Source of the DNA: a virus
Direction: 5' to 3' (one strand)
IMG/VR virus record: IMGVR_UViG_3300025540_000001
DNA length: 49,061 nucleotides
Shown here: piece after piece, positions 1-49,061 of the stretch
How the letters are laid out: each line of letters starts with the position of its first letter
Position numbering within the stretch: the stretch's first letter is position 1
Program-made: the position numbers and the translations under genes
Notes under the pieces: model-generated
What the model was told of the DNA's origin: nothing
What the model saw: only the letters and a program-made list of their open reading frames with translations
Database searches by the model: none

Positions 1-48
1 AACACCTTCCCAAGGTGTGGGTCGCGGGTTCGAGTCCCGTCTTCCGCT
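1..48 (+). tRNA. 3' part of tRNA-Gly(CCC), from the anticodon stem to the discriminator; the 5' part lies upstream of the window
   Basis: Anticodon stem ACACC/GGTGT (2-6/14-18) with loop TTCCCAA, giving anticodon CCC. Variable loop GGGTC, T-arm GCGGG-TTCGAGT-CCCGT, acceptor 3' strand CTTCCGC plus discriminator T. Near-identical to the Bacillus tRNA-Gly 3' half as I remember it. CCA is not encoded. Confidence 0.8.
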
Positions 49-58
49 TAAAGTTTAA

Positions 59-99
59 ACGCTCAAACCTCTTGATATAAAAGGGTTTGAGCGTTTTTT
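59..99 (+). terminator. Rho-independent terminator downstream of tRNA-Gly (inside the att repeat)
   Basis: An 11-bp stem ACGCTCAAACC / GGTTTGAGCGT (59-69 / 84-94) with a 14-nt loop, followed by a T-run to 99. It is duplicated at 48993-49033. Confidence 0.75.
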
Positions 100-134
100 G
101 CTTTTCAACAAATTGTAGCTCACGGAAGCACAAT

Positions 135-1367
135 TTATGACTTGTTGACGGATTGTTGACGGTTTGATTCTTTTTGGCTTTTTGACCGGAAAATAGTATC
201 CAATTTTTCAGCTGCCGACTTATCCGCAGTTCGGAGCGCGTGGCCGTAAGTATCCATCGTAATACCGATATCAGCATGCCCAAGTCTTTCTGATATAATT
301 TTAGCATGCACACCCTGGTTAATTAGAAGCGTAGCCGAAGTATGTCGCAGATCGTGCAGGCGGATATGCCTTACTCCAGCTTTTTTAACAAATCGGGACC
401 ACCATTTGCTTGGTGTCGTCGGATAAAGATGATGACCGTATTCGTTACAAAACAGCCATTGATGTTCTTGCTCATATGCATCGCCCATTTTTTCCTTTTC
501 TTTTTCAAGATACTTTACATAAAACTTTAGCTCATCCATAACGGTTTTAGGCAACGAGACAAGGCGTGCCGACTTTTTAGTTTTAGTTGACTTGATTTCG
601 GGTTTATTATTTTCTCCCATTACAATGGTCTGGTCAATCTCAATTGTCTGCTCGTCAAAGTTTATTTTCGAGACTTCAAGCCCTAATAATTCGCCTTTCC
701 GCAGCCCGCCGGCCAATGCGAGGGAAGTAAAGATCCGCCAATGGATCGGCTCAGATTGTACAGCTAAAAAAAGTTGTTCCACTTCTTCCTCGTCATACAC
801 ATTAACTTTGTGCATTTCCTCATCCTTATTTCGTGGCTTTTTCACACCGTCTACCGGATTGTTTTTTACCAGCTTCCATTCGTAAGCACGGCTCATGATG
901 TTCCTTATCACCCGGTATGTATATTGTTTGACGTGGATTGAGCTTTCCCCATTTCCATCGGTGCGCTTTAGATTATTCAAAAGGTTTACGATGTGTATTG
1001 TTTTGATTTGGTCTAGCCTAAGGTCACCAAGCACCGGTTCTATATGGTTTTTAAAGTTGCTCAGATAATTATTTAAAGTGCCACCTGACAGGGCTTCTTT
1101 TGCATATTTTTTCTCCCATTCCTTTACAAACTCAGATAGTACCATTTTTTCAGGCGCAATATATTCCCCGGCTTCCACTTCAATTTTAAATTTTGTCAGT
1201 TCATCATTTAAATACTCATTGAGTTTTTTCTTTTTCTTTAATAACTGCGGATCATTAACATGGATTGTTTTTGTTCTTTTTAGACGTTTTCCTTTTGCAC
1301 TGTAACCAATTTCAACAACCAATAGGAATGAGTTTTTTCCGCGTTTTTGTATACTTGCCATATTCAT
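135..1367 (-). CDS. int: Tyrosine recombinase / phage integrase
   Basis: 410 aa. C-terminal catalytic region HIRLHDLRHTSATLLINQGV...ERLGHADIGITMDTYGH (R, HxxR and Y signature). N-terminal SAM-like domain. Adjacent to attL. Confidence 0.95.
   Translation of the reverse strand: MNMASIQKRGKNSFLLVVEIGYSAKGKRLKRTKTIHVNDPQLLKKKKKLNEYLNDELTKFKIEVEAGEYIAPEKMVLSEFVKEWEKKYAKEALSGGTLNNYLSNFKNHIEPVLGDLRLDQIKTIHIVNLLNNLKRTDGNGESSIHVKQYTYRVIRNIMSRAYEWKLVKNNPVDGVKKPRNKDEEMHKVNVYDEEEVEQLFLAVQSEPIHWRIFTSLALAGGLRKGELLGLEVSKINFDEQTIEIDQTIVMGENNKPEIKSTKTKKSARLVSLPKTVMDELKFYVKYLEKEKEKMGDAYEQEHQWLFCNEYGHHLYPTTPSKWWSRFVKKAGVRHIRLHDLRHTSATLLINQGVHAKIISERLGHADIGITMDTYGHALRTADKSAAEKLDTIFRSKSQKESNRQQSVNKS
142..162 (+). 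repeat. Two tandem TTGTTGACGG motifs; candidate integrase arm-type binding sites (attL side)
   Basis: TTGTTGACGG at 142-151 and 153-162, 15 bp from the end of the att repeat. The same octamer TTGTTGAC occurs three times in the same orientation at 48804-48842, next to attR. Confidence 0.5.
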
Positions 1368-1437
1368 TTACCTCCATTTTGTACAAAAAACTCATTGACA
1401 TTGTACAGAAAATTAAGTACGTATGTTCTTCTTTAGT

Positions 1438-1464
1438 TCTAAAGAAAAGCCCCTCAGGGCCTTT
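1438..1464 (-). terminator. Candidate intrinsic terminator after the nuclease gene
   Basis: On the minus strand AAAGGCCC-TGAG-GGGCTTTT forms a hairpin followed by CTTT, immediately after the stop at 1466. Confidence 0.5.
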
Positions 1465-1465
1465 C

Positions 1466-2686
1466 TTATCTTTCACATGCATAATTGTCGTGATCCCGGT
1501 CCATCTTTTCTTGATAAGCAGGGTGTCCTTTTGGAACTCCATTTGGATATTTCTTTCTCAATTCGGTACAGTTTGCAAAAATTTCTGTTGCCCCGGAAGA
1601 AGCGGGAGCACTTGTAGCCGATGAACTTGAACTATTTGACGATCCAGAACTTGAAGATCCAGAACTCGTTGAATGCCTCGTTGTGCTGGAACTTGATCTA
1701 CTGGAAGCTGTGCTTGTTCCTGCCGATGCCTTTGCACACCCATTGAATCCAGAATCAGTTACAAATCCACTATCTGACCATATATTGAGGTGCCTGCTTT
1801 TAGCAGCATTTTCATCACTTTCATATTTTGAGAGATACTTGTATGGCGGGTTATAAATGTAAGCAACCCGGGCATATCCACTTTTTAGCAACTCCTCTTG
1901 GATTGACTTTCCATTTACGAATACATATGCCAGTAGTCGGCCATACTTATCGTATTTGTCGCCATTGGTCTCAAATTCTAGGGTAAGTTTTCCACTGTTA
2001 ACCAGCTGTTTGTTCTTGTTATATGCACTAACGGCATATGGCTGTACGCAAGTACCAGGTTTCTTTTCCTCTGGTGTGTCAACAAGCAAATAACGCACCG
2101 TTTCGGTTTTACCTTTGTAGTTTACCTTTATAGTATCCCCATCAACGGTTTCAACTAATGTGACAGCCTCTTGATTGGTTGGTGTTGTTTGCTTGTTGGT
2201 ATTATTAGATTTTGATTGATTATTTTTGGTTTTTACAGCGGCAGTTGTGCCTGCGGCCACGGAAGCTTTATCTTTCTTTTGCTCATCCGCCTTTTTATCC
2301 TCATCTGCTTTCTTACTCTTCTCCTCTTTTTTGTCTTTATCCGCCTTCTTAGCAGTGGTTTCACTCTTTTTATTTTCTGCTTTTTTAATTTCAGACGAAG
2401 CTGTTTTTGTCTTGTTATCTTTGGTTGCTACATCTTGGTTTGGCGAACAAATTGAAAAAAGGACAGAGAAAACTATTGTTAAAATAAGGTAACCTATACC
2501 AGCAGATTTTCTTGATCTCTTCTTAGACCAAAACGCTAACTTTGGCTCAAACAAACCCGCAATCATTAAAGAAAAGCATACGCCTGACAGTAATAGGAAA
2601 AACCCGTATAAATATCTTCCAAGTACCAATAAGATGAGTAACACGACAATTATTCCTGCATACAACAGACTACCCTTTTTCACCAT
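1466..2686 (-). CDS. Membrane-anchored/secreted thermonuclease (staphylococcal nuclease fold) with a C-terminal Excalibur Ca-binding domain
   Basis: 406 aa. N-terminal hydrophobic segments, then a K/E-rich linker. The SNase core DGDTIKVNYKGKTETVRYLLVDTPE...DKYGRLLAYVFVNGKSIQEELLKSGYARVAYIY...LNIWS closely parallels S. aureus Nuc. A Ser-rich linker follows, then the Excalibur-like FANCTELRKKYPNGV...DRDHDNYACE. Confidence 0.9.
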   Translation of the reverse strand: MVKKGSLLYAGIIVVLLILLVLGRYLYGFFLLLSGVCFSLMIAGLFEPKLAFWSKKRSRKSAGIGYLILTIVFSVLFSICSPNQDVATKDNKTKTASSEIKKAENKKSETTAKKADKDKKEEKSKKADEDKKADEQKKDKASVAAGTTAAVKTKNNQSKSNNTNKQTTPTNQEAVTLVETVDGDTIKVNYKGKTETVRYLLVDTPEEKKPGTCVQPYAVSAYNKNKQLVNSGKLTLEFETNGDKYDKYGRLLAYVFVNGKSIQEELLKSGYARVAYIYNPPYKYLSKYESDENAAKSRHLNIWSDSGFVTDSGFNGCAKASAGTSTASSRSSSSTTRHSTSSGSSSSGSSNSSSSSATSAPASSGATEIFANCTELRKKYPNGVPKGHPAYQEKMDRDHDNYACER

Positions 2687-2716
2687 TTATCCCCCTCAAT
2701 CTAAAAAATTATATAA

Positions 2717-3649
2717 TTATGAAGCTAGATCCTCTGAAAAATCATCGGATAGCTTATAATCACTGGAATTTTTATAAGCCGGCAAACCATGCATATAAGA
2801 CTTCGCATTTTTATAGATCGCTGGATTGATGTAATATCCACTTGCCACTTTGTAAAACTTATATGGGTTCAGATCGACAAGATTCCGAAAGTTCCCGTAA
2901 GAAATCGAATTCGCATCCTTTTTTGTAAAATAAGCAATAATTGCTGTTCCTGTAGTTTTGTTTCCTTTATTGTCTTCAAATGTCGTGTCACGGATAAAGG
3001 CAAATCCATTTACATTCGGATTATTTTTTTCTTTTTCCATGAGTCGAGTACTGTATAAAGCGAAATTCTGGAGCATGGTTTTCTCATTCGTTTCAAATTC
3101 ATCTTTGAATTCGATCACTGCAATTTTATCTTTTATATAAGCTGTTTTTACATTGTCTTTATCTGCTTTTTTAGCGGCTAATTTTAACTCGGAGCTGCTG
3201 GATGCTCCTTTCATGGTATCTGATTCGACTGTATCCGAGCTGGAATCGGAAGAAGCTGTATTTGATTTATCATTTGTATCTTTACCAGTAAATTGATCGA
3301 CAGAAGTGTCATAAGCTGTCAAAAGTCCCTGTTGCTCTTTCCTTATCAACACATAAGCGTTTGAGTTAATATCATCACTCATGTCAAATGTAAGAATTAC
3401 ATAAGAATCTTTTGCTAATTTATGTTTAATGCTGTAATACCACATGTTGCTATTATTAGGGTCTTTCTTCGTTGGCTTCCCTATTGCCTTAATCACTTGT
3501 TTTTTTGTCATTCCTATTTTCAAATTTTTATATTCAGTTGGCGCAATATAGTTAACATGGCGCTTAGGCGCTTGAGTTTGAGGCTTGCCGCAGCCCATTA
3601 ATGATAAAATTACAGATAATGTTATTAATGAAATAACAATTTTTCTCAT
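2717..3649 (-). CDS. Lipoprotein of unknown function (prophage cargo)
   Basis: 310 aa. Signal peptide with lipobox MRKIVISLITLSVILSLMGC. Internal S/D-rich linker. Lies between the immunity genes and the nuclease on the lysogeny strand. Confidence 0.75.
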   Translation of the reverse strand: MRKIVISLITLSVILSLMGCGKPQTQAPKRHVNYIAPTEYKNLKIGMTKKQVIKAIGKPTKKDPNNSNMWYYSIKHKLAKDSYVILTFDMSDDINSNAYVLIRKEQQGLLTAYDTSVDQFTGKDTNDKSNTASSDSSSDTVESDTMKGASSSSELKLAAKKADKDNVKTAYIKDKIAVIEFKDEFETNEKTMLQNFALYSTRLMEKEKNNPNVNGFAFIRDTTFEDNKGNKTTGTAIIAYFTKKDANSISYGNFRNLVDLNPYKFYKVASGYYINPAIYKNAKSYMHGLPAYKNSSDYKLSDDFSEDLAS

Positions 3650-3686
3650 ATATATTCGCCTCGAGTTATAAGTTTTTCCAGTTGGT

Positions 3687-4313
3687 TTACAGTGAAAATT
3701 GTTCCTTGCCGTTAGCCATGATTACTAAATTCTGCTTTTTTACGTTTGGAATTCTATAAAATATTGGATCTGGTTGTAGCTCACGTAATTCATCAGAATC
3801 TGTATTGAAAATACAAGTTTCCTGCAATAAATTTAAGCGGTTCAAAGCAAAATCAACCGTCACATTATATTCTTTCGCAAGTTCATCAGCTAAAATTTGA
3901 CGATTATTATAATGTTGAGAAACATCAGCTTTTAATATCCAGCTAACCGGCATTAATAAATTTGCAGCCAATTTGAAAGCCTGCAGTTCCGTTTTATTCA
4001 GTGAATATTCGTTCATCAGCAATTCGTTTGAATAGTGTAGATACAAATGAGAAAATTCTTCAGCAAGAATTTGTCTTTCGACAATTTCATTTTTGTATGT
4101 CCCTAATTCAATAAGGCCCCGTCGCTTATCTTTAATAGGCCAGGATCGACTGTATGGTTCCTTGATGTGATTTATTTTCATGCCATATAAATCGCATAGT
4201 GTAAATAGATCAATTTCAGACGGATGCTTGAATTGAACATGTTTCAATATTTTCTTTGCCTCTTCTTCGTAAAAATCTTTTTTCTTCATTAAAATAAATT
4301 GTCGAAGTCTCAT
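3687..4313 (-). CDS. ImmA/IrrE-like protein (putative anti-repressor metalloprotease partner of the XRE repressor), with a non-canonical metal motif
   Basis: 208 aa, 24 nt downstream of the repressor gene, as in immR-immA pairs. The motif region AEEFSHLYLH aligns to HExxHxxxH with the first His replaced by Glu. RBS GAGGTGG. Confidence 0.55.
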   Translation of the reverse strand: MRLRQFILMKKKDFYEEEAKKILKHVQFKHPSEIDLFTLCDLYGMKINHIKEPYSRSWPIKDKRRGLIELGTYKNEIVERQILAEEFSHLYLHYSNELLMNEYSLNKTELQAFKLAANLLMPVSWILKADVSQHYNNRQILADELAKEYNVTVDFALNRLNLLQETCIFNTDSDELRELQPDPIFYRIPNVKKQNLVIMANGKEQFSL

Positions 4314-4336
4314 TGTTCCACCTCAAATCGGATATG

Positions 4337-4741
4337 TCATTCTAAATAGTCATTATCATCCTTTAATGCTTCCTCTACATATTTCTTGTATAACTCATAA
4401 GATTTTATCAAGTGCCTTACGTTTTTTTCGGGATCTTTTTTTAAATCATGGAATAATGATGGATGTTTCAATAATTCCTTAAAAACTTCATATTCATCTT
4501 TATCCAATGTGATTTTTTCTCCAGCAACATCAATTTCCTTGTCCTCTTCACCCAATATGTAAGCAGTCGTTACTCCAAATAAATCAGCAAACGCTTTTAT
4601 TTCTTGGTCTTTCAACGGACGTTTACCGGATTCAATTCTGCTTATCACCGAATAATCTATTCCTATTCGTTTTTCAACTTCCCTCAAAGACCAGTTGTTC
4701 TGTTCCCTTAGTTTTTTAATAATCTGACCTGGTTCGGACAT
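4337..4741 (-). CDS. XRE-family HTH repressor (CI-like / ImmR-like)
   Basis: 134 aa. HTH NNWSLREVEKRIGIDYSVISRIESGKRP. Divergent from the Cro-like gene across a 163-bp switch region. Confidence 0.9.
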   Translation of the reverse strand: MSEPGQIIKKLREQNNWSLREVEKRIGIDYSVISRIESGKRPLKDQEIKAFADLFGVTTAYILGEEDKEIDVAGEKITLDKDEYEVFKELLKHPSLFHDLKKDPEKNVRHLIKSYELYKKYVEEALKDDNDYLE

Positions 4742-4904
4742 GGTATCACCACGCTTTTTTCTGTTTTAGCAATAATATTTTATCATGTTTCTGTTTTAGA
4801 AACATATTTTTTGCTGAAATAACAACAAAAAATGTTGACTTTGCCAAAATAACAAATTATAATAAAGTCAAGTTGTTAATATAGCAACAAGAAAGGAGGA
4901 CATC
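4742..4904. promoter_or_regulatory. Lysis-lysogeny switch region with two families of 30-bp-phased direct repeats (candidate operators)
   Basis: TTGCTGAAATAACAA (4811-4825) and TTGCCAAAATAACAA (4841-4855) match 13/15. The second lies in the spacer of the rightward promoter. TTCTGTTTTAG occurs at 4759-4769 and 4789-4799. Confidence 0.6.
4835..4863 (+). promoter_or_regulatory. Sigma-A-type early rightward promoter
   Basis: TTGACT (4835-4840), 17-nt spacer, TATAAT (4858-4863), upstream of the Cro-like gene with RBS AAAGGAGG. Confidence 0.8.
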
Positions 4905-5147
4905 ATGCAACAGTTTAACCTTGCGTTCATTGTTAAAAGAAGGAAAGAGCTCAATCTTTCACTTCAGTATATGGCGGATGGGTTAGGATTCAGGAATGCC
5001 TCAACCTATTTAAAATACGAAAGGGGAGAATATCAGTTAAGGGCAAATCAACTGCCCATTTTAGCCAAGCTACTGCAATGCAGTGTATCAGATTTTTTTA
5101 TAAAAAACGTTGCTAAATCAGCAACAAAAGCAAAGGAGGTTTGTTAA
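4905..5147 (+). CDS. XRE-family HTH protein (Cro-like)
   Basis: 80 aa. HTH LSLQYMADGLGFRNASTYLKYERGE. First gene of the rightward operon. Confidence 0.85.
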   Translation: MQQFNLAFIVKRRKELNLSLQYMADGLGFRNASTYLKYERGEYQLRANQLPILAKLLQCSVSDFFIKNVAKSATKAKEVC

Positions 5148-5933
5148 TTGAACTCATTGCAAGTCTTCAATTTTAAACAAAATGAAGTTCGCACCATTTT
5201 AAAAGATGGCGAACCATGGTTTGTTGCAAAAGATGTAGCAAGTATTTTGGAATTTAAAGATGCTTTTTCGATGTGCCAGCATTTAGACGATGATGAAAAG
5301 CAAAACCTTCAATTAGAAGGTTTTAAACGGGGAGCTATTGCCATAAGCGAGTCAGGACTATATTCAGCAATACTCCGCAGCCGCAAACCTGAAGCCAAAG
5401 AATTCAAACGTTGGATTACCCATGAGGTTATCCCGTCCATCCGAAAACATGGCGCATACATGACACCAGAAACGCTCGAAAAAACAATCAGTGATCCTGA
5501 CTTCCTGATCGGGCTACTTACCAATCTCAAAGAAGAAAAAGCAAAACGAGTTAAGGCCGAGCAGGAACGAAATCAATTGATCGAACAGCAAAAAGCTGAC
5601 CTACCGTATACAAGTTTTGGAAAAGTCGTTTCAAACTCAACTGGTGCAATCAGTATCGGAGCATTTGCCAAAATGCTGTACGACAAGCACGGCATCAACA
5701 TCGGCCGTAACAAATTATTCGCTTGGCTACGTTCCCATGGATATCTCATCTCCGGCGGACGTGAACACAACAATCCAAAACAAACTTATTTGGAACAAGG
5801 GTTGTTTGTTGTAAAGCCAACCGTTGTCAGCCGAACAGAAGGAGACGTTGAAAAACTAACACCTCTAATCACTGGCAAGGGTCAAATCAAAATTGCCGAA
5901 CTCCTGATCAAAGAATTTGAGGTGGTGGTCTAA
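5148..5933 (+). CDS. Phage antirepressor (Bro-N domain plus KilAC/ANT C-terminal domain)
   Basis: 261 aa. Bro-N signature FNFKQNEVRTILKDGEPWFVAKDVASILEF. C-terminal ISIGAFAKMLYDKHGINIGRNKLFAWLRSHGYL. Confidence 0.85.
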   Translation: MNSLQVFNFKQNEVRTILKDGEPWFVAKDVASILEFKDAFSMCQHLDDDEKQNLQLEGFKRGAIAISESGLYSAILRSRKPEAKEFKRWITHEVIPSIRKHGAYMTPETLEKTISDPDFLIGLLTNLKEEKAKRVKAEQERNQLIEQQKADLPYTSFGKVVSNSTGAISIGAFAKMLYDKHGINIGRNKLFAWLRSHGYLISGGREHNNPKQTYLEQGLFVVKPTVVSRTEGDVEKLTPLITGKGQIKIAELLIKEFEVVV

Positions 5934-6119
5934 ATGCGTAACAACACCCTAACAGTCCAAGAAGTTGCAACTTATTTAGGTGTTCACCCAGACACAATTT
6001 ATACCATGGTCCGTGAAAAGCAGATCCCATTTTTCCGAGTTAGGAAACGCATCTTCTTTTCGCGTGAATCAATCGATAAATGGATTGCTGCCCAGGAAAA
6101 CAGTGTTGCATCGTTCTAG
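5934..6119 (+). CDS. Excisionase-family / MerR-like HTH DNA-binding protein
   Basis: 61 aa. LTVQEVATYLGVHPDTIYTMVREKQIPFFRVRKRIFFSRESIDKWI is the typical excisionase-type HTH pattern. Confidence 0.75.
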   Translation: MRNNTLTVQEVATYLGVHPDTIYTMVREKQIPFFRVRKRIFFSRESIDKWIAAQENSVASF

Positions 6120-6182
6120 TTTTATCTTACTGTTTTCTGATGTCCAGAATAAACAAGATCTTTGTACAGGGGGAAACTACTG

Positions 6183-6701
6183 ATGAAAGAATCTGCAAAG
6201 GTGCAAGAAGCCTTGGCGATTCTGCAACAAGAAGGACTAACACAGAAACAAATCGCACAAGACACTTACCAGTCATATGAACTGGTAAACAAGCAAACGA
6301 AAGGAACGCGTACCATGAATAAAGATGTCGCACGTCATGCCATACAGACCTATAAAAATTATGAATTCGAGCAATCAATCCTGCACGAGTTTTCGGAAGG
6401 ACTGGCAAGCCCGGTTATGGGAGGACCGTACGTTGAACGGCACCGTATGGTTCTGGAAGAAATCGCAGAAGCAGAGATAAAGGATGCACTCCGTATCATC
6501 GACGAAGTTTCCTTGGTCAAGCCTCCGAACGTATGCTCAAATGACGAACGGGAGGATGTTCGACGGATGATGCATGAGCTCATCGAGGCTCGGGTAACGA
6601 TCGACAACCTGCTCATGATATTGGAACGAGATTATGGTTTTACTGTAATGGAAGAATCAAAGAAAGTACTTAGAAAACTACGAAGTGAGAGGCGAATTTG
6701 A
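6183..6701 (+). CDS. Hypothetical early protein
   Basis: ATG at 6183 is preceded by GGGGGA. The track ORF starts at 6162. No recognisable motif. Confidence 0.6.
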   Translation: MKESAKVQEALAILQQEGLTQKQIAQDTYQSYELVNKQTKGTRTMNKDVARHAIQTYKNYEFEQSILHEFSEGLASPVMGGPYVERHRMVLEEIAEAEIKDALRIIDEVSLVKPPNVCSNDEREDVRRMMHELIEARVTIDNLLMILERDYGFTVMEESKKVLRKLRSERRI

Positions 6702-6985
6702 TGATTACCAAAGAAGATTTTTTGCCGGTTGATTTGCCAAAAGCAATTGAGCATTACAAATGCTGTAAAACATGCCTGCATTTAGCTGAAACCGAACTGG
6801 AACTCGGGCAGCTCAACATGGCAGAAATGCGAATGATTGATTTTAACCGGTCTCTCGCAGAGCTGAAGCGATTGAAAGAACGGAAAATCCAGCAGGACCG
6901 AATCAATGCCATGATTTGTGAATTGATCGAAAAAGGCATTGATATTCACAAAATTATATTTTTGGGTGGTCAACAAAATGGGTGA
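6701..6985 (+). CDS. Hypothetical early protein
   Basis: The ATG overlaps the upstream stop (TGATG). RBS GTGAGAGG. Confidence 0.6.
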   Translation: MITKEDFLPVDLPKAIEHYKCCKTCLHLAETELELGQLNMAEMRMIDFNRSLAELKRLKERKIQQDRINAMICELIEKGIDIHKIIFLGGQQNG

Positions 6986-7054
6986 GCTCATATTCATGGG
7001 ATGGTTTGTTCCGGCCGTAATCATTGGCAGATGGCTTTTAGAGGAGTGGCTGAA

Positions 7055-7195
7055 ATGAATATTTACGAAAAGGCTGAAATTATTCTGGAAGCATTGTCCG
7101 AATACATCAACGTCGACGATGAAGCTTTTCATGACATTTATATCAAAGCAATCGTCAATGGCTTGGTTGAAATTAGACAAAAAGAAAAGCAGTAA
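7055..7195 (+). CDS. Hypothetical small protein
   Basis: ATG at 7055 preceded by GAGGAG. In frame with track ORF 7001-7195. Confidence 0.5.
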   Translation: MNIYEKAEIILEALSEYINVDDEAFHDIYIKAIVNGLVEIRQKEKQ

Positions 7196-7273
7196 GAAGT
7201 TGGCGCTTCAAACTGCCTATAACGTTCACGCATGTAATTTACTCTTTCATTGTATCACAGTGAGGTGTGTTAA

Positions 7274-7456
7274 ATGAAGAAAAAACTGACTAACTATTCA
7301 AGCGTTGATCATCATTGGAAAAAGCTGCTAGGTTGCAAGTGCGGATGGTTCATTGAGACCACAGACGTGCTTCTCATTATCAAAGATTACAACCATAGCA
7401 GGCTAATAGATTACAGGCAAGAAATTAAGTCGAAACTAGGCGCAATGATCGCCTAG
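7274..7456 (+). CDS. Hypothetical small protein
   Basis: 60 aa. RBS GTGAGGTG upstream. Confidence 0.5.
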   Translation: MKKKLTNYSSVDHHWKKLLGCKCGWFIETTDVLLIIKDYNHSRLIDYRQEIKSKLGAMIA

Positions 7457-7513
7457 TCCGCCGGAGATAGCCTCCCGGCGCTGATGAGACAGGCTGCGGA
7501 AAGGGGCGAATCA

Positions 7514-7627
7514 ATGAAAATTAAAACAGGTGATTGGCTTAAACTGAATCGTTTTGAAAAGCACATATTGTTGTGTTTGGCAATTCAAGCTGGAAGGAGT
7601 GAAAAGAGTGAAACAGCCAGTGCTTAA
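7514..7627 (+). CDS. Possible 37-aa ORF not in the track
   Basis: ATG at 7514 preceded by AAGGGG at 7-nt spacing. Reads MKIKTGDWLKLNRFEKHILLCLAIQAGRSEKSETASA. It fills a gap in the operon. Confidence 0.3.
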   Translation: MKIKTGDWLKLNRFEKHILLCLAIQAGRSEKSETASA

Positions 7628-7847
7628 TGTGAATGGGAAACGATTCAAAATCCATTCGATTAATTGGTATAAAAATGGTGAGATTTGCCATATCTCAGTT
7701 TTCATGAACGGGGAGAGCAAAACGATTTTCAATGATGATGCTTCTATCTTCAAGTACGGAATTGTTTTCGACGGTGAAACGGAAGATTCGTATTCACAGC
7801 ATTACATGCTTGACTTAAGCCAGGAAGGAATGATTACGAATGATTAA
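7608..7847 (+). CDS. Hypothetical protein
   Basis: GTG at 7608 with strong RBS GGAAGGAG (7592-7599). In frame with track ORF 7554-7847. Confidence 0.6.
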   Translation: MKQPVLNVNGKRFKIHSINWYKNGEICHISVFMNGESKTIFNDDASIFKYGIVFDGETEDSYSQHYMLDLSQEGMITND

Positions 7848-8052
7848 CACAATTGAACACCCGGATATTACCAGAGTGCGCCGATTTGGATATCTGCAAA
7901 ATAATGATCCGGAGCTTTTCGGTTGCGACTACTTCGGTGATGAAATCTTTTATGGCGACGATGTGGTTGAAATTGACGGTGAACTTGTTTTACAAGACAA
8001 TCTTCAAAAATTTTTGGTTGAGCTCTACGGCGCAAAGTTTTACACGGCATAA
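7840..8052 (+). CDS. Hypothetical protein
   Basis: 70 aa. Overlaps the upstream gene by 8 nt. Followed by the hairpin ACTCCCA/TGGGAGT at 8059-8078. Confidence 0.55.
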   Translation: MINTIEHPDITRVRRFGYLQNNDPELFGCDYFGDEIFYGDDVVEIDGELVLQDNLQKFLVELYGAKFYTA

Positions 8053-8148
8053 TAAAAAACTCCCATTGCCGTGGGAGTAAGTTGCTTTAAATAAGACTAC
8101 ACCTTAATTCTATCGGTCTTTGAAAATTTTATCAAGAGGTGAAGAAGC

Positions 8149-9096
8149 ATGGCAATGAATCAAAACGCTATTTCCACAAAAGAAATGAGCCGTCATGAAT
8201 GGCTTCAGGCTCGCACCAAGGGGATTGGCGGTAGTGATGCCGGCATTATCCTGGGCCTGAATAAATACAAGACGCCTTTCGAACTCTGGCTTGAAAAGAC
8301 TGGCCAGGTCGATCCCCAAGAAGGCGACAGTGAAGCGATCTATTGGGGAAACCAAATGGAAAATGTCGTGGCAAAAGAGTTTGAAAAGCGAACGGATAAA
8401 AAGGTACGCCGGTCAAACTTTATGTACAGCCATCCAGATTATCCTTTTATCCGTGCCAATGTCGATAGGTTGGTAGTTGGAGAATCGGCCGTACTTGAAT
8501 GCAAGACGGCCAGCGCTTACCTTGCAAAAGAGTGGGCAGGTGACGAGGTTCCAGCCTCTTACCTTGTCCAAGTCCAGCACTATCTGGGCGTTACCGGCAA
8601 GGAAAAAGGATATATTGCCGTGCTGATCGGAGGGAATCGGTTCGTATGGAAAGAAATCGAACGCGACGATGAACTGATCAGCATGATTTTCCAAGCTGAA
8701 AAGGATTTTTGGGAAAACAATGTGCTGGCCGGAGTTGCCCCTGAACTGGACGGAAGCAGCGCGGCTGAGAAGTATCTGGCCGAAAAATATGCCAAATCGG
8801 ATCCTGATAAAGAGATCGTTCTTCCAAAAGATTTCAATGCCTATTTGGAAGAATACTTCAAAATCAAGGAAAACGAGAAGCTGATTAAAGCTGCGAAAAC
8901 TGAGATTGAAAACAAACTTAAAGCTGAGCTGAAAGAAGCGGAGATTGGCCGGGTTGGCGACTATATCGTCACTTGGAAGAAGCAGGTACAGAAACGCGTT
9001 GATTCCAAAGCATTACGGGAAAAGTTCCCCGATATTCACCAGCAAGTTATTAAAGAAACATCATTCCGCAAACTTGCGGTTAAGGAGGAAAAATAA
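8149..9096 (+). CDS. YqaJ-type viral recombinase exonuclease (lambda Exo-like, PD-(D/E)XK)
   Basis: 315 aa. N-terminal RHEWLQARTKGIGGSDAGIILGLNKYKTPFELW is the YqaJ signature. Paired with RecT directly downstream. Confidence 0.9.
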   Translation: MAMNQNAISTKEMSRHEWLQARTKGIGGSDAGIILGLNKYKTPFELWLEKTGQVDPQEGDSEAIYWGNQMENVVAKEFEKRTDKKVRRSNFMYSHPDYPFIRANVDRLVVGESAVLECKTASAYLAKEWAGDEVPASYLVQVQHYLGVTGKEKGYIAVLIGGNRFVWKEIERDDELISMIFQAEKDFWENNVLAGVAPELDGSSAAEKYLAEKYAKSDPDKEIVLPKDFNAYLEEYFKIKENEKLIKAAKTEIENKLKAELKEAEIGRVGDYIVTWKKQVQKRVDSKALREKFPDIHQQVIKETSFRKLAVKEEK

Positions 9097-9992
9097 TGGC
9101 AACAAATGCAGCGCTAAAAAACCAAATTGCAAGTAAACAGGAAGGAACCAAACAAGTATCTGCTCAATCGTTGGGGTTAAAAGCTTTGCTCAATACCCCA
9201 ACGATGCAAAAAAAGTTTGAACAAGTTTTGGACAAGAAGGCACCACAATTTATGTCTTCTTTGCTCAACCTTTACAACGGTGATCCGAACATTCAGGCCG
9301 CCGAGCCAATGAGCATTATTTCAAGCGCCATGGTCGCAGCAAGCCTTGATCTTCCAGTTGACAAAAACCTAGGTTATGCCTGGATCGTGCCATTTTATGA
9401 CAGTAAGAAAGGCCATAAGGTAGCACAGTTCCAGCTTGGTTATAAGGGGTACATTCAACTGGCATTACGGACTGGCCAATATAAAGCGATCAACGTCATC
9501 GCTGTTCATGAAGGTGAGCTCATTAAGTGGAACCGGCTGACCGAAGAAATCGAACTGGATTTAGAAGGTGCCACAAGCGAGAAGGTAATCGGATACTGCG
9601 GATATTTCAAGCTGATCAATGGCTTTGAAAAGACGGTCTACTGGACCAAGGATGAGATCGAAGCGCACAGGGTTAAGCATAACAAGATGAAGGACAAGAA
9701 TGCTCTCAATAATGTATGGAAAAGCGATTATGACGCTATGGCCATGAAAACGGTCATCCGCAACATGCTCAGTAAGTGGGGAATTTTGAGCATTGAAATG
9801 CAGACGGCCGTTACCGAAGATGAACGGGAAACACATGATATCACGGATGAAACGAATGCGGAAGAACCTGAAATCATTGATTACCATCCAGAACCGGAGA
9901 CCGAGAAAGAAGAAGCGTCGCAACAGGAGCAGGCAAAAGTTGAAGATAAGAAATCGGCTGTTGAAATGGATGAAAATGACCTTCCATTCTAA
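9096..9992 (+). CDS. recT: RecT-family single-strand annealing protein
   Basis: 298 aa. QFQLGYKGYIQLALRTGQYKAINVIAVHEGE. Its start overlaps the stop of the exonuclease gene. Acidic C-terminal tail. Confidence 0.9.
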   Translation: MATNAALKNQIASKQEGTKQVSAQSLGLKALLNTPTMQKKFEQVLDKKAPQFMSSLLNLYNGDPNIQAAEPMSIISSAMVAASLDLPVDKNLGYAWIVPFYDSKKGHKVAQFQLGYKGYIQLALRTGQYKAINVIAVHEGELIKWNRLTEEIELDLEGATSEKVIGYCGYFKLINGFEKTVYWTKDEIEAHRVKHNKMKDKNALNNVWKSDYDAMAMKTVIRNMLSKWGILSIEMQTAVTEDERETHDITDETNAEEPEIIDYHPEPETEKEEASQQEQAKVEDKKSAVEMDENDLPF

Positions 9993-10048
9993 AAAAATCC
10001 CCCTCACCTCGAGGGGGAAACAACACAGGAAATTGAGGTGGTGAAAGC

Positions 10049-10864
10049 ATGGCCAATATATACAGAGTACAAAAGAACGGCAACTACGTCGTAATGAATA
10101 AAACATCGCTTATGGATGAAAGGCTGAGCTGGAAAGCGAAAGGGCTGCATGCCTATATGCTTTCTTTACCCGACGATTGGAGGTTTTATGACACAGAGTT
10201 GCAAAAACATGCTAAGGACGGACGCGACTCACTTCGGACTGCGCTTAAAGAACTGCGAGATCTGGGTTATTTAAAGCGGGTGCAGCACCGTAATGAGGAC
10301 GGGACATTCAACTATGAAACACTTGTTTTTGAAGTCCCTCAAATGGATCCACCGTTACCGGGAAAACCGTTGACGGAAAATCCGCTTACGGAAAAACCGT
10401 TGACGGATTATCCGTTGACGGAAAACCCGAAACTACTAAGTAATAATGAACTAAGTATTGATGAACTAAATAATAATGGACTAAGTAATAAAGCAGCTGC
10501 TGTAAATAAGCTTCTCAATCGATTTATAGAGTTAAGGAATCACGGATTTGTGGCTACCCCTAAGGATAAAGCAGCAGCAGCTGAGATCATCCAATACGGT
10601 GTCAATGTCGATGATGCAATCAAATGGATGGAAGAGAAATTTACGTCTTACCAGCCTAAACATCCAAAAGACTACATCAAGACGCTTGACTATTGCGCCG
10701 GATATATATTTGACCGGTTTATCGAGAAGCAGAAAGCAGAGAGAGGTGAAGACAATGGAACAAAGATTCCAAAGTATCGCGGAGGTTATGGCCGACCTGC
10801 TGGAAAAAGCGCAGAACAGGCAATCCGAGAAGCCCAAGAAGCAAGACGAGCATGGGGCGGATGA
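10049..10864 (+). CDS. Phage replication organizer / initiator (DnaD-like, wHTH N-terminal domain)
   Basis: 271 aa. N-terminal YVVMNKTSLMDERLSWKAKGLHAYMLSLPDDW, then the PLTENP repeat linker PLPGKPLTENPLTEKPLTDYPLTENP. Followed by a DnaC-like loader. Confidence 0.75.
   Translation: MANIYRVQKNGNYVVMNKTSLMDERLSWKAKGLHAYMLSLPDDWRFYDTELQKHAKDGRDSLRTALKELRDLGYLKRVQHRNEDGTFNYETLVFEVPQMDPPLPGKPLTENPLTEKPLTDYPLTENPKLLSNNELSIDELNNNGLSNKAAAVNKLLNRFIELRNHGFVATPKDKAAAAEIIQYGVNVDDAIKWMEEKFTSYQPKHPKDYIKTLDYCAGYIFDRFIEKQKAERGEDNGTKIPKYRGGYGRPAGKSAEQAIREAQEARRAWGG
10352..10425 (+). repeat. Five about-15-bp direct repeats (CCGTTGACGGAAAA-type) inside the replication gene; candidate origin iterons
   Basis: Units are ccgttaccgggaaaa, ccgttgacggaaaa, tccgcttacggaaaaa, ccgttgacggatta and tccgttgacggaaaa, read directly at 10352-10425. 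Confidence 0.55.
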
Positions 10865-11654
10865 ATACGAATGCCCGATTTGTAAGGATACCGAGTTTGT
10901 CTTTTACCGAAATGAACAAGGATATGAATTCGCCAAACCTTGCGAATGTCGGGAAAGAAAAGCATGGCGGCGGCGGTTCCGGAACTCCATGATCCCTGAT
11001 GAGTTTACAAACGCCAATTTTGAAAACTATCAGCGTACGAGCCAAATCCAAGAAGACATGTATGACCTTACAAAAAGGTATTTGCAAGAATACAAGATGA
11101 CGACCAATGAAAATGGCGAAAAGGAAAAAACGGTTTCTTCCCATAATTTTGGGTTGATTGCAGTTTTTGGCGAACAGCGCATGAAAGAATTGCCATCGGT
11201 AGAGCGGGCCACCGTGAAACAGCAACATAACAATTTTGGGATTGGAAAGACTCATTTACAGATTGCACTTGCAAAACGCCTAATTAAAGACGGATTCAAT
11301 GTTCTGGTGGTATCAGATGTTAATTTCATGGATGAGCTGATTCAGGCCAGGATGATGAACGACGAGGGAGAACAGCTTAATCGTCTGCTTAATGCGGCCA
11401 CAAATGCAGATGTGCTGATTTGGGACGACATCGGCAAAGTGAAATGGTCGGAAGCGAAGGAATCTCTTTACTACCAGATTATTAACGAGCGATACCGGAA
11501 GCAAAAGCCAATTGTATTTAACTCGAATGAGGACCGCGGAACCCTCGCAGAAAAGATAGGATATGCGGCCGCAAGCCGGTTGATCGGTCAATGCGGGAAT
11601 TACCTGCTTGAAGCTGAGGGAACGGACTGGCGCCTCAAGAAAGGAGCAAGCTGA
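10755..11654 (+). CDS. DnaC/IstB-like AAA+ helicase loader with an N-terminal zinc ribbon
   Basis: ATG at 10755 with RBS GAGAGGTGA. The track ORF is extended upstream to 10548 across the previous gene. Motifs: CPICKD...CECRE, P-loop-like NNFGIGKTHL, Walker B DVLIWDDIG. Confidence 0.8.
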   Translation: MEQRFQSIAEVMADLLEKAQNRQSEKPKKQDEHGADEYECPICKDTEFVFYRNEQGYEFAKPCECRERKAWRRRFRNSMIPDEFTNANFENYQRTSQIQEDMYDLTKRYLQEYKMTTNENGEKEKTVSSHNFGLIAVFGEQRMKELPSVERATVKQQHNNFGIGKTHLQIALAKRLIKDGFNVLVVSDVNFMDELIQARMMNDEGEQLNRLLNAATNADVLIWDDIGKVKWSEAKESLYYQIINERYRKQKPIVFNSNEDRGTLAEKIGYAAASRLIGQCGNYLLEAEGTDWRLKKGAS

Positions 11655-11830
11655 TGTGTGAACTATGTAATGGTCGGCACGTTGTCTACGAGAATATGGG
11701 GTTTGGAATCATGGTAAAACCATGTCCGGCGTGCGGGCCGAAGCCGGAAGAGCAAATTAAGAAAGAGGAAATGATTTTGCAGCGACGTTTGGAAGAAGCA
11801 CGGGACCAACTCAAGATGGAAAGGGTGTAA
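11654..11830 (+). CDS. 58-aa zinc-ribbon protein (not in the track, below 60 aa)
   Basis: ATG overlaps the upstream stop (ATGA-type junction). Reads MCELCNGRHVVYENMGFGIMVKPCPACGPKPEEQ..., with CxxC and CxxC pairs. Confidence 0.55.
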   Translation: MCELCNGRHVVYENMGFGIMVKPCPACGPKPEEQIKKEEMILQRRLEEARDQLKMERV

Positions 11831-11834
11831 AAAA

Positions 11835-11993
11835 ATGAACAACGCCACAATGACCGAGTTAAAGCGGAGCCATCTACTCCGCCAACTCGAAAATAAAGGT
11901 GTAACTCAATTCAATAATCAATCAATCTACGACTTATCTTATCACGATCTCGTGTACGCTTTGACCCTCCAAAAAGCACAAACGGGGGATTGA
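11835..11993 (+). CDS. 52-aa hypothetical protein (not in the track)
   Basis: ATG at 11835, 4 nt after the previous stop. Ends 1 nt before the next start. Fills the operon gap. Confidence 0.45.
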   Translation: MNNATMTELKRSHLLRQLENKGVTQFNNQSIYDLSYHDLVYALTLQKAQTGD

Positions 11994-11994
11994 T

Positions 11995-12192
11995 ATGGCA
12001 AGAAATCCAGTTATTCAGCAGGCTTATGAGCGTGGCAAGCGTGAGGGGATCGAGATCGGCATGCAAATGGGGATCAGCAAGGCGATTGGATTTATGAAAT
12101 CCGGCCTCTCCCGGGTAGAGAAAACGCCCGGGATCGGTCCCAAGACAATAGAGAAATTCAAACAGGCTTTTGGAAAGGAGTATTTTAAGTGA
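11995..12192 (+). CDS. Small protein with a helix-hairpin-helix-like GIGPKT motif
   Basis: 65 aa. RBS GGGGGA upstream. Confidence 0.55.
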   Translation: MARNPVIQQAYERGKREGIEIGMQMGISKAIGFMKSGLSRVEKTPGIGPKTIEKFKQAFGKEYFK

Positions 12193-12626
12193 CACGAATG
12201 GAAAAGCACATCATCCATCAGCGAATTGGCAGATTGCTAGACATGCGCTGCCGAAACTGTCCAAACAATAATTTAGATCATGCGGTGGTTTGTACTGGGT
12301 GCAATATTTATGACCAGCTTCGGATGCTCGGTAATCAGCTTGACCATACAGCAAATAGGCAGAATACAGCCAGAAGGAAGGTGTATGACTTTAAAGGCTT
12401 GAGCATCCCAATTTATGTTTACCACCGGAATAAGGGGCTGCATGACGATGAAATTGCCCCATTAGTAGGACTGTCAGTTTGGATGTTGAAGCAATGGAAA
12501 AGACAGAATCGGCTTGAACTGGACAAACTGATTGAGCAAGGCGTGATCCCGAAATATAACAGAAGAATCAAAAAGGATGAAGCAAATGGAACGAATGACA
12601 GCGGCAGAGTATCGCAAGCGAACTAA
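12189..12626 (+). CDS. Hypothetical Cys-cluster protein
   Basis: 145 aa. RCRNCPNNNLDHAVVCTGCN. Start is GTG 12189 or ATG 12198. Confidence 0.6.
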   Translation: MTRMEKHIIHQRIGRLLDMRCRNCPNNNLDHAVVCTGCNIYDQLRMLGNQLDHTANRQNTARRKVYDFKGLSIPIYVYHRNKGLHDDEIAPLVGLSVWMLKQWKRQNRLELDKLIEQGVIPKYNRRIKKDEANGTNDSGRVSQAN

Positions 12627-13038
12627 GAAAACTAAATATGGCTCCAAGAAAGTTAAATTGGACGGATATGTTTTTGACAGCAAGATCGAAGCCAAATATT
12701 ATGAACAACTAAAATGGTTGCAAGCAAACAATAAAATCTTATTTTTTCGGTTACAGCCACGCTATCTTTTGCAGGAAGCTTTCGAGAAAAACGGAAAAAA
12801 ATACCGCAAGATTGAGTACATCGCAGATTTCGAGATTCACCATTTGGATGGATCCATCGAGGTTGTGGATGTCAAAGGCGTACAGACAGAAGCGTTTAAG
12901 ATTAAGAAAAAGCTATTCGAGCATAAATACCCCCACAAACTATCTTTAGTTACATACAGCAAGAAATGGGGCGGATGGATTGAACTTGAGGAACTGGAGA
13001 AGAAACGGAAGGTGGCGAAGAAGTTAAACGGCCGATAA
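12577..13038 (+). CDS. DUF1064-like protein (YqaN-type, putative PD-(D/E)XK resolvase-like)
   Basis: 153 aa. YGSKKVKLDGYVFDSKIEAKYYEQL...YIADFEIHHLDGSIEVVDVKG. The start may be one of the downstream ATGs at 12586 or 12595. Confidence 0.6.
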   Translation: MKQMERMTAAEYRKRTKKTKYGSKKVKLDGYVFDSKIEAKYYEQLKWLQANNKILFFRLQPRYLLQEAFEKNGKKYRKIEYIADFEIHHLDGSIEVVDVKGVQTEAFKIKKKLFEHKYPHKLSLVTYSKKWGGWIELEELEKKRKVAKKLNGR

Positions 13039-13151
13039 GAAACCATGCTGATTGGCTTATTTTTGACCATATACCCGATTTAAATCAAAACATGACTATT
13101 TATATACAAAAATATTAAAGCGGCTTAGAAGCCAAAATAAACAGTTTAGGA

Positions 13152-13340
13152 GTGGCATGGATGGCAGCAACATACGTACATGATCCTGAGGACAGATACA
13201 ATCTCCGAACCAGCACCGGATGGAGAGCCAAACGCCCAGGCAAGGTTACAATCTGGTATCTAACTCCGGAGCAGCTGGAGCGGGTAAGACGCGGTGAACG
13301 CACAACGGATGTGATTGGCAGTGACAAGAAGGGTCGTTGA
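13152..13340 (+). CDS. Hypothetical small protein
   Basis: 62 aa. RBS TAGGAGTGG. Confidence 0.5.
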   Translation: MAWMAATYVHDPEDRYNLRTSTGWRAKRPGKVTIWYLTPEQLERVRRGERTTDVIGSDKKGR

Positions 13341-13491
13341 ACATCGGGCCATATCTCATGACCGGGAAGAATTGGTAGTTATAACAGTCTATGAGGAAGG
13401 GTTGAACAAAGAACGGATACGGAAGGAAAGTATCTTTAGCAAGAAACATGCCGTGCTGGTGAAACGTGACGGCAAATACGACTGGAAGTGA
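13321..13491 (+). CDS. Possible 56-aa ORF not in the track
   Basis: An open plus-strand frame from GTG 13321 (or TTG 13315) to TGA 13489-13491 fills the gap before the HNH gene. Weak RBS. Confidence 0.3.
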   Translation: MTRRVVEHRAISHDREELVVITVYEEGLNKERIRKESIFSKKHAVLVKRDGKYDWK

Positions 13492-13500
13492 GGCAGAAAA

Positions 13501-13956
13501 ATGAGAGAGATTAAGTTTTTCGGAACATTCCAAAAAGAGGGAGTATCAAGAAGTTATCAATATTCTATTTTCGAATGCCCTGTTTGTGGAAAACATGTTG
13601 AAAAGATTAGAAAAGATGGATTAAAAGCAAAAACTTGTAGTCGAGAGTGTTATGGAAAATATCGTACCGGCAAACACTACGGTGCTTATAGAGATAAGGT
13701 TTTAATTAGTGGTTATTACTACATTTATAAGCCGGATCATCCCAAAGCAATTAAAAAAGGTTATGTTGCTGAACACAGATTAGTTGCAGAAGAAAAGATA
13801 GGTCGATATTTAAAAGAAAACGAGGTAGTGCATCACATAAATGAAAATAAACTTGATAATCGACCGGAAAATTTAGAAGTTATGACCGCGAGTGAACATA
13901 TTAAACTTCATGCAAATAAAAGATGGAGGGGTCGAGATGGGAAATTTGCGATTTAA
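13501..13956 (+). CDS. HNH homing endonuclease
   Basis: 151 aa. N-terminal CPVCGK...CSRECY zinc ribbon. HNH core YVAEHRLVAEEKIG...VVHHINENKLDNRPENLEVMTASEHIKLH. Confidence 0.85.
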   Translation: MREIKFFGTFQKEGVSRSYQYSIFECPVCGKHVEKIRKDGLKAKTCSRECYGKYRTGKHYGAYRDKVLISGYYYIYKPDHPKAIKKGYVAEHRLVAEEKIGRYLKENEVVHHINENKLDNRPENLEVMTASEHIKLHANKRWRGRDGKFAI

Positions 13957-14308
13957 GTTTCGGGCATGGGATGAGGAATTAGAAAGAATGTTTTATAGCA
14001 CTACTGAACAATTCGATGATTCTTTGTCATTTCGATTTAAACATTTTGAGACTGATGATCCGGTCTATATGCAATATACAGGCCTGCGTGACAAGAACGG
14101 CCGGGAGATTTATGAAGGAGATATCGTTAAGGCTGTAAGTCAAGGTTCACATGCAGTATGCACCGTCAAATGGGGACAAGGGATAGTAGGATTCTTTCTC
14201 CACGCTCCAGGAATATGTTGGAACTTGTCAGGTGGTGGCAAAGATTACGATCAAGAAACAGTAGAAGTTATCGGAAACATATACGAAAATCCGGAGCTAG
14301 TGAAATAA
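13937..14308 (+). CDS. YopX-family protein
   Basis: ATG at 13937 with RBS GGAGGGG. FRAWDEELERMFY...YTGLRDKNGREIYEGDIV...VIGNIYENPEL is the YopX pattern. Confidence 0.8.
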   Translation: MGNLRFKFRAWDEELERMFYSTTEQFDDSLSFRFKHFETDDPVYMQYTGLRDKNGREIYEGDIVKAVSQGSHAVCTVKWGQGIVGFFLHAPGICWNLSGGGKDYDQETVEVIGNIYENPELVK

Positions 14309-14365
14309 AAAAACCGGGTTCCCCCGGCTTGGTAAAGGTTGGTTACCTATATTTTACCATAGGGG

Positions 14366-14569
14366 GTGAACCCATTGGAAGCTAATAAAAAAATTATGAC
14401 AACTGAAATAGATTTAATGGAGACGGCTGTATATATCGTCCAGGATGGGCAGGTGACCAAAGTGACCCCAAAGCCGTATGGTCAGGATATCTTGATATGG
14501 CAGAACGGCAAGGTCTTTGATATAGAACGGATCGATCGGAAGAGGCTGATTGGGCAGGATGTCATATAG
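14366..14569 (+). CDS. Hypothetical small protein (start uncertain)
   Basis: Track ORF. Alternative starts at TTG 14375 or ATG 14396. Confidence 0.5.
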   Translation: MNPLEANKKIMTTEIDLMETAVYIVQDGQVTKVTPKPYGQDILIWQNGKVFDIERIDRKRLIGQDVI

Positions 14570-14584
14570 ATAGGGGTGAAACAC

Positions 14585-14758
14585 GTGAAACCAAAAACAC
14601 GACAAAAGGGCGATAAGTATCGGCCCGTCGTTACGGTGCTTAAAGTAAAGCGAGGTCTGCCCACAAAAATTATGGTAAGCGGACAAGAGTACGCGCTTAT
14701 CCACAAAAACCAGTATAGGGGAGTGAGAAAATGCGGGCTGAACGCTGCTACACATTGA
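14585..14758 (+). CDS. Hypothetical basic small protein
   Basis: GTG at 14585 lies 8-9 nt after AGGGGTG. Confidence 0.5.
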   Translation: MKPKTRQKGDKYRPVVTVLKVKRGLPTKIMVSGQEYALIHKNQYRGVRKCGLNAATH

Positions 14759-15195
14759 ATGAAGAAACAGAAATCCGGGTAGGGAATTGCTTCTTTACCC
14801 GAGATGATTTGATTTTGATGTATATCGACAGCGGCATGGATGTTTTAAGTTTAGCAAAATCATTGCGTATCGGGCGGCCGAGGATGGAGCGGATATTGGA
14901 CAAATTCGACATACCAAGAAACTGGCATGCAGAATTGACACCGCGGCATCTGCGAGTGTTGCGCTATATCAAATATTTTCAGACGCGTCACAAGCGCAGC
15001 CCAACAAACTTGGAAATCTCAAAAGCATTGAGGCTATCACCTGGTTGCACGAACTACCATCTCAAAAAATTAAAAGCACACGGGTATGTAAACTGGCCAA
15101 GGTACAGCAGTGGCACATTCAAGTTAACTGAAAAAGGGGAAAGGTGGTGCCGGAATGCCCACACATTTAATCTATTCGGCTTGGAAGAAGACTAG
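14731..15195 (+). CDS. LexA-N-terminal-like winged-helix DNA-binding protein
   Basis: 154 aa. LTPRHLRVLRYIKYFQTRHKRSPTNLEISKALRLSPGCTNYHLKKLKAHGYV resembles the LexA DNA-binding domain. RBS GGGGAGTGAG. Overlaps the next gene by 41 nt. Confidence 0.6.
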   Translation: MRAERCYTLNEETEIRVGNCFFTRDDLILMYIDSGMDVLSLAKSLRIGRPRMERILDKFDIPRNWHAELTPRHLRVLRYIKYFQTRHKRSPTNLEISKALRLSPGCTNYHLKKLKAHGYVNWPRYSSGTFKLTEKGERWCRNAHTFNLFGLEED

Positions 15196-16078
15196 GGATG
15201 AAAATGGGGTGATTAAGCAGAACACGAAAGACGGTAAAGGAAATGTAATCATCCGGGACATTAAATTTGTGGATCCGATTAAGGAAAAAGATATGGAAGA
15301 ACACGCCGGCCAACGCTTTCTATGTGGAGAGCCAATGACACAAGGAATGAAACTTAAGAAGGTATTTTCCAACGTGTTCACTGACTGGAACATTGCTAAG
15401 AATCCGGCCGGAACCCATGTATGTCCGGCATGCTGTTTCTCAATTTTGACCACGAAAGAACGATACGGATTGCGGACATTTTCAAATGTGGCGAATGAAG
15501 AAAGGCTTTGGCTGCCAAACCGGGTAGAGATGCGAGAATTTCTATTGCAGCCGCCTGATCCTCCATTTGTTATAAATTTGGCTGTTTCCCAGAAAAAGCA
15601 CATCGCTTTTAAGGGGGAAGTGAATTATTCCCGCGACATATTTACCGTCATGTACGAAGAAATGCCGGTGCTGATCGTTAGAAAAGAGTTTGAAAGTTTA
15701 CTTGCGTTGGTTGAACATTTTCTCTATGGATTTACGAAAACGGAGATAACAACCGGAGAATACAGTCAAAAACGGATTTTGGACTTTGGTATTGATGCTT
15801 GGGAAGCCTTTGAGGAACGGGTTAAGACGTACCGGGGCAACCCTATACTTGATGTCGTCATGTTTATTGCACAGAAAATTGAAAATGAGGAGGACTTGAA
15901 ATGTTTTATGGTTTCAGAACTAGGGATGAAAGTGCAGGAGCTGCCGCCTTACTTGTCTACGCCGTCTACCGCAGCCGAAACCGAAAAAGAGGGCCAAGTG
16001 GCATCGACATGTGGGGACAAATCGAACGGTTCACGAAAGTCAGCGCAAAGCGAGCAATTAGCGTTGGATCTTTTTTAG
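15155..16078 (+). CDS. Candidate Cascade large subunit (Csf1/Cas8-like by position) with a Cys cluster and a C-terminal QLxLxL tail
   Basis: 307 aa. First gene of the RAMP operon. Cys cluster FLCGEP...THVCPACC. A disordered S/T/E-rich tail ends in EQLALDLF-stop. No family motif that I can name with certainty. Confidence 0.4.
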   Translation: MPTHLIYSAWKKTRDENGVIKQNTKDGKGNVIIRDIKFVDPIKEKDMEEHAGQRFLCGEPMTQGMKLKKVFSNVFTDWNIAKNPAGTHVCPACCFSILTTKERYGLRTFSNVANEERLWLPNRVEMREFLLQPPDPPFVINLAVSQKKHIAFKGEVNYSRDIFTVMYEEMPVLIVRKEFESLLALVEHFLYGFTKTEITTGEYSQKRILDFGIDAWEAFEERVKTYRGNPILDVVMFIAQKIENEEDLKCFMVSELGMKVQELPPYLSTPSTAAETEKEGQVASTCGDKSNGSRKSAQSEQLALDLF

Positions 16079-16095
16079 AAGCCTTTAAACGGAAA

Positions 16096-16374
16096 ATGGC
16101 ATGCGAAACGATCAATCCTAAATGGTGTGATAGTGGCAGCAAGGTAATGACGGCCATACAAGATGAATTAGGGAACATTGTCATGACTGGGAATGAGCCT
16201 GACGGCGGGAACAGACAGTTTTTAACCGAGATTATGGAAAGCGGAAAAGACCAGGCCATCCTATATGAACTATACAAAGAAACCGCGCGGGTGATTATGT
16301 TAGTCCGGGACCGTCTAGAGAGAGAAAAACCGATTGAACACAAATTAGAAACCATTATTGAGGAGGAAAATTGA
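16096..16374 (+). CDS. Small subunit-like protein (Cas11-like by size and position only)
   Basis: About 92 aa from ATG 16096 (alternative ATG 16147). The track ORF 15901-16374 overlaps the upstream gene. Lies between the large subunit-like and Cas7-like genes. Confidence 0.35.
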   Translation: MACETINPKWCDSGSKVMTAIQDELGNIVMTGNEPDGGNRQFLTEIMESGKDQAILYELYKETARVIMLVRDRLEREKPIEHKLETIIEEEN

Positions 16375-16375
16375 A

Positions 16376-17332
16376 ATGAACCATTACCGTTTAGAAACCA
16401 TTTACACACTGCTGCAACCTTTAAGCCATATCGGGGAAAGCGAATCAACTCAAAGCTTTCTGAATACGACTACAGTCGTCAACGATGGAAAGCCGGAGGA
16501 AGTATTTGTTTATACGGGAAATGCTTTGAGAGGCATGCTGCGGGACTGTGGGGCGCGTTACTTACTAAACCGGTTAGATATTCGTGTCCCGTTAAAAGCC
16601 TTCCATCTGTTGTTCAGTGGCGGCTCAATCGGTGGTGCCCAGGCGCTGGATATCGATCAGGCGAAGGTAATTCGTAAAGCCCTGCCATTTGTGTCACTGT
16701 TCGGAGGAGGCGTCGGAAATCAGATTCTGGACGGCAAATTGAAGCAGACCTTTGTTTACCCTGTATGCAAAGAAACGAACAACATTATACCAAGTTATGT
16801 TGAAAAGTCCGACTATAGTTGGAGACATTTTACAAATGTGATTGAGTTTACCCGGAAAGATGACGAGAAGAATGTGAACCTTGCAGAGCAGTTTTTAATT
16901 GGACAAACTGAACAGCAGTTACTCGAGGGAGAAACCACCAAAAAGAAAAAAGAAAAAGACGGCCCAGCCACACAAATGCGGTATGCAGTTGAATATTTGG
17001 CAGCTGGCACGAAACTCTGGCACCGGTGGGATATCATTTGTGATGAGCTGGAACTCGGGGCGTTTGTTTCCTGTCTGCATGAATGGCAAAAGCAGCCTTA
17101 TCTTGGAGGAAAAAACGGATCCGGATTTGGACTTGTTCAAGCAGACATGGATGTGATTATTAATGGGGAAAGAAAGAAATTCGCCGATATTAGCCCGGAA
17201 ACCGTTTTCCTCGGAGAAATTGCAAAAAAAGCAAAAGAAACATATGACGCTCATCTTAAAGAAATGTACGACAATTATGTCATTGATAACAAAGAGGAGT
17301 TTACAAAGCTTTTGGCAGGCGAGGTGAAATGA
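16376..17332 (+). CDS. cas7: Cas7-like RAMP protein (Csf2/Csm3/Cmr4-like backbone subunit)
   Basis: 318 aa. ATG at 16376 with RBS GAGGAGG. RAMP signatures YTGNALRGMLRD, FVSLFGGGVGN and C-terminal glycine-rich loop YLGGKNGSGFGLV. Confidence 0.75.
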   Translation: MNHYRLETIYTLLQPLSHIGESESTQSFLNTTTVVNDGKPEEVFVYTGNALRGMLRDCGARYLLNRLDIRVPLKAFHLLFSGGSIGGAQALDIDQAKVIRKALPFVSLFGGGVGNQILDGKLKQTFVYPVCKETNNIIPSYVEKSDYSWRHFTNVIEFTRKDDEKNVNLAEQFLIGQTEQQLLEGETTKKKKEKDGPATQMRYAVEYLAAGTKLWHRWDIICDELELGAFVSCLHEWQKQPYLGGKNGSGFGLVQADMDVIINGERKKFADISPETVFLGEIAKKAKETYDAHLKEMYDNYVIDNKEEFTKLLAGEVK

Positions 17333-18012
17333 AGAATTTGAAGATCACGGCCCGTCTTTTGGACGGGCGCGTGAACTCCAATGATGGCATTTTTAATTTG
17401 GATAGTATCTTGGCTTATGCGTGGATGCTGGAAAATCATCCGGATGACTTGCAGAATAACAATTTACGGCCTGATAACGTAATTGAACCGGATTTGCCAC
17501 TGGCAAAGGATGAAGATGGCCGGTGGAAAGCATCCCTCGGATTTTACGAACAACATGCTGAAATCGTTGAGTATTGGCATAAAAAAGTAAACGACTTTGA
17601 CGCGGCCTATTATGTGGACTTCCAGGGCAAACGTGGCAAGATTAACGGTGCATCCGGTGAATATAAAGCTTATCGTATGCCACAAATAATACGGGTTGTG
17701 AGTGATATTGAATTTTATGCCGTCGGGGATCCTGACGAAATTCGGCGCCTACTTGGATATGTAACCAATATCGGTAAGAAAGCATCACAGGGCTATGGTT
17801 ATGTACGAGAATGGGCCATAGAAGAAATTGAAGACGACTATACGGATATCGGGCCATATGGAATTATGCGGACACGTCCATTTACAGGCGAGCTCCCGAA
17901 CGATGGACAAGCCTATCAAATTAAGAAAGTGCGTCTAAAACCGCCCTACCATTTACACATAGACCGGGTGCCATGCATTATCCCAAACGTGAGGAGAGAT
18001 CAGCTTGCTTAA
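17329..18012 (+). CDS. cas5: Cas5-like RAMP protein (Csf3-like)
   Basis: 227 aa. Start overlaps the cas7-like stop (ATGA). Glycine-rich loop NIGKKASQGYGYV. Position directly after Cas7. Confidence 0.55.
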   Translation: MKNLKITARLLDGRVNSNDGIFNLDSILAYAWMLENHPDDLQNNNLRPDNVIEPDLPLAKDEDGRWKASLGFYEQHAEIVEYWHKKVNDFDAAYYVDFQGKRGKINGASGEYKAYRMPQIIRVVSDIEFYAVGDPDEIRRLLGYVTNIGKKASQGYGYVREWAIEEIEDDYTDIGPYGIMRTRPFTGELPNDGQAYQIKKVRLKPPYHLHIDRVPCIIPNVRRDQLA

Positions 18013-18721
18013 AATAAAACTTCCTGTCCAATTTGACGACGGAAAGGCTATGTATGATGCGGTATTGGCGATCATTCATAAGCAGTCTCCTGTGCTGTCT
18101 AAAATGATTCATGATAACTACGATTACAACCCATTTAGTGTTGAGTTACCTAATATTGTAAATGTTATAGGCTTAGAGATTGAACCATTTTTTAAAAACC
18201 TGAATGGTATCGAAATATTAAGAGAAGTGTCGTATAAGGATTTAATGAACAGAAAATATGATAATCTGACAATTATGGTACAGTTTCACAATACGACGTT
18301 TTCCCGAAAAGGTTATGACACGCCTATTCCGGATCCAAACCATATTCTTTTAAGCCTTAAAGAGCGTTGGAATCAGCTTTTTCCGGATAAAATCGATATC
18401 AAAATTCCATTTCATGGAGAAAATACAAGGGAATATACGGTAATTAAATTCTTGAATATCCATTCGGCAGCACACAAAATAGCTGACTATCGGCCATACA
18501 CCGTTTTTTATGGCAAAGTGGGATTTAAATTTTACGGAGACGAGGCATACGTTCAAAAAGCAAATATTCTTTTTCGGTTTGCTGAATTTGCGGGTGTTGG
18601 ACTTAAGCGGCAAATGGGAATGGGGGTTACAAAAATATTGGCAAAAGGGGACGTGAAAACAAATGATGACAGAAGCAGAGAAAGAAACGTACATGCTGCG
18701 TGCGACGCTGCCGGGATTTAA
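18005..18721 (+). CDS. cas6: Cas6-like RAMP protein
   Basis: 238 aa. TTG start with RBS GAGGAG. N-terminal MLKIKLPV...IHDNYDYNPFSVEL (the Cas6 H...kPFtfS pattern). C-terminal FAEFAGVGLKRQMGMGV glycine-rich loop. Confidence 0.65.
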   Translation: MLKIKLPVQFDDGKAMYDAVLAIIHKQSPVLSKMIHDNYDYNPFSVELPNIVNVIGLEIEPFFKNLNGIEILREVSYKDLMNRKYDNLTIMVQFHNTTFSRKGYDTPIPDPNHILLSLKERWNQLFPDKIDIKIPFHGENTREYTVIKFLNIHSAAHKIADYRPYTVFYGKVGFKFYGDEAYVQKANILFRFAEFAGVGLKRQMGMGVTKILAKGDVKTNDDRSRERNVHAACDAAGI

Positions 18722-19439
18722 AAGAAAAGTATCAAGAAGTTTAGAAATTATTCGCGAAGCACTGGCAATAGAAGGCATTAAGTGGTCTGCATCCGTTAGT
18801 TTTGGTAAAGATAGCCTTGTAATGCTCGATTTGCTAAGTCAAGTGATGGACGAAATACCCGTTTATTTTATGGACAGTGATTATAAACTCCCAGAAATAT
18901 ATGAAACTATTGAAAAAGCACAAGAAAGATATAAAATAAATATTAGTAAGGCCTATTTCGCAGACAGGCGCCCGATGAAAGAAGTATGGGATCAATTCGG
19001 GATCCCGGGCATTAACCGAACTACATCCATGCAAAATAAGGCACTAAAAGTATTAAAGAAAGACGTTTCCGACAGATGGGCAAAAGAAAATGGATACAAC
19101 GGTATCTTTTGGGGTATCCGCAAACAGGAGTCCAGTCAACGGAAATGGATGGTCACATCATTTGGCGTGACATTTGAGAATAAGCAAGGATTTTACCGGT
19201 GCGCCCCCCTAGCCTATTGGGATGCCAGTGACATCTGGGCGTACATCGTATCGAGAAACTTGGATTATCCAAAGCTGTATGATTACCAAAAGTATCAAAC
19301 CCGTGATTGGATCAGGAATACCGGTTGGGCAACGACAGACGGGGCAGAACGCGGCCGAATCGTTTGGCTTCGTGAATTTTACCCAAACTACTACGACGAA
19401 TTACGGTGGATGCTGCCGAAAATAGATGAATACATTTAA
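18663..19439 (+). CDS. PAPS-reductase-family / CysH-like PP-loop protein
   Basis: 258 aa. PP-loop variant SVSFGKDS. Motifs WGIRKQESSQR and RCAPLAYWDASDIWAYIVSRNLDYPKLYD. No C-terminal ECGxH-type redox Cys motif is visible. Overlaps the cas6-like gene by 59 nt. Confidence 0.8.
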   Translation: MMTEAEKETYMLRATLPGFKRKVSRSLEIIREALAIEGIKWSASVSFGKDSLVMLDLLSQVMDEIPVYFMDSDYKLPEIYETIEKAQERYKINISKAYFADRRPMKEVWDQFGIPGINRTTSMQNKALKVLKKDVSDRWAKENGYNGIFWGIRKQESSQRKWMVTSFGVTFENKQGFYRCAPLAYWDASDIWAYIVSRNLDYPKLYDYQKYQTRDWIRNTGWATTDGAERGRIVWLREFYPNYYDELRWMLPKIDEYI

Positions 19440-19456
19440 GTCCGAGGGAAGAACCC

Positions 19457-19510
19457 AGGACGCTGAATTTGCACGCTTTGTGCTGATTTAGCGTCCTTTT
19501 TTATTTTTTT
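19457..19510 (+). terminator. Strong intrinsic terminator closing the RAMP/CysH-like operon
   Basis: AGGACGCT (19457-19464) pairs with AGCGTCCT (19490-19497). A nested GCAC/GTGC hairpin sits inside. Followed by TTTTTTATTTTTTT. Confidence 0.8.
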
Positions 19511-19523
19511 AGGAGGAAACCAA

Positions 19524-19712
19524 ATGGGCACATTACAAGACGAATTGAAAAAATGGGAAAAGCAGAATCCAAACAAAGGGAAAAAGCCACGAGGAAAGCC
19601 AAGAAAGTCGAAATCAGAGCATTTAAGCGAACGTGAGATAAAAGATCTTATGGGATATTATGATCCCGTATATAAGCGAGGGAGAGGCGGAGCATGGAGA
19701 AATGGAAGATGA
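19524..19712 (+). CDS. Small highly basic protein
   Basis: 62 aa. RBS AGGAGG. K/R-rich (KGKKPRGKPRKSK). Confidence 0.6.
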   Translation: MGTLQDELKKWEKQNPNKGKKPRGKPRKSKSEHLSEREIKDLMGYYDPVYKRGRGGAWRNGR

Positions 19713-20170
19713 ACAAGCAAGAAATCTCACAGGCATTAAAGGATTATCATTGGATGATCAACGAAATCAAGAGACAGCGCAAAATGCTGGAGAATGAAGT
19801 GAGAAGCAACATCACATCCCAATATGGGGAAGAATCCGCCTTACCGAATCCAAAAGGAACAAATAGTGATCCGGTTTACCGTGAAATTTTACGTCGGGAG
19901 AAGACACATCAATGGATTAATCGGTTGCAGAAGAAAGTGCTGTTTATTCAGGAACATGTTGATTGCGTGCAAGGAGAACGCGAACGTGCCGTGCTGGAGT
20001 GCCTGCTGGACGGAATGAGCGTCATTGCCATTAGCCGACATATGGGGCTATCAGAACGGAATATTCGGGCCATCCGTGCCAATATTGTGGACACGATGTA
20101 TGAAAATGCCGGAAATGCCGGAAATGCCGGAAATGCCGGTTTTGCCGGAAATGCCGAGATTGCCGGATAG
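19694..20170 (+). CDS. ArpU/RinA-like late transcription activator (sigma-70 region-4-like HTH) with a C-terminal (NAG)n tail
   Basis: 158 aa. ERAVLECLLDGMSVIAISRHMGLSERNIRAIRANI is a region-4-type HTH. Located just upstream of the packaging genes. Alternative start at 19709. Confidence 0.65.
   Translation: MEKWKMNKQEISQALKDYHWMINEIKRQRKMLENEVRSNITSQYGEESALPNPKGTNSDPVYREILRREKTHQWINRLQKKVLFIQEHVDCVQGERERAVLECLLDGMSVIAISRHMGLSERNIRAIRANIVDTMYENAGNAGNAGNAGFAGNAEIAG
20105..20167 (+). repeat. Seven tandem 9-bp units (AATGCCGGA-type), in frame at the 3' end of the activator gene
   Basis: Three perfect AATGCCGGA units, then AATGCCGGT, TTTGCCGGA, AATGCCGAG and ATTGCCGGA, then the stop. They encode NAGNAGNAGNAGFAGNAEIAG. 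Confidence 0.9.
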
Positions 20171-20399
20171 ATGAAGTACAATAAAAAATATGTGTAAAAT
20201 GGAAGGCAGGACCGGAGAGGAAAAATCCGGGGCGTGAGAAATTTCATGAAACCCATGATTCACCTTGCGGTGAACAATACCGAGTTCGGGATATGCGCTT
20301 ATGCCATAAGGGTTTCAAAGCTTTGTAATTTTAGTACTTTTATATGCTCATGGCCCTTTCGAAAACTGATATACTTATCGTTATCGGAGGGGGAAATAT

Positions 20400-20660
20400 A
20401 TGAAAACATCATTACTTATTTCGGTATATCTAGGAGTTGAACAAAATCCTTATCGGGTAATTTCCAAGAATGAACCGAATAGATCTCAGATTCAACAGCT
20501 AATAAGAAATATTTTTAAAACAATAGAGATTGACGTGGATATTGTTTACACGGGGTTTGAACAGCCGTATCGTGATAACAAAAAATACTCATTTACTGTA
20601 AATGGTATTGATTGCACTGTAACGGTTGAGAGATTGAACTATATGGAATTTGAAAAGTAA
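20400..20660 (+). CDS. Hypothetical protein
   Basis: 86 aa. Strong RBS GGAGGGGG. Terminator directly downstream. Confidence 0.65.
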   Translation: MKTSLLISVYLGVEQNPYRVISKNEPNRSQIQQLIRNIFKTIEIDVDIVYTGFEQPYRDNKKYSFTVNGIDCTVTVERLNYMEFEK

Positions 20661-20685
20661 AAGCACCCTTCGGGGTGTTTTTTTA
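20661..20685 (+). terminator. Intrinsic terminator
   Basis: AAGCACCC-TTCG-GGGTGTTT followed by a T-run. Confidence 0.7.
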
Positions 20686-20723
20686 TTGCATGCTTATCCA
20701 TAACATCTCGGAGGCAATAGAAA

Positions 20724-21938
20724 ATGGAAATTAAAAAAGTTGCAATCGAGCAGATTAATCCAGCTGAATATAATCCTCGGATAGACTTAAAACCAGGAGA
20801 TCCTCAATATGATAAGCTAAAAAAATCCATTGAAGAGTTTGGGTATGTGGATCCCTTAATTTGGAATAAAAGAACGGGAAATTTAGTTGGCGGCCATCAG
20901 CGCTTTAAGATTCTAAAATCGAGTGGAATAACAGAAGTTGAGGTTTCTGTCGTTGACCTCGATATTGATAGAGAAAAAGCTCTAAACTTGGCTCTAAATA
21001 AAATAAGTGGCGGGTGGGATGAATCAAAATTAACCGTGCTGCTGCAGGAATTGGATGAAAGTGATATCGGAATAGAGTTAACTGGTTTCGATGAAAGCGA
21101 ATTTGAAGACTTAATCGAATCATTAGAAAGCCAACTTCCTCTTGAAACAGAAGATGATGAATTTGACGTTGAGGAGGAGCTTCAAAATATTGAAGAACCA
21201 GAAACACGTCCGGGAGATATATGGCAATTAGGTCACCATCGTTTAATATGTGGGGACAGTACTGACATTAAAGTTATTTCTCGCTTGATGGATGGCCAAC
21301 TCGCTTCAATGGTATTCACTGATCCGCCATATAATGTGGATTATGAAGGAAAAACGGAAGATTCTTTAAAAATAATGAACGATAAAATGGACGATAAACA
21401 ATTTTATCAGTTTTTATTTGATTTATATACGTCTATGTTCAGCGTTACTGAAGAAGGTGGCGCTATTTACGTTTGCCATGCAGATTCAGAAGGTCAAAAC
21501 TTTAGGCGGGCAATGGTGGAATCAGGGTGGCTTTTAAAACAGTGCATTATATGGGTAAAGAATCAAATCGTAATTGGCCGGCAAGATTATCAATGGCAGC
21601 ACGAACCGATTCTTTATGGGTGGAAGCCTGGTGCTTCTCATAAATGGTATGGTGACCGAAAGCAATCTACAGTATGGTTTTTTGATAAACCCCAGCGAAA
21701 CGGAGAACATCCAACAATGAAACCCATACCACTCGTTGCAAACGCAATCCAGAATTCATCAAAGAAAGGCGATATTGTTCTTGATGTTTGTGGTGGCAGT
21801 GGAACAACAATGATGGCTGCTGAACAGACAGAACGAATTTGCTATATGAGTGAAATGGATCCGAAATATTGTGATGTTATTAAAAATCGATACGAAAACT
21901 TAACAGGAAATAAAGCAAAATTATTGATGAGAGCATAA
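20724..21938 (+). CDS. ParB-like nuclease domain fused to a DNA N6-adenine/N4-cytosine methyltransferase (orphan)
   Basis: 404 aa. N-terminal INPAEYNPR...GGHQRF (ParB-N). Catalytic motif VFTDPPYNV. C-terminal SAM motif DVCGGSGTT. No adjacent restriction gene. Confidence 0.85.
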   Translation: MEIKKVAIEQINPAEYNPRIDLKPGDPQYDKLKKSIEEFGYVDPLIWNKRTGNLVGGHQRFKILKSSGITEVEVSVVDLDIDREKALNLALNKISGGWDESKLTVLLQELDESDIGIELTGFDESEFEDLIESLESQLPLETEDDEFDVEEELQNIEEPETRPGDIWQLGHHRLICGDSTDIKVISRLMDGQLASMVFTDPPYNVDYEGKTEDSLKIMNDKMDDKQFYQFLFDLYTSMFSVTEEGGAIYVCHADSEGQNFRRAMVESGWLLKQCIIWVKNQIVIGRQDYQWQHEPILYGWKPGASHKWYGDRKQSTVWFFDKPQRNGEHPTMKPIPLVANAIQNSSKKGDIVLDVCGGSGTTMMAAEQTERICYMSEMDPKYCDVIKNRYENLTGNKAKLLMRA

Positions 21939-22064
21939 AGAAAAGGGATGTTAGCGCACCCTCCTTTTATTAATTGCTGATAACCACAGCAGAGATAGTG
22001 AAACAGCTTGACTATGATAGTCTAAAGAGCGCTATCTCGATTCCTATTTTAGTTTAGGAATGGG

Positions 22065-22295
22065 GTGCTTGCAATAAAAAACAAAAACAAGAGTTCGCAA
22101 GATGAATTGTTACAGCATGAATTAGAAGTCTTGGCGGGCATCGCAACATCAAAAGAAAAATATAGAAAGATTGTACAGGCGGGCATCGCTCAATGGATTC
22201 GTGACTTCCAAAGTGGGAAAATTAGAGTCACTACCGTTGATGATTTGAAAAAACTAATTGAGATAGATTTGGAACTCCAAAAAGACGAGTTATAA
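22065..22295 (+). CDS. Hypothetical protein upstream of terS
   Basis: 76 aa, GTG start. No motif recognised. Confidence 0.45.
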   Translation: MLAIKNKNKSSQDELLQHELEVLAGIATSKEKYRKIVQAGIAQWIRDFQSGKIRVTTVDDLKKLIEIDLELQKDEL

Positions 22296-22332
22296 AAAAC
22301 AACTTAATTTGTGGGGGTGGCGGTGATGTGAC

Positions 22333-23202
22333 GTGGCAAGACCTAGAGACCCGAGACGAGACGAAGCAAAAGACATATGGTTAAAGAGCGGCGGAAATCT
22401 TAAATTGGTTGACCTTGCTAAACGGATGGGTGTCACGAGCAATACCGTACGAAAGTGGAAAGCAACAGACAAATGGGATGCTGAATTAAAAGGGAGCGCT
22501 CCTAAAACAAAAAGGAGCGCTCCTAAAAGCTCTAAAGGAAAGCGTGGCGCCCCAAAGGGAAATCAAAATGCCAAAGGAAACTCGGGTGGTGCTCCGGTTG
22601 GAAACAAAAATTCAGTAAAGACTGGAGAATATGAATCACTTATGTGGGATTTTCTTGATGATGATGAAAAGGCGTTATTTCCAGTAATTCCAACTGACAC
22701 AATTTTTCAACTGGAGATGACTATCCGGGAGTTAACCATTCGGCAACGCCGCATGATGAAGCGCATCAAACGAATAGAAGATGGGCTCACTGAAAAGCAG
22801 CGAACAGTTTTACAAGAATTAAAAGATATGAAAGATATTCATGTTGTTGAAAAAAATGGGGTCGAAGTCAATGTCCCTGTTAAAACTTCTGCTTTAGTTG
22901 TAACCAAGATTGAGGAAACAGAATTCAAAAAAATTGATGATATTTTAAGCCTTGAAGAGGCACTCACACGTGTGACAGATAAACTTTTAAAGGCGTTAAA
23001 ACAGAAAAATGAAATAGAACGTGATGAGATTGAAAAACAGCTCAAGCTAGAAAAGATGCGAGTGGAAATCACTAAAACAAAAGCTGAAATCAAGGAAATC
23101 ACGAATGAAAGCAACCCGGACGACCGGACGATCATTATCAACAACGAGGATGAAATGAGGCGGATTTTGAATGAACGCAATCAAAATAACCGACCTGATT
23201 AA
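22333..23202 (+). CDS. terS: Terminase small subunit
   Basis: 289 aa. N-terminal HTH LVDLAKRMGVTSNTVRKWK. GAPKGNQNAKGNSGGAPVGNKN repeats typical of YqaS-type small terminases. Directly upstream of and overlapping terL. Confidence 0.75.
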   Translation: MARPRDPRRDEAKDIWLKSGGNLKLVDLAKRMGVTSNTVRKWKATDKWDAELKGSAPKTKRSAPKSSKGKRGAPKGNQNAKGNSGGAPVGNKNSVKTGEYESLMWDFLDDDEKALFPVIPTDTIFQLEMTIRELTIRQRRMMKRIKRIEDGLTEKQRTVLQELKDMKDIHVVEKNGVEVNVPVKTSALVVTKIEETEFKKIDDILSLEEALTRVTDKLLKALKQKNEIERDEIEKQLKLEKMRVEITKTKAEIKEITNESNPDDRTIIINNEDEMRRILNERNQNNRPD

Positions 23203-24463
23203 CCCGGTGTTTTATGATTTCTGGTTAAACGATAAGCCGAACAGCATTTTAAAAGGCGGCCGGTCATCCATGAAATCATCAGTCATATCCCTAAAGCTTG
23301 TCATCGATTTTTTAAACGATGATCAGGGAAACGTTGTGGTGCTCCGAAAGGTTGGCAAATACTTGTCAACATCCGTTTATGAACAAATCAAATGGGCCGT
23401 ATACATGCTCAAAGTGGAAAATGAGTTCTATTTTGGTAAATCACCGTTGATCATTCGACATAAACGGACAAACACGGCGTTTTATTTTTACGGTGTTGAC
23501 GATCCGATGAAAATCAAATCCGCCAAGATTGCAAAGGGATATGTCATGGCACTTTGGTTTGAGGAACTGGCCGAGTTTGCAGGCGTTGAGGATATCGATA
23601 TTGTTTCCGATACGTTCATCCGGCAGGACCTGGGCGACAAAGAGGTTAAAATCTATTACTCATACAATCCGCCCCGAAACCCGTATGAGTGGGTGAATGA
23701 ATGGGTTGACAGCAAAGCCGGGGATCAGGATTATTTCATCCACCATTCAACCTATATGGATGACGAGAAAGGTTTCCTGTCGCATCAGATGATCCGGAAA
23801 ATCGAACAGTACAAGGAAAATGACCTTGATTACTGGCGCTGGATGTATGCCGGTGAGATTATCGGCCTCGGCGATATGGTTTACAATATGAACCATTTCC
23901 ATTGGATTGATGAGCTGCCGCAAGATGATGACCTGTTGCTGATCGATATCGCGATTGATTCCGGGTACCAGACATCTGCGACAACGTTTTGTGCATTCGG
24001 ACTTACGAAACGGTTAAATGTCATTTTGCTTGACACTTATTACTATTCTCCTCAAAATCGAGTCGTTAAAAAAGCGCCGAGTGAATTCTCAACCGACTTG
24101 AAAGAGTTTGAAGTTAAGTTAGCGGAGTTTAGGAGAAACATCGACATGAGGACGATAGACAGTGCAGAGGGTGCTTTGAGAAACCAATACATGAAAGATT
24201 TTGGTGTGCGGCTGCATCCAATCGCAAAAAAGAAAAAGGTGAACATGATCGAGAACGTTCAAGACCTGCTTGCGCAAGGTCGTTTTTTTATGCTCCGAAA
24301 CAATAACAATCAGATTTTTTATGAAGAGCACAAGAAGTACCAATGGGACGCTGACACGTTGCAGAGTGATGATCCTAAAGTAATCAAGGTTGATGATCAC
24401 ACTTGTGATGCCTTCCAATACTACGTCAATGACAATTTGCAGAAACTGCGATTGAAATATTAA
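23171..24463 (+). CDS. terL: Terminase large subunit (PBSX/XtmB-like)
   Basis: 430 aa. Walker-A-like LKGGRSSMKSS. Size and position between terS and portal. Confidence 0.85.
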   Translation: MNAIKITDLINPVFYDFWLNDKPNSILKGGRSSMKSSVISLKLVIDFLNDDQGNVVVLRKVGKYLSTSVYEQIKWAVYMLKVENEFYFGKSPLIIRHKRTNTAFYFYGVDDPMKIKSAKIAKGYVMALWFEELAEFAGVEDIDIVSDTFIRQDLGDKEVKIYYSYNPPRNPYEWVNEWVDSKAGDQDYFIHHSTYMDDEKGFLSHQMIRKIEQYKENDLDYWRWMYAGEIIGLGDMVYNMNHFHWIDELPQDDDLLLIDIAIDSGYQTSATTFCAFGLTKRLNVILLDTYYYSPQNRVVKKAPSEFSTDLKEFEVKLAEFRRNIDMRTIDSAEGALRNQYMKDFGVRLHPIAKKKKVNMIENVQDLLAQGRFFMLRNNNNQIFYEEHKKYQWDADTLQSDDPKVIKVDDHTCDAFQYYVNDNLQKLRLKY

Positions 24464-24475
24464 GGCGGTGATGCC

Positions 24476-26017
24476 ATGTTTCAAAACATTCTAGCACGCC
24501 TGAAAGGAATGTTTGCAAAAATGGGCCTGATCAAAGAAATAAACAATGTAAGCCAACTGGCTGCCGTCCAGGAATCAGAGCGGCAATACAATCGAATAGA
24601 GATTTGGAAATCCCTCTATCACGGCCATTTGGCGCAATACTATGGTGTCCCGTTTCATGAGACCCATTGGACAAGTGTGGACGGTGTTAGGCATAAACGG
24701 CGCCGGGCAACGATGGGTATGTCGAAGGTTGTCAGTCAGGAAATGGCAAAACTGGTTTTTAATGAGAAATGCGTGGTTAACATTTCGTGCGAAGGCAATG
24801 AGGCAGTTGAGGAAATGCTGCAGGATATCTTGAAACGCAGCCATTTCCACAAGCTGTTTCAGGACAAGCTCGAGACCATGTTCGCGATGGGTGGACTCGT
24901 AATCAAACCTTATTACAAGGACGGTAGCATTCATTTTTCTTTCGTGACGGCTGACTGTTTCCTGCCTGTACAGAGTACAAATGACCACATCGAGGCGGGC
25001 GTATTTCTAAACGTAACTCGCAAAGGTAAAAAATTTTACACGCTGCTGGAATGGCATACGTGGGATGACGACGGAACGTATGTGATCACGAATGAACTGT
25101 ACGAAAGCGACACAGAAGGAGCGCTCGGCTATAAGGTGCCATTGACAATCCTCTACCCGGATATTGAGCCGGAAACACGAATTGACGGGCTTACGCATCC
25201 GTTATTCGTGTATATAAAGCCAAACCTGGCCAATAATTTTGATTTGGATTCTCCACTTGGCATTTCGATTTACGCTAACGCGATCGATACACTCAAAAGT
25301 CTCGATGTGGCGTTTGACAGTTTCCAGCGTGAATTTATCCTGGGAAAAAAGCGCATAATGGTTCCGCAGCAGGCCTTGCGTACCGTTGTGGACCCGGCGA
25401 CAGGGCAAATGGTACGGTATTTCGACGTTGAAGACGAGGTGTTTAAAGCTTACGCCGACACAGACAATGAGGACAAAATTCAGGACATTTCCGTTGAATT
25501 GCGTGTACAAGAACACATTGACGCCATTAACGCACTGCTAAACATTCTAGCTTCACAGATCGGCTTTTCGGCCGGCACGTTTGCTTTTACAGGCGGCGCA
25601 AGCGTTCAAACCGCAACGCAAGTCATCAGCGAGAACAGCCAAACATTTCGAACAAAGAACTCTCATGAAACCGTTATTGAGGCTGGTCTGAAAGAACTAA
25701 TTCATGTCATGGCCGAAATGTTGGTACTTTACGGCGAGTTAGACAGCATACCAGAAATCGATGTGACGGTTGACTTTGACGACTCCATTGCTGAGGACCG
25801 CATCCAGAACGCGAATTTCTACATGACACTAGTCGCAGCCGAACTCATGCCAAAGATTGAAGCCATTCAGCGCATCTTTGATTTGACCGAAGAACAGGCG
25901 CAGGAATGGCTCAAGCAAATTCAGCAAGAGAGCACCCAACAGGTGCCACAGATGATGGAAAGCTTTTTGAGCACAGCTGAAACAAGTATCCGAAACGTAA
26001 ACAGGACGGGGAGATAA
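24476..26017 (+). CDS. Portal protein (SPP1 gp6-like by size and position)
   Basis: 513 aa, immediately after terL. Confidence 0.75.
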   Translation: MFQNILARLKGMFAKMGLIKEINNVSQLAAVQESERQYNRIEIWKSLYHGHLAQYYGVPFHETHWTSVDGVRHKRRRATMGMSKVVSQEMAKLVFNEKCVVNISCEGNEAVEEMLQDILKRSHFHKLFQDKLETMFAMGGLVIKPYYKDGSIHFSFVTADCFLPVQSTNDHIEAGVFLNVTRKGKKFYTLLEWHTWDDDGTYVITNELYESDTEGALGYKVPLTILYPDIEPETRIDGLTHPLFVYIKPNLANNFDLDSPLGISIYANAIDTLKSLDVAFDSFQREFILGKKRIMVPQQALRTVVDPATGQMVRYFDVEDEVFKAYADTDNEDKIQDISVELRVQEHIDAINALLNILASQIGFSAGTFAFTGGASVQTATQVISENSQTFRTKNSHETVIEAGLKELIHVMAEMLVLYGELDSIPEIDVTVDFDDSIAEDRIQNANFYMTLVAAELMPKIEAIQRIFDLTEEQAQEWLKQIQQESTQQVPQMMESFLSTAETSIRNVNRTGR

Positions 26018-26020
26018 TCT

Positions 26021-27130
26021 ATGCTAACCCCAAACCAACTGGAACAGCTGGCAAAGCCCCTGATTGACATTTACGGTCAACTGGAATCAGACATCATCAA
26101 AGCCATCGTGAAGCGTCTGGAGACAAAACAGGACGTGACAAAAGACAATATACTGCAATGGCAATTTGAGAAACTGCGGCAACTTGGTGACCTGAATAAA
26201 GACGTGATAAAACTTATTGCCATGATGTCAGGGAGAACGGAAAAGGAACTTGAAACACTCGTGAAAGAGAGCATGAAACAAAGCGTGCAGCCGATGGATG
26301 ATTGGTTGAGCGGACTGGCGGCAGACGGGAAGGTTGACCAGGCACCGCCGCTTGACCAGGACACGCGCATTTTCAATACGCTACTGACGTTTCAAAATCA
26401 AGCGAAACAAACGCTGAACTTAACAAATTCTACTATCCTAGCGAACAGCCATCAAGTTTATCGGGATATCATCTCACAGGCGACGGCAAGTGTTATGACT
26501 GGAATGAAAACACACCAACAGGCAGTGGCAGATACAGCGGCTAAATGGGCAGAGAAAGGCATTCCGGCACTTGTCGATAAAAAGGGGAGACAATGGTCAA
26601 TTGAGGGCTATATCCCAATGGTGATTAAGTCTGTGGCAAATAACGTGGCAAATCAAACGCAATTCGATCGTATGGACAGCTATGGCGTGGACTTAATCGA
26701 AATCAGTAGCCATATCGGTGCTCGCCCGGGATGTGCTCCCTATCAGGGCCGTATATTCGACCGTAACGGGAAAAGCAAAAAGTATCCATCATTGGAGAGT
26801 ACAACATACGGGCAGCCGGCGGGTATATTTGGGATTAACTGCCATCATCACCCATACCCGTACATCCCCGGTGTAAGCGTGAAGCGGTACGAACCGTACC
26901 CAAAAGAGGAAAACGACAAAGCCTATGAGCAAAGTCAGCAACAACGGAAGCTGGAACGGGATATCCGAAAAGCGAAGAACAAACTCAATGTCATGAAGAA
27001 ACTTGGTAGAGAAGATGATATTGCAGCGGCCAGAAAGAAAGTACGCGAAAAGCAGGCAAACATGCGGGCGTTTATTAACGAAACCGGCATGACGCGGCGG
27101 TATGACCGGGAACAAATTATTAAAGGATGA
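26021..27130 (+). CDS. Head morphogenesis / minor capsid protein (SPP1 gp7-like)
   Basis: 369 aa, follows the portal gene. Conserved-looking HIGARPGCAPYQGRIF segment. Confidence 0.7.
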   Translation: MLTPNQLEQLAKPLIDIYGQLESDIIKAIVKRLETKQDVTKDNILQWQFEKLRQLGDLNKDVIKLIAMMSGRTEKELETLVKESMKQSVQPMDDWLSGLAADGKVDQAPPLDQDTRIFNTLLTFQNQAKQTLNLTNSTILANSHQVYRDIISQATASVMTGMKTHQQAVADTAAKWAEKGIPALVDKKGRQWSIEGYIPMVIKSVANNVANQTQFDRMDSYGVDLIEISSHIGARPGCAPYQGRIFDRNGKSKKYPSLESTTYGQPAGIFGINCHHHPYPYIPGVSVKRYEPYPKEENDKAYEQSQQQRKLERDIRKAKNKLNVMKKLGREDDIAAARKKVREKQANMRAFINETGMTRRYDREQIIKG

Positions 27131-27136
27131 TTGGCC

Positions 27137-27344
27137 ATGAAATACGATGTGTGCACAAAAGAAAGAAAATTTGAAGTCGATGGTGTTGCTTACGTTTACT
27201 TTGAGTACGGTGTTCGATTTGCTGACGAGCTCGGAAGAACTTTGGCTTTGGTTCCGTTAAGATTATATCATTAAGGGCGTGCAAGGCGAGTTCTACCCAT
27301 GCAAGCCGGATATTTTCGAGCAATCCTACGAGACAACCGAATAG
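27137..27344 (+). pseudogene. Small gene split by a frameshift (45-aa ORF 27137-27274, plus a start-less continuation 27261-27344 in the -1 frame)
   Basis: ORF1 MKYDVCTKERKFEVDGVAYVYFEYGVRFADELGRTLALVPLRLYH-stop. The second frame reads DYIIKGVQGEFYPCKPDIFEQSYETTE-stop with no usable start. The two frames abut at about 27256-27262. Confidence 0.5.
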
Positions 27345-27410
27345 AAGGAGGTGATCCAACATCTCGGAGCTACGCCGTTTATGTGGCATTTTAATCTAGG
27401 AGGGAATCGT

Positions 27411-27668
27411 ATGATGAATGCACTAATTCCGGATTGTTGTGAACAATGTGAAGGAAAATACCCGGACGGAAGCTATGTCGTACCAAACAGCAATAATGTC
27501 CCGGGTAGAATAGGAAAACCGGCACAGGTTTTAGCCTGCTGCAATGGTTGCTTTTATATCCTTGATTTTGGAGACGGTAAAGGATCGTGTAAATGGTTCT
27601 GTGAAGATGAACTAGAACCTGTAAAAAATATGGGCAATTTGGTCACAATGAATAGCCAGATGAATTAA
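27411..27668 (+). CDS. Cys-rich hypothetical protein
   Basis: ATG at 27411 with RBS AGGAGGG. 10 Cys in 85 aa (CCEQCEG...ACCNGCF...CKWFC). Confidence 0.6.
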   Translation: MMNALIPDCCEQCEGKYPDGSYVVPNSNNVPGRIGKPAQVLACCNGCFYILDFGDGKGSCKWFCEDELEPVKNMGNLVTMNSQMN

Positions 27669-27718
27669 TTAAATCGCCAATAGGCGGCTTTTTTATTGCC
27701 TAGAAAGGAGCGAAATAC

Positions 27719-28381
27719 ATGTTTAACCTTTTGCGATTAGACTTGCAATTTCATGCTGCGGACACCGGAGCAGACGGCGGCAGTGCACCGGGTGATACCG
27801 GGCGAGGGGGTGATCAACAAACACAGACGCAGCAAACCCAGCAGACACCATCGGCTCAACCACAGCAAACACAAACGCCGCCTGCACAGCCACCGCAGCC
27901 TGAGCCACCAAAAGTGGACACAAAGGAGATCCGCAACAAGGCTCAGGCAGACCTTTTGAAAAAGCTTGGCTTTGAAAATGTGGATGCCCTGCAGGAAGTG
28001 CTGACTAAGTACAAAGAGATTGAGGATTCGCAGAAGACCGAGTTTCAAAAGCAAGCTGAAAAGCTGCAGGAATTGGAAACGAATTTTTCGTCCGTCTCGG
28101 AAGAAAATGCCACTTTGAAAGCCCAGATCAGCGCCATGAAAGCAGGGGTGAAGGCGGATGCCGTGGAGGATGTTGTCGTACTCGCCAAACAGCTTATTTC
28201 TGATGATGTGGACATGGATGCCGCCATAAAGCGAGTCTTGGAAAAATACCCACAATTCGGTCAGGAAGTCACGGCGCAACAGCAGCAAGAACCCCCAAAA
28301 CCGCAGTTTACGCAAGGCCAGCACAATCCCAGCCCACAGCAAACTGAGCTGGAAAAGTGGCTTGCGGCATTTAAAAAATAA
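27719..28381 (+). CDS. Scaffolding protein
   Basis: 220 aa. Q/P-rich N-terminus then coiled-coil-like sequence. Directly upstream of the major capsid gene. Confidence 0.65.
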   Translation: MFNLLRLDLQFHAADTGADGGSAPGDTGRGGDQQTQTQQTQQTPSAQPQQTQTPPAQPPQPEPPKVDTKEIRNKAQADLLKKLGFENVDALQEVLTKYKEIEDSQKTEFQKQAEKLQELETNFSSVSEENATLKAQISAMKAGVKADAVEDVVVLAKQLISDDVDMDAAIKRVLEKYPQFGQEVTAQQQQEPPKPQFTQGQHNPSPQQTELEKWLAAFKK

Positions 28382-28403
28382 AATTTTAGGAGAGTGATAG
28401 AGA

Positions 28404-29318
28404 ATGGCATCAGTAAACTATGCCGAACTGTATTTACAGGCACTTCAACAAAGATTCGTTGATGCCCTTATGTTTAATGACCTTTACAATACGCCAAACA
28501 ATGACAATATCAAATGGATTAATGCGAAAACCGTCCAAATCCCTCATATTGTTGTTGGTGGGTATCAAGATGTTGCTCGTGATGCCGTAGGCGGTTATAC
28601 TCGCCGCGCTGACAACGCATGGGAAAGCAAGACCTTGCAACACGATCGGGAATTCCGCACGCTTGTTGACCCGACAGATATCGATGAAACAAACCTTGCT
28701 TTAAGCATCGCCAATATTACCCGGGTTTTCAATGACGAGGAAAAAATTCCGGAACTTGACAAATACATGGCGTCAAAACTGTACACGGAATTTACCAAAT
28801 ATGGCGGTACTGCATTGACGGACAACATCACGGAATCAACTGTTTTGGGCATGTATGATGAACTGATGTATGAAATGGATGAAGCTGAAGTACCGCAAAA
28901 CGGACGTATTCTTTATGTGACACCAACGGTTTCAAAAGTGCTGAAAAACGCCGATAAAGTGACTCGTTTCTTGCAAGTGACGGATGCAGGTGGCGCCATT
29001 AATCGTAATGTTCGTTCACTCGATGAAGTTAAAATTGTAACGGTTCCATCGTCCCGGATGAAAACCATTTACAACTTTACGGATGGCGCAGTTGCGGACA
29101 CATCGGCTGCCCAAATCAATATGATCTTGGTCCATCCGTTATCGATCATCACCCCGATGAAATATGAATTTGTGTCTTTGAGTGAACCAAGCGCCGTAAC
29201 AGGCGGCAAATACCTGTACTACGAACGCGCTTACTGGGATGTATTTGTGCTTGAACAAAAAGCACCTGGCATTAAATTTGCGATCACACAACCTACTCAA
29301 CAACAGTCAGGGTCTTAA
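28404..29318 (+). CDS. Major capsid protein
   Basis: 304 aa. Strong RBS AGGAGAG. Position after scaffold. Terminator downstream. Confidence 0.7.
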   Translation: MASVNYAELYLQALQQRFVDALMFNDLYNTPNNDNIKWINAKTVQIPHIVVGGYQDVARDAVGGYTRRADNAWESKTLQHDREFRTLVDPTDIDETNLALSIANITRVFNDEEKIPELDKYMASKLYTEFTKYGGTALTDNITESTVLGMYDELMYEMDEAEVPQNGRILYVTPTVSKVLKNADKVTRFLQVTDAGGAINRNVRSLDEVKIVTVPSSRMKTIYNFTDGAVADTSAAQINMILVHPLSIITPMKYEFVSLSEPSAVTGGKYLYYERAYWDVFVLEQKAPGIKFAITQPTQQQSGS

Positions 29319-29319
29319 T

Positions 29320-29348
29320 AGAGGAGCTTTACGCTCCTCTTTATTATT
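29320..29348 (+). terminator. Intrinsic terminator/attenuator after the capsid gene
   Basis: AGAGGAGC-TTTAC-GCTCCTCT followed by TTATTATT. Confidence 0.65.
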
Positions 29349-29366
29349 GTAAGGGAGGCATAGACA

Positions 29367-29603
29367 ATGGGTGAAATTAGAGTGCGAAAAGAAAACCGCG
29401 TCCTAACCATTCCAGAAACACGCCTGCATGTTTATCTGCAAGATGGATATGACCAGATCGACGATGTCGGAAATGTCATTAAAAGGGCAACCGGTGGACG
29501 TATGGTTTCACTCGCCGAATATAATCGGCTGCTTGACCGTGTGGCGGAACTGGAAAATGAACTTGCAGCTCCAAAAGGAACCAAGCAGAAAAAGAGTGAG
29601 TGA
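29367..29603 (+). CDS. Hypothetical head-associated protein
   Basis: 78 aa. RBS AGGGAGG. Confidence 0.55.
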   Translation: MGEIRVRKENRVLTIPETRLHVYLQDGYDQIDDVGNVIKRATGGRMVSLAEYNRLLDRVAELENELAAPKGTKQKKSE

Positions 29604-30043
29604 CGATGAAATACATCGATCAGAATTTCTACACGAACGAATACGGCGGTACGCCAATCCAAGACGATAAATTTGAGCAGATAGCAAACGCGGCGGAACG
29701 TGCGATCGACCAAGCAACCTTTTTCCGCCTGAGCGAAAAGGATTTCGCAAAGTTCGTTCCGCGGATTCAATGGCTTGTAAAAATGGCAATATCCGCGCAG
29801 ATGGAGTATTTTTATGAACTAGGCAGCCACACGGAAGCGGGCATGCAGACGGTACAAAGTGCATCAATCGGCGGGTTTAGCTTTACGGATCCGCAGAAGG
29901 ACAATAAGAAAAACTTATTGCGGTCCGATGTTGCAATGGAATATCTTGCGCAAACAGGGCTGATGTACAACGGCGTGGACGTGCGTGAAACGTCGTTTAT
30001 TCCCTTTGTGGGACCGTTCAGGGGTGATTACTATCTTTATTAG
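29600..30043 (+). CDS. Head-tail connector / head completion protein (by position)
   Basis: 147 aa, ATGA overlap with the upstream gene. Confidence 0.5.
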   Translation: MTMKYIDQNFYTNEYGGTPIQDDKFEQIANAAERAIDQATFFRLSEKDFAKFVPRIQWLVKMAISAQMEYFYELGSHTEAGMQTVQSASIGGFSFTDPQKDNKKNLLRSDVAMEYLAQTGLMYNGVDVRETSFIPFVGPFRGDYYLY

Positions 30044-30059
30044 ACCGATTCCACCTATT

Positions 30060-30398
30060 ATGATGCCGCACACCGTACAGCTACATTCTTACACAGGTAG
30101 CAGCCGATATGGTGATTCATACGCGGATCCGGTCACGATCACACATGTTCGTGTTGTGCCAAAGTCTCAGCTAAAATTCGGAGCCAACGCTGAAACAATC
30201 GACTTTATATCTATGCTGTATATCGATGTAAACACGTCAAATCAAGTCGTGAATGGCATAGAACAGGATTTGAAAATTGTCCCGAAAGAAAAAGACAAGG
30301 TGACGTATGACGGCAAGGATTACATCATCAGTAACGCGAATGAGCTACTGGCCGGAAATGAAGTCCATCATTATGAGTGCGAACTGAACGGGATGTGA
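30060..30398 (+). CDS. Head-tail joining / minor capsid-type protein (start uncertain)
   Basis: Track ORF 29985-30398. The first ATG after the upstream stop is 30060. Confidence 0.5.
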   Translation: MMPHTVQLHSYTGSSRYGDSYADPVTITHVRVVPKSQLKFGANAETIDFISMLYIDVNTSNQVVNGIEQDLKIVPKEKDKVTYDGKDYIISNANELLAGNEVHHYECELNGM

Positions 30399-30403
30399 AC
30401 AGA

Positions 30404-30757
30404 ATGATTAGCGTACAAGTCGATATCGGGAATATCCCTAAAAAAATCGATAAAGCGATAGCATACGGGCTATACGTCACAAGCGAACAAGTGCGGAAAG
30501 ATTGTAATTACTATATCCCAAAAGATCAAGGCACGTTGGAACGGTCATCTTTTCAGGCATCGGATTTGCAGCGTGGTGAAATTGTTTGGGATACGCCCTA
30601 TGCGCGACGACTTTATTACCATCCAGAATACAATTTTTCTAAAGACAAAAACCCGCATGCTCGTGGCTTGTGGTTTGAAGAAGCAAAGGCAACACGTGGT
30701 AGTCAATGGAGAACCGTTGCACAGGAAGGAGTGAAACGGGGACTTGACAGAGAATAA
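30404..30757 (+). CDS. Tail completion / HK97 gp10-like protein
   Basis: ATG at 30404. Motif WDTPYARRLYYHPEYNFSKDKNPHARGLWFE. Confidence 0.55.
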   Translation: MISVQVDIGNIPKKIDKAIAYGLYVTSEQVRKDCNYYIPKDQGTLERSSFQASDLQRGEIVWDTPYARRLYYHPEYNFSKDKNPHARGLWFEEAKATRGSQWRTVAQEGVKRGLDRE

Positions 30758-31172
30758 CGCAAACGAACTCGATTTTCAGGACTGTATGATTGACGCAATT
30801 GAAGCAAATTGCAATCTGTTTGCACCTATCGATGTTCCAATCATCAGGATCAACGAGGACGGCACAGGCAGTGGTATCGCCTTCATGTTAACACCGATTG
30901 GCGAGGAAACAAGATACATGGATGGTGGCCGTGACAGGATGTACGCTTTTCAAATTAGTGCTCGCAGCCCTGACCAGCTACAAGTTTTAAACACATTATT
31001 CAGTATCAATAGGTTCATAGATGGGCTAAAAAGCGGAGATATCCAAAGCAAAAATGGAACATTTGAGTTTATTAATGCCGTGGTGCGAAGCGTGCCGAAT
31101 TTGGTGCAGGCCGACACTCACGGTTTTTTATATGTCTCAAATTTCGAAGCTGAACTTTTATTGAAGGAGTGA
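30744..31172 (+). CDS. Tail terminator-type protein (by position)
   Basis: 142 aa, TTG start (alternative ATG 30786). Confidence 0.45.
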   Translation: MTENNANELDFQDCMIDAIEANCNLFAPIDVPIIRINEDGTGSGIAFMLTPIGEETRYMDGGRDRMYAFQISARSPDQLQVLNTLFSINRFIDGLKSGDIQSKNGTFEFINAVVRSVPNLVQADTHGFLYVSNFEAELLLKE

Positions 31173-31177
31173 TCTAA

Positions 31178-31657
31178 ATGGCTTTTAATCTGAACTATAA
31201 GAACAAGTTCGAGATTGATACCAAAGGCAACCTGGATCCGAACCAAATCGACGGCGCAACTTTTGAACCATTGGCCGCCGGAATTTCAAGTGTAACACCA
31301 TCACCGGGTGACACTACGGACAATACGGCCTATTACGATGGCGATGGCTTTGCCAACACAGATGTCACCGGGAAAAACTTTTCAATCGCATTCAGCGGCA
31401 ACCGCGTAGAAGGGGATGCAGCCCAGGATTACGTTGCAAGCAAAGAATTCGCAATCGGCGACGACGTAAAAACATTACTTCGCTGGACCAAATCAGACGG
31501 CACAGTTTTAGTGGCGCAAATTACGATGAGCGCAATCACCACATCAGGTGGTAATGCAAACGCAAAACAAACATTTTCGTTCACGGCAAACATTAATGGC
31601 CTGCCAATAGTAACCGCGCCAACAGGCAGCGGAACAACAGAAACGACAGGGGCTTAA
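31178..31657 (+). CDS. Major tail protein
   Basis: 159 aa. RBS AAGGAG. Located before the chaperone pair and tape measure. Terminator/attenuator downstream. Confidence 0.65.
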   Translation: MAFNLNYKNKFEIDTKGNLDPNQIDGATFEPLAAGISSVTPSPGDTTDNTAYYDGDGFANTDVTGKNFSIAFSGNRVEGDAAQDYVASKEFAIGDDVKTLLRWTKSDGTVLVAQITMSAITTSGGNANAKQTFSFTANINGLPIVTAPTGSGTTETTGA

Positions 31658-31670
31658 TGAATAACACCAT

Positions 31671-31700
31671 GGATGGCGATATTTCGCCATCCTATTTTTT
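31671..31700 (+). terminator. Intrinsic terminator/attenuator after the major tail gene
   Basis: GGATGGCG-ATATTT-CGCCATCC followed by TATTTTTT. Confidence 0.65.
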
Positions 31701-31732
31701 AGCATAAAGGAGCATAAAGGGGAGAAATAATC

Positions 31733-32161
31733 ATGATTAAAATTGACCTAAACGAAACAAAAAAAGATTTCAGAATAAAAGATAAAACATTCACCGCCAA
31801 CTTTTCGGATGACACGTTGCGCCATTATTTCGAGATTGGCAAGGAAATAGACAAATTGGATAAGGATTTTGAAGAAAAATTTCCAGACATTGAGAATGAA
31901 CGAGATTTTGGAAAAGTAGCACAGGCCGTTATTGAAGCATTGCCAGTCCGGGCGGAATCCTACCAAGAATTTTTTGATGAAACCTTTGGCGAAGGATCCG
32001 GGGCCGAAATTTACGAGATTTGTGGAGAAAGTACGCCAAACATGAAAAAAGTATTTGATGCAGTATGGAACGAGATTTTAAAACACATGGCGGGAATTGA
32101 AACGAAAGAAGAGACCACGGCCAAGAAATACATCAAGAATAAAAACATTCAAAGGCGATAG
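31733..32161 (+). CDS. Tail assembly chaperone (G-like, by position)
   Basis: 142 aa, acidic, upstream of the tape measure gene. Confidence 0.55.
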   Translation: MIKIDLNETKKDFRIKDKTFTANFSDDTLRHYFEIGKEIDKLDKDFEEKFPDIENERDFGKVAQAVIEALPVRAESYQEFFDETFGEGSGAEIYEICGESTPNMKKVFDAVWNEILKHMAGIETKEETTAKKYIKNKNIQRR

Positions 32162-32167
32162 ATAACC

Positions 32168-32785
32168 ATGTTGAGCCTAAAACAGCCGTTAGAAAGCGAA
32201 ATAGAAATAAACGGAAAAAGATATCAACTAGATTTATCTTTTGACAATGTTTTGCGGTGGTACGATTTGATGAATGACGACGAAGTAAACGAAATTGGAA
32301 AAATAAATTTTGCATACATGATGTTTGTCATTGATTGTCCAGACGTAGACATAGACACAAAAATTGCAACCGTAAAGGCCATTTCAGAATATATCCAAGG
32401 TGATGAAGAAACCGGAGAAAACGACGATTCAAACAATACAAAAGAGTATTTGAGCTTTGAAAAAGATGCAGATTATATCTTTGCATCATTCATGCAAGAA
32501 TATGGGATTGACCTAATAGAGCAGCAGGGAAAGCTACGGTGGGAAAAATTTATTGCACTTTTTAACGGTATGAGATCCGAAACGAAAATTAATCAAATAA
32601 TCGGGATCCGGGCCGCAGATTTGCCAACCGGTAACAGCCCGGCAGAAATTGCCGAGCGCAACCGACTAATTGAATTAAAAGACCTTTATGCACTAGATAA
32701 AGAAGCATCTGTATCATTGCAGGAAAAAGCAATGGACGATATGTTTGAACGACTAGTAAAAAGCGCACAGCAAAACAAGAAATGA
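32168..32785 (+). CDS. Second tail chaperone-position protein (Gp15-like)
   Basis: 205 aa. In the same reading frame as 31733-32161, separated only by TAG plus 2 codons. Confidence 0.5.
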   Translation: MLSLKQPLESEIEINGKRYQLDLSFDNVLRWYDLMNDDEVNEIGKINFAYMMFVIDCPDVDIDTKIATVKAISEYIQGDEETGENDDSNNTKEYLSFEKDADYIFASFMQEYGIDLIEQQGKLRWEKFIALFNGMRSETKINQIIGIRAADLPTGNSPAEIAERNRLIELKDLYALDKEASVSLQEKAMDDMFERLVKSAQQNKK

Positions 32786-32803
32786 AGGGGGTGAAATAGA
32801 AAA

Positions 32804-35800
32804 ATGAGCGATGGGAAAGTTGTAATAGACGTAGTGCTAGACGATACAAAAGTAAAATCCGACGTCGACATTATAGAACGGCTGCTGCAGCATTTAGGCG
32901 AAAAGGCCGGCAATAACATGGACAAAAATTTTGCCAGCAATGCCAAAAAAATGGTGCAAGAAGCGGAAAAGGCCAGAAGTAATCTTGAAAAAGCATTCAA
33001 CGAAAAAATAGAACAAAAAGTCGAAGTACGAGACAATGCCACCACAAAGGCAAAAAAAGTAGAAAACGACATAAAAGACGAATTCGATAAAAAAATCGAG
33101 CAAAAAATTGATGTAAAAGACGATGCCACCAAAAAAGCGGCGCAGGTGGAGCGGAACATAAAAAATAAAGCCGACAATCCATTTAATTTTAAATTGGAAA
33201 TTGATAAAGACACCATCAGTAGCATAAAAAAAGCGTTTGATACCGTGGACAAAGAAGCCGACGAAGCCGCGCAGCATGTTTCTGTTTTCAAAGGAGCATT
33301 TGCCGGTACGTTTGCTGCGAACATTGTAACCGGGGCTCTTGAACATGCAAAAGAAGGATTTAAAAGCATGATAGAAGCCGGGATTGAATACAACGCAACG
33401 CAAGATAAAATGTTGGCAACCTGGAAAACACTGACAGGAAGCGCGACGCTTGGGAAACAAATGGTAGACATGGTAAACAAATTTCAAAGACAGACCGGCT
33501 ATGCAACGGAAACACTGGACGAAATGGAACAAAAAATTTACCACATAAAATCAAGCGCATCCGAAACAGAAACCATGACAAAGGCATTTACAACATTAGG
33601 TGATGCCATGGGCCTTTCAAACGAACGACTGCTCGGCGTAACAGAGCAATTTTCGCAAATGATGGCAACCGGAAAAGCCTACACCGGAGATTTAAACATA
33701 ATGACCAACGCATTCCCGGCATTTGGCGAAGCCCTGCAGGAAACGACTGGGAAGAGCATGGGCGAGTTGCGGAAATTGGCAAGTGAGGGCAAACTTTCGG
33801 CAAAAACAGTAGAGGATACATTAATTGAAATGTCGCACAAGTATTCAGATGCAACAGAAAATGCAAACAGTACAATCCAAGGATTGTGGAGGTCCATAGA
33901 ATCAAATTGGAGCCGATTGGCCGGGAAATTTGTACAGCCAATTTTTAATCTAAAAAAGAGCGGATTCAAGGATTTAGAAGATTGGTTGGCAAGTAGCAAA
34001 GCCGATGAATTTTTCACCAATATGGGTGAAAAAGTTGCAGCAGTCGTAAGCAAATTAACAGATATGATTGAGTTTGTGAAAGATAACAAAGACATGGTAC
34101 TGGGATTTGCGAAGGCATTTGGAATTTTGACGGCGGAAATTTGGACCATCAAAAAGGTGGCCAGCGTAGTCGAAGTGATAAACACATTAAGGGGCGGCCT
34201 GGGTAATTTACGCCGGGATTATGCGCTGACGGCATCAGCAGCAACGGCAATGGGCGACGCGGAAGTGGCGGCATCCGAAAAAGCAGCAGCAGCAGGGTCC
34301 GCAACAAGTAGAGCCGGAACTTCGCTGAATAAATTCCGAGGCGTTTTGAACATTGCAGGCGCAGGATTAATCGCATTCGGCGGCAAATGGGGCATGATTG
34401 CTGGCATAGCAGCCAACTTTATCCCGGAAATTTTAAAAGCAGGAAGCGGCATTCTAAAATTTGGCGGACAAGCGCTCGGGGCCGTAAAAAATATGCGCTT
34501 TTTAGCCGGGGCTTTTGGCGATACCGGCGCTGCGATATTTGGATTAAGCAACCCAATTGGATGGATCATAACGGCGATTGCAGCCGTAGGAACCGGCTTT
34601 TATTATGCCTATAAATATATAAAACCATTCCGTGAAAGCATGAATGACCTGGGCGACGATTTAAAGGGCAATTTTACCCACGCCATGAACAAGGTAAAAG
34701 AATTTTTTGCAAACCCATTGGATTTGAAAATCAAATGGGATTCGAGCGTCAGCAAATCGGATCAGAAAGCAATCGACAGTTATACAAAGCTAGTCGATAA
34801 AGCACAAAACAAGCTAGAGGAACTGGTTATAACAGGTAAAAAGATCGGAAAGCAAGACGTTTCCGACCTGGTAAAGCCTTATGAACAAATGGCGAAGCAG
34901 ATCACAAAGCATTTCGACGACGCAACAAAGAGCGCAAAGAAGAACCTTAAATATTTAGATGGTCTAAACAAAGATGAATATAACGACATTCTGAAAAAGA
35001 CCACAAAAGCCAACAATCAAAACAAAAAACAGGTTCAAAAGATCACAAACGAAATAAAAGACATATACGAAAATGCAGCCAAACACCACCGAAGCCTGAC
35101 GGAAGAAGAGCAGGAAAAGGTGAACAAACTGCAAAACAAAATGAACACATATGCCGCAAAAAGCGTTTCAAAATCTGCGAAAGAGCAAACAGAAATTCTG
35201 GGCAAATTGAGAGATCATGCCGGGAAACTTAGCGCACAACAAGCCGCAAAAATCGTCGCAAATGCCAAAAAGCAAGAAGAGCAAACAATCAAACACGCAA
35301 AAAATGAGTATAAAGAAGCAGTTGACCAGGCAGAAAAGAAATACAAAGGAACAAAAAATTGGGCTGACGAGCAGTATTATGTGAATGGATCGATTTCTAA
35401 AAAGGAATACGAAGACATAGTGAAAAACGCAAAGCGGCAAAAGGACCAAAGCATTCAGCACGCAAAAGACCAGCGTGACGCCGTAATCGCACACGCCAAA
35501 ACACAGCAAAGAGAAACCGTCGACGCAGCCAAGAAACAAGCGGAAGGACACAGGGACGCAGTCGATTGGGAAACTGGAAAAGTATTAAGTAAGTATGATA
35601 AATTCCGGGCCAGCTTTGCACATGTAATAAACAGCATTACCGGCTTTTTTAATAAAATTTTCGATAAAATCGGTCTTGGAAAAATCAATATTCCACAATG
35701 GAAACCGGCCGGATATGCACGTGGCACAAGCGGCACAACAAAAGACGAAATCGCATTGACCGGTGAAGAAGGATTCGAATTGGCACACAGCCCAGGAATC

Positions 35801-36928
35801 GGCATATATATCGTCGGTAAATCTGGTCCGGAATTGCGATATTTGCCAAAAGGAACTTCCATTTTGCCACACGGACCGTCCATGCAACTATTAAATAAAA
35901 TGGGCATAAAAGGATATGCAAGCGGAATCGGCGACTTTTTCACCGGATTATGGCACAAGGTAGAAAGCGGCGCAAAAACGGCGGTCGATACGATTTCAGA
36001 TCCGGCAAAATTGATTTCGTACATCAAAGACAAGGTGGGCCTGAGCGAATTCCAAAACAGCTATACAGGAGCAATAAAGGAACTAGCGACAGGGCTTCCT
36101 AATGAACTATTCAAGGGCATTAAAAACAAATTGAAAGATGCATTTATCGTAAATCCAAGCGGATCCGGGGTGCAGCGATGGAAACCGGCGGTTGTAAGAG
36201 CGCTGGCCATGAACGGGCTATCTACAAGCGCTGAAATGGTAAATAAAGTTTTAAGGCAAATCGCAACGGAATCCGGCGGAAATCCGTTGGCTGTGCAGCA
36301 TGGATATACAGACATAAACACCATTACAGGCGACCTTGCAAAAGGATTAATGCAGACGATTTCTGCAACATTTAACGCATATAAATTTCCGGGCCATTCC
36401 AACATTTTTAATGGGTTCGATAACCTACTCGCCGCATTAAACTATGCGAAGCATAGATATGGAAAAAATCTTTCTGGATTGGGCGAGGGCCACGGATATG
36501 CAGACGGAACGGAAAACTCGGTCGGCGGCCATGTATATGTAGCTGAAAAAGAGCCGGAAATCATAGAAACAAAAGATGGAAGAATTGCGATTGCAACCAG
36601 ACCTACCAGTTTCGACGACTTTATGGCCGGAAGCAAAGTGACGCCAATCTCAAAATTAAAACGATATGCATCCGGAACAGTAAGTAAAATCAATGATTTT
36701 ATCGGAAGCGTAGGCCAGCCAAACGTGATGATGCCGATTACAGCTTATACGCCAGCGACAACAAGTGGAACGGCAGCAAGCCAGCCACAAATTGAAATCA
36801 CAATCAAGCCACAAACGATATACACGCAAGTAGACGGAAGGACCATTCAAAAGACCGTGAAAACATGGAACGATTACGATACAAAGGTACGCAATTTCGC
36901 TAAAGGGCAGACAGGGGTGAACTTATAA
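32804..36928 (+). CDS. Tape measure protein with an embedded lytic transglycosylase (SLT) domain
   Basis: 1374 aa. Coiled-coil repeats, a Gly/Ala-rich hydrophobic segment, and the SLT signature [14 protein letters not shown]...[10 protein letters not shown] at about 36170-36480. Confidence 0.9.
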
Positions 36929-36929
36929 A

Positions 36930-38594
36930 ATGACAGCAACCGTACCGGAAAATGAATTCGGATTCCACTATGCCGGGGTCCATTCACGCGAATTCAATAT
37001 CCGAGTAATTGAAATCCACCGGAATGCAACTGGAACCATGACAGAGGAAACACAGGACATACCCGGCATGAGAGGTGATTTGTATCTCGGAGTAGACGAA
37101 AGAAGCAAGCCGATCCCAGTGGACATAGAAATTGTAGCCGATTCCCATGAGCAGCGGAACGAACTGGTCCACCAAATCGCGGAATGGCTAAAACCGGTGG
37201 AAGATAATGAATTTGAATTAATATTTGATGATGAACAGGATTTTGTATATTACGCCCACGTTTCCAACATAGCAGAGATTACGCGCAGCCTATACAAAGG
37301 GCGTACAACGATAACATTCACTTGCTCGGATCCAAAAGCATATGGCGAATATATCAGCCAGGAAATAACCGAAAACCCAGCAACAATCATGCCGGATGGC
37401 ATAGACGAATGCTATCCGATTTTTACATGCATTCCGCAAAAAGACGAAAGCATAATCGCAGTAAGCGACGAAGAAGGAAACTATGTATATATAGGTGAGG
37501 ACGTAGACCCGGACACTGGTGCAGCACCGATTGACAAAGAACCGCGAATTTTACACGACAACTGCAATACGCTTGCCAATTGGGATAATATCACCAGTAG
37601 TAATATTACATTTGAGCTGGAAAATGGTGTCGTCAGCGGATCCGCAACATCAACAGCAAACACGCTCCGAGTAAACAGTTTCGGCAGCCATGTTAGCGGT
37701 AAATGGCATGGCCCAGTTTTACAACAAATGCTAACGGAAAGCTGCCCGGATTATCGTATAAAAGTACGGATGTTAAATAACCAATATTATGCCAGGGCGC
37801 ATGGAAAAATCGAAGTATATCTCTTGGATGCAAACGCGGCCCGAATTGGGAAATTAATGTTAAAAGATAACAGCAACAGCAAAACCGTATATGCCCAGGT
37901 GGAAATTGGATCACATACCACACACCACGAAATCTATTACGGAGAAGGAACGGTCAAAAAAGGAAAAAAGGACACCAAAACGATAAAAACCAAAAACGGC
38001 ACATATAAAACAAAAGTAAACGGCAAAACAAAGACCGTACAAAAATGGAAAACTATTAAATTAGACGAAGACCTGACGACTGACACTTTTACAAATTTTT
38101 TCGGATCCATTCAATTGCAGAAAATCGGTAACAAATACAGCATCGAAATTATGAAGCTAGACATTGACACGATAAAACCATTGTGGTCAAAGCCTATTAC
38201 AGCAACATGGACAGATACAAACGGCACATACAACAAAGCACTGGCCGGAGTTGCCGTATATATGGCGAAGTATGACATCACAGAAGATACGACCGACCCG
38301 GTTACAAGCTATAAAAATAATGATTTGGCATTAACCGATTTGCAAGTTTGGAACATAATTGATGGCGGAAACAGCGGCAGCACCGAACCGACGGTGATTG
38401 TACGTGCCGGTGATGAAATCAAAATAAATTGTGAAGATCACACCGTTTATAAAAACGGTGATATTTTTATGGAAAATGTATACATTGGAAGTAATTTCCT
38501 GACGATGCAGGGTGGAATTATGAAAACATTCGCATTCAGCCCGGACATAAGAGACGCCGAATGGTACATGGAGTACAGACCGACAAAGCCATAA
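36930..38594 (+). CDS. Distal tail protein (Dit), extended form
   Basis: 554 aa, directly after the tape measure gene. N-terminal FHYAGVHSREFNIRV is typical of siphovirus tail-component proteins. Confidence 0.7.
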   Translation: MTATVPENEFGFHYAGVHSREFNIRVIEIHRNATGTMTEETQDIPGMRGDLYLGVDERSKPIPVDIEIVADSHEQRNELVHQIAEWLKPVEDNEFELIFDDEQDFVYYAHVSNIAEITRSLYKGRTTITFTCSDPKAYGEYISQEITENPATIMPDGIDECYPIFTCIPQKDESIIAVSDEEGNYVYIGEDVDPDTGAAPIDKEPRILHDNCNTLANWDNITSSNITFELENGVVSGSATSTANTLRVNSFGSHVSGKWHGPVLQQMLTESCPDYRIKVRMLNNQYYARAHGKIEVYLLDANAARIGKLMLKDNSNSKTVYAQVEIGSHTTHHEIYYGEGTVKKGKKDTKTIKTKNGTYKTKVNGKTKTVQKWKTIKLDEDLTTDTFTNFFGSIQLQKIGNKYSIEIMKLDIDTIKPLWSKPITATWTDTNGTYNKALAGVAVYMAKYDITEDTTDPVTSYKNNDLALTDLQVWNIIDGGNSGSTEPTVIVRAGDEIKINCEDHTVYKNGDIFMENVYIGSNFLTMQGGIMKTFAFSPDIRDAEWYMEYRPTKP

Positions 38595-38617
38595 AAACAG
38601 GGGGTGAATATTAGAAA

Positions 38618-41600
38618 ATGTATACTATTTTAGATCCAGATTTGAAGGTATGCGGATTTCTAAGCCTTGACGGATCCCAAGGCTGCAAATTTTATGATGA
38701 TTTAAGAACAACCATGATTGCAGACGATCAAGGCAAAGTTTGGAACGATACCCTACAAATTTCCGTACCATATGGGCATCGAGAAACGGAATTAATGAAA
38801 AACGGCTATCATTTGGCAGTACAGGGCGATGATGGCCGTTTTTATTGCTATCGTATCTATAATTACACCGATTCAGCGGTCGGACCGGTACACGTAAAAA
38901 GCGTACAGGCCATAAATTTGTGTATTTGGGATCTAAACCATATAACCCTATCAGATAAAACATTCACGAATATTAAAAGTACAGATGCATTTAATTTCGT
39001 ATTGCGCGGAAGCGGCTGGCAAATAGGTACAGAAAATTTCGTTGGTACAGCCGACTCGCTAGAATTTACAGCAGACCAAAAAGCACAAGCCGGATTGGAT
39101 AATTGTATAAATGAATATGGCGTCGAGGTAAGGGCATATGTGGAAATATACGCCGGTCAAGTAGTAAACAAAAAGATTGATATTTTACAGGAATTAGGGG
39201 TTTCTCAGGGCCGTAGATTGGAATATAGCCGTGACCTGCAAGGCATAACCAGAACCGGTGACGATTCCGAATTTTACACGCTTTTGCATGTATATGGGCC
39301 GGAAGACAGTGACGGAAATAAAATCACAATTTCGAGCATAAACGGCGGAAAAGACTATGTGGTGGACGACGACGCAAACGATGTATATAACCACGGCGGA
39401 CCATATTTAGAAGGCTATGTCGCAAGTGACAACATAAAGCAAAAACAAGCCCTTCTGGATTGGGGAAAAGAGCAGCTGCAGAAATACAATCATCCAAAAT
39501 TCACATATACGGTGGATGTCGCCTATTTGGGATATTTACCGGGATTAGGCGACCACATAGAAGTGGTAGATTTTTCAATGCAACCGGAACTGACGATCGC
39601 GGCACGAGTTTTGCAACGCGATATTTCAGAAGCAAATCCACAAAATACGAAAGTAACAATCGGTGAATTTGTGGAAGTCGTTGCCGTCACACCGGCGGAC
39701 ATCTGGGAGCTACAAGCAAAGGCAAGCCAAGCCCAGCAGGCCGCCGAAAAGGCTTTGCAATACAAAGTCGAAGCCTTTACGCCGGACGGTCTTGATTTTG
39801 CGACAAACACCGAACAAAAGCGCGTTATCATCCGGGTTTACGAAGGCACGGAAAATGTGACATACAGCCTCGACAAAGCGGCATTTGTTTGGCAAAAAAT
39901 AAACGCGGATGGCACGCACGATACAGATTGGGAAGCCGCACATGTCGGAATAGGGAACATCATTACCGTCGGAATAGAAGTGGCAGGCTCAACTATCAGG
40001 TGCAGCATCGGGGACGCCACAAGCGCGCCCGTCCTGTTTGCAGAGGAATCTGATGCAGCCTATTTTGCAACGTTACCGATGGACAATCCTAGCGATGATG
40101 TAAATACACATGTTGCCCAATATGCTCAAGTAGATGCTAAGAATGGCTATATTTATTGGTCGCAGGAGTATTTCGGTAGCAAAAAGTCATCTAATGGAGG
40201 TTGGCAATCATTCAGCATTACAAGAACCACGTTAGATGGGGAGTTCGTTGACCAAATGTGGGTGATCGGCGGCGGGCACGGATCCAACTTTGGGATTGAG
40301 CACAGCGGATCCGATGTTTACATATGGTCGGCCATGATTAACACCAGCAAATCCACGCTAAACGGCACGACATATTGGGGCGTCGCCCGGTTTAAATACA
40401 CGCCGGGGGCAATCGTAAAATACGGCGCATCCGGGGTAAGTTTTTATTCGTTCGGCAGCACGACCTACTACCGGGTTAACTTTGATGAGAAAAACAACTA
40501 CGTCCACCTGTCTAAAGGAGAAGCGACTTTTTACGTCTGCAAAACAACGGACATTAAAAACGGCGTTTTCAAACCTTTGTACACCATGGACGCAAGCGAG
40601 GCAGGATTTAACGGTTCCGACCAAACGTTTCAATCGTCATGTTTGGATTTTCCGTACGTCTATTTTTGCGCTGGCGACATGGACGGGCACGACCAGCGCG
40701 TTATGTATTGCGCAGACATCCGGAGCCGGAGCCTTGTTTACAAAATTGTTTACACGTTTGATAAGGGCACGGTTAACCAGATTGGCGCCTACAACGAGCC
40801 GGAAGCTATAAGCGTTTATTACGACACAGACGGCACAAAATGGCTGGTACAAGGATTTTCGTGGGGCAACGAGGACGCCGAGGACAGCCAACGAACAAAC
40901 CAGCTGTTCCGCATAAGAGAGACGCAAAACAACAGCGCAGGTACAGACAGCGGATCCATTGTTGCGACAAGCCCTGATGTGGTGTTTACCAACGCTACAC
41001 AAGTTGCAACCGATGCACAGGGCACAGCTACGCAGGCAGCGGCCACAGCTGCAGGAGCTGCAGAAACCGCAGGACAAGCACAGCAAACTGCCACACAAGC
41101 TGCAGATGCAGCCGGGCAAGCCCAAGCAACGGCACAGACTGCATCCCAGACGGCCACGCAGGCGGCGGCTACAGCTGCAGATGCAGCACAAGCAGCACAG
41201 ACAGCAATTACGACCGCCAACGGCAAAAACAAAGCATATTATGGTGCAACAACGCCAACCAGTCCACAATCCGGTGATATTTGGTTTGTCACCGATGCAA
41301 ACGGTGAAGTAACGGCTATCCGGCATTGGGACGACACGCAATGGGTAGACGACGTGGATAATGTCGCCGTCCAAGAAGCAATTGATGAAGCCAATCAAGC
41401 GGCGGCCAATGCGCAACAAGTAGGCGAACAGGCGCAACAAACGGCCGAACAAGCCGCCCAAACTGGGGAACAAGCTCAACAAACGGCGGAAGCGGCGCAA
41501 AATGCCGCAAATCAAGCTCAACAGGATGCAAATGTTGCTAAAACCCAAGCTCAAAGCGCTGTTGATACTGCAAATCAAGCGACACAAAGTGCGAACAACG

Positions 41601-43768
41601 CGAGTCAAACAGCGTCCGATGCGGCGACACAAGCCAGTAGCGCGTTGACACAAGCACAGAGTGCGATGGCAGAAGCGCAGAAAAAGGCGGATGCATCCAG
41701 CGTTTATACAAAAACAGAGATTGATGATGCGCTCGAGGGTTACGCTACCACGACCACGGTCAACACGCTTACGGGGCGTGTAGACAGCGCAGAAACGGCT
41801 ATTCAGCAAAACACCGATGCAATACAGCTTAAAGCCGATAAATCGACCGTTGACACGCTCACGGGTAGGATTAGCACGGCAGAAGCAACTTTGACCGCGC
41901 AGGCTGACCAAATTGCAGCGCGAATCACTGAAGCAGATGCAGATGCTAAGTACGCCACGCAGACGGCACTAACGGCTACTGCAAATAGTTTGACGAGCAA
42001 TATTTCAGCTGTACAAACAAATCTCGATAACTTGAAAATCGGTGGTAGAAACTATTTAAGGGGAACGGGAACGCCTAAATCCATTACTGCAACTAATGTA
42101 AATAACCAAACGTTCACACCTTACTATTTTGTAGGTAATTCTTCAGCCCCTATAATGGATAAAACTATAACTGTTTCTTTTGACTGGGAAGTCACTGGCG
42201 TCGACTCGCCTTCTGGTGTATTCAGGGTTCAGGGGAGCAATCCTTGGCCGACCATTACTGATAATGTAACTTTATCATCAACAAATAAAAAAGGACATGT
42301 TTCACAGACTAGAACAATAACAGGTGACCCTTTCAGCGGAGTAAACTTTAGACTTGATAATGTAACTGCAGGGGCAGTTTTAACTATATCAAACATGATG
42401 ATTGAACTTGGTAATAAAGAAAGCGACTGGACACCAGCCCCCGAGGACATGGCGACTCAATCCCAAATCAGCCAGCTGTCGGATGATATTAATTTACGCG
42501 TACAAAAAAACGATGTGATCAATCAAATTAATCTCAGTACCGAGTCTATTTTAATCGGTGGAAATAAAGTTCACATCACGGGACAGACCACCATTGACAA
42601 TGCGGTTATAAAAGATGCAATGATCGATAGCATGACAGCCGACAAGCTTACGGCGGGCACGATTGACGCAAATGTGATTACGGTTAAAAACATAAACGCC
42701 AGCAATATTGTGACGGGAACGCTAGATGCAAGCAAAGCCACCGTTACAAACATCGACGCGTCTAATATCACCACAGGCACGCTAAACGCCGAACGTATTG
42801 CCGCCGGCTCCATAGATGCAAGCAAGCTGAACGTTATGTCCTTATCTGCACTTTCGGCAAATCTTGGAAGCGTAACAGCTGGAAATATTTCCGGTGTGAA
42901 CATAAACATTGGAAATGGGAACTTTACAGTAGATACATCCGGAAACCTTGTTGCAAAATCCGCAAATATTACAGGAACGATCACTGGTTCGACTATAAAC
43001 GGTAGTGAATTTAATTCTTCAGGTGAAAATGGAGAAATCCATATTTACGATGAATTTATTGAGAGCTTCGAACAAATATCTGACATAGAAACAAGCTTAG
43101 CCATTATCAGCAGTGGAAATTTTTCACAAACATATCGAGTAAGCTCATCAATATATAAAGAATCCTCGCTTGCTCCAGGTAGCTTGATGATATATGACAT
43201 CAATAGTAGCGAGACAGATATTACCGGCGGGGAAATTACAACGGCACAAATCAATATCACATCGGGATTTACGGCATCAAATGGAGGTGGAAGTATTATT
43301 TTAAAAAACGGCGATATTGTTGGAATAAACGCCATTTATTTAAACGATGCTGCCAATGTCGATAGTGAAGGATTGATATTTCCGTGGTCAACATCAACTA
43401 ATGTATTAGATGTTACACAAGCCGATTGTTTGCGTGCATATAACGGTAGATTATTATTAAACGGAGATGTAGTCCATACTGAAAAAAGCATGATGATTGC
43501 TTGCGGAACTGTTGCTATTACGCCAAGTTCTAGCAATACTCCGACTTATAAGACAATAAGTTTTGGGAAAACATTCCCCATTGTTCCAACCGTTGTGGTC
43601 ACACCTAATTCAACGGTACCAGGAACAACCGTAACGGGTTGGGCTGTAACAGATGTAACGACAACAGGATGTAAAATATGGGTTACTCGTACAAATACAA
43701 CCAATACATGGTTAAGTTGGGTTGCTGTAGCTGATAATACAAATTGGACAGCAACGGCAGTAGGCTAA
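38618..43768 (+). CDS. Tail-associated protein / Tal with receptor-binding fibre region
   Basis: 1716 aa after Dit. N-terminal prophage-tail-type domain. A/Q/T-rich coiled region (about 40960-41950). Repeated TGTLDASKATVTNIDASNITTGTLNAERIAAGSIDASKL units. Confidence 0.8.
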   Translation: MYTILDPDLKVCGFLSLDGSQGCKFYDDLRTTMIADDQGKVWNDTLQISVPYGHRETELMKNGYHLAVQGDDGRFYCYRIYNYTDSAVGPVHVKSVQAINLCIWDLNHITLSDKTFTNIKSTDAFNFVLRGSGWQIGTENFVGTADSLEFTADQKAQAGLDNCINEYGVEVRAYVEIYAGQVVNKKIDILQELGVSQGRRLEYSRDLQGITRTGDDSEFYTLLHVYGPEDSDGNKITISSINGGKDYVVDDDANDVYNHGGPYLEGYVASDNIKQKQALLDWGKEQLQKYNHPKFTYTVDVAYLGYLPGLGDHIEVVDFSMQPELTIAARVLQRDISEANPQNTKVTIGEFVEVVAVTPADIWELQAKASQAQQAAEKALQYKVEAFTPDGLDFATNTEQKRVIIRVYEGTENVTYSLDKAAFVWQKINADGTHDTDWEAAHVGIGNIITVGIEVAGSTIRCSIGDATSAPVLFAEESDAAYFATLPMDNPSDDVNTHVAQYAQVDAKNGYIYWSQEYFGSKKSSNGGWQSFSITRTTLDGEFVDQMWVIGGGHGSNFGIEHSGSDVYIWSAMINTSKSTLNGTTYWGVARFKYTPGAIVKYGASGVSFYSFGSTTYYRVNFDEKNNYVHLSKGEATFYVCKTTDIKNGVFKPLYTMDASEAGFNGSDQTFQSSCLDFPYVYFCAGDMDGHDQRVMYCADIRSRSLVYKIVYTFDKGTVNQIGAYNEPEAISVYYDTDGTKWLVQGFSWGNEDAEDSQRTNQLFRIRETQNNSAGTDSGSIVATSPDVVFTNATQVATDAQGTATQAAATAAGAAETAGQAQQTATQAADAAGQAQATAQTASQTATQAAATAADAAQAAQTAITTANGKNKAYYGATTPTSPQSGDIWFVTDANGEVTAIRHWDDTQWVDDVDNVAVQEAIDEANQAAANAQQVGEQAQQTAEQAAQTGEQAQQTAEAAQNAANQAQQDANVAKTQAQSAVDTANQATQSANNASQTASDAATQASSALTQAQSAMAEAQKKADASSVYTKTEIDDALEGYATTTTVNTLTGRVDSAETAIQQNTDAIQLKADKSTVDTLTGRISTAEATLTAQADQIAARITEADADAKYATQTALTATANSLTSNISAVQTNLDNLKIGGRNYLRGTGTPKSITATNVNNQTFTPYYFVGNSSAPIMDKTITVSFDWEVTGVDSPSGVFRVQGSNPWPTITDNVTLSSTNKKGHVSQTRTITGDPFSGVNFRLDNVTAGAVLTISNMMIELGNKESDWTPAPEDMATQSQISQLSDDINLRVQKNDVINQINLSTESILIGGNKVHITGQTTIDNAVIKDAMIDSMTADKLTAGTIDANVITVKNINASNIVTGTLDASKATVTNIDASNITTGTLNAERIAAGSIDASKLNVMSLSALSANLGSVTAGNISGVNINIGNGNFTVDTSGNLVAKSANITGTITGSTINGSEFNSSGENGEIHIYDEFIESFEQISDIETSLAIISSGNFSQTYRVSSSIYKESSLAPGSLMIYDINSSETDITGGEITTAQINITSGFTASNGGGSIILKNGDIVGINAIYLNDAANVDSEGLIFPWSTSTNVLDVTQADCLRAYNGRLLLNGDVVHTEKSMMIACGTVAITPSSSNTPTYKTISFGKTFPIVPTVVVTPNSTVPGTTVTGWAVTDVTTTGCKIWVTRTNTTNTWLSWVAVADNTNWTATAVG

Positions 43769-43785
43769 AAGAAGGATGGTTATAA

Positions 43786-44082
43786 ATGGATGTAGATAAT
43801 TTTTTAGAACAGTTAAAAGAAAAATTAAAAAATGAAAATATCGTGAAAAATGTAGAGGACTTGTCTCTTGACAAGTTTTCTACATTTGAAACTGACGGAA
43901 ATGGTGAAAAAGTTGAGGTATCTACACAAAGTAGCTCATATTGGACTTATTTAATACCGATCATTGAAGCACAACAACAATTGTTAGAATCGTATATCTC
44001 TCAATGTGAAAATTTAGTTTTAAAAGTCGCAGATTTAGAAATGCAAATCGCAGATATAAAACAAAAAATGGAGGCTGCATAG
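43786..44082 (+). CDS. Hypothetical protein
   Basis: 98 aa, co-directional, between the tail and lysis genes. Confidence 0.55.
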   Translation: MDVDNFLEQLKEKLKNENIVKNVEDLSLDKFSTFETDGNGEKVEVSTQSSSYWTYLIPIIEAQQQLLESYISQCENLVLKVADLEMQIADIKQKMEAA

Positions 44083-44083
44083 C

Positions 44084-44506
44084 ATGCAAGTAAAAATTGA
44101 AAATCAAAAATTAGCTCAATCTATTAATCTTTTATACAATCTATCTCTTAAAGGAAAACAATCTCGCCATCGCTCAAAATTTATTAAAGCTTTGCAAGAA
44201 CGACTACAGGAGTTTGCAGCAGATGAAAAAGAATTGTTGAAGGAGCACTGTAATTTAGATGAGAACGGCAACCCAAAAACAATTGAGAATGGTACGAAGT
44301 GGGATGTTAAAGACTTAGATGCTTTTGTTAAGGAAAAGAAAGAGTTATATGAGGAAGAGCGAGTTTTTGAAGGAGGCGATGCTCAGGAAATGCTCAAAAC
44401 CGTTAAGGAGGTGTTGCTTAATTGCGATAAAGAATTTACCGGCGCAGAGGCTGAAATTTACGATTACTTGTGTGATCAGTTCGAAAAAGGAGCGGATGAA
44501 AAATGA
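44084..44506 (+). CDS. Hypothetical protein
   Basis: 140 aa, tight spacing. Confidence 0.55.
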   Translation: MQVKIENQKLAQSINLLYNLSLKGKQSRHRSKFIKALQERLQEFAADEKELLKEHCNLDENGNPKTIENGTKWDVKDLDAFVKEKKELYEEERVFEGGDAQEMLKTVKEVLLNCDKEFTGAEAEIYDYLCDQFEKGADEK

Positions 44507-44778
44507 GTGTTAAAATCCAGTTTACGAATATTAATCTTGCAAAAGACAATGAGGGCAATATTACCGGCGCTACTGTCCCGGTAACAGTTACATCAGAAAT
44601 CGGTGGGCAATATTTTTCTACGTCCGGCACATACACGCTAAAGCTGGACGAGCTGACCAGTACCGGGTTTGACGCAACAAAATTTGAAAAACTATTGTCC
44701 CAAAAAACGGCGGAAAATCTGTCTGCTATGGTAAATGACCTAAACACAGATAACGCAACAGAACAAACGACATCGTAA
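44503..44778 (+). CDS. Hypothetical protein
   Basis: 91 aa, ATGA overlap. Confidence 0.55.
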   Translation: MSVKIQFTNINLAKDNEGNITGATVPVTVTSEIGGQYFSTSGTYTLKLDELTSTGFDATKFEKLLSQKTAENLSAMVNDLNTDNATEQTTS

Positions 44779-44815
44779 TGAGTTAGGGGGTGTGGATCCG
44801 TTGGAAGGATTGACC

Positions 44816-45133
44816 ATGGATGAAAGAATCGAAAATCATGAAACGCGGATTACCGCCTTAGAAAAAAATTACGCGGACTTGACCAACAAAATGCAGGCGG
44901 TAGAAACAGGTCAGCTGCGGATTGAAAAAACGTTGCTTGAAGAAGGAAAAGAACAGAAGAAGTTGATTAACGAGCAGCGAGAAGAACAGCAGGAGCTTTT
45001 AAATAGGCTGCTGGAGCACACACTGAACATAAAGCGAAATAACAGCTATAAAAAATGGGATTTAGCCCTTGCCCTATTTGGCGGTGGGGGCTTAATTTAT
45101 GCCTTAATAAGCTTAGTTGAAAGATTTTTTTAA
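44816..45133 (+). CDS. XhlA-like protein (coiled coil plus a C-terminal transmembrane segment)
   Basis: ATG at 44816 with RBS GGAAGGA. N-terminal coiled coil. C-terminal WDLALALFGGGGLIYALISLV. Directly upstream of the endolysin gene. Confidence 0.6.
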   Translation: MDERIENHETRITALEKNYADLTNKMQAVETGQLRIEKTLLEEGKEQKKLINEQREEQQELLNRLLEHTLNIKRNNSYKKWDLALALFGGGGLIYALISLVERFF

Positions 45134-45157
45134 CCATAAAGGGAAGGAGTGAACGCT

Positions 45158-46192
45158 ATGAAAGGGTTTGACATTTACCATGGCAGCGGAAATGTCGATT
45201 TTAAAAAGGCATATGCTGCCGGATACCGGATTGTGATGGTAAAAGCGACAGAGGGCAAGACATTTAAGGATCCAAAGTTTTCCGCAAACGTCAAAGCCGC
45301 AAAATCTGCCGGGTTTAAGGTGGGCGCCTACCATTTTGCCCGATTTACAAGCCCGGCGGTCGCCCGGCAGGAAGCGCGGTATTTTTATGGCGCCGTGAAA
45401 GGCTATCTCAAATACATGGATGAACCGTTGGTGCTGGATCTTGAGACCAACCATGCCGGCAGCCAGCTGGTCGCGTCCATGCAGGCGTTTTTTTCCGAGC
45501 TGAAAAAGCTTACCGGTCATAGGCTCATGCTCTATAGCATGGGTTATTTTTATCTCTCAAATTTAAAAGGCCATCATCCCGGTATCCCGTTGTGGTACGC
45601 CCGATACGCATCCAGTCCAATCGGTGTGCACAGCTATTATCTATGGCAAAAGTCGCAGAGCGGGAAGGTGCCGGGGATCTCCGCCTATGTGGACATAAAC
45701 GAGACAGGCCCGGATTATCCGTCCACATTGCAGGCCGAGGTTAAAAAGGCGGCAGCTGCGGTTACTACTGCTAAAAAGGCGGCGTCCACAGCTAAGGAGA
45801 CAACAACAAAGGCAGTGGCCAGGCCAACAACCGCGGTAAAAACGACGCCGTACTATGTAACGGCCGGCAAATTAAACATCCGTAAGAGCCCGGGCGGGGA
45901 CGTTATCGGGCAGCTTAACCACGGCGACAGGGTGCAGGTGCTGGGCATTTCTGCAGGTTGGGCAAAACTCAAATCGGGCAGCAACGTGGTCTATGTATCT
46001 GCTAAGTATCTATCAAAATCGCAAACTGCCACAAAGACGGCGCCGAAACCCGTTTACCACACGGTGGTACGGGGAGACACGGCGTCAGCCATTGCCAAAA
46101 AATACGGTGTCACGCTTGCACAGTTGAAAAGCTGGAACAAGCTTGATAGCAAATACACAATCTATGTCGGTAAAAAAATCCGCGTAAAATAA
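45158..46192 (+). CDS. Endolysin: GH25 muramidase with SH3-like and LysM domains
   Basis: ATG at 45158 with RBS GGAAGGAG. GH25-like GFDIYHGSGNVDFKKAYAAGYRIVMVKATEG. LysM YHTVVRGDTASAIAKKYGVTLAQLKSWNKL. Confidence 0.85.
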   Translation: MKGFDIYHGSGNVDFKKAYAAGYRIVMVKATEGKTFKDPKFSANVKAAKSAGFKVGAYHFARFTSPAVARQEARYFYGAVKGYLKYMDEPLVLDLETNHAGSQLVASMQAFFSELKKLTGHRLMLYSMGYFYLSNLKGHHPGIPLWYARYASSPIGVHSYYLWQKSQSGKVPGISAYVDINETGPDYPSTLQAEVKKAAAAVTTAKKAASTAKETTTKAVARPTTAVKTTPYYVTAGKLNIRKSPGGDVIGQLNHGDRVQVLGISAGWAKLKSGSNVVYVSAKYLSKSQTATKTAPKPVYHTVVRGDTASAIAKKYGVTLAQLKSWNKLDSKYTIYVGKKIRVK

Positions 46193-46204
46193 GGAGGAAA
46201 AAAC

Positions 46205-46732
46205 ATGTTACACACTATTATTCAAGCAGTTTACGCAATCATTCTGGCAGGGATTCCGGCGGTGCTCGGTTATGCCGGAAGATACGCAAAGAAATTTTTG
46301 CAATCGAAACACTTGGAAGGCATCGCCATCCGCGCGGTAAAATATGCAGAACAGTTAATGCCGGAACCGGGGCAGGGCGGGGAAAAGTACCGGGCCGCGT
46401 CTCAATATCTGGCGAAAAAGGCATATCAGCTTTTCAAAGTTAACCTGGAGCCGGCCGATATCAGGGCGCTAATCGAGGCGGCGGTCAATGATCTCAACCA
46501 AGAACTTGCTACATTTGCAGACGCGCCGGCGAAAGAAGCTGTGGAAGACGATGAACCGGCCGAGGAAACGGAACATGCCGGGGAAGAAACAGCATCAGCA
46601 GATGAACAGGTACTCGGTGCAGTTGATGCAAATAATATTAGCGTAACGGCGGAAAACGTTGTTGCACAAGGAGCAAAAAAAGTCGGAGATATGACGCTGG
46701 AAGAATTGCGGGCGGCATTGGCGAATAAATAA
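46205..46732 (+). CDS. Holin-like protein (single N-terminal transmembrane segment, LL-H-type architecture)
   Basis: 175 aa. N-terminal IIQAVYAIILAGIPAVLGYAG, then a soluble acidic region. Adjacent to the endolysin gene. Confidence 0.5.
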   Translation: MLHTIIQAVYAIILAGIPAVLGYAGRYAKKFLQSKHLEGIAIRAVKYAEQLMPEPGQGGEKYRAASQYLAKKAYQLFKVNLEPADIRALIEAAVNDLNQELATFADAPAKEAVEDDEPAEETEHAGEETASADEQVLGAVDANNISVTAENVVAQGAKKVGDMTLEELRAALANK

Positions 46733-46770
46733 GCCGGATCCGGCAATACTAATGATCCACCAGGACAAAT

Positions 46771-46799
46771 CAAAAAAGCCCTCGCAAATGCGGGGGCTT
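46771..46799 (-). terminator. Hairpin with its T-run on the minus strand (terminates leftward cargo transcription; possibly bidirectional)
   Basis: Plus strand AAAAAAGCCCTCGC-AAAT-GCGGGGGCTT. On the minus strand the hairpin is followed by TTTTTTG. Confidence 0.5.
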
Positions 46800-46901
46800 G
46801 AAATTTAAAAAATAACGTGATAATATCTTTTTAAAGGTATCGCGTCCTTTTAAAAAAAATGCGTGGATTGAAACTGTGAATTGGATATTTGAGCTAAGCC
46901 G

Positions 46902-46936
46902 AAACTGCCGGGGCTTATTCCTCGGCAGTTTTGCTT
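46902..46936 (+). terminator. Plus-strand intrinsic terminator for the late operon
   Basis: AAACTGCCG-loop-CGGCAGTTT followed by TGCTTT. Confidence 0.5.
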
Positions 46937-47007
46937 TATAAATAAGGTCGTAAAACCCCTACGCCTTTAGGCTAGTGGTAGTTCAATTTTTAGCCAGAAT
47001 TGCGTGG

Positions 47008-47400
47008 CTAAATATTTGTTTCCCAGGCATCCACAGTTGCTTTCATAGCTTCCATGGCATGTTTTTTTGTGGGAAAATGTTCTATGCCGGATTCCCCGTC
47101 ATCGACATTGTAAGACGGAACTTCATCCGCATACGGATATTCCGGTCCCCAAGCGAAGAAGTAATTTCCATTTTCGGCCTTCCCGACGGCGTAGGCCTCG
47201 CCGTTATTTGGGAAGTTGTCACGCAATTCAACGATTTCTAATACCTCCACTTTCAACTCCTCCTCTTTTTCCTCTACATATTTCCTCATCAATTGTCGGA
47301 TGACTTCACTCTTGTTTTGCATCAGTGCTTCATTTACGCGGTCGAACCGATCAAGAAGGTCCTGATCAATCCTGTATTGCCTCGTACGTTTCACTTTCAT
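47008..47400 (-). CDS. Ribbon-helix-helix (CopG-like) N-terminal domain protein with an unknown C-terminal domain
   Basis: 130 aa from ATG 47400 with RBS GGGAGG. The track ORF is extended to 47481. KRTRQYRIDQDLLDRFDRVNEALMQNKSEVIRQLMRKYV fits an RHH pattern. Confidence 0.6.
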   Translation of the reverse strand: MKVKRTRQYRIDQDLLDRFDRVNEALMQNKSEVIRQLMRKYVEEKEEELKVEVLEIVELRDNFPNNGEAYAVGKAENGNYFFAWGPEYPYADEVPSYNVDDGESGIEHFPTKKHAMEAMKATVDAWETNI

Positions 47401-47437
47401 ACCTCCCATAACCAAAAAGATGGACACAACATGCGCA

Positions 47438-47466
47438 TTGACATGATAAAAGTTTGTGATTATAAT
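47438..47466 (+). promoter_or_regulatory. Perfect consensus sigma-A promoter with no downstream plus-strand ORF
   Basis: TTGACA (47438-47443), 17-nt spacer, TATAAT (47461-47466). Divergent from the RHH gene. Confidence 0.7.
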
Positions 47467-47472
47467 TAGTCC

Positions 47473-47604
47473 ATGAACCATAACACAGGGTGTATTTAAA
47501 TAGTATCTTTTTAATTAATTAACCTGTGCTATTTTTTATTGAACCGTAACATGAGATGTAAGGGAAGAGGGAGCGAACATAAATCCGCTCTCTTTTCTAT
47601 TTTT
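47473..47604 (+). ncRNA. Candidate about-130-nt non-coding transcript (promoter to terminator)
   Basis: Predicted start about 47473. Weak hairpin CACAGG/CCTGTG plus T-run at 47484-47540. Stronger 11-bp hairpin at 47565-47596 followed by CTATTTTT. Only tiny RBS-less ORFs lie inside. Confidence 0.3.
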
Positions 47605-48106
47605 CCGGTTTCCCGAATTTTTCCGTAAGCGCAGTTTCTGATATAAACGTATAGGCGCCGTTACTTTTAAAATGGCCATCCGGATAATCGGCGCCGTCTA
47701 TCTCTTCCACCGATATGCCCCAAGTTTTTGCGGCATCCTTTGCTTCCCACACCTTAATGCCAAGTGGTTTAAAAGTTTTTCGCATTTCCCGGTACATTTC
47801 GTATGCTTCCGCGCGATTCTTTCGTTTGTTATTACGTTCTGCTATTATTTCCTTTATTTTATCGGCAGCCGCCAGAAACTCATCTTCATCTACTTCCCAC
47901 GTTCCAACCGTTTTATAATCTGTTTGTAGTCTAGATTCGCTGTTGTCGAAAGTGGTTGACGGTAAAACCTCCCCAAGGCTGAATATGTAATCTTCCTTAA
48001 CGGCATGTTCGACAATCGCAAATGCCTCGGCAGCTTTTGGTGTCCCCTTTACAAGCTCCGGGTAAACAGTTTCGGAATAAGACGTTTCTTTATACACAAT
48101 TTTCAT
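47597..48106 (-). CDS. Hypothetical cargo protein
   Basis: 169 aa. Second gene of a two-gene minus-strand operon. RBS AGGAGG. No motif recognised. Confidence 0.65.
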   Translation of the reverse strand: MKIVYKETSYSETVYPELVKGTPKAAEAFAIVEHAVKEDYIFSLGEVLPSTTFDNSESRLQTDYKTVGTWEVDEDEFLAAADKIKEIIAERNNKRKNRAEAYEMYREMRKTFKPLGIKVWEAKDAAKTWGISVEEIDGADYPDGHFKSNGAYTFISETALTEKFGKPEK

Positions 48107-48125
48107 TTTTGTTTCCTCCTAATTT

Positions 48126-48497
48126 TTATGCATTAATTTTAGCGCCTTTAAATCTCCAAAACGCTTTTGTTACCGGTGTATATGTGCCACGTTCTTGTGC
48201 CACAATAACACCGTTTTGCAATTCAAGAAACCCTTGTTCTTTACGGTATCCGGATCCGGTATAGTAATTTACGTATAAGCGTTCCTTCCCATATTTTGCC
48301 CAGTAGTTAACGGAATAGGAATCGCTCTTCATTACGGAATTGATGTAGGTTTCAACATCTTCCACCGTAATTTCTTTTGCTGCTTTTGCCTCCTTCCATG
48401 CGAGCCGGAGAGATTCTGCAAAGTATTCCTTTACCTTTCCGCCAAATTTACGTTGTCCTGCTTTAGCAATCTCCCAAGCCCGTTTCATTACGTTCAT
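48126..48497 (-). CDS. Hypothetical cargo protein
   Basis: 123 aa. RBS AAAGGAGA. N-terminal helical MKRAWEIAKAGQRKFGGKVKEYFAESLRLAWKEAK. Confidence 0.65.
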   Translation of the reverse strand: MNVMKRAWEIAKAGQRKFGGKVKEYFAESLRLAWKEAKAAKEITVEDVETYINSVMKSDSYSVNYWAKYGKERLYVNYYTGSGYRKEQGFLELQNGVIVAQERGTYTPVTKAFWRFKGAKINA

Positions 48498-48529
48498 TTC
48501 TCTTATCTCCTTTCCTTTATCTTGATTTC

Positions 48530-48558
48530 ATTGTATCATTTTGTATGTACATTGTCAA
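48530..48558 (-). promoter_or_regulatory. Sigma-A promoter for the two-gene cargo operon
   Basis: On the minus strand: TTGACA (48558-48553), 17-nt spacer, TACAAT (48535-48530) preceded by TGA. Confidence 0.75.
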
Positions 48559-48640
48559 TACGTTTTTTGAATTTTTTTTTATTGGTTTTTGAAAAAAAGT
48601 GATCCAGCCAAAAAATCCCAAAAAATTTTTTCGAGGCATA

Positions 48641-48669
48641 TAGACAAAATAGTTCAATTTTCCTATAAT
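48641..48669 (+). promoter_or_regulatory. Near-consensus sigma-A promoter with no downstream ORF
   Basis: TAGACA (48641-48646), 17-nt spacer, TATAAT (48664-48669). Confidence 0.6.
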
Positions 48670-48675
48670 TTTGTT

Positions 48676-48767
48676 AGCAGGCGTTCCCAATTGTCCATGT
48701 ATTTTGCAAAAAATACCCCCCTATATTATGCCTGCAAAAAAGAGCAGGCTTTCACCTGCTCTTTTTT
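48676..48767 (+). ncRNA. Candidate about-90-nt small RNA ending at a strong terminator
   Basis: Predicted start about 48676. Internal GCAGGC/GCCTGC pairing. Terminator AGAGCAGG-CTTTCA-CCTGCTCT (48741-48762) plus TTTTT, flanked by an A-run so possibly bidirectional. Confidence 0.35.
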
Positions 48768-48803
48768 CTACTCAATACAGCTGGCTGGCTGTCATCTTTT
48801 GAG

Positions 48804-48842
48804 TTGTTGACGAATTGTTGACGAAATTCATCATTGTTGACC
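48804..48842 (+). repeat. Three TTGTTGAC motifs; candidate integrase arm-type sites (attR side)
   Basis: TTGTTGACGA at 48804-48813 and 48815-48824, and TTGTTGACC at 48834-48842. Same orientation as the copies at 142-162. Confidence 0.5.
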
Positions 48843-48934
48843 ATTTTACTCCCCATAAAATCAGATAACTAATTTTTAAAATCCACTTATACCAATGGTT
48901 TTCGATTCATTTCCATCGAGTTCCTAAATTGCCT

Positions 48935-49061
48935 AACACCTTCCCAAGGTGTGGGTCGCGGGTTCGAGTCCCGTCTTCCGCTTAAAGTTTAAACGCTCAA
49001 ACCTCTTGATATAAAAGGGTTTGAGCGTTTTTTGCTTTTCAACAAATTGTAGCTCACGGAA
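48935..49061 (+). repeat. attR: right copy of the 127-bp direct repeat (a tRNA-Gly 3' fragment, not a full tRNA)
   Basis: Identical to 1-127. The sequence upstream of 48935 (ttcctaaattgcct) cannot form the tRNA acceptor or D arm. Confidence 0.85.

Follow-up and report, generated by a model that had tools for sequence, protein, structure and literature searches.

The operon at 15155–19510 (plus strand) of the 49,061-nt viral DNA analysed here (the window) is very probably a phage-borne type IV-B CRISPR-Cas effector operon that carries a Cas6 endoribonuclease and the signature partner CasCysH. It is a known but rare variant of type IV-B. Joined to the mechanism set out in the last section, this identity forms our best explanation, which we hold with moderate confidence.

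Genes of the operon

The six co-directional ORFs are csf1, cas11, csf2, csf3, cas6 and a cysH-like gene (Table 1). An initial annotation, made from the sequence without database searches, had described a Cascade-like RAMP operon of type IV-B-like character, and this reading held. The ORFs were recovered, as were the tight junctions (+1 nt between cas11 and csf2, then overlaps of 4, 8 and 59 nt) and the lengths of the 307-, 318-, 227- and 238-aa proteins. Profile searches, a check that it had proposed, were run with Pfam, PADLOC, NCBIfam and PHROG; they gave family assignments far beyond chance, and found no cas1, cas2, cas3, cas10 or dinG-like gene, as annotated, and no RecD; no array adjoins the module. 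An "intermediate" type, also considered at that stage, was rejected: all core genes fit type IV profiles best and the CysH partner shows the published CasCysH features. The novelty of the operon had been overstated as well. Type IV-B has been published from prophages, among them those of W. coagulans DSM1, whose type IV operons are described in PMC8954581, and IV-B with Cas6 as a rare exception (12 instances; PMC7038947).

Table 1. Features of the operon and of the mini-array cassette, in window coordinates
Feature	Position	Strand	Basis
csf1 (type IV large subunit, Cas8-like), 307 aa	15155–16078	+	PADLOC Csf1_0_IV 5e-36
Csf1 Arg54, codon CGC, at first Cys of CxxC...CxxC zinc ribbon	15314–15316	+	
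cas11 (type IV small subunit), 157 aa	15901–16374	+	PADLOC Cas11_2_IV 1e-37, residues 1–156
Csf1 C-terminal tail, overprinted on cas11	15938–16075	+	disorder, motif enrichment, codon-position differences
csf2 (type IV Cas7 backbone subunit), 318 aa, ATG start 16376	16376–17332	+	PADLOC Csf2_0_IV 8e-67
csf3 (type IV Cas5), 227 aa	17329–18012	+	PADLOC Csf3_0_IV 9e-42
cas6 (Cas6-family endoribonuclease), 238 aa, TTG start	18005–18721	+	Pfam PF10040
CysH-like PP-loop protein (CasCysH type), 258 aa	18663–19439	+	Pfam PAPS_reduct 1.5e-28
Intrinsic terminator closing the operon	19457–19510	+	folding; conserved with compensatory changes among relatives
CRISPR-like mini-array cassette, apart from the module	47438–47605	+	promoter, repeat, spacer, degenerate repeat, terminator
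Mini-array promoter TTGACA-17-TATAAT	47438–47466	+	12/12 positions match
Mini-array repeat unit 1	47472–47501	+	Rfam CRISPR-DR3
Mini-array spacer, 36 nt	47502–47537	+	
Mini-array degenerate unit 2	47538–47567	+	
Mini-array terminator	47563–47605	+	

The protein annotated as RAMP/Cas7 is Csf2. Its homologues are 316–318 aa long, in agreement with the ATG start, and it matched PHROG 22746 (1e-53). Its profile also hit the solved Csf2 in the type IV-B structure 7jhy (4.5e-19), and an 11fs chain that bears the name Cas7c (1.3e-25). Relatives of Csf2 are encoded on 106 IMG/VR contigs; identities are 33–90% among the 79 loci kept, and mostly 27–29% (best 37.5%) between the window and plasmid IV-B Csf2. 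For Csf3 and Csf1 the NCBIfam matches (TIGR03116, 1.5e-20, and TIGR03114, 2e-17) were under the curated cut-offs. The AF2 model of Csf1 (pLDDT 83) gave significant PDB fold matches only to chains of type IV-A effector complexes (7xg1_A and 8rc3_G).

The Cas6-like call was borne out by Pfam CRISPR_Cas6 (6e-13; 49.8 bits, where the cut-off is 25) and by structure comparison, another check suggested at the outset. The AF2 model (pLDDT 84.6) has full-length Foldseek matches to the Cas6 proteins of T. thermophilus and S. thermophilus (E 2e-11, TM 0.6–0.69), and the family shows no variation at His36 or in the G-rich loop G197xGxK..GxG207. The protein is distant from every characterised Cas6 (best profile E about 1e-13). 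Among related loci, 28 of 115 encode a Cas6, from one of two families (Cas6 or Cas6e). The PP-loop/PAPS-reductase-family protein was likewise recognised correctly: it carries an SFGKDS PP-loop, and SxGKDS is present in 91 of its 92 module-linked homologues. None of the 92 has an ECGLH-type catalytic Cys. This agrees with the published description of CasCysH (PMC8175902); judged by these motifs, the protein is an ATP-pyrophosphatase-like enzyme of the PP-loop kind that lacks the redox cysteine. It can be aligned with E. coli CysH (1sur/2o8v).

The strong terminator annotated at the end of the operon is real: RNA 19436–19515 folds at −31.5 kcal/mol (z = −5.4), forming a 13+4 bp hairpin ahead of a U-run, and relatives preserve it with compensatory stem changes. 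For all six genes dN/dS against relatives was 0.02–0.16, with dS ≈ 1 or saturated in most comparisons. Together with the conserved Cas6 and CysH motifs, these low values argue for a maintained function. One residue of Csf1 bears on this copy in particular. Of 109 locus homologues, 107 have Cys at position 54, as do those database homologues for which the printed segment reaches the site; the window alone has Arg, by one T-to-C change. Since a zinc ligand is affected, this particular operon may be impaired, its large subunit inactivated while the family remains functional. We consider such decay very unlikely, because all six reading frames are intact and dN/dS is low, and a single substitution could be tolerated or be a sequencing or assembly error.

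Placement in the phage genome

The operon resides in a temperate siphovirus-like phage of the Heyndrickxia/Weizmannia (Bacillus) coagulans group. Ahead of it lie genes for an integrase, a CI-like repressor, Ant, RecE/RecT, DnaD/DnaC-like loaders and a resolvase; late regulator, terminase, portal and capsid genes follow. The rightward early/replication cluster closes with this operon, whose terminator stands just ahead of the late regulator. The annotated placement, on the same strand directly downstream of the replication/recombination genes and upstream of the late regulator, was therefore accurate. The operon overlaps its upstream gene by 41 nt. From 11.5 kb up to the terminator of the operon itself, no terminator-like site was found on the plus strand, and upstream of csf1 no strong promoter match. 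From this gene order on one strand and the missing upstream terminator and promoter we infer, as the initial annotation did and fairly in our view, that the operon is probably expressed in the early/middle phase. On many unrelated phage contigs the module likewise lies with DnaB ≈ 6 kb upstream and HNH, TerL and portal genes 4–7 kb downstream.

This arrangement bears on whether the operon might instead be a prophage moron, expressed in lysogeny and defending the lysogen by excluding other phages or plasmids. Type IV-A systems do act in inter-element competition, and PADLOC counts these families among defence systems. However, a moron is hard to reconcile with a seat inside the early/replication block that overlaps the upstream gene, lacks a strong promoter and an upstream terminator, and recurs in many unrelated phages. 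The true accessory region of the phage is elsewhere (46.8–48.5 kb and 1.4–4.7 kb, on the other strand), and we regard lysogen defence as extremely improbable. The term prophage itself was not established. The window terminates in an exact repeat of 127 nt containing a 3′ tRNA fragment, which fits either att sites or an overlap left by circular assembly of the phage genome.

The Csf1 tail and its overlap with cas11

The small subunit had been annotated at about 92 aa, which is wrong. The Cas11 profile covers almost the whole 157-aa frame, and its N-terminal 65 aa stay conserved whether or not a locus has the csf1 overlap, so the first 178 nt of cas11 overlap csf1, out of frame. Differences at third codon positions were 0.28 inside the overlap and 0.51 outside. 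Judged from these values, the overlap, including the Csf1 tail encoded within cas11, is under dual-coding constraint.

Csf1 comprises a zinc-ribbon core, a tail predicted to be disordered (residues 262–298, pLDDT < 50 in the AF2 model) and a C-terminal motif, QLALDLF (16055–16075), that resembles a beta-clamp-binding motif (CBM). A CBM-like motif occurs within the last 12 residues of 35 of 109 related Csf1 proteins (20 of 59 when these are clustered at 60% identity), which are mostly from phages, the window's being counted among the carriers. The same pattern ends 10 of 1625 other proteins of these loci, and shuffled tails would give 0.55; it is ≈ 50-fold enriched at Csf1 C-termini. Its presence does not depend on the cas11 overlap, since loci of both kinds have it, and it is missing from about two-thirds of the Csf1 relatives and from the Rhodococcus plasmid Csf1 examined. 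Many Csf1 proteins carry an exact canonical clamp motif (QLSLF, QLDLF, QLGLF, QLVLF, QLALF or QLTLF) at or beside the C-terminus, after a disordered linker. A short motif in this position, behind such a linker, is the standard architecture of clamp-binding proteins. The window's own ending reads ALDLF/QLALDL and not the canonical QL[SD]LF (PMC12867686).

By motif match, the Csf1 tail is possibly a beta-clamp binder, and this is a new lead. The motif could also dock a different partner, such as CasCysH, Cas11 or a replication protein of the phage: short hydrophobic C-terminal peptides commonly serve for docking, the window's ending deviates from the consensus, and many Csf1 relatives that lack the motif still keep CysH. 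Docking elsewhere is possible but doubtful, given the numerous endings that match canonical clamp motifs exactly within the architecture of clamp binders.

Mini-array, RNA supply and proposed mechanism

The initial statement that the 49 kb hold no CRISPR array is correct for a normal array, but a two-unit mini-array lies at 47472–47567, in the accessory-gene region beside the attachment site. Unit 1 scores 33.3 bits with CRISPR-DR3, under the gathering score. Aligned with the I-B repeat of W. coagulans, GTTGAACTTTAACATTGGATGTATTTAAAT, unit 1 agrees at 23 of 30 positions, with the 3′ 11 nt identical and a compensatory stem change, and unit 2 at 20 of 30; the mini-array repeat mimics the type I-B repeat of the host species. 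The cassette is present on four IMG/VR contigs, of which three share the spacer exactly and the fourth differs from it at one base. It occurs together with the IV-B module in this genome and on contig 2630968535_000001; the other three of four carrier contigs show no IV-B, and the contig closest in IV-B/Cas6 lacks the cassette. The two are inherited independently.

The mini-array might nevertheless be the crRNA source of the module, cut by Cas6 and programming a Csf complex whose conserved 36-nt spacer silences or marks a target in a competitor element or the host. Besides their coexistence in two genomes, unit 1 retains the exact 8-nt handle and unit 2 the hairpin, which suffice for one mature crRNA. 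A mini-array has been published at a IV-B locus of an archaeal virus (PMC10848311), and a IV-B-like viral locus (L080) has Cas6 and a 4-repeat array. Independent inheritance speaks against such a guide system, and no protospacer was found in the window, IMG/VR or phage and plasmid collections. The mini-array's own perfect sigma-70-type promoter suits expression in the lysogen and use by the host I-B Cas proteins, and the cassette resembles published viral crRNA-like anti-CRISPR RNAs (10.1101/2024.10.29.618823; PMC10651486). We find this reading distinctly unlikely.

Capture of host crRNAs, a hypothesis already published for IV-B (PMC7038947, PMC8175902), is unlikely too. Here the phage Cas6 and Csf proteins would bind, process or compete for host CRISPR transcripts; crRNAs locked in a nuclease-free complex would blunt I-B/I-C interference, and target recognition would be unnecessary. 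The host species has I-B and I-C systems (PMC8954581), and the RNA mimicking its I-B repeat makes counter-CRISPR pressure on the phage plausible. With no array in cis, the conserved catalytic His of Cas6 implies that its substrate is supplied in trans, and the two Cas6 families suggest matching to different host repeat types. Yet capture leaves the strictly conserved CysH partner and the Csf1 tail motif unexplained, the phage Cas6 is far from characterised ones, the solved complex bound heterogeneous RNA without crRNA enrichment (PMC7937560), and the proposers of capture themselves deem it unlikely, given the complexity (PMC7038947).

Our preferred mechanism, an RNA-scaffolded, nuclease-free complex, possibly replisome-tethered and with an adenylating partner, is tentative as a whole, and we place slightly less than even confidence in it. 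During lytic development, Csf2 and Cas11 would form intertwined filaments on RNA, as in the solved IV-B complex (PMC7937560), to which the window's variant adds Cas6. Cas6 would supply hairpin-delimited RNA and cap its 3′ end, Csf3 and Csf1 capping the 5′ end. With no array in cis, the RNA should come from elsewhere: host CRISPR transcripts, the phage's own I-B-like mini-array or other hairpin RNA. Having no nuclease or helicase, the complex would act by binding. The flexible Csf1 tail (QLxLxLF/QLxLF) might tether it to DNA-loaded beta sliding clamps, and so to replicating DNA. CasCysH would act on a substrate carried by the bound nucleic acid, activating or modifying it by adenylation.

Several observations count against this mechanism. 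No RNA partner was identified, and neither this locus nor six further ones bearing Cas6/Cas6e have an array or repeat-like unit within 10 kb. Also counted were the missing crRNA enrichment, the reported negative correlation of IV-B with other CRISPR systems (PMC7038947), the independent inheritance of the mini-array, the non-canonical clamp motif absent from most relatives, and C54R.

The roles first suggested for the module (RNA-guided interference, host takeover or nucleic-acid modification) are speculative. In sum, the complex would serve counter-defence or compete with other mobile elements while replication proceeds, rather than provide adaptive immunity. For a known but rare variant, this IV-B copy offers two new testable clues.

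The type IV-B operon and its place in the phage genome

All six plus-strand ORFs of the initial annotation are present with their tight or overlapping junctions, and profile searches (PADLOC, Pfam and PHROG) assigned every one of the encoded proteins, with significant matches for Cas7 (Csf2), Cas5 (Csf3) and Cas6. The csf1, cas11, csf2 and csf3 genes match type IV profiles, and cas6 lies between csf3 and the cysH-like gene; the proposed IV-B-like module that keeps a Cas6 is thereby borne out. The small subunit had been given as a protein of about 92 aa, which is wrong: the real Cas11 is a 157-aa ORF. NCBIfam type IV equivalogs matched at 1e-17 to 1e-21, under their curated cut-offs (for Csf2, TIGR03115 at 1.7e-21, under a cut-off of 130 bits), which marks the operon proteins as diverged members. 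A profile of Csf2, the Cas7 by which type IV is defined, also matches solved type IV Csf2 chains in the PDB, those of the IV-B complex 7jhy among them. Purifying selection acts on all six genes (dN/dS 0.02-0.16, with dS ~1 or saturated in most comparisons). The terminator said to close the operon folds strongly and is kept in relatives with compensatory stem changes. The ORFs annotated at ~0.1-29 kb and 45-48.5 kb include no cas1, cas2, cas4, HD nuclease or DinG/RecD helicase, and in or near the operon there is no DinG (IV-A), RecD (IV-D) or HD-Cas10-like large subunit (IV-C). With high confidence, we regard the identity of the locus as a phage-borne type IV-B operon with Cas6 as secure.

Coordinates of the operon, the mini-array and other features of the window
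Feature	Position (strand)	Match or content
csf1	15155-16078 (+)	PADLOC 5e-36
Csf1 codon 54	15314-15316	CGC (Arg54)
csf1/cas11 overlap	15901-16078	178 nt
Csf1 terminal motif	16055-16075	QLALDLF
cas11	15901-16374 (+)	PADLOC Cas11_2_IV 1e-37, full length
csf2	16376-17332 (+)	PADLOC Csf2_0_IV 8e-67; PHROG 22746 1e-53
csf3	17329-18012 (+)	PADLOC Csf3_0_IV 9e-42; PHROG 34599 8e-37
cas6	18005-18721 (+)	Pfam PF10040, 49.8 bits vs gathering score 25
cysH-like	18663-19439 (+)	Pfam PAPS_reduct 1.5e-28
Operon terminator	19457-19510 (+)	-31.5 kcal/mol, z = -5.4
Terminal direct repeat	1-127 and 48935-49061	exact, 127 nt
Non-coding stretch	7165-7568	400 nt
Type II hammerhead ribozyme	7428-7498 (+)	39.4 bits, over Rfam gathering score
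Iteron-like tandem repeats	10351-10491	two sets, 15 nt
Late regulator	19694-20170	GerE/ArpU-like
9-nt tandem repeat	20104-20167	AAATGCCGG x7
Conserved non-coding DNA	20180-20273	
RHH_1 protein	47008-47400 (-)	130 aa
Mini-array promoter	47438-47466	TTGACA-17-TATAAT, 12/12 match, sigma-70-type
Mini-array unit 1	47472-47501	CATGAACCATAACACAGGGTGTATTTAAAT
Mini-array spacer	between units 1 and 2	36 nt
Mini-array unit 2	after spacer	ATTGAACCGTAACATGAGATGTAAGGGAAG, then terminator
Gene adjoining mini-array	47597-48106	169 aa

The left end of the genome carries, on the minus strand, an integrase, an SNase-like nuclease, an ImmA-like protease and a CI-like repressor. Rightward genes follow for Ant, RecE/RecT, DnaD-like and DnaC-like loaders, a resolvase, an HNH protein and YopX, and a winged-helix gene directly before the module overlaps csf1 by 41 nt. 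After the module come the late regulator, a ParB-methyltransferase, terminase, portal and capsid genes; the right part holds the lysis genes and then a leftward accessory region. This order matches the placement first put forward, between the replication/recombination genes and the late regulator. We found no terminator-like site on the plus strand from 11.5 kb to the operon's own terminator and no strong promoter match ahead of csf1, and co-expression with early/middle genes can therefore reasonably be expected from the gene order. The terminal direct repeat includes a 3' tRNA fragment; a complete tRNA is lacking. Since the repeat is either an att-site pair or an overlap from circular assembly, the term 'prophage' used initially is not proven. 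We place the host in the Heyndrickxia/Weizmannia coagulans group: the best Csf2 match is 95% identical, and a 92% identical Cas6 is encoded on a 3.37 Mb H. coagulans contig. Relatives in the databases at 89-95% identity stem from H. coagulans genomes and already bear the names Csf2 and Cas6 publicly. No known phage matched the window at the DNA level; at the protein level, Skermania phage SPI1 alone among known phages has a Csf2 relative, which is unannotated.

Several other features were observed along the genome. The hammerhead ribozyme sits in a non-coding stretch that is 88-99% conserved in two surveyed loci (L036 and L037). The iteron-like repeats lie within the gene of the DnaD-like replication initiator and are probably the phage origin. 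The late regulator has a C-terminal (N/F)AG repeat, encoded by the 9-nt tandem repeat; a non-coding stretch downstream of its gene, 94-97% conserved in L002, L036 and L037, is a possible late promoter or small RNA.

Loci encoding Csf2 relatives (35 genome loci and 79 viral loci) were annotated with iterative HMMs; IMG/VR contigs matching Csf2 numbered 106 in total. The set csf1-cas11-csf2-csf3-cysH was found in nearly all of the annotated loci. In the phage clade, DnaB typically lies ~6 kb upstream of the module, which is followed after 4-8 kb by HNH, TerL, portal and protease genes. Plasmid Csf2 proteins, from Rhodococcus and Mycobacterium, mostly share 27-29% identity with that of the window (best 37.5%), which places the window in a mainly phage-borne IV-B clade. 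These results suggest that reviews understate how common IV-B is in phages and that its genomic position there is fixed. A conserved protein of ~310 aa, by the look of its sequence a multi-pass membrane protein, directly follows cysH in nine loci (L003, L008, L021, L028, L048, L049, L052, L053 and L066; for example L052:13247-14185); it has no Pfam or PADLOC match and is absent from the window.

Subtype IV-B is described as csf1-cas11-csf2-csf3 with cysH, on plasmids 'and sometimes prophages', including those of Firmicutes (Pinilla-Redondo et al. 2020, PMC7038947). The same paper counts loci with Cas6 as rare exceptions, in 12 instances, and two type IV operons have been reported within prophages of W. 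coagulans DSM1 (Aulitto et al. 2022, PMC8954581). These loci probably represent the same variant in the same host group as the window. The locus is thus a correct rediscovery of a known, rare variant, and it leaves the classification unchanged. Neither paper analyses the Cas6, the csf1/cas11 overlap, the Csf1 tail or the phage position. The plasmid-borne IV-B operon of the Mycobacterium sp. JS623 megaplasmid (PDB 7JHY) has the four core genes in the same order and a CysH-like partner that has a PP-loop but lacks the catalytic Cys, and plasmid IV-B systems likewise come without adaptation genes, nuclease, helicase or adjacent array. In contrast to them, the window has a Cas6, a phage location inside the early operon, and a long disordered Csf1 tail, absent from a Rhodococcus plasmid Csf1, with an end resembling clamp-binding peptides. 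Types IV-A (DinG, Cas6/Csf5, array) and IV-D (RecD, Cas6, array) share the Csf1, Csf2 and Csf3 core and a Cas6, whereas the window has neither helicase nor adjacent array and carries Cas11 and CysH, both absent from IV-A.

Cas6 in the phage-borne clade

The Cas6-like call was examined on an AF2 model (pLDDT 84.6). Foldseek returned full-length matches to Cas6 crystal structures (E down to 2e-11, TM up to 0.69), the top ones being T. thermophilus TTHB231 and TTHA0078, S. thermophilus Cas6 and the type IV Cas6 6njy. The model has the two-RRM Cas6 fold, and His36, Lys119, Trp122-Asn123 and the C-terminal glycine-rich loop (GxGxK..GxG) are invariant across 13 to 18 homologues. His36, which sits in helix 29-37 of the model, is a candidate catalytic residue; PDB 4c97, among the matches, is the studied H37A mutant of T. 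thermophilus Cas6.

Cas6-type genes of two families occur in 28/115 loci, which suggests that they are not very rare in this phage clade. The window's family is present in 17 surveyed loci, at three different gene positions. In 11 further, array-less IV-B loci (L026, L029, L032, L034, L067, L068, L070, L078, L079, L082 and L094; for example L094:10960-11535), a Cas6e/Cse3-family gene (PF08798, 2e-30) lies between csf2 and csf3. The gene order in several of these is cas11-csf2-cas6e-csf3-cysH-csf1, and this Cas6e is unrelated to the window's type. In the close relatives L041 and L055 (Csf2 ~75% identical), csf3 is directly followed by cysH; Cas6 has therefore been gained or lost inside the clade. 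Recent capture from a host I-B system is unsupported: the family comprises just 17 clusters in a large protein database, where Csf2 has 581 or more, and the profiles that match it are all generic Cas6 ones (~1e-13).

The terminator hairpin after cysH was rejected as a Cas6 substrate, as it is equally conserved in the Cas6-less relative L055. Non-coding DNA common to Cas6-bearing loci was limited to close relatives and none of it is repeat-like, and an Rfam scan of six other Cas6/Cas6e loci returned no CRISPR-repeat-like unit. A scan of all loci detected arrays in L012, L080 and L105 only. In the viral contig L080 (9217-15740), an IV-B-like module that includes cysH and a Cas6 (14037-15023) is adjoined by a CRISPR array with four or more repeats, from 15526. 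Another Cas6-bearing IV-B module has, ~1.6 kb downstream, a twister-sister ribozyme (L048:14701-14771) that scores over the Rfam gathering score.

A two-unit mini-array in the accessory region

The earlier statement that the 49 kb hold no CRISPR array stands for normal arrays, of which TRF and two repeat searches detected none, but not for a two-unit mini-array 28 kb from the operon. From promoter to terminator, this cassette spans 47438-47605 on the plus strand. A permissive Rfam scan picked up its first unit as CRISPR-DR3-like (33.3 bits, under the gathering score). The unit agrees at 23/30 positions with the I-B repeat of W. coagulans strains 2-6, H-1 and P38 (GTTGAACTTTAACATTGGATGTATTTAAAT; PMC8954581 Table 4); the last 11 nt are identical, including the 8-nt handle of I-B-type repeats (AUUUAAAU), and the stem is kept by a compensatory pair. 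Unit 2 agrees at 20/30 and retains the hairpin, with the handle lost.

We found the same cassette in four IMG/VR contigs, always adjoining the 169-aa gene, with a spacer that is identical in three and differs by one base in the fourth. A link between the mini-array and the IV-B module was rejected by the contig lists, as only 1/4 cassette contigs has IV-B and the closest IV-B/Cas6 contig lacks the cassette. Being mostly on separate contigs from IV-B, the cassette is an independent accessory element. Its use also by the phage's Cas6/Csf complex is possible, if unsupported.

By analogy, the closest published counterparts of the cassette are viral crRNA-like anti-CRISPR RNAs, or mini-arrays working with host Cas proteins. 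Racr (PMC10651486), Cracr (10.1101/2024.10.29.618823) and the solitary repeat units and mini-arrays of PMC6858448 similarly combine a promoter of their own with a host-like repeat and a spacer-like segment; they share with it a degenerate second repeat or terminator and a place in an accessory region beside a small RHH regulator-like gene. Unlike for these RNAs, no target, whether a rival phage or a host cas promoter, emerged for the spacer from the window, IMG/VR, or phage and plasmid collections. The IV-B locus of Fuxivirus, a Bathyarchaeia virus (PMC10848311), is also virus-borne, with CysH and a repeat-spacer-repeat mini-array in the genome; there the mini-array lies inside the cas locus, whereas that of the window is distant, of host I-B repeat type and independently inherited. 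Divergent from the mini-array is a protein with an N-terminal ribbon-helix-helix domain (Pfam RHH_1), whose real start is 47400, with a GGGAGG ribosome-binding site, and not 47481. Judged by its domain, it is a possible Aca-like regulator or anti-CRISPR partner.

The Csf1 tail, CasCysH and a possible tether to the replisome

The AF2 model of Csf1, the small Cas8-like large subunit (pLDDT 83.2), gave only two significant PDB fold matches, both to chains of type IV-A effector complexes. Arg54 replaces the first Cys of a CxxC...CxxC zinc ribbon, leaving three of the four ligand Cys; the site is Cys in 107/109 locus homologues, and also in the database homologues whose printed segment spans it. 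This C54R change could reflect an error or a defect, or could be tolerated. Database homologues (P0138-P0177) bear the precomputed Pfam accession PF27781, which our local Pfam copy did not assign to the window protein; the Pfam family thus probably now covers the window's Csf1 clade.

In the window's clade, csf1 extends 59 codons further, in a different frame from cas11. The first 65 residues of Cas11 (MFYGFRT..LLVYAVYRSRNRKRGP..DMWGQIERF) are conserved even where csf1 stops upstream of the cas11 start. At the DNA level the overlap is 73-92% conserved, against 63-86% for the flanks, and third-position differences in the cas11 frame drop from 0.51 outside to 0.28 inside the overlap, a drop that reads as a signature of selection on two frames. 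The overprinted Csf1 tail is predicted to be disordered (residues 262-298, pLDDT < 50) and ends in EQLALDLF, which fits a terminal QL[SD]LF or QLxLxL pattern.

Tn7 TnsE and translesion polymerases carry a terminal QL[SD]LF-like peptide with which they bind the sliding clamp. The bacterial β-clamp-binding consensus is QL[SD]LF, and the phage Mu protein MuC is recruited to DNA-loaded β clamps by a terminal peptide of this kind (PMC12867686), to which the Csf1 end appears similar. Database homologues of Csf1 end in EQL[AQ]L[DE]LF, QQLALF or QQLELF, and distant relatives have QLSLF, QLTLF, QLALF, QLGLF, QLVLF, QLDLF or QMEMF at, or a few residues from, the C-terminus; such endings occur also in loci without the cas11 overlap. 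Within the last 12 residues, the clamp-like pattern was present in 35/109 Csf1 proteins, or 20/59 clusters at 60% identity, against 10/1625 other proteins of the same loci and 0.55 expected from shuffled Csf1 tails. The tail is absent from short Csf1 proteins and from one Rhodococcus plasmid Csf1. The motif could also dock some partner other than the clamp, and our literature search returned no paper on Csf1-clamp binding or tying any CRISPR-Cas subunit to the sliding clamp.

The CysH-like protein aligns with E. coli PAPS reductase and has SFGKDS at the site of a degenerate loop in CysH. SxGKDS is found in 91/92 module-linked homologues, the ECGLH catalytic-Cys motif in none. CasCysH is predicted to be an ATP alpha-hydrolase/adenylating enzyme and not a reductase (PMC8175902), and by these motifs the window's protein fits that description.

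Taken with the gene order, these features would agree with an RNA-scaffolded, nuclease-free Csf complex produced alongside early genes. Cas6 would load it with a hairpin RNA encoded in trans, the adenylating CysH partner would work together with it, and the Csf1 tail overprinted on cas11 would possibly tether it to the sliding clamp. More generally, we tentatively propose, as a rather doubtful extension from the peptide pattern, that phage IV-B complexes are replisome-tethered RNPs, in which the Csf1 tail would be a genuine β-clamp-binding peptide bringing the Cas6-loaded Csf filament and adenylating CasCysH to replicating DNA.

Subtype IV-B is the least understood CRISPR-Cas subtype; reviews up to 2025 list its function as unknown, and our literature search found no later paper on a characterised one. 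For the H. coagulans group, whose strain DSM1 is reported to be genetically tractable (PMC8954581), the locus is a compact natural model: a temperate phage that has IV-B together with a Cas6, a genome that also holds a candidate crRNA-like RNA encoded in trans, and a Csf1 tail that looks built for clamp binding. Its value lies in leads on IV-B function that experiments can address. If true, a replisome-tethered IV-B complex would be the first case of sliding-clamp coupling in a CRISPR-Cas effector, and clamp tethering would offer a mechanistic entry into the function of the subtype.
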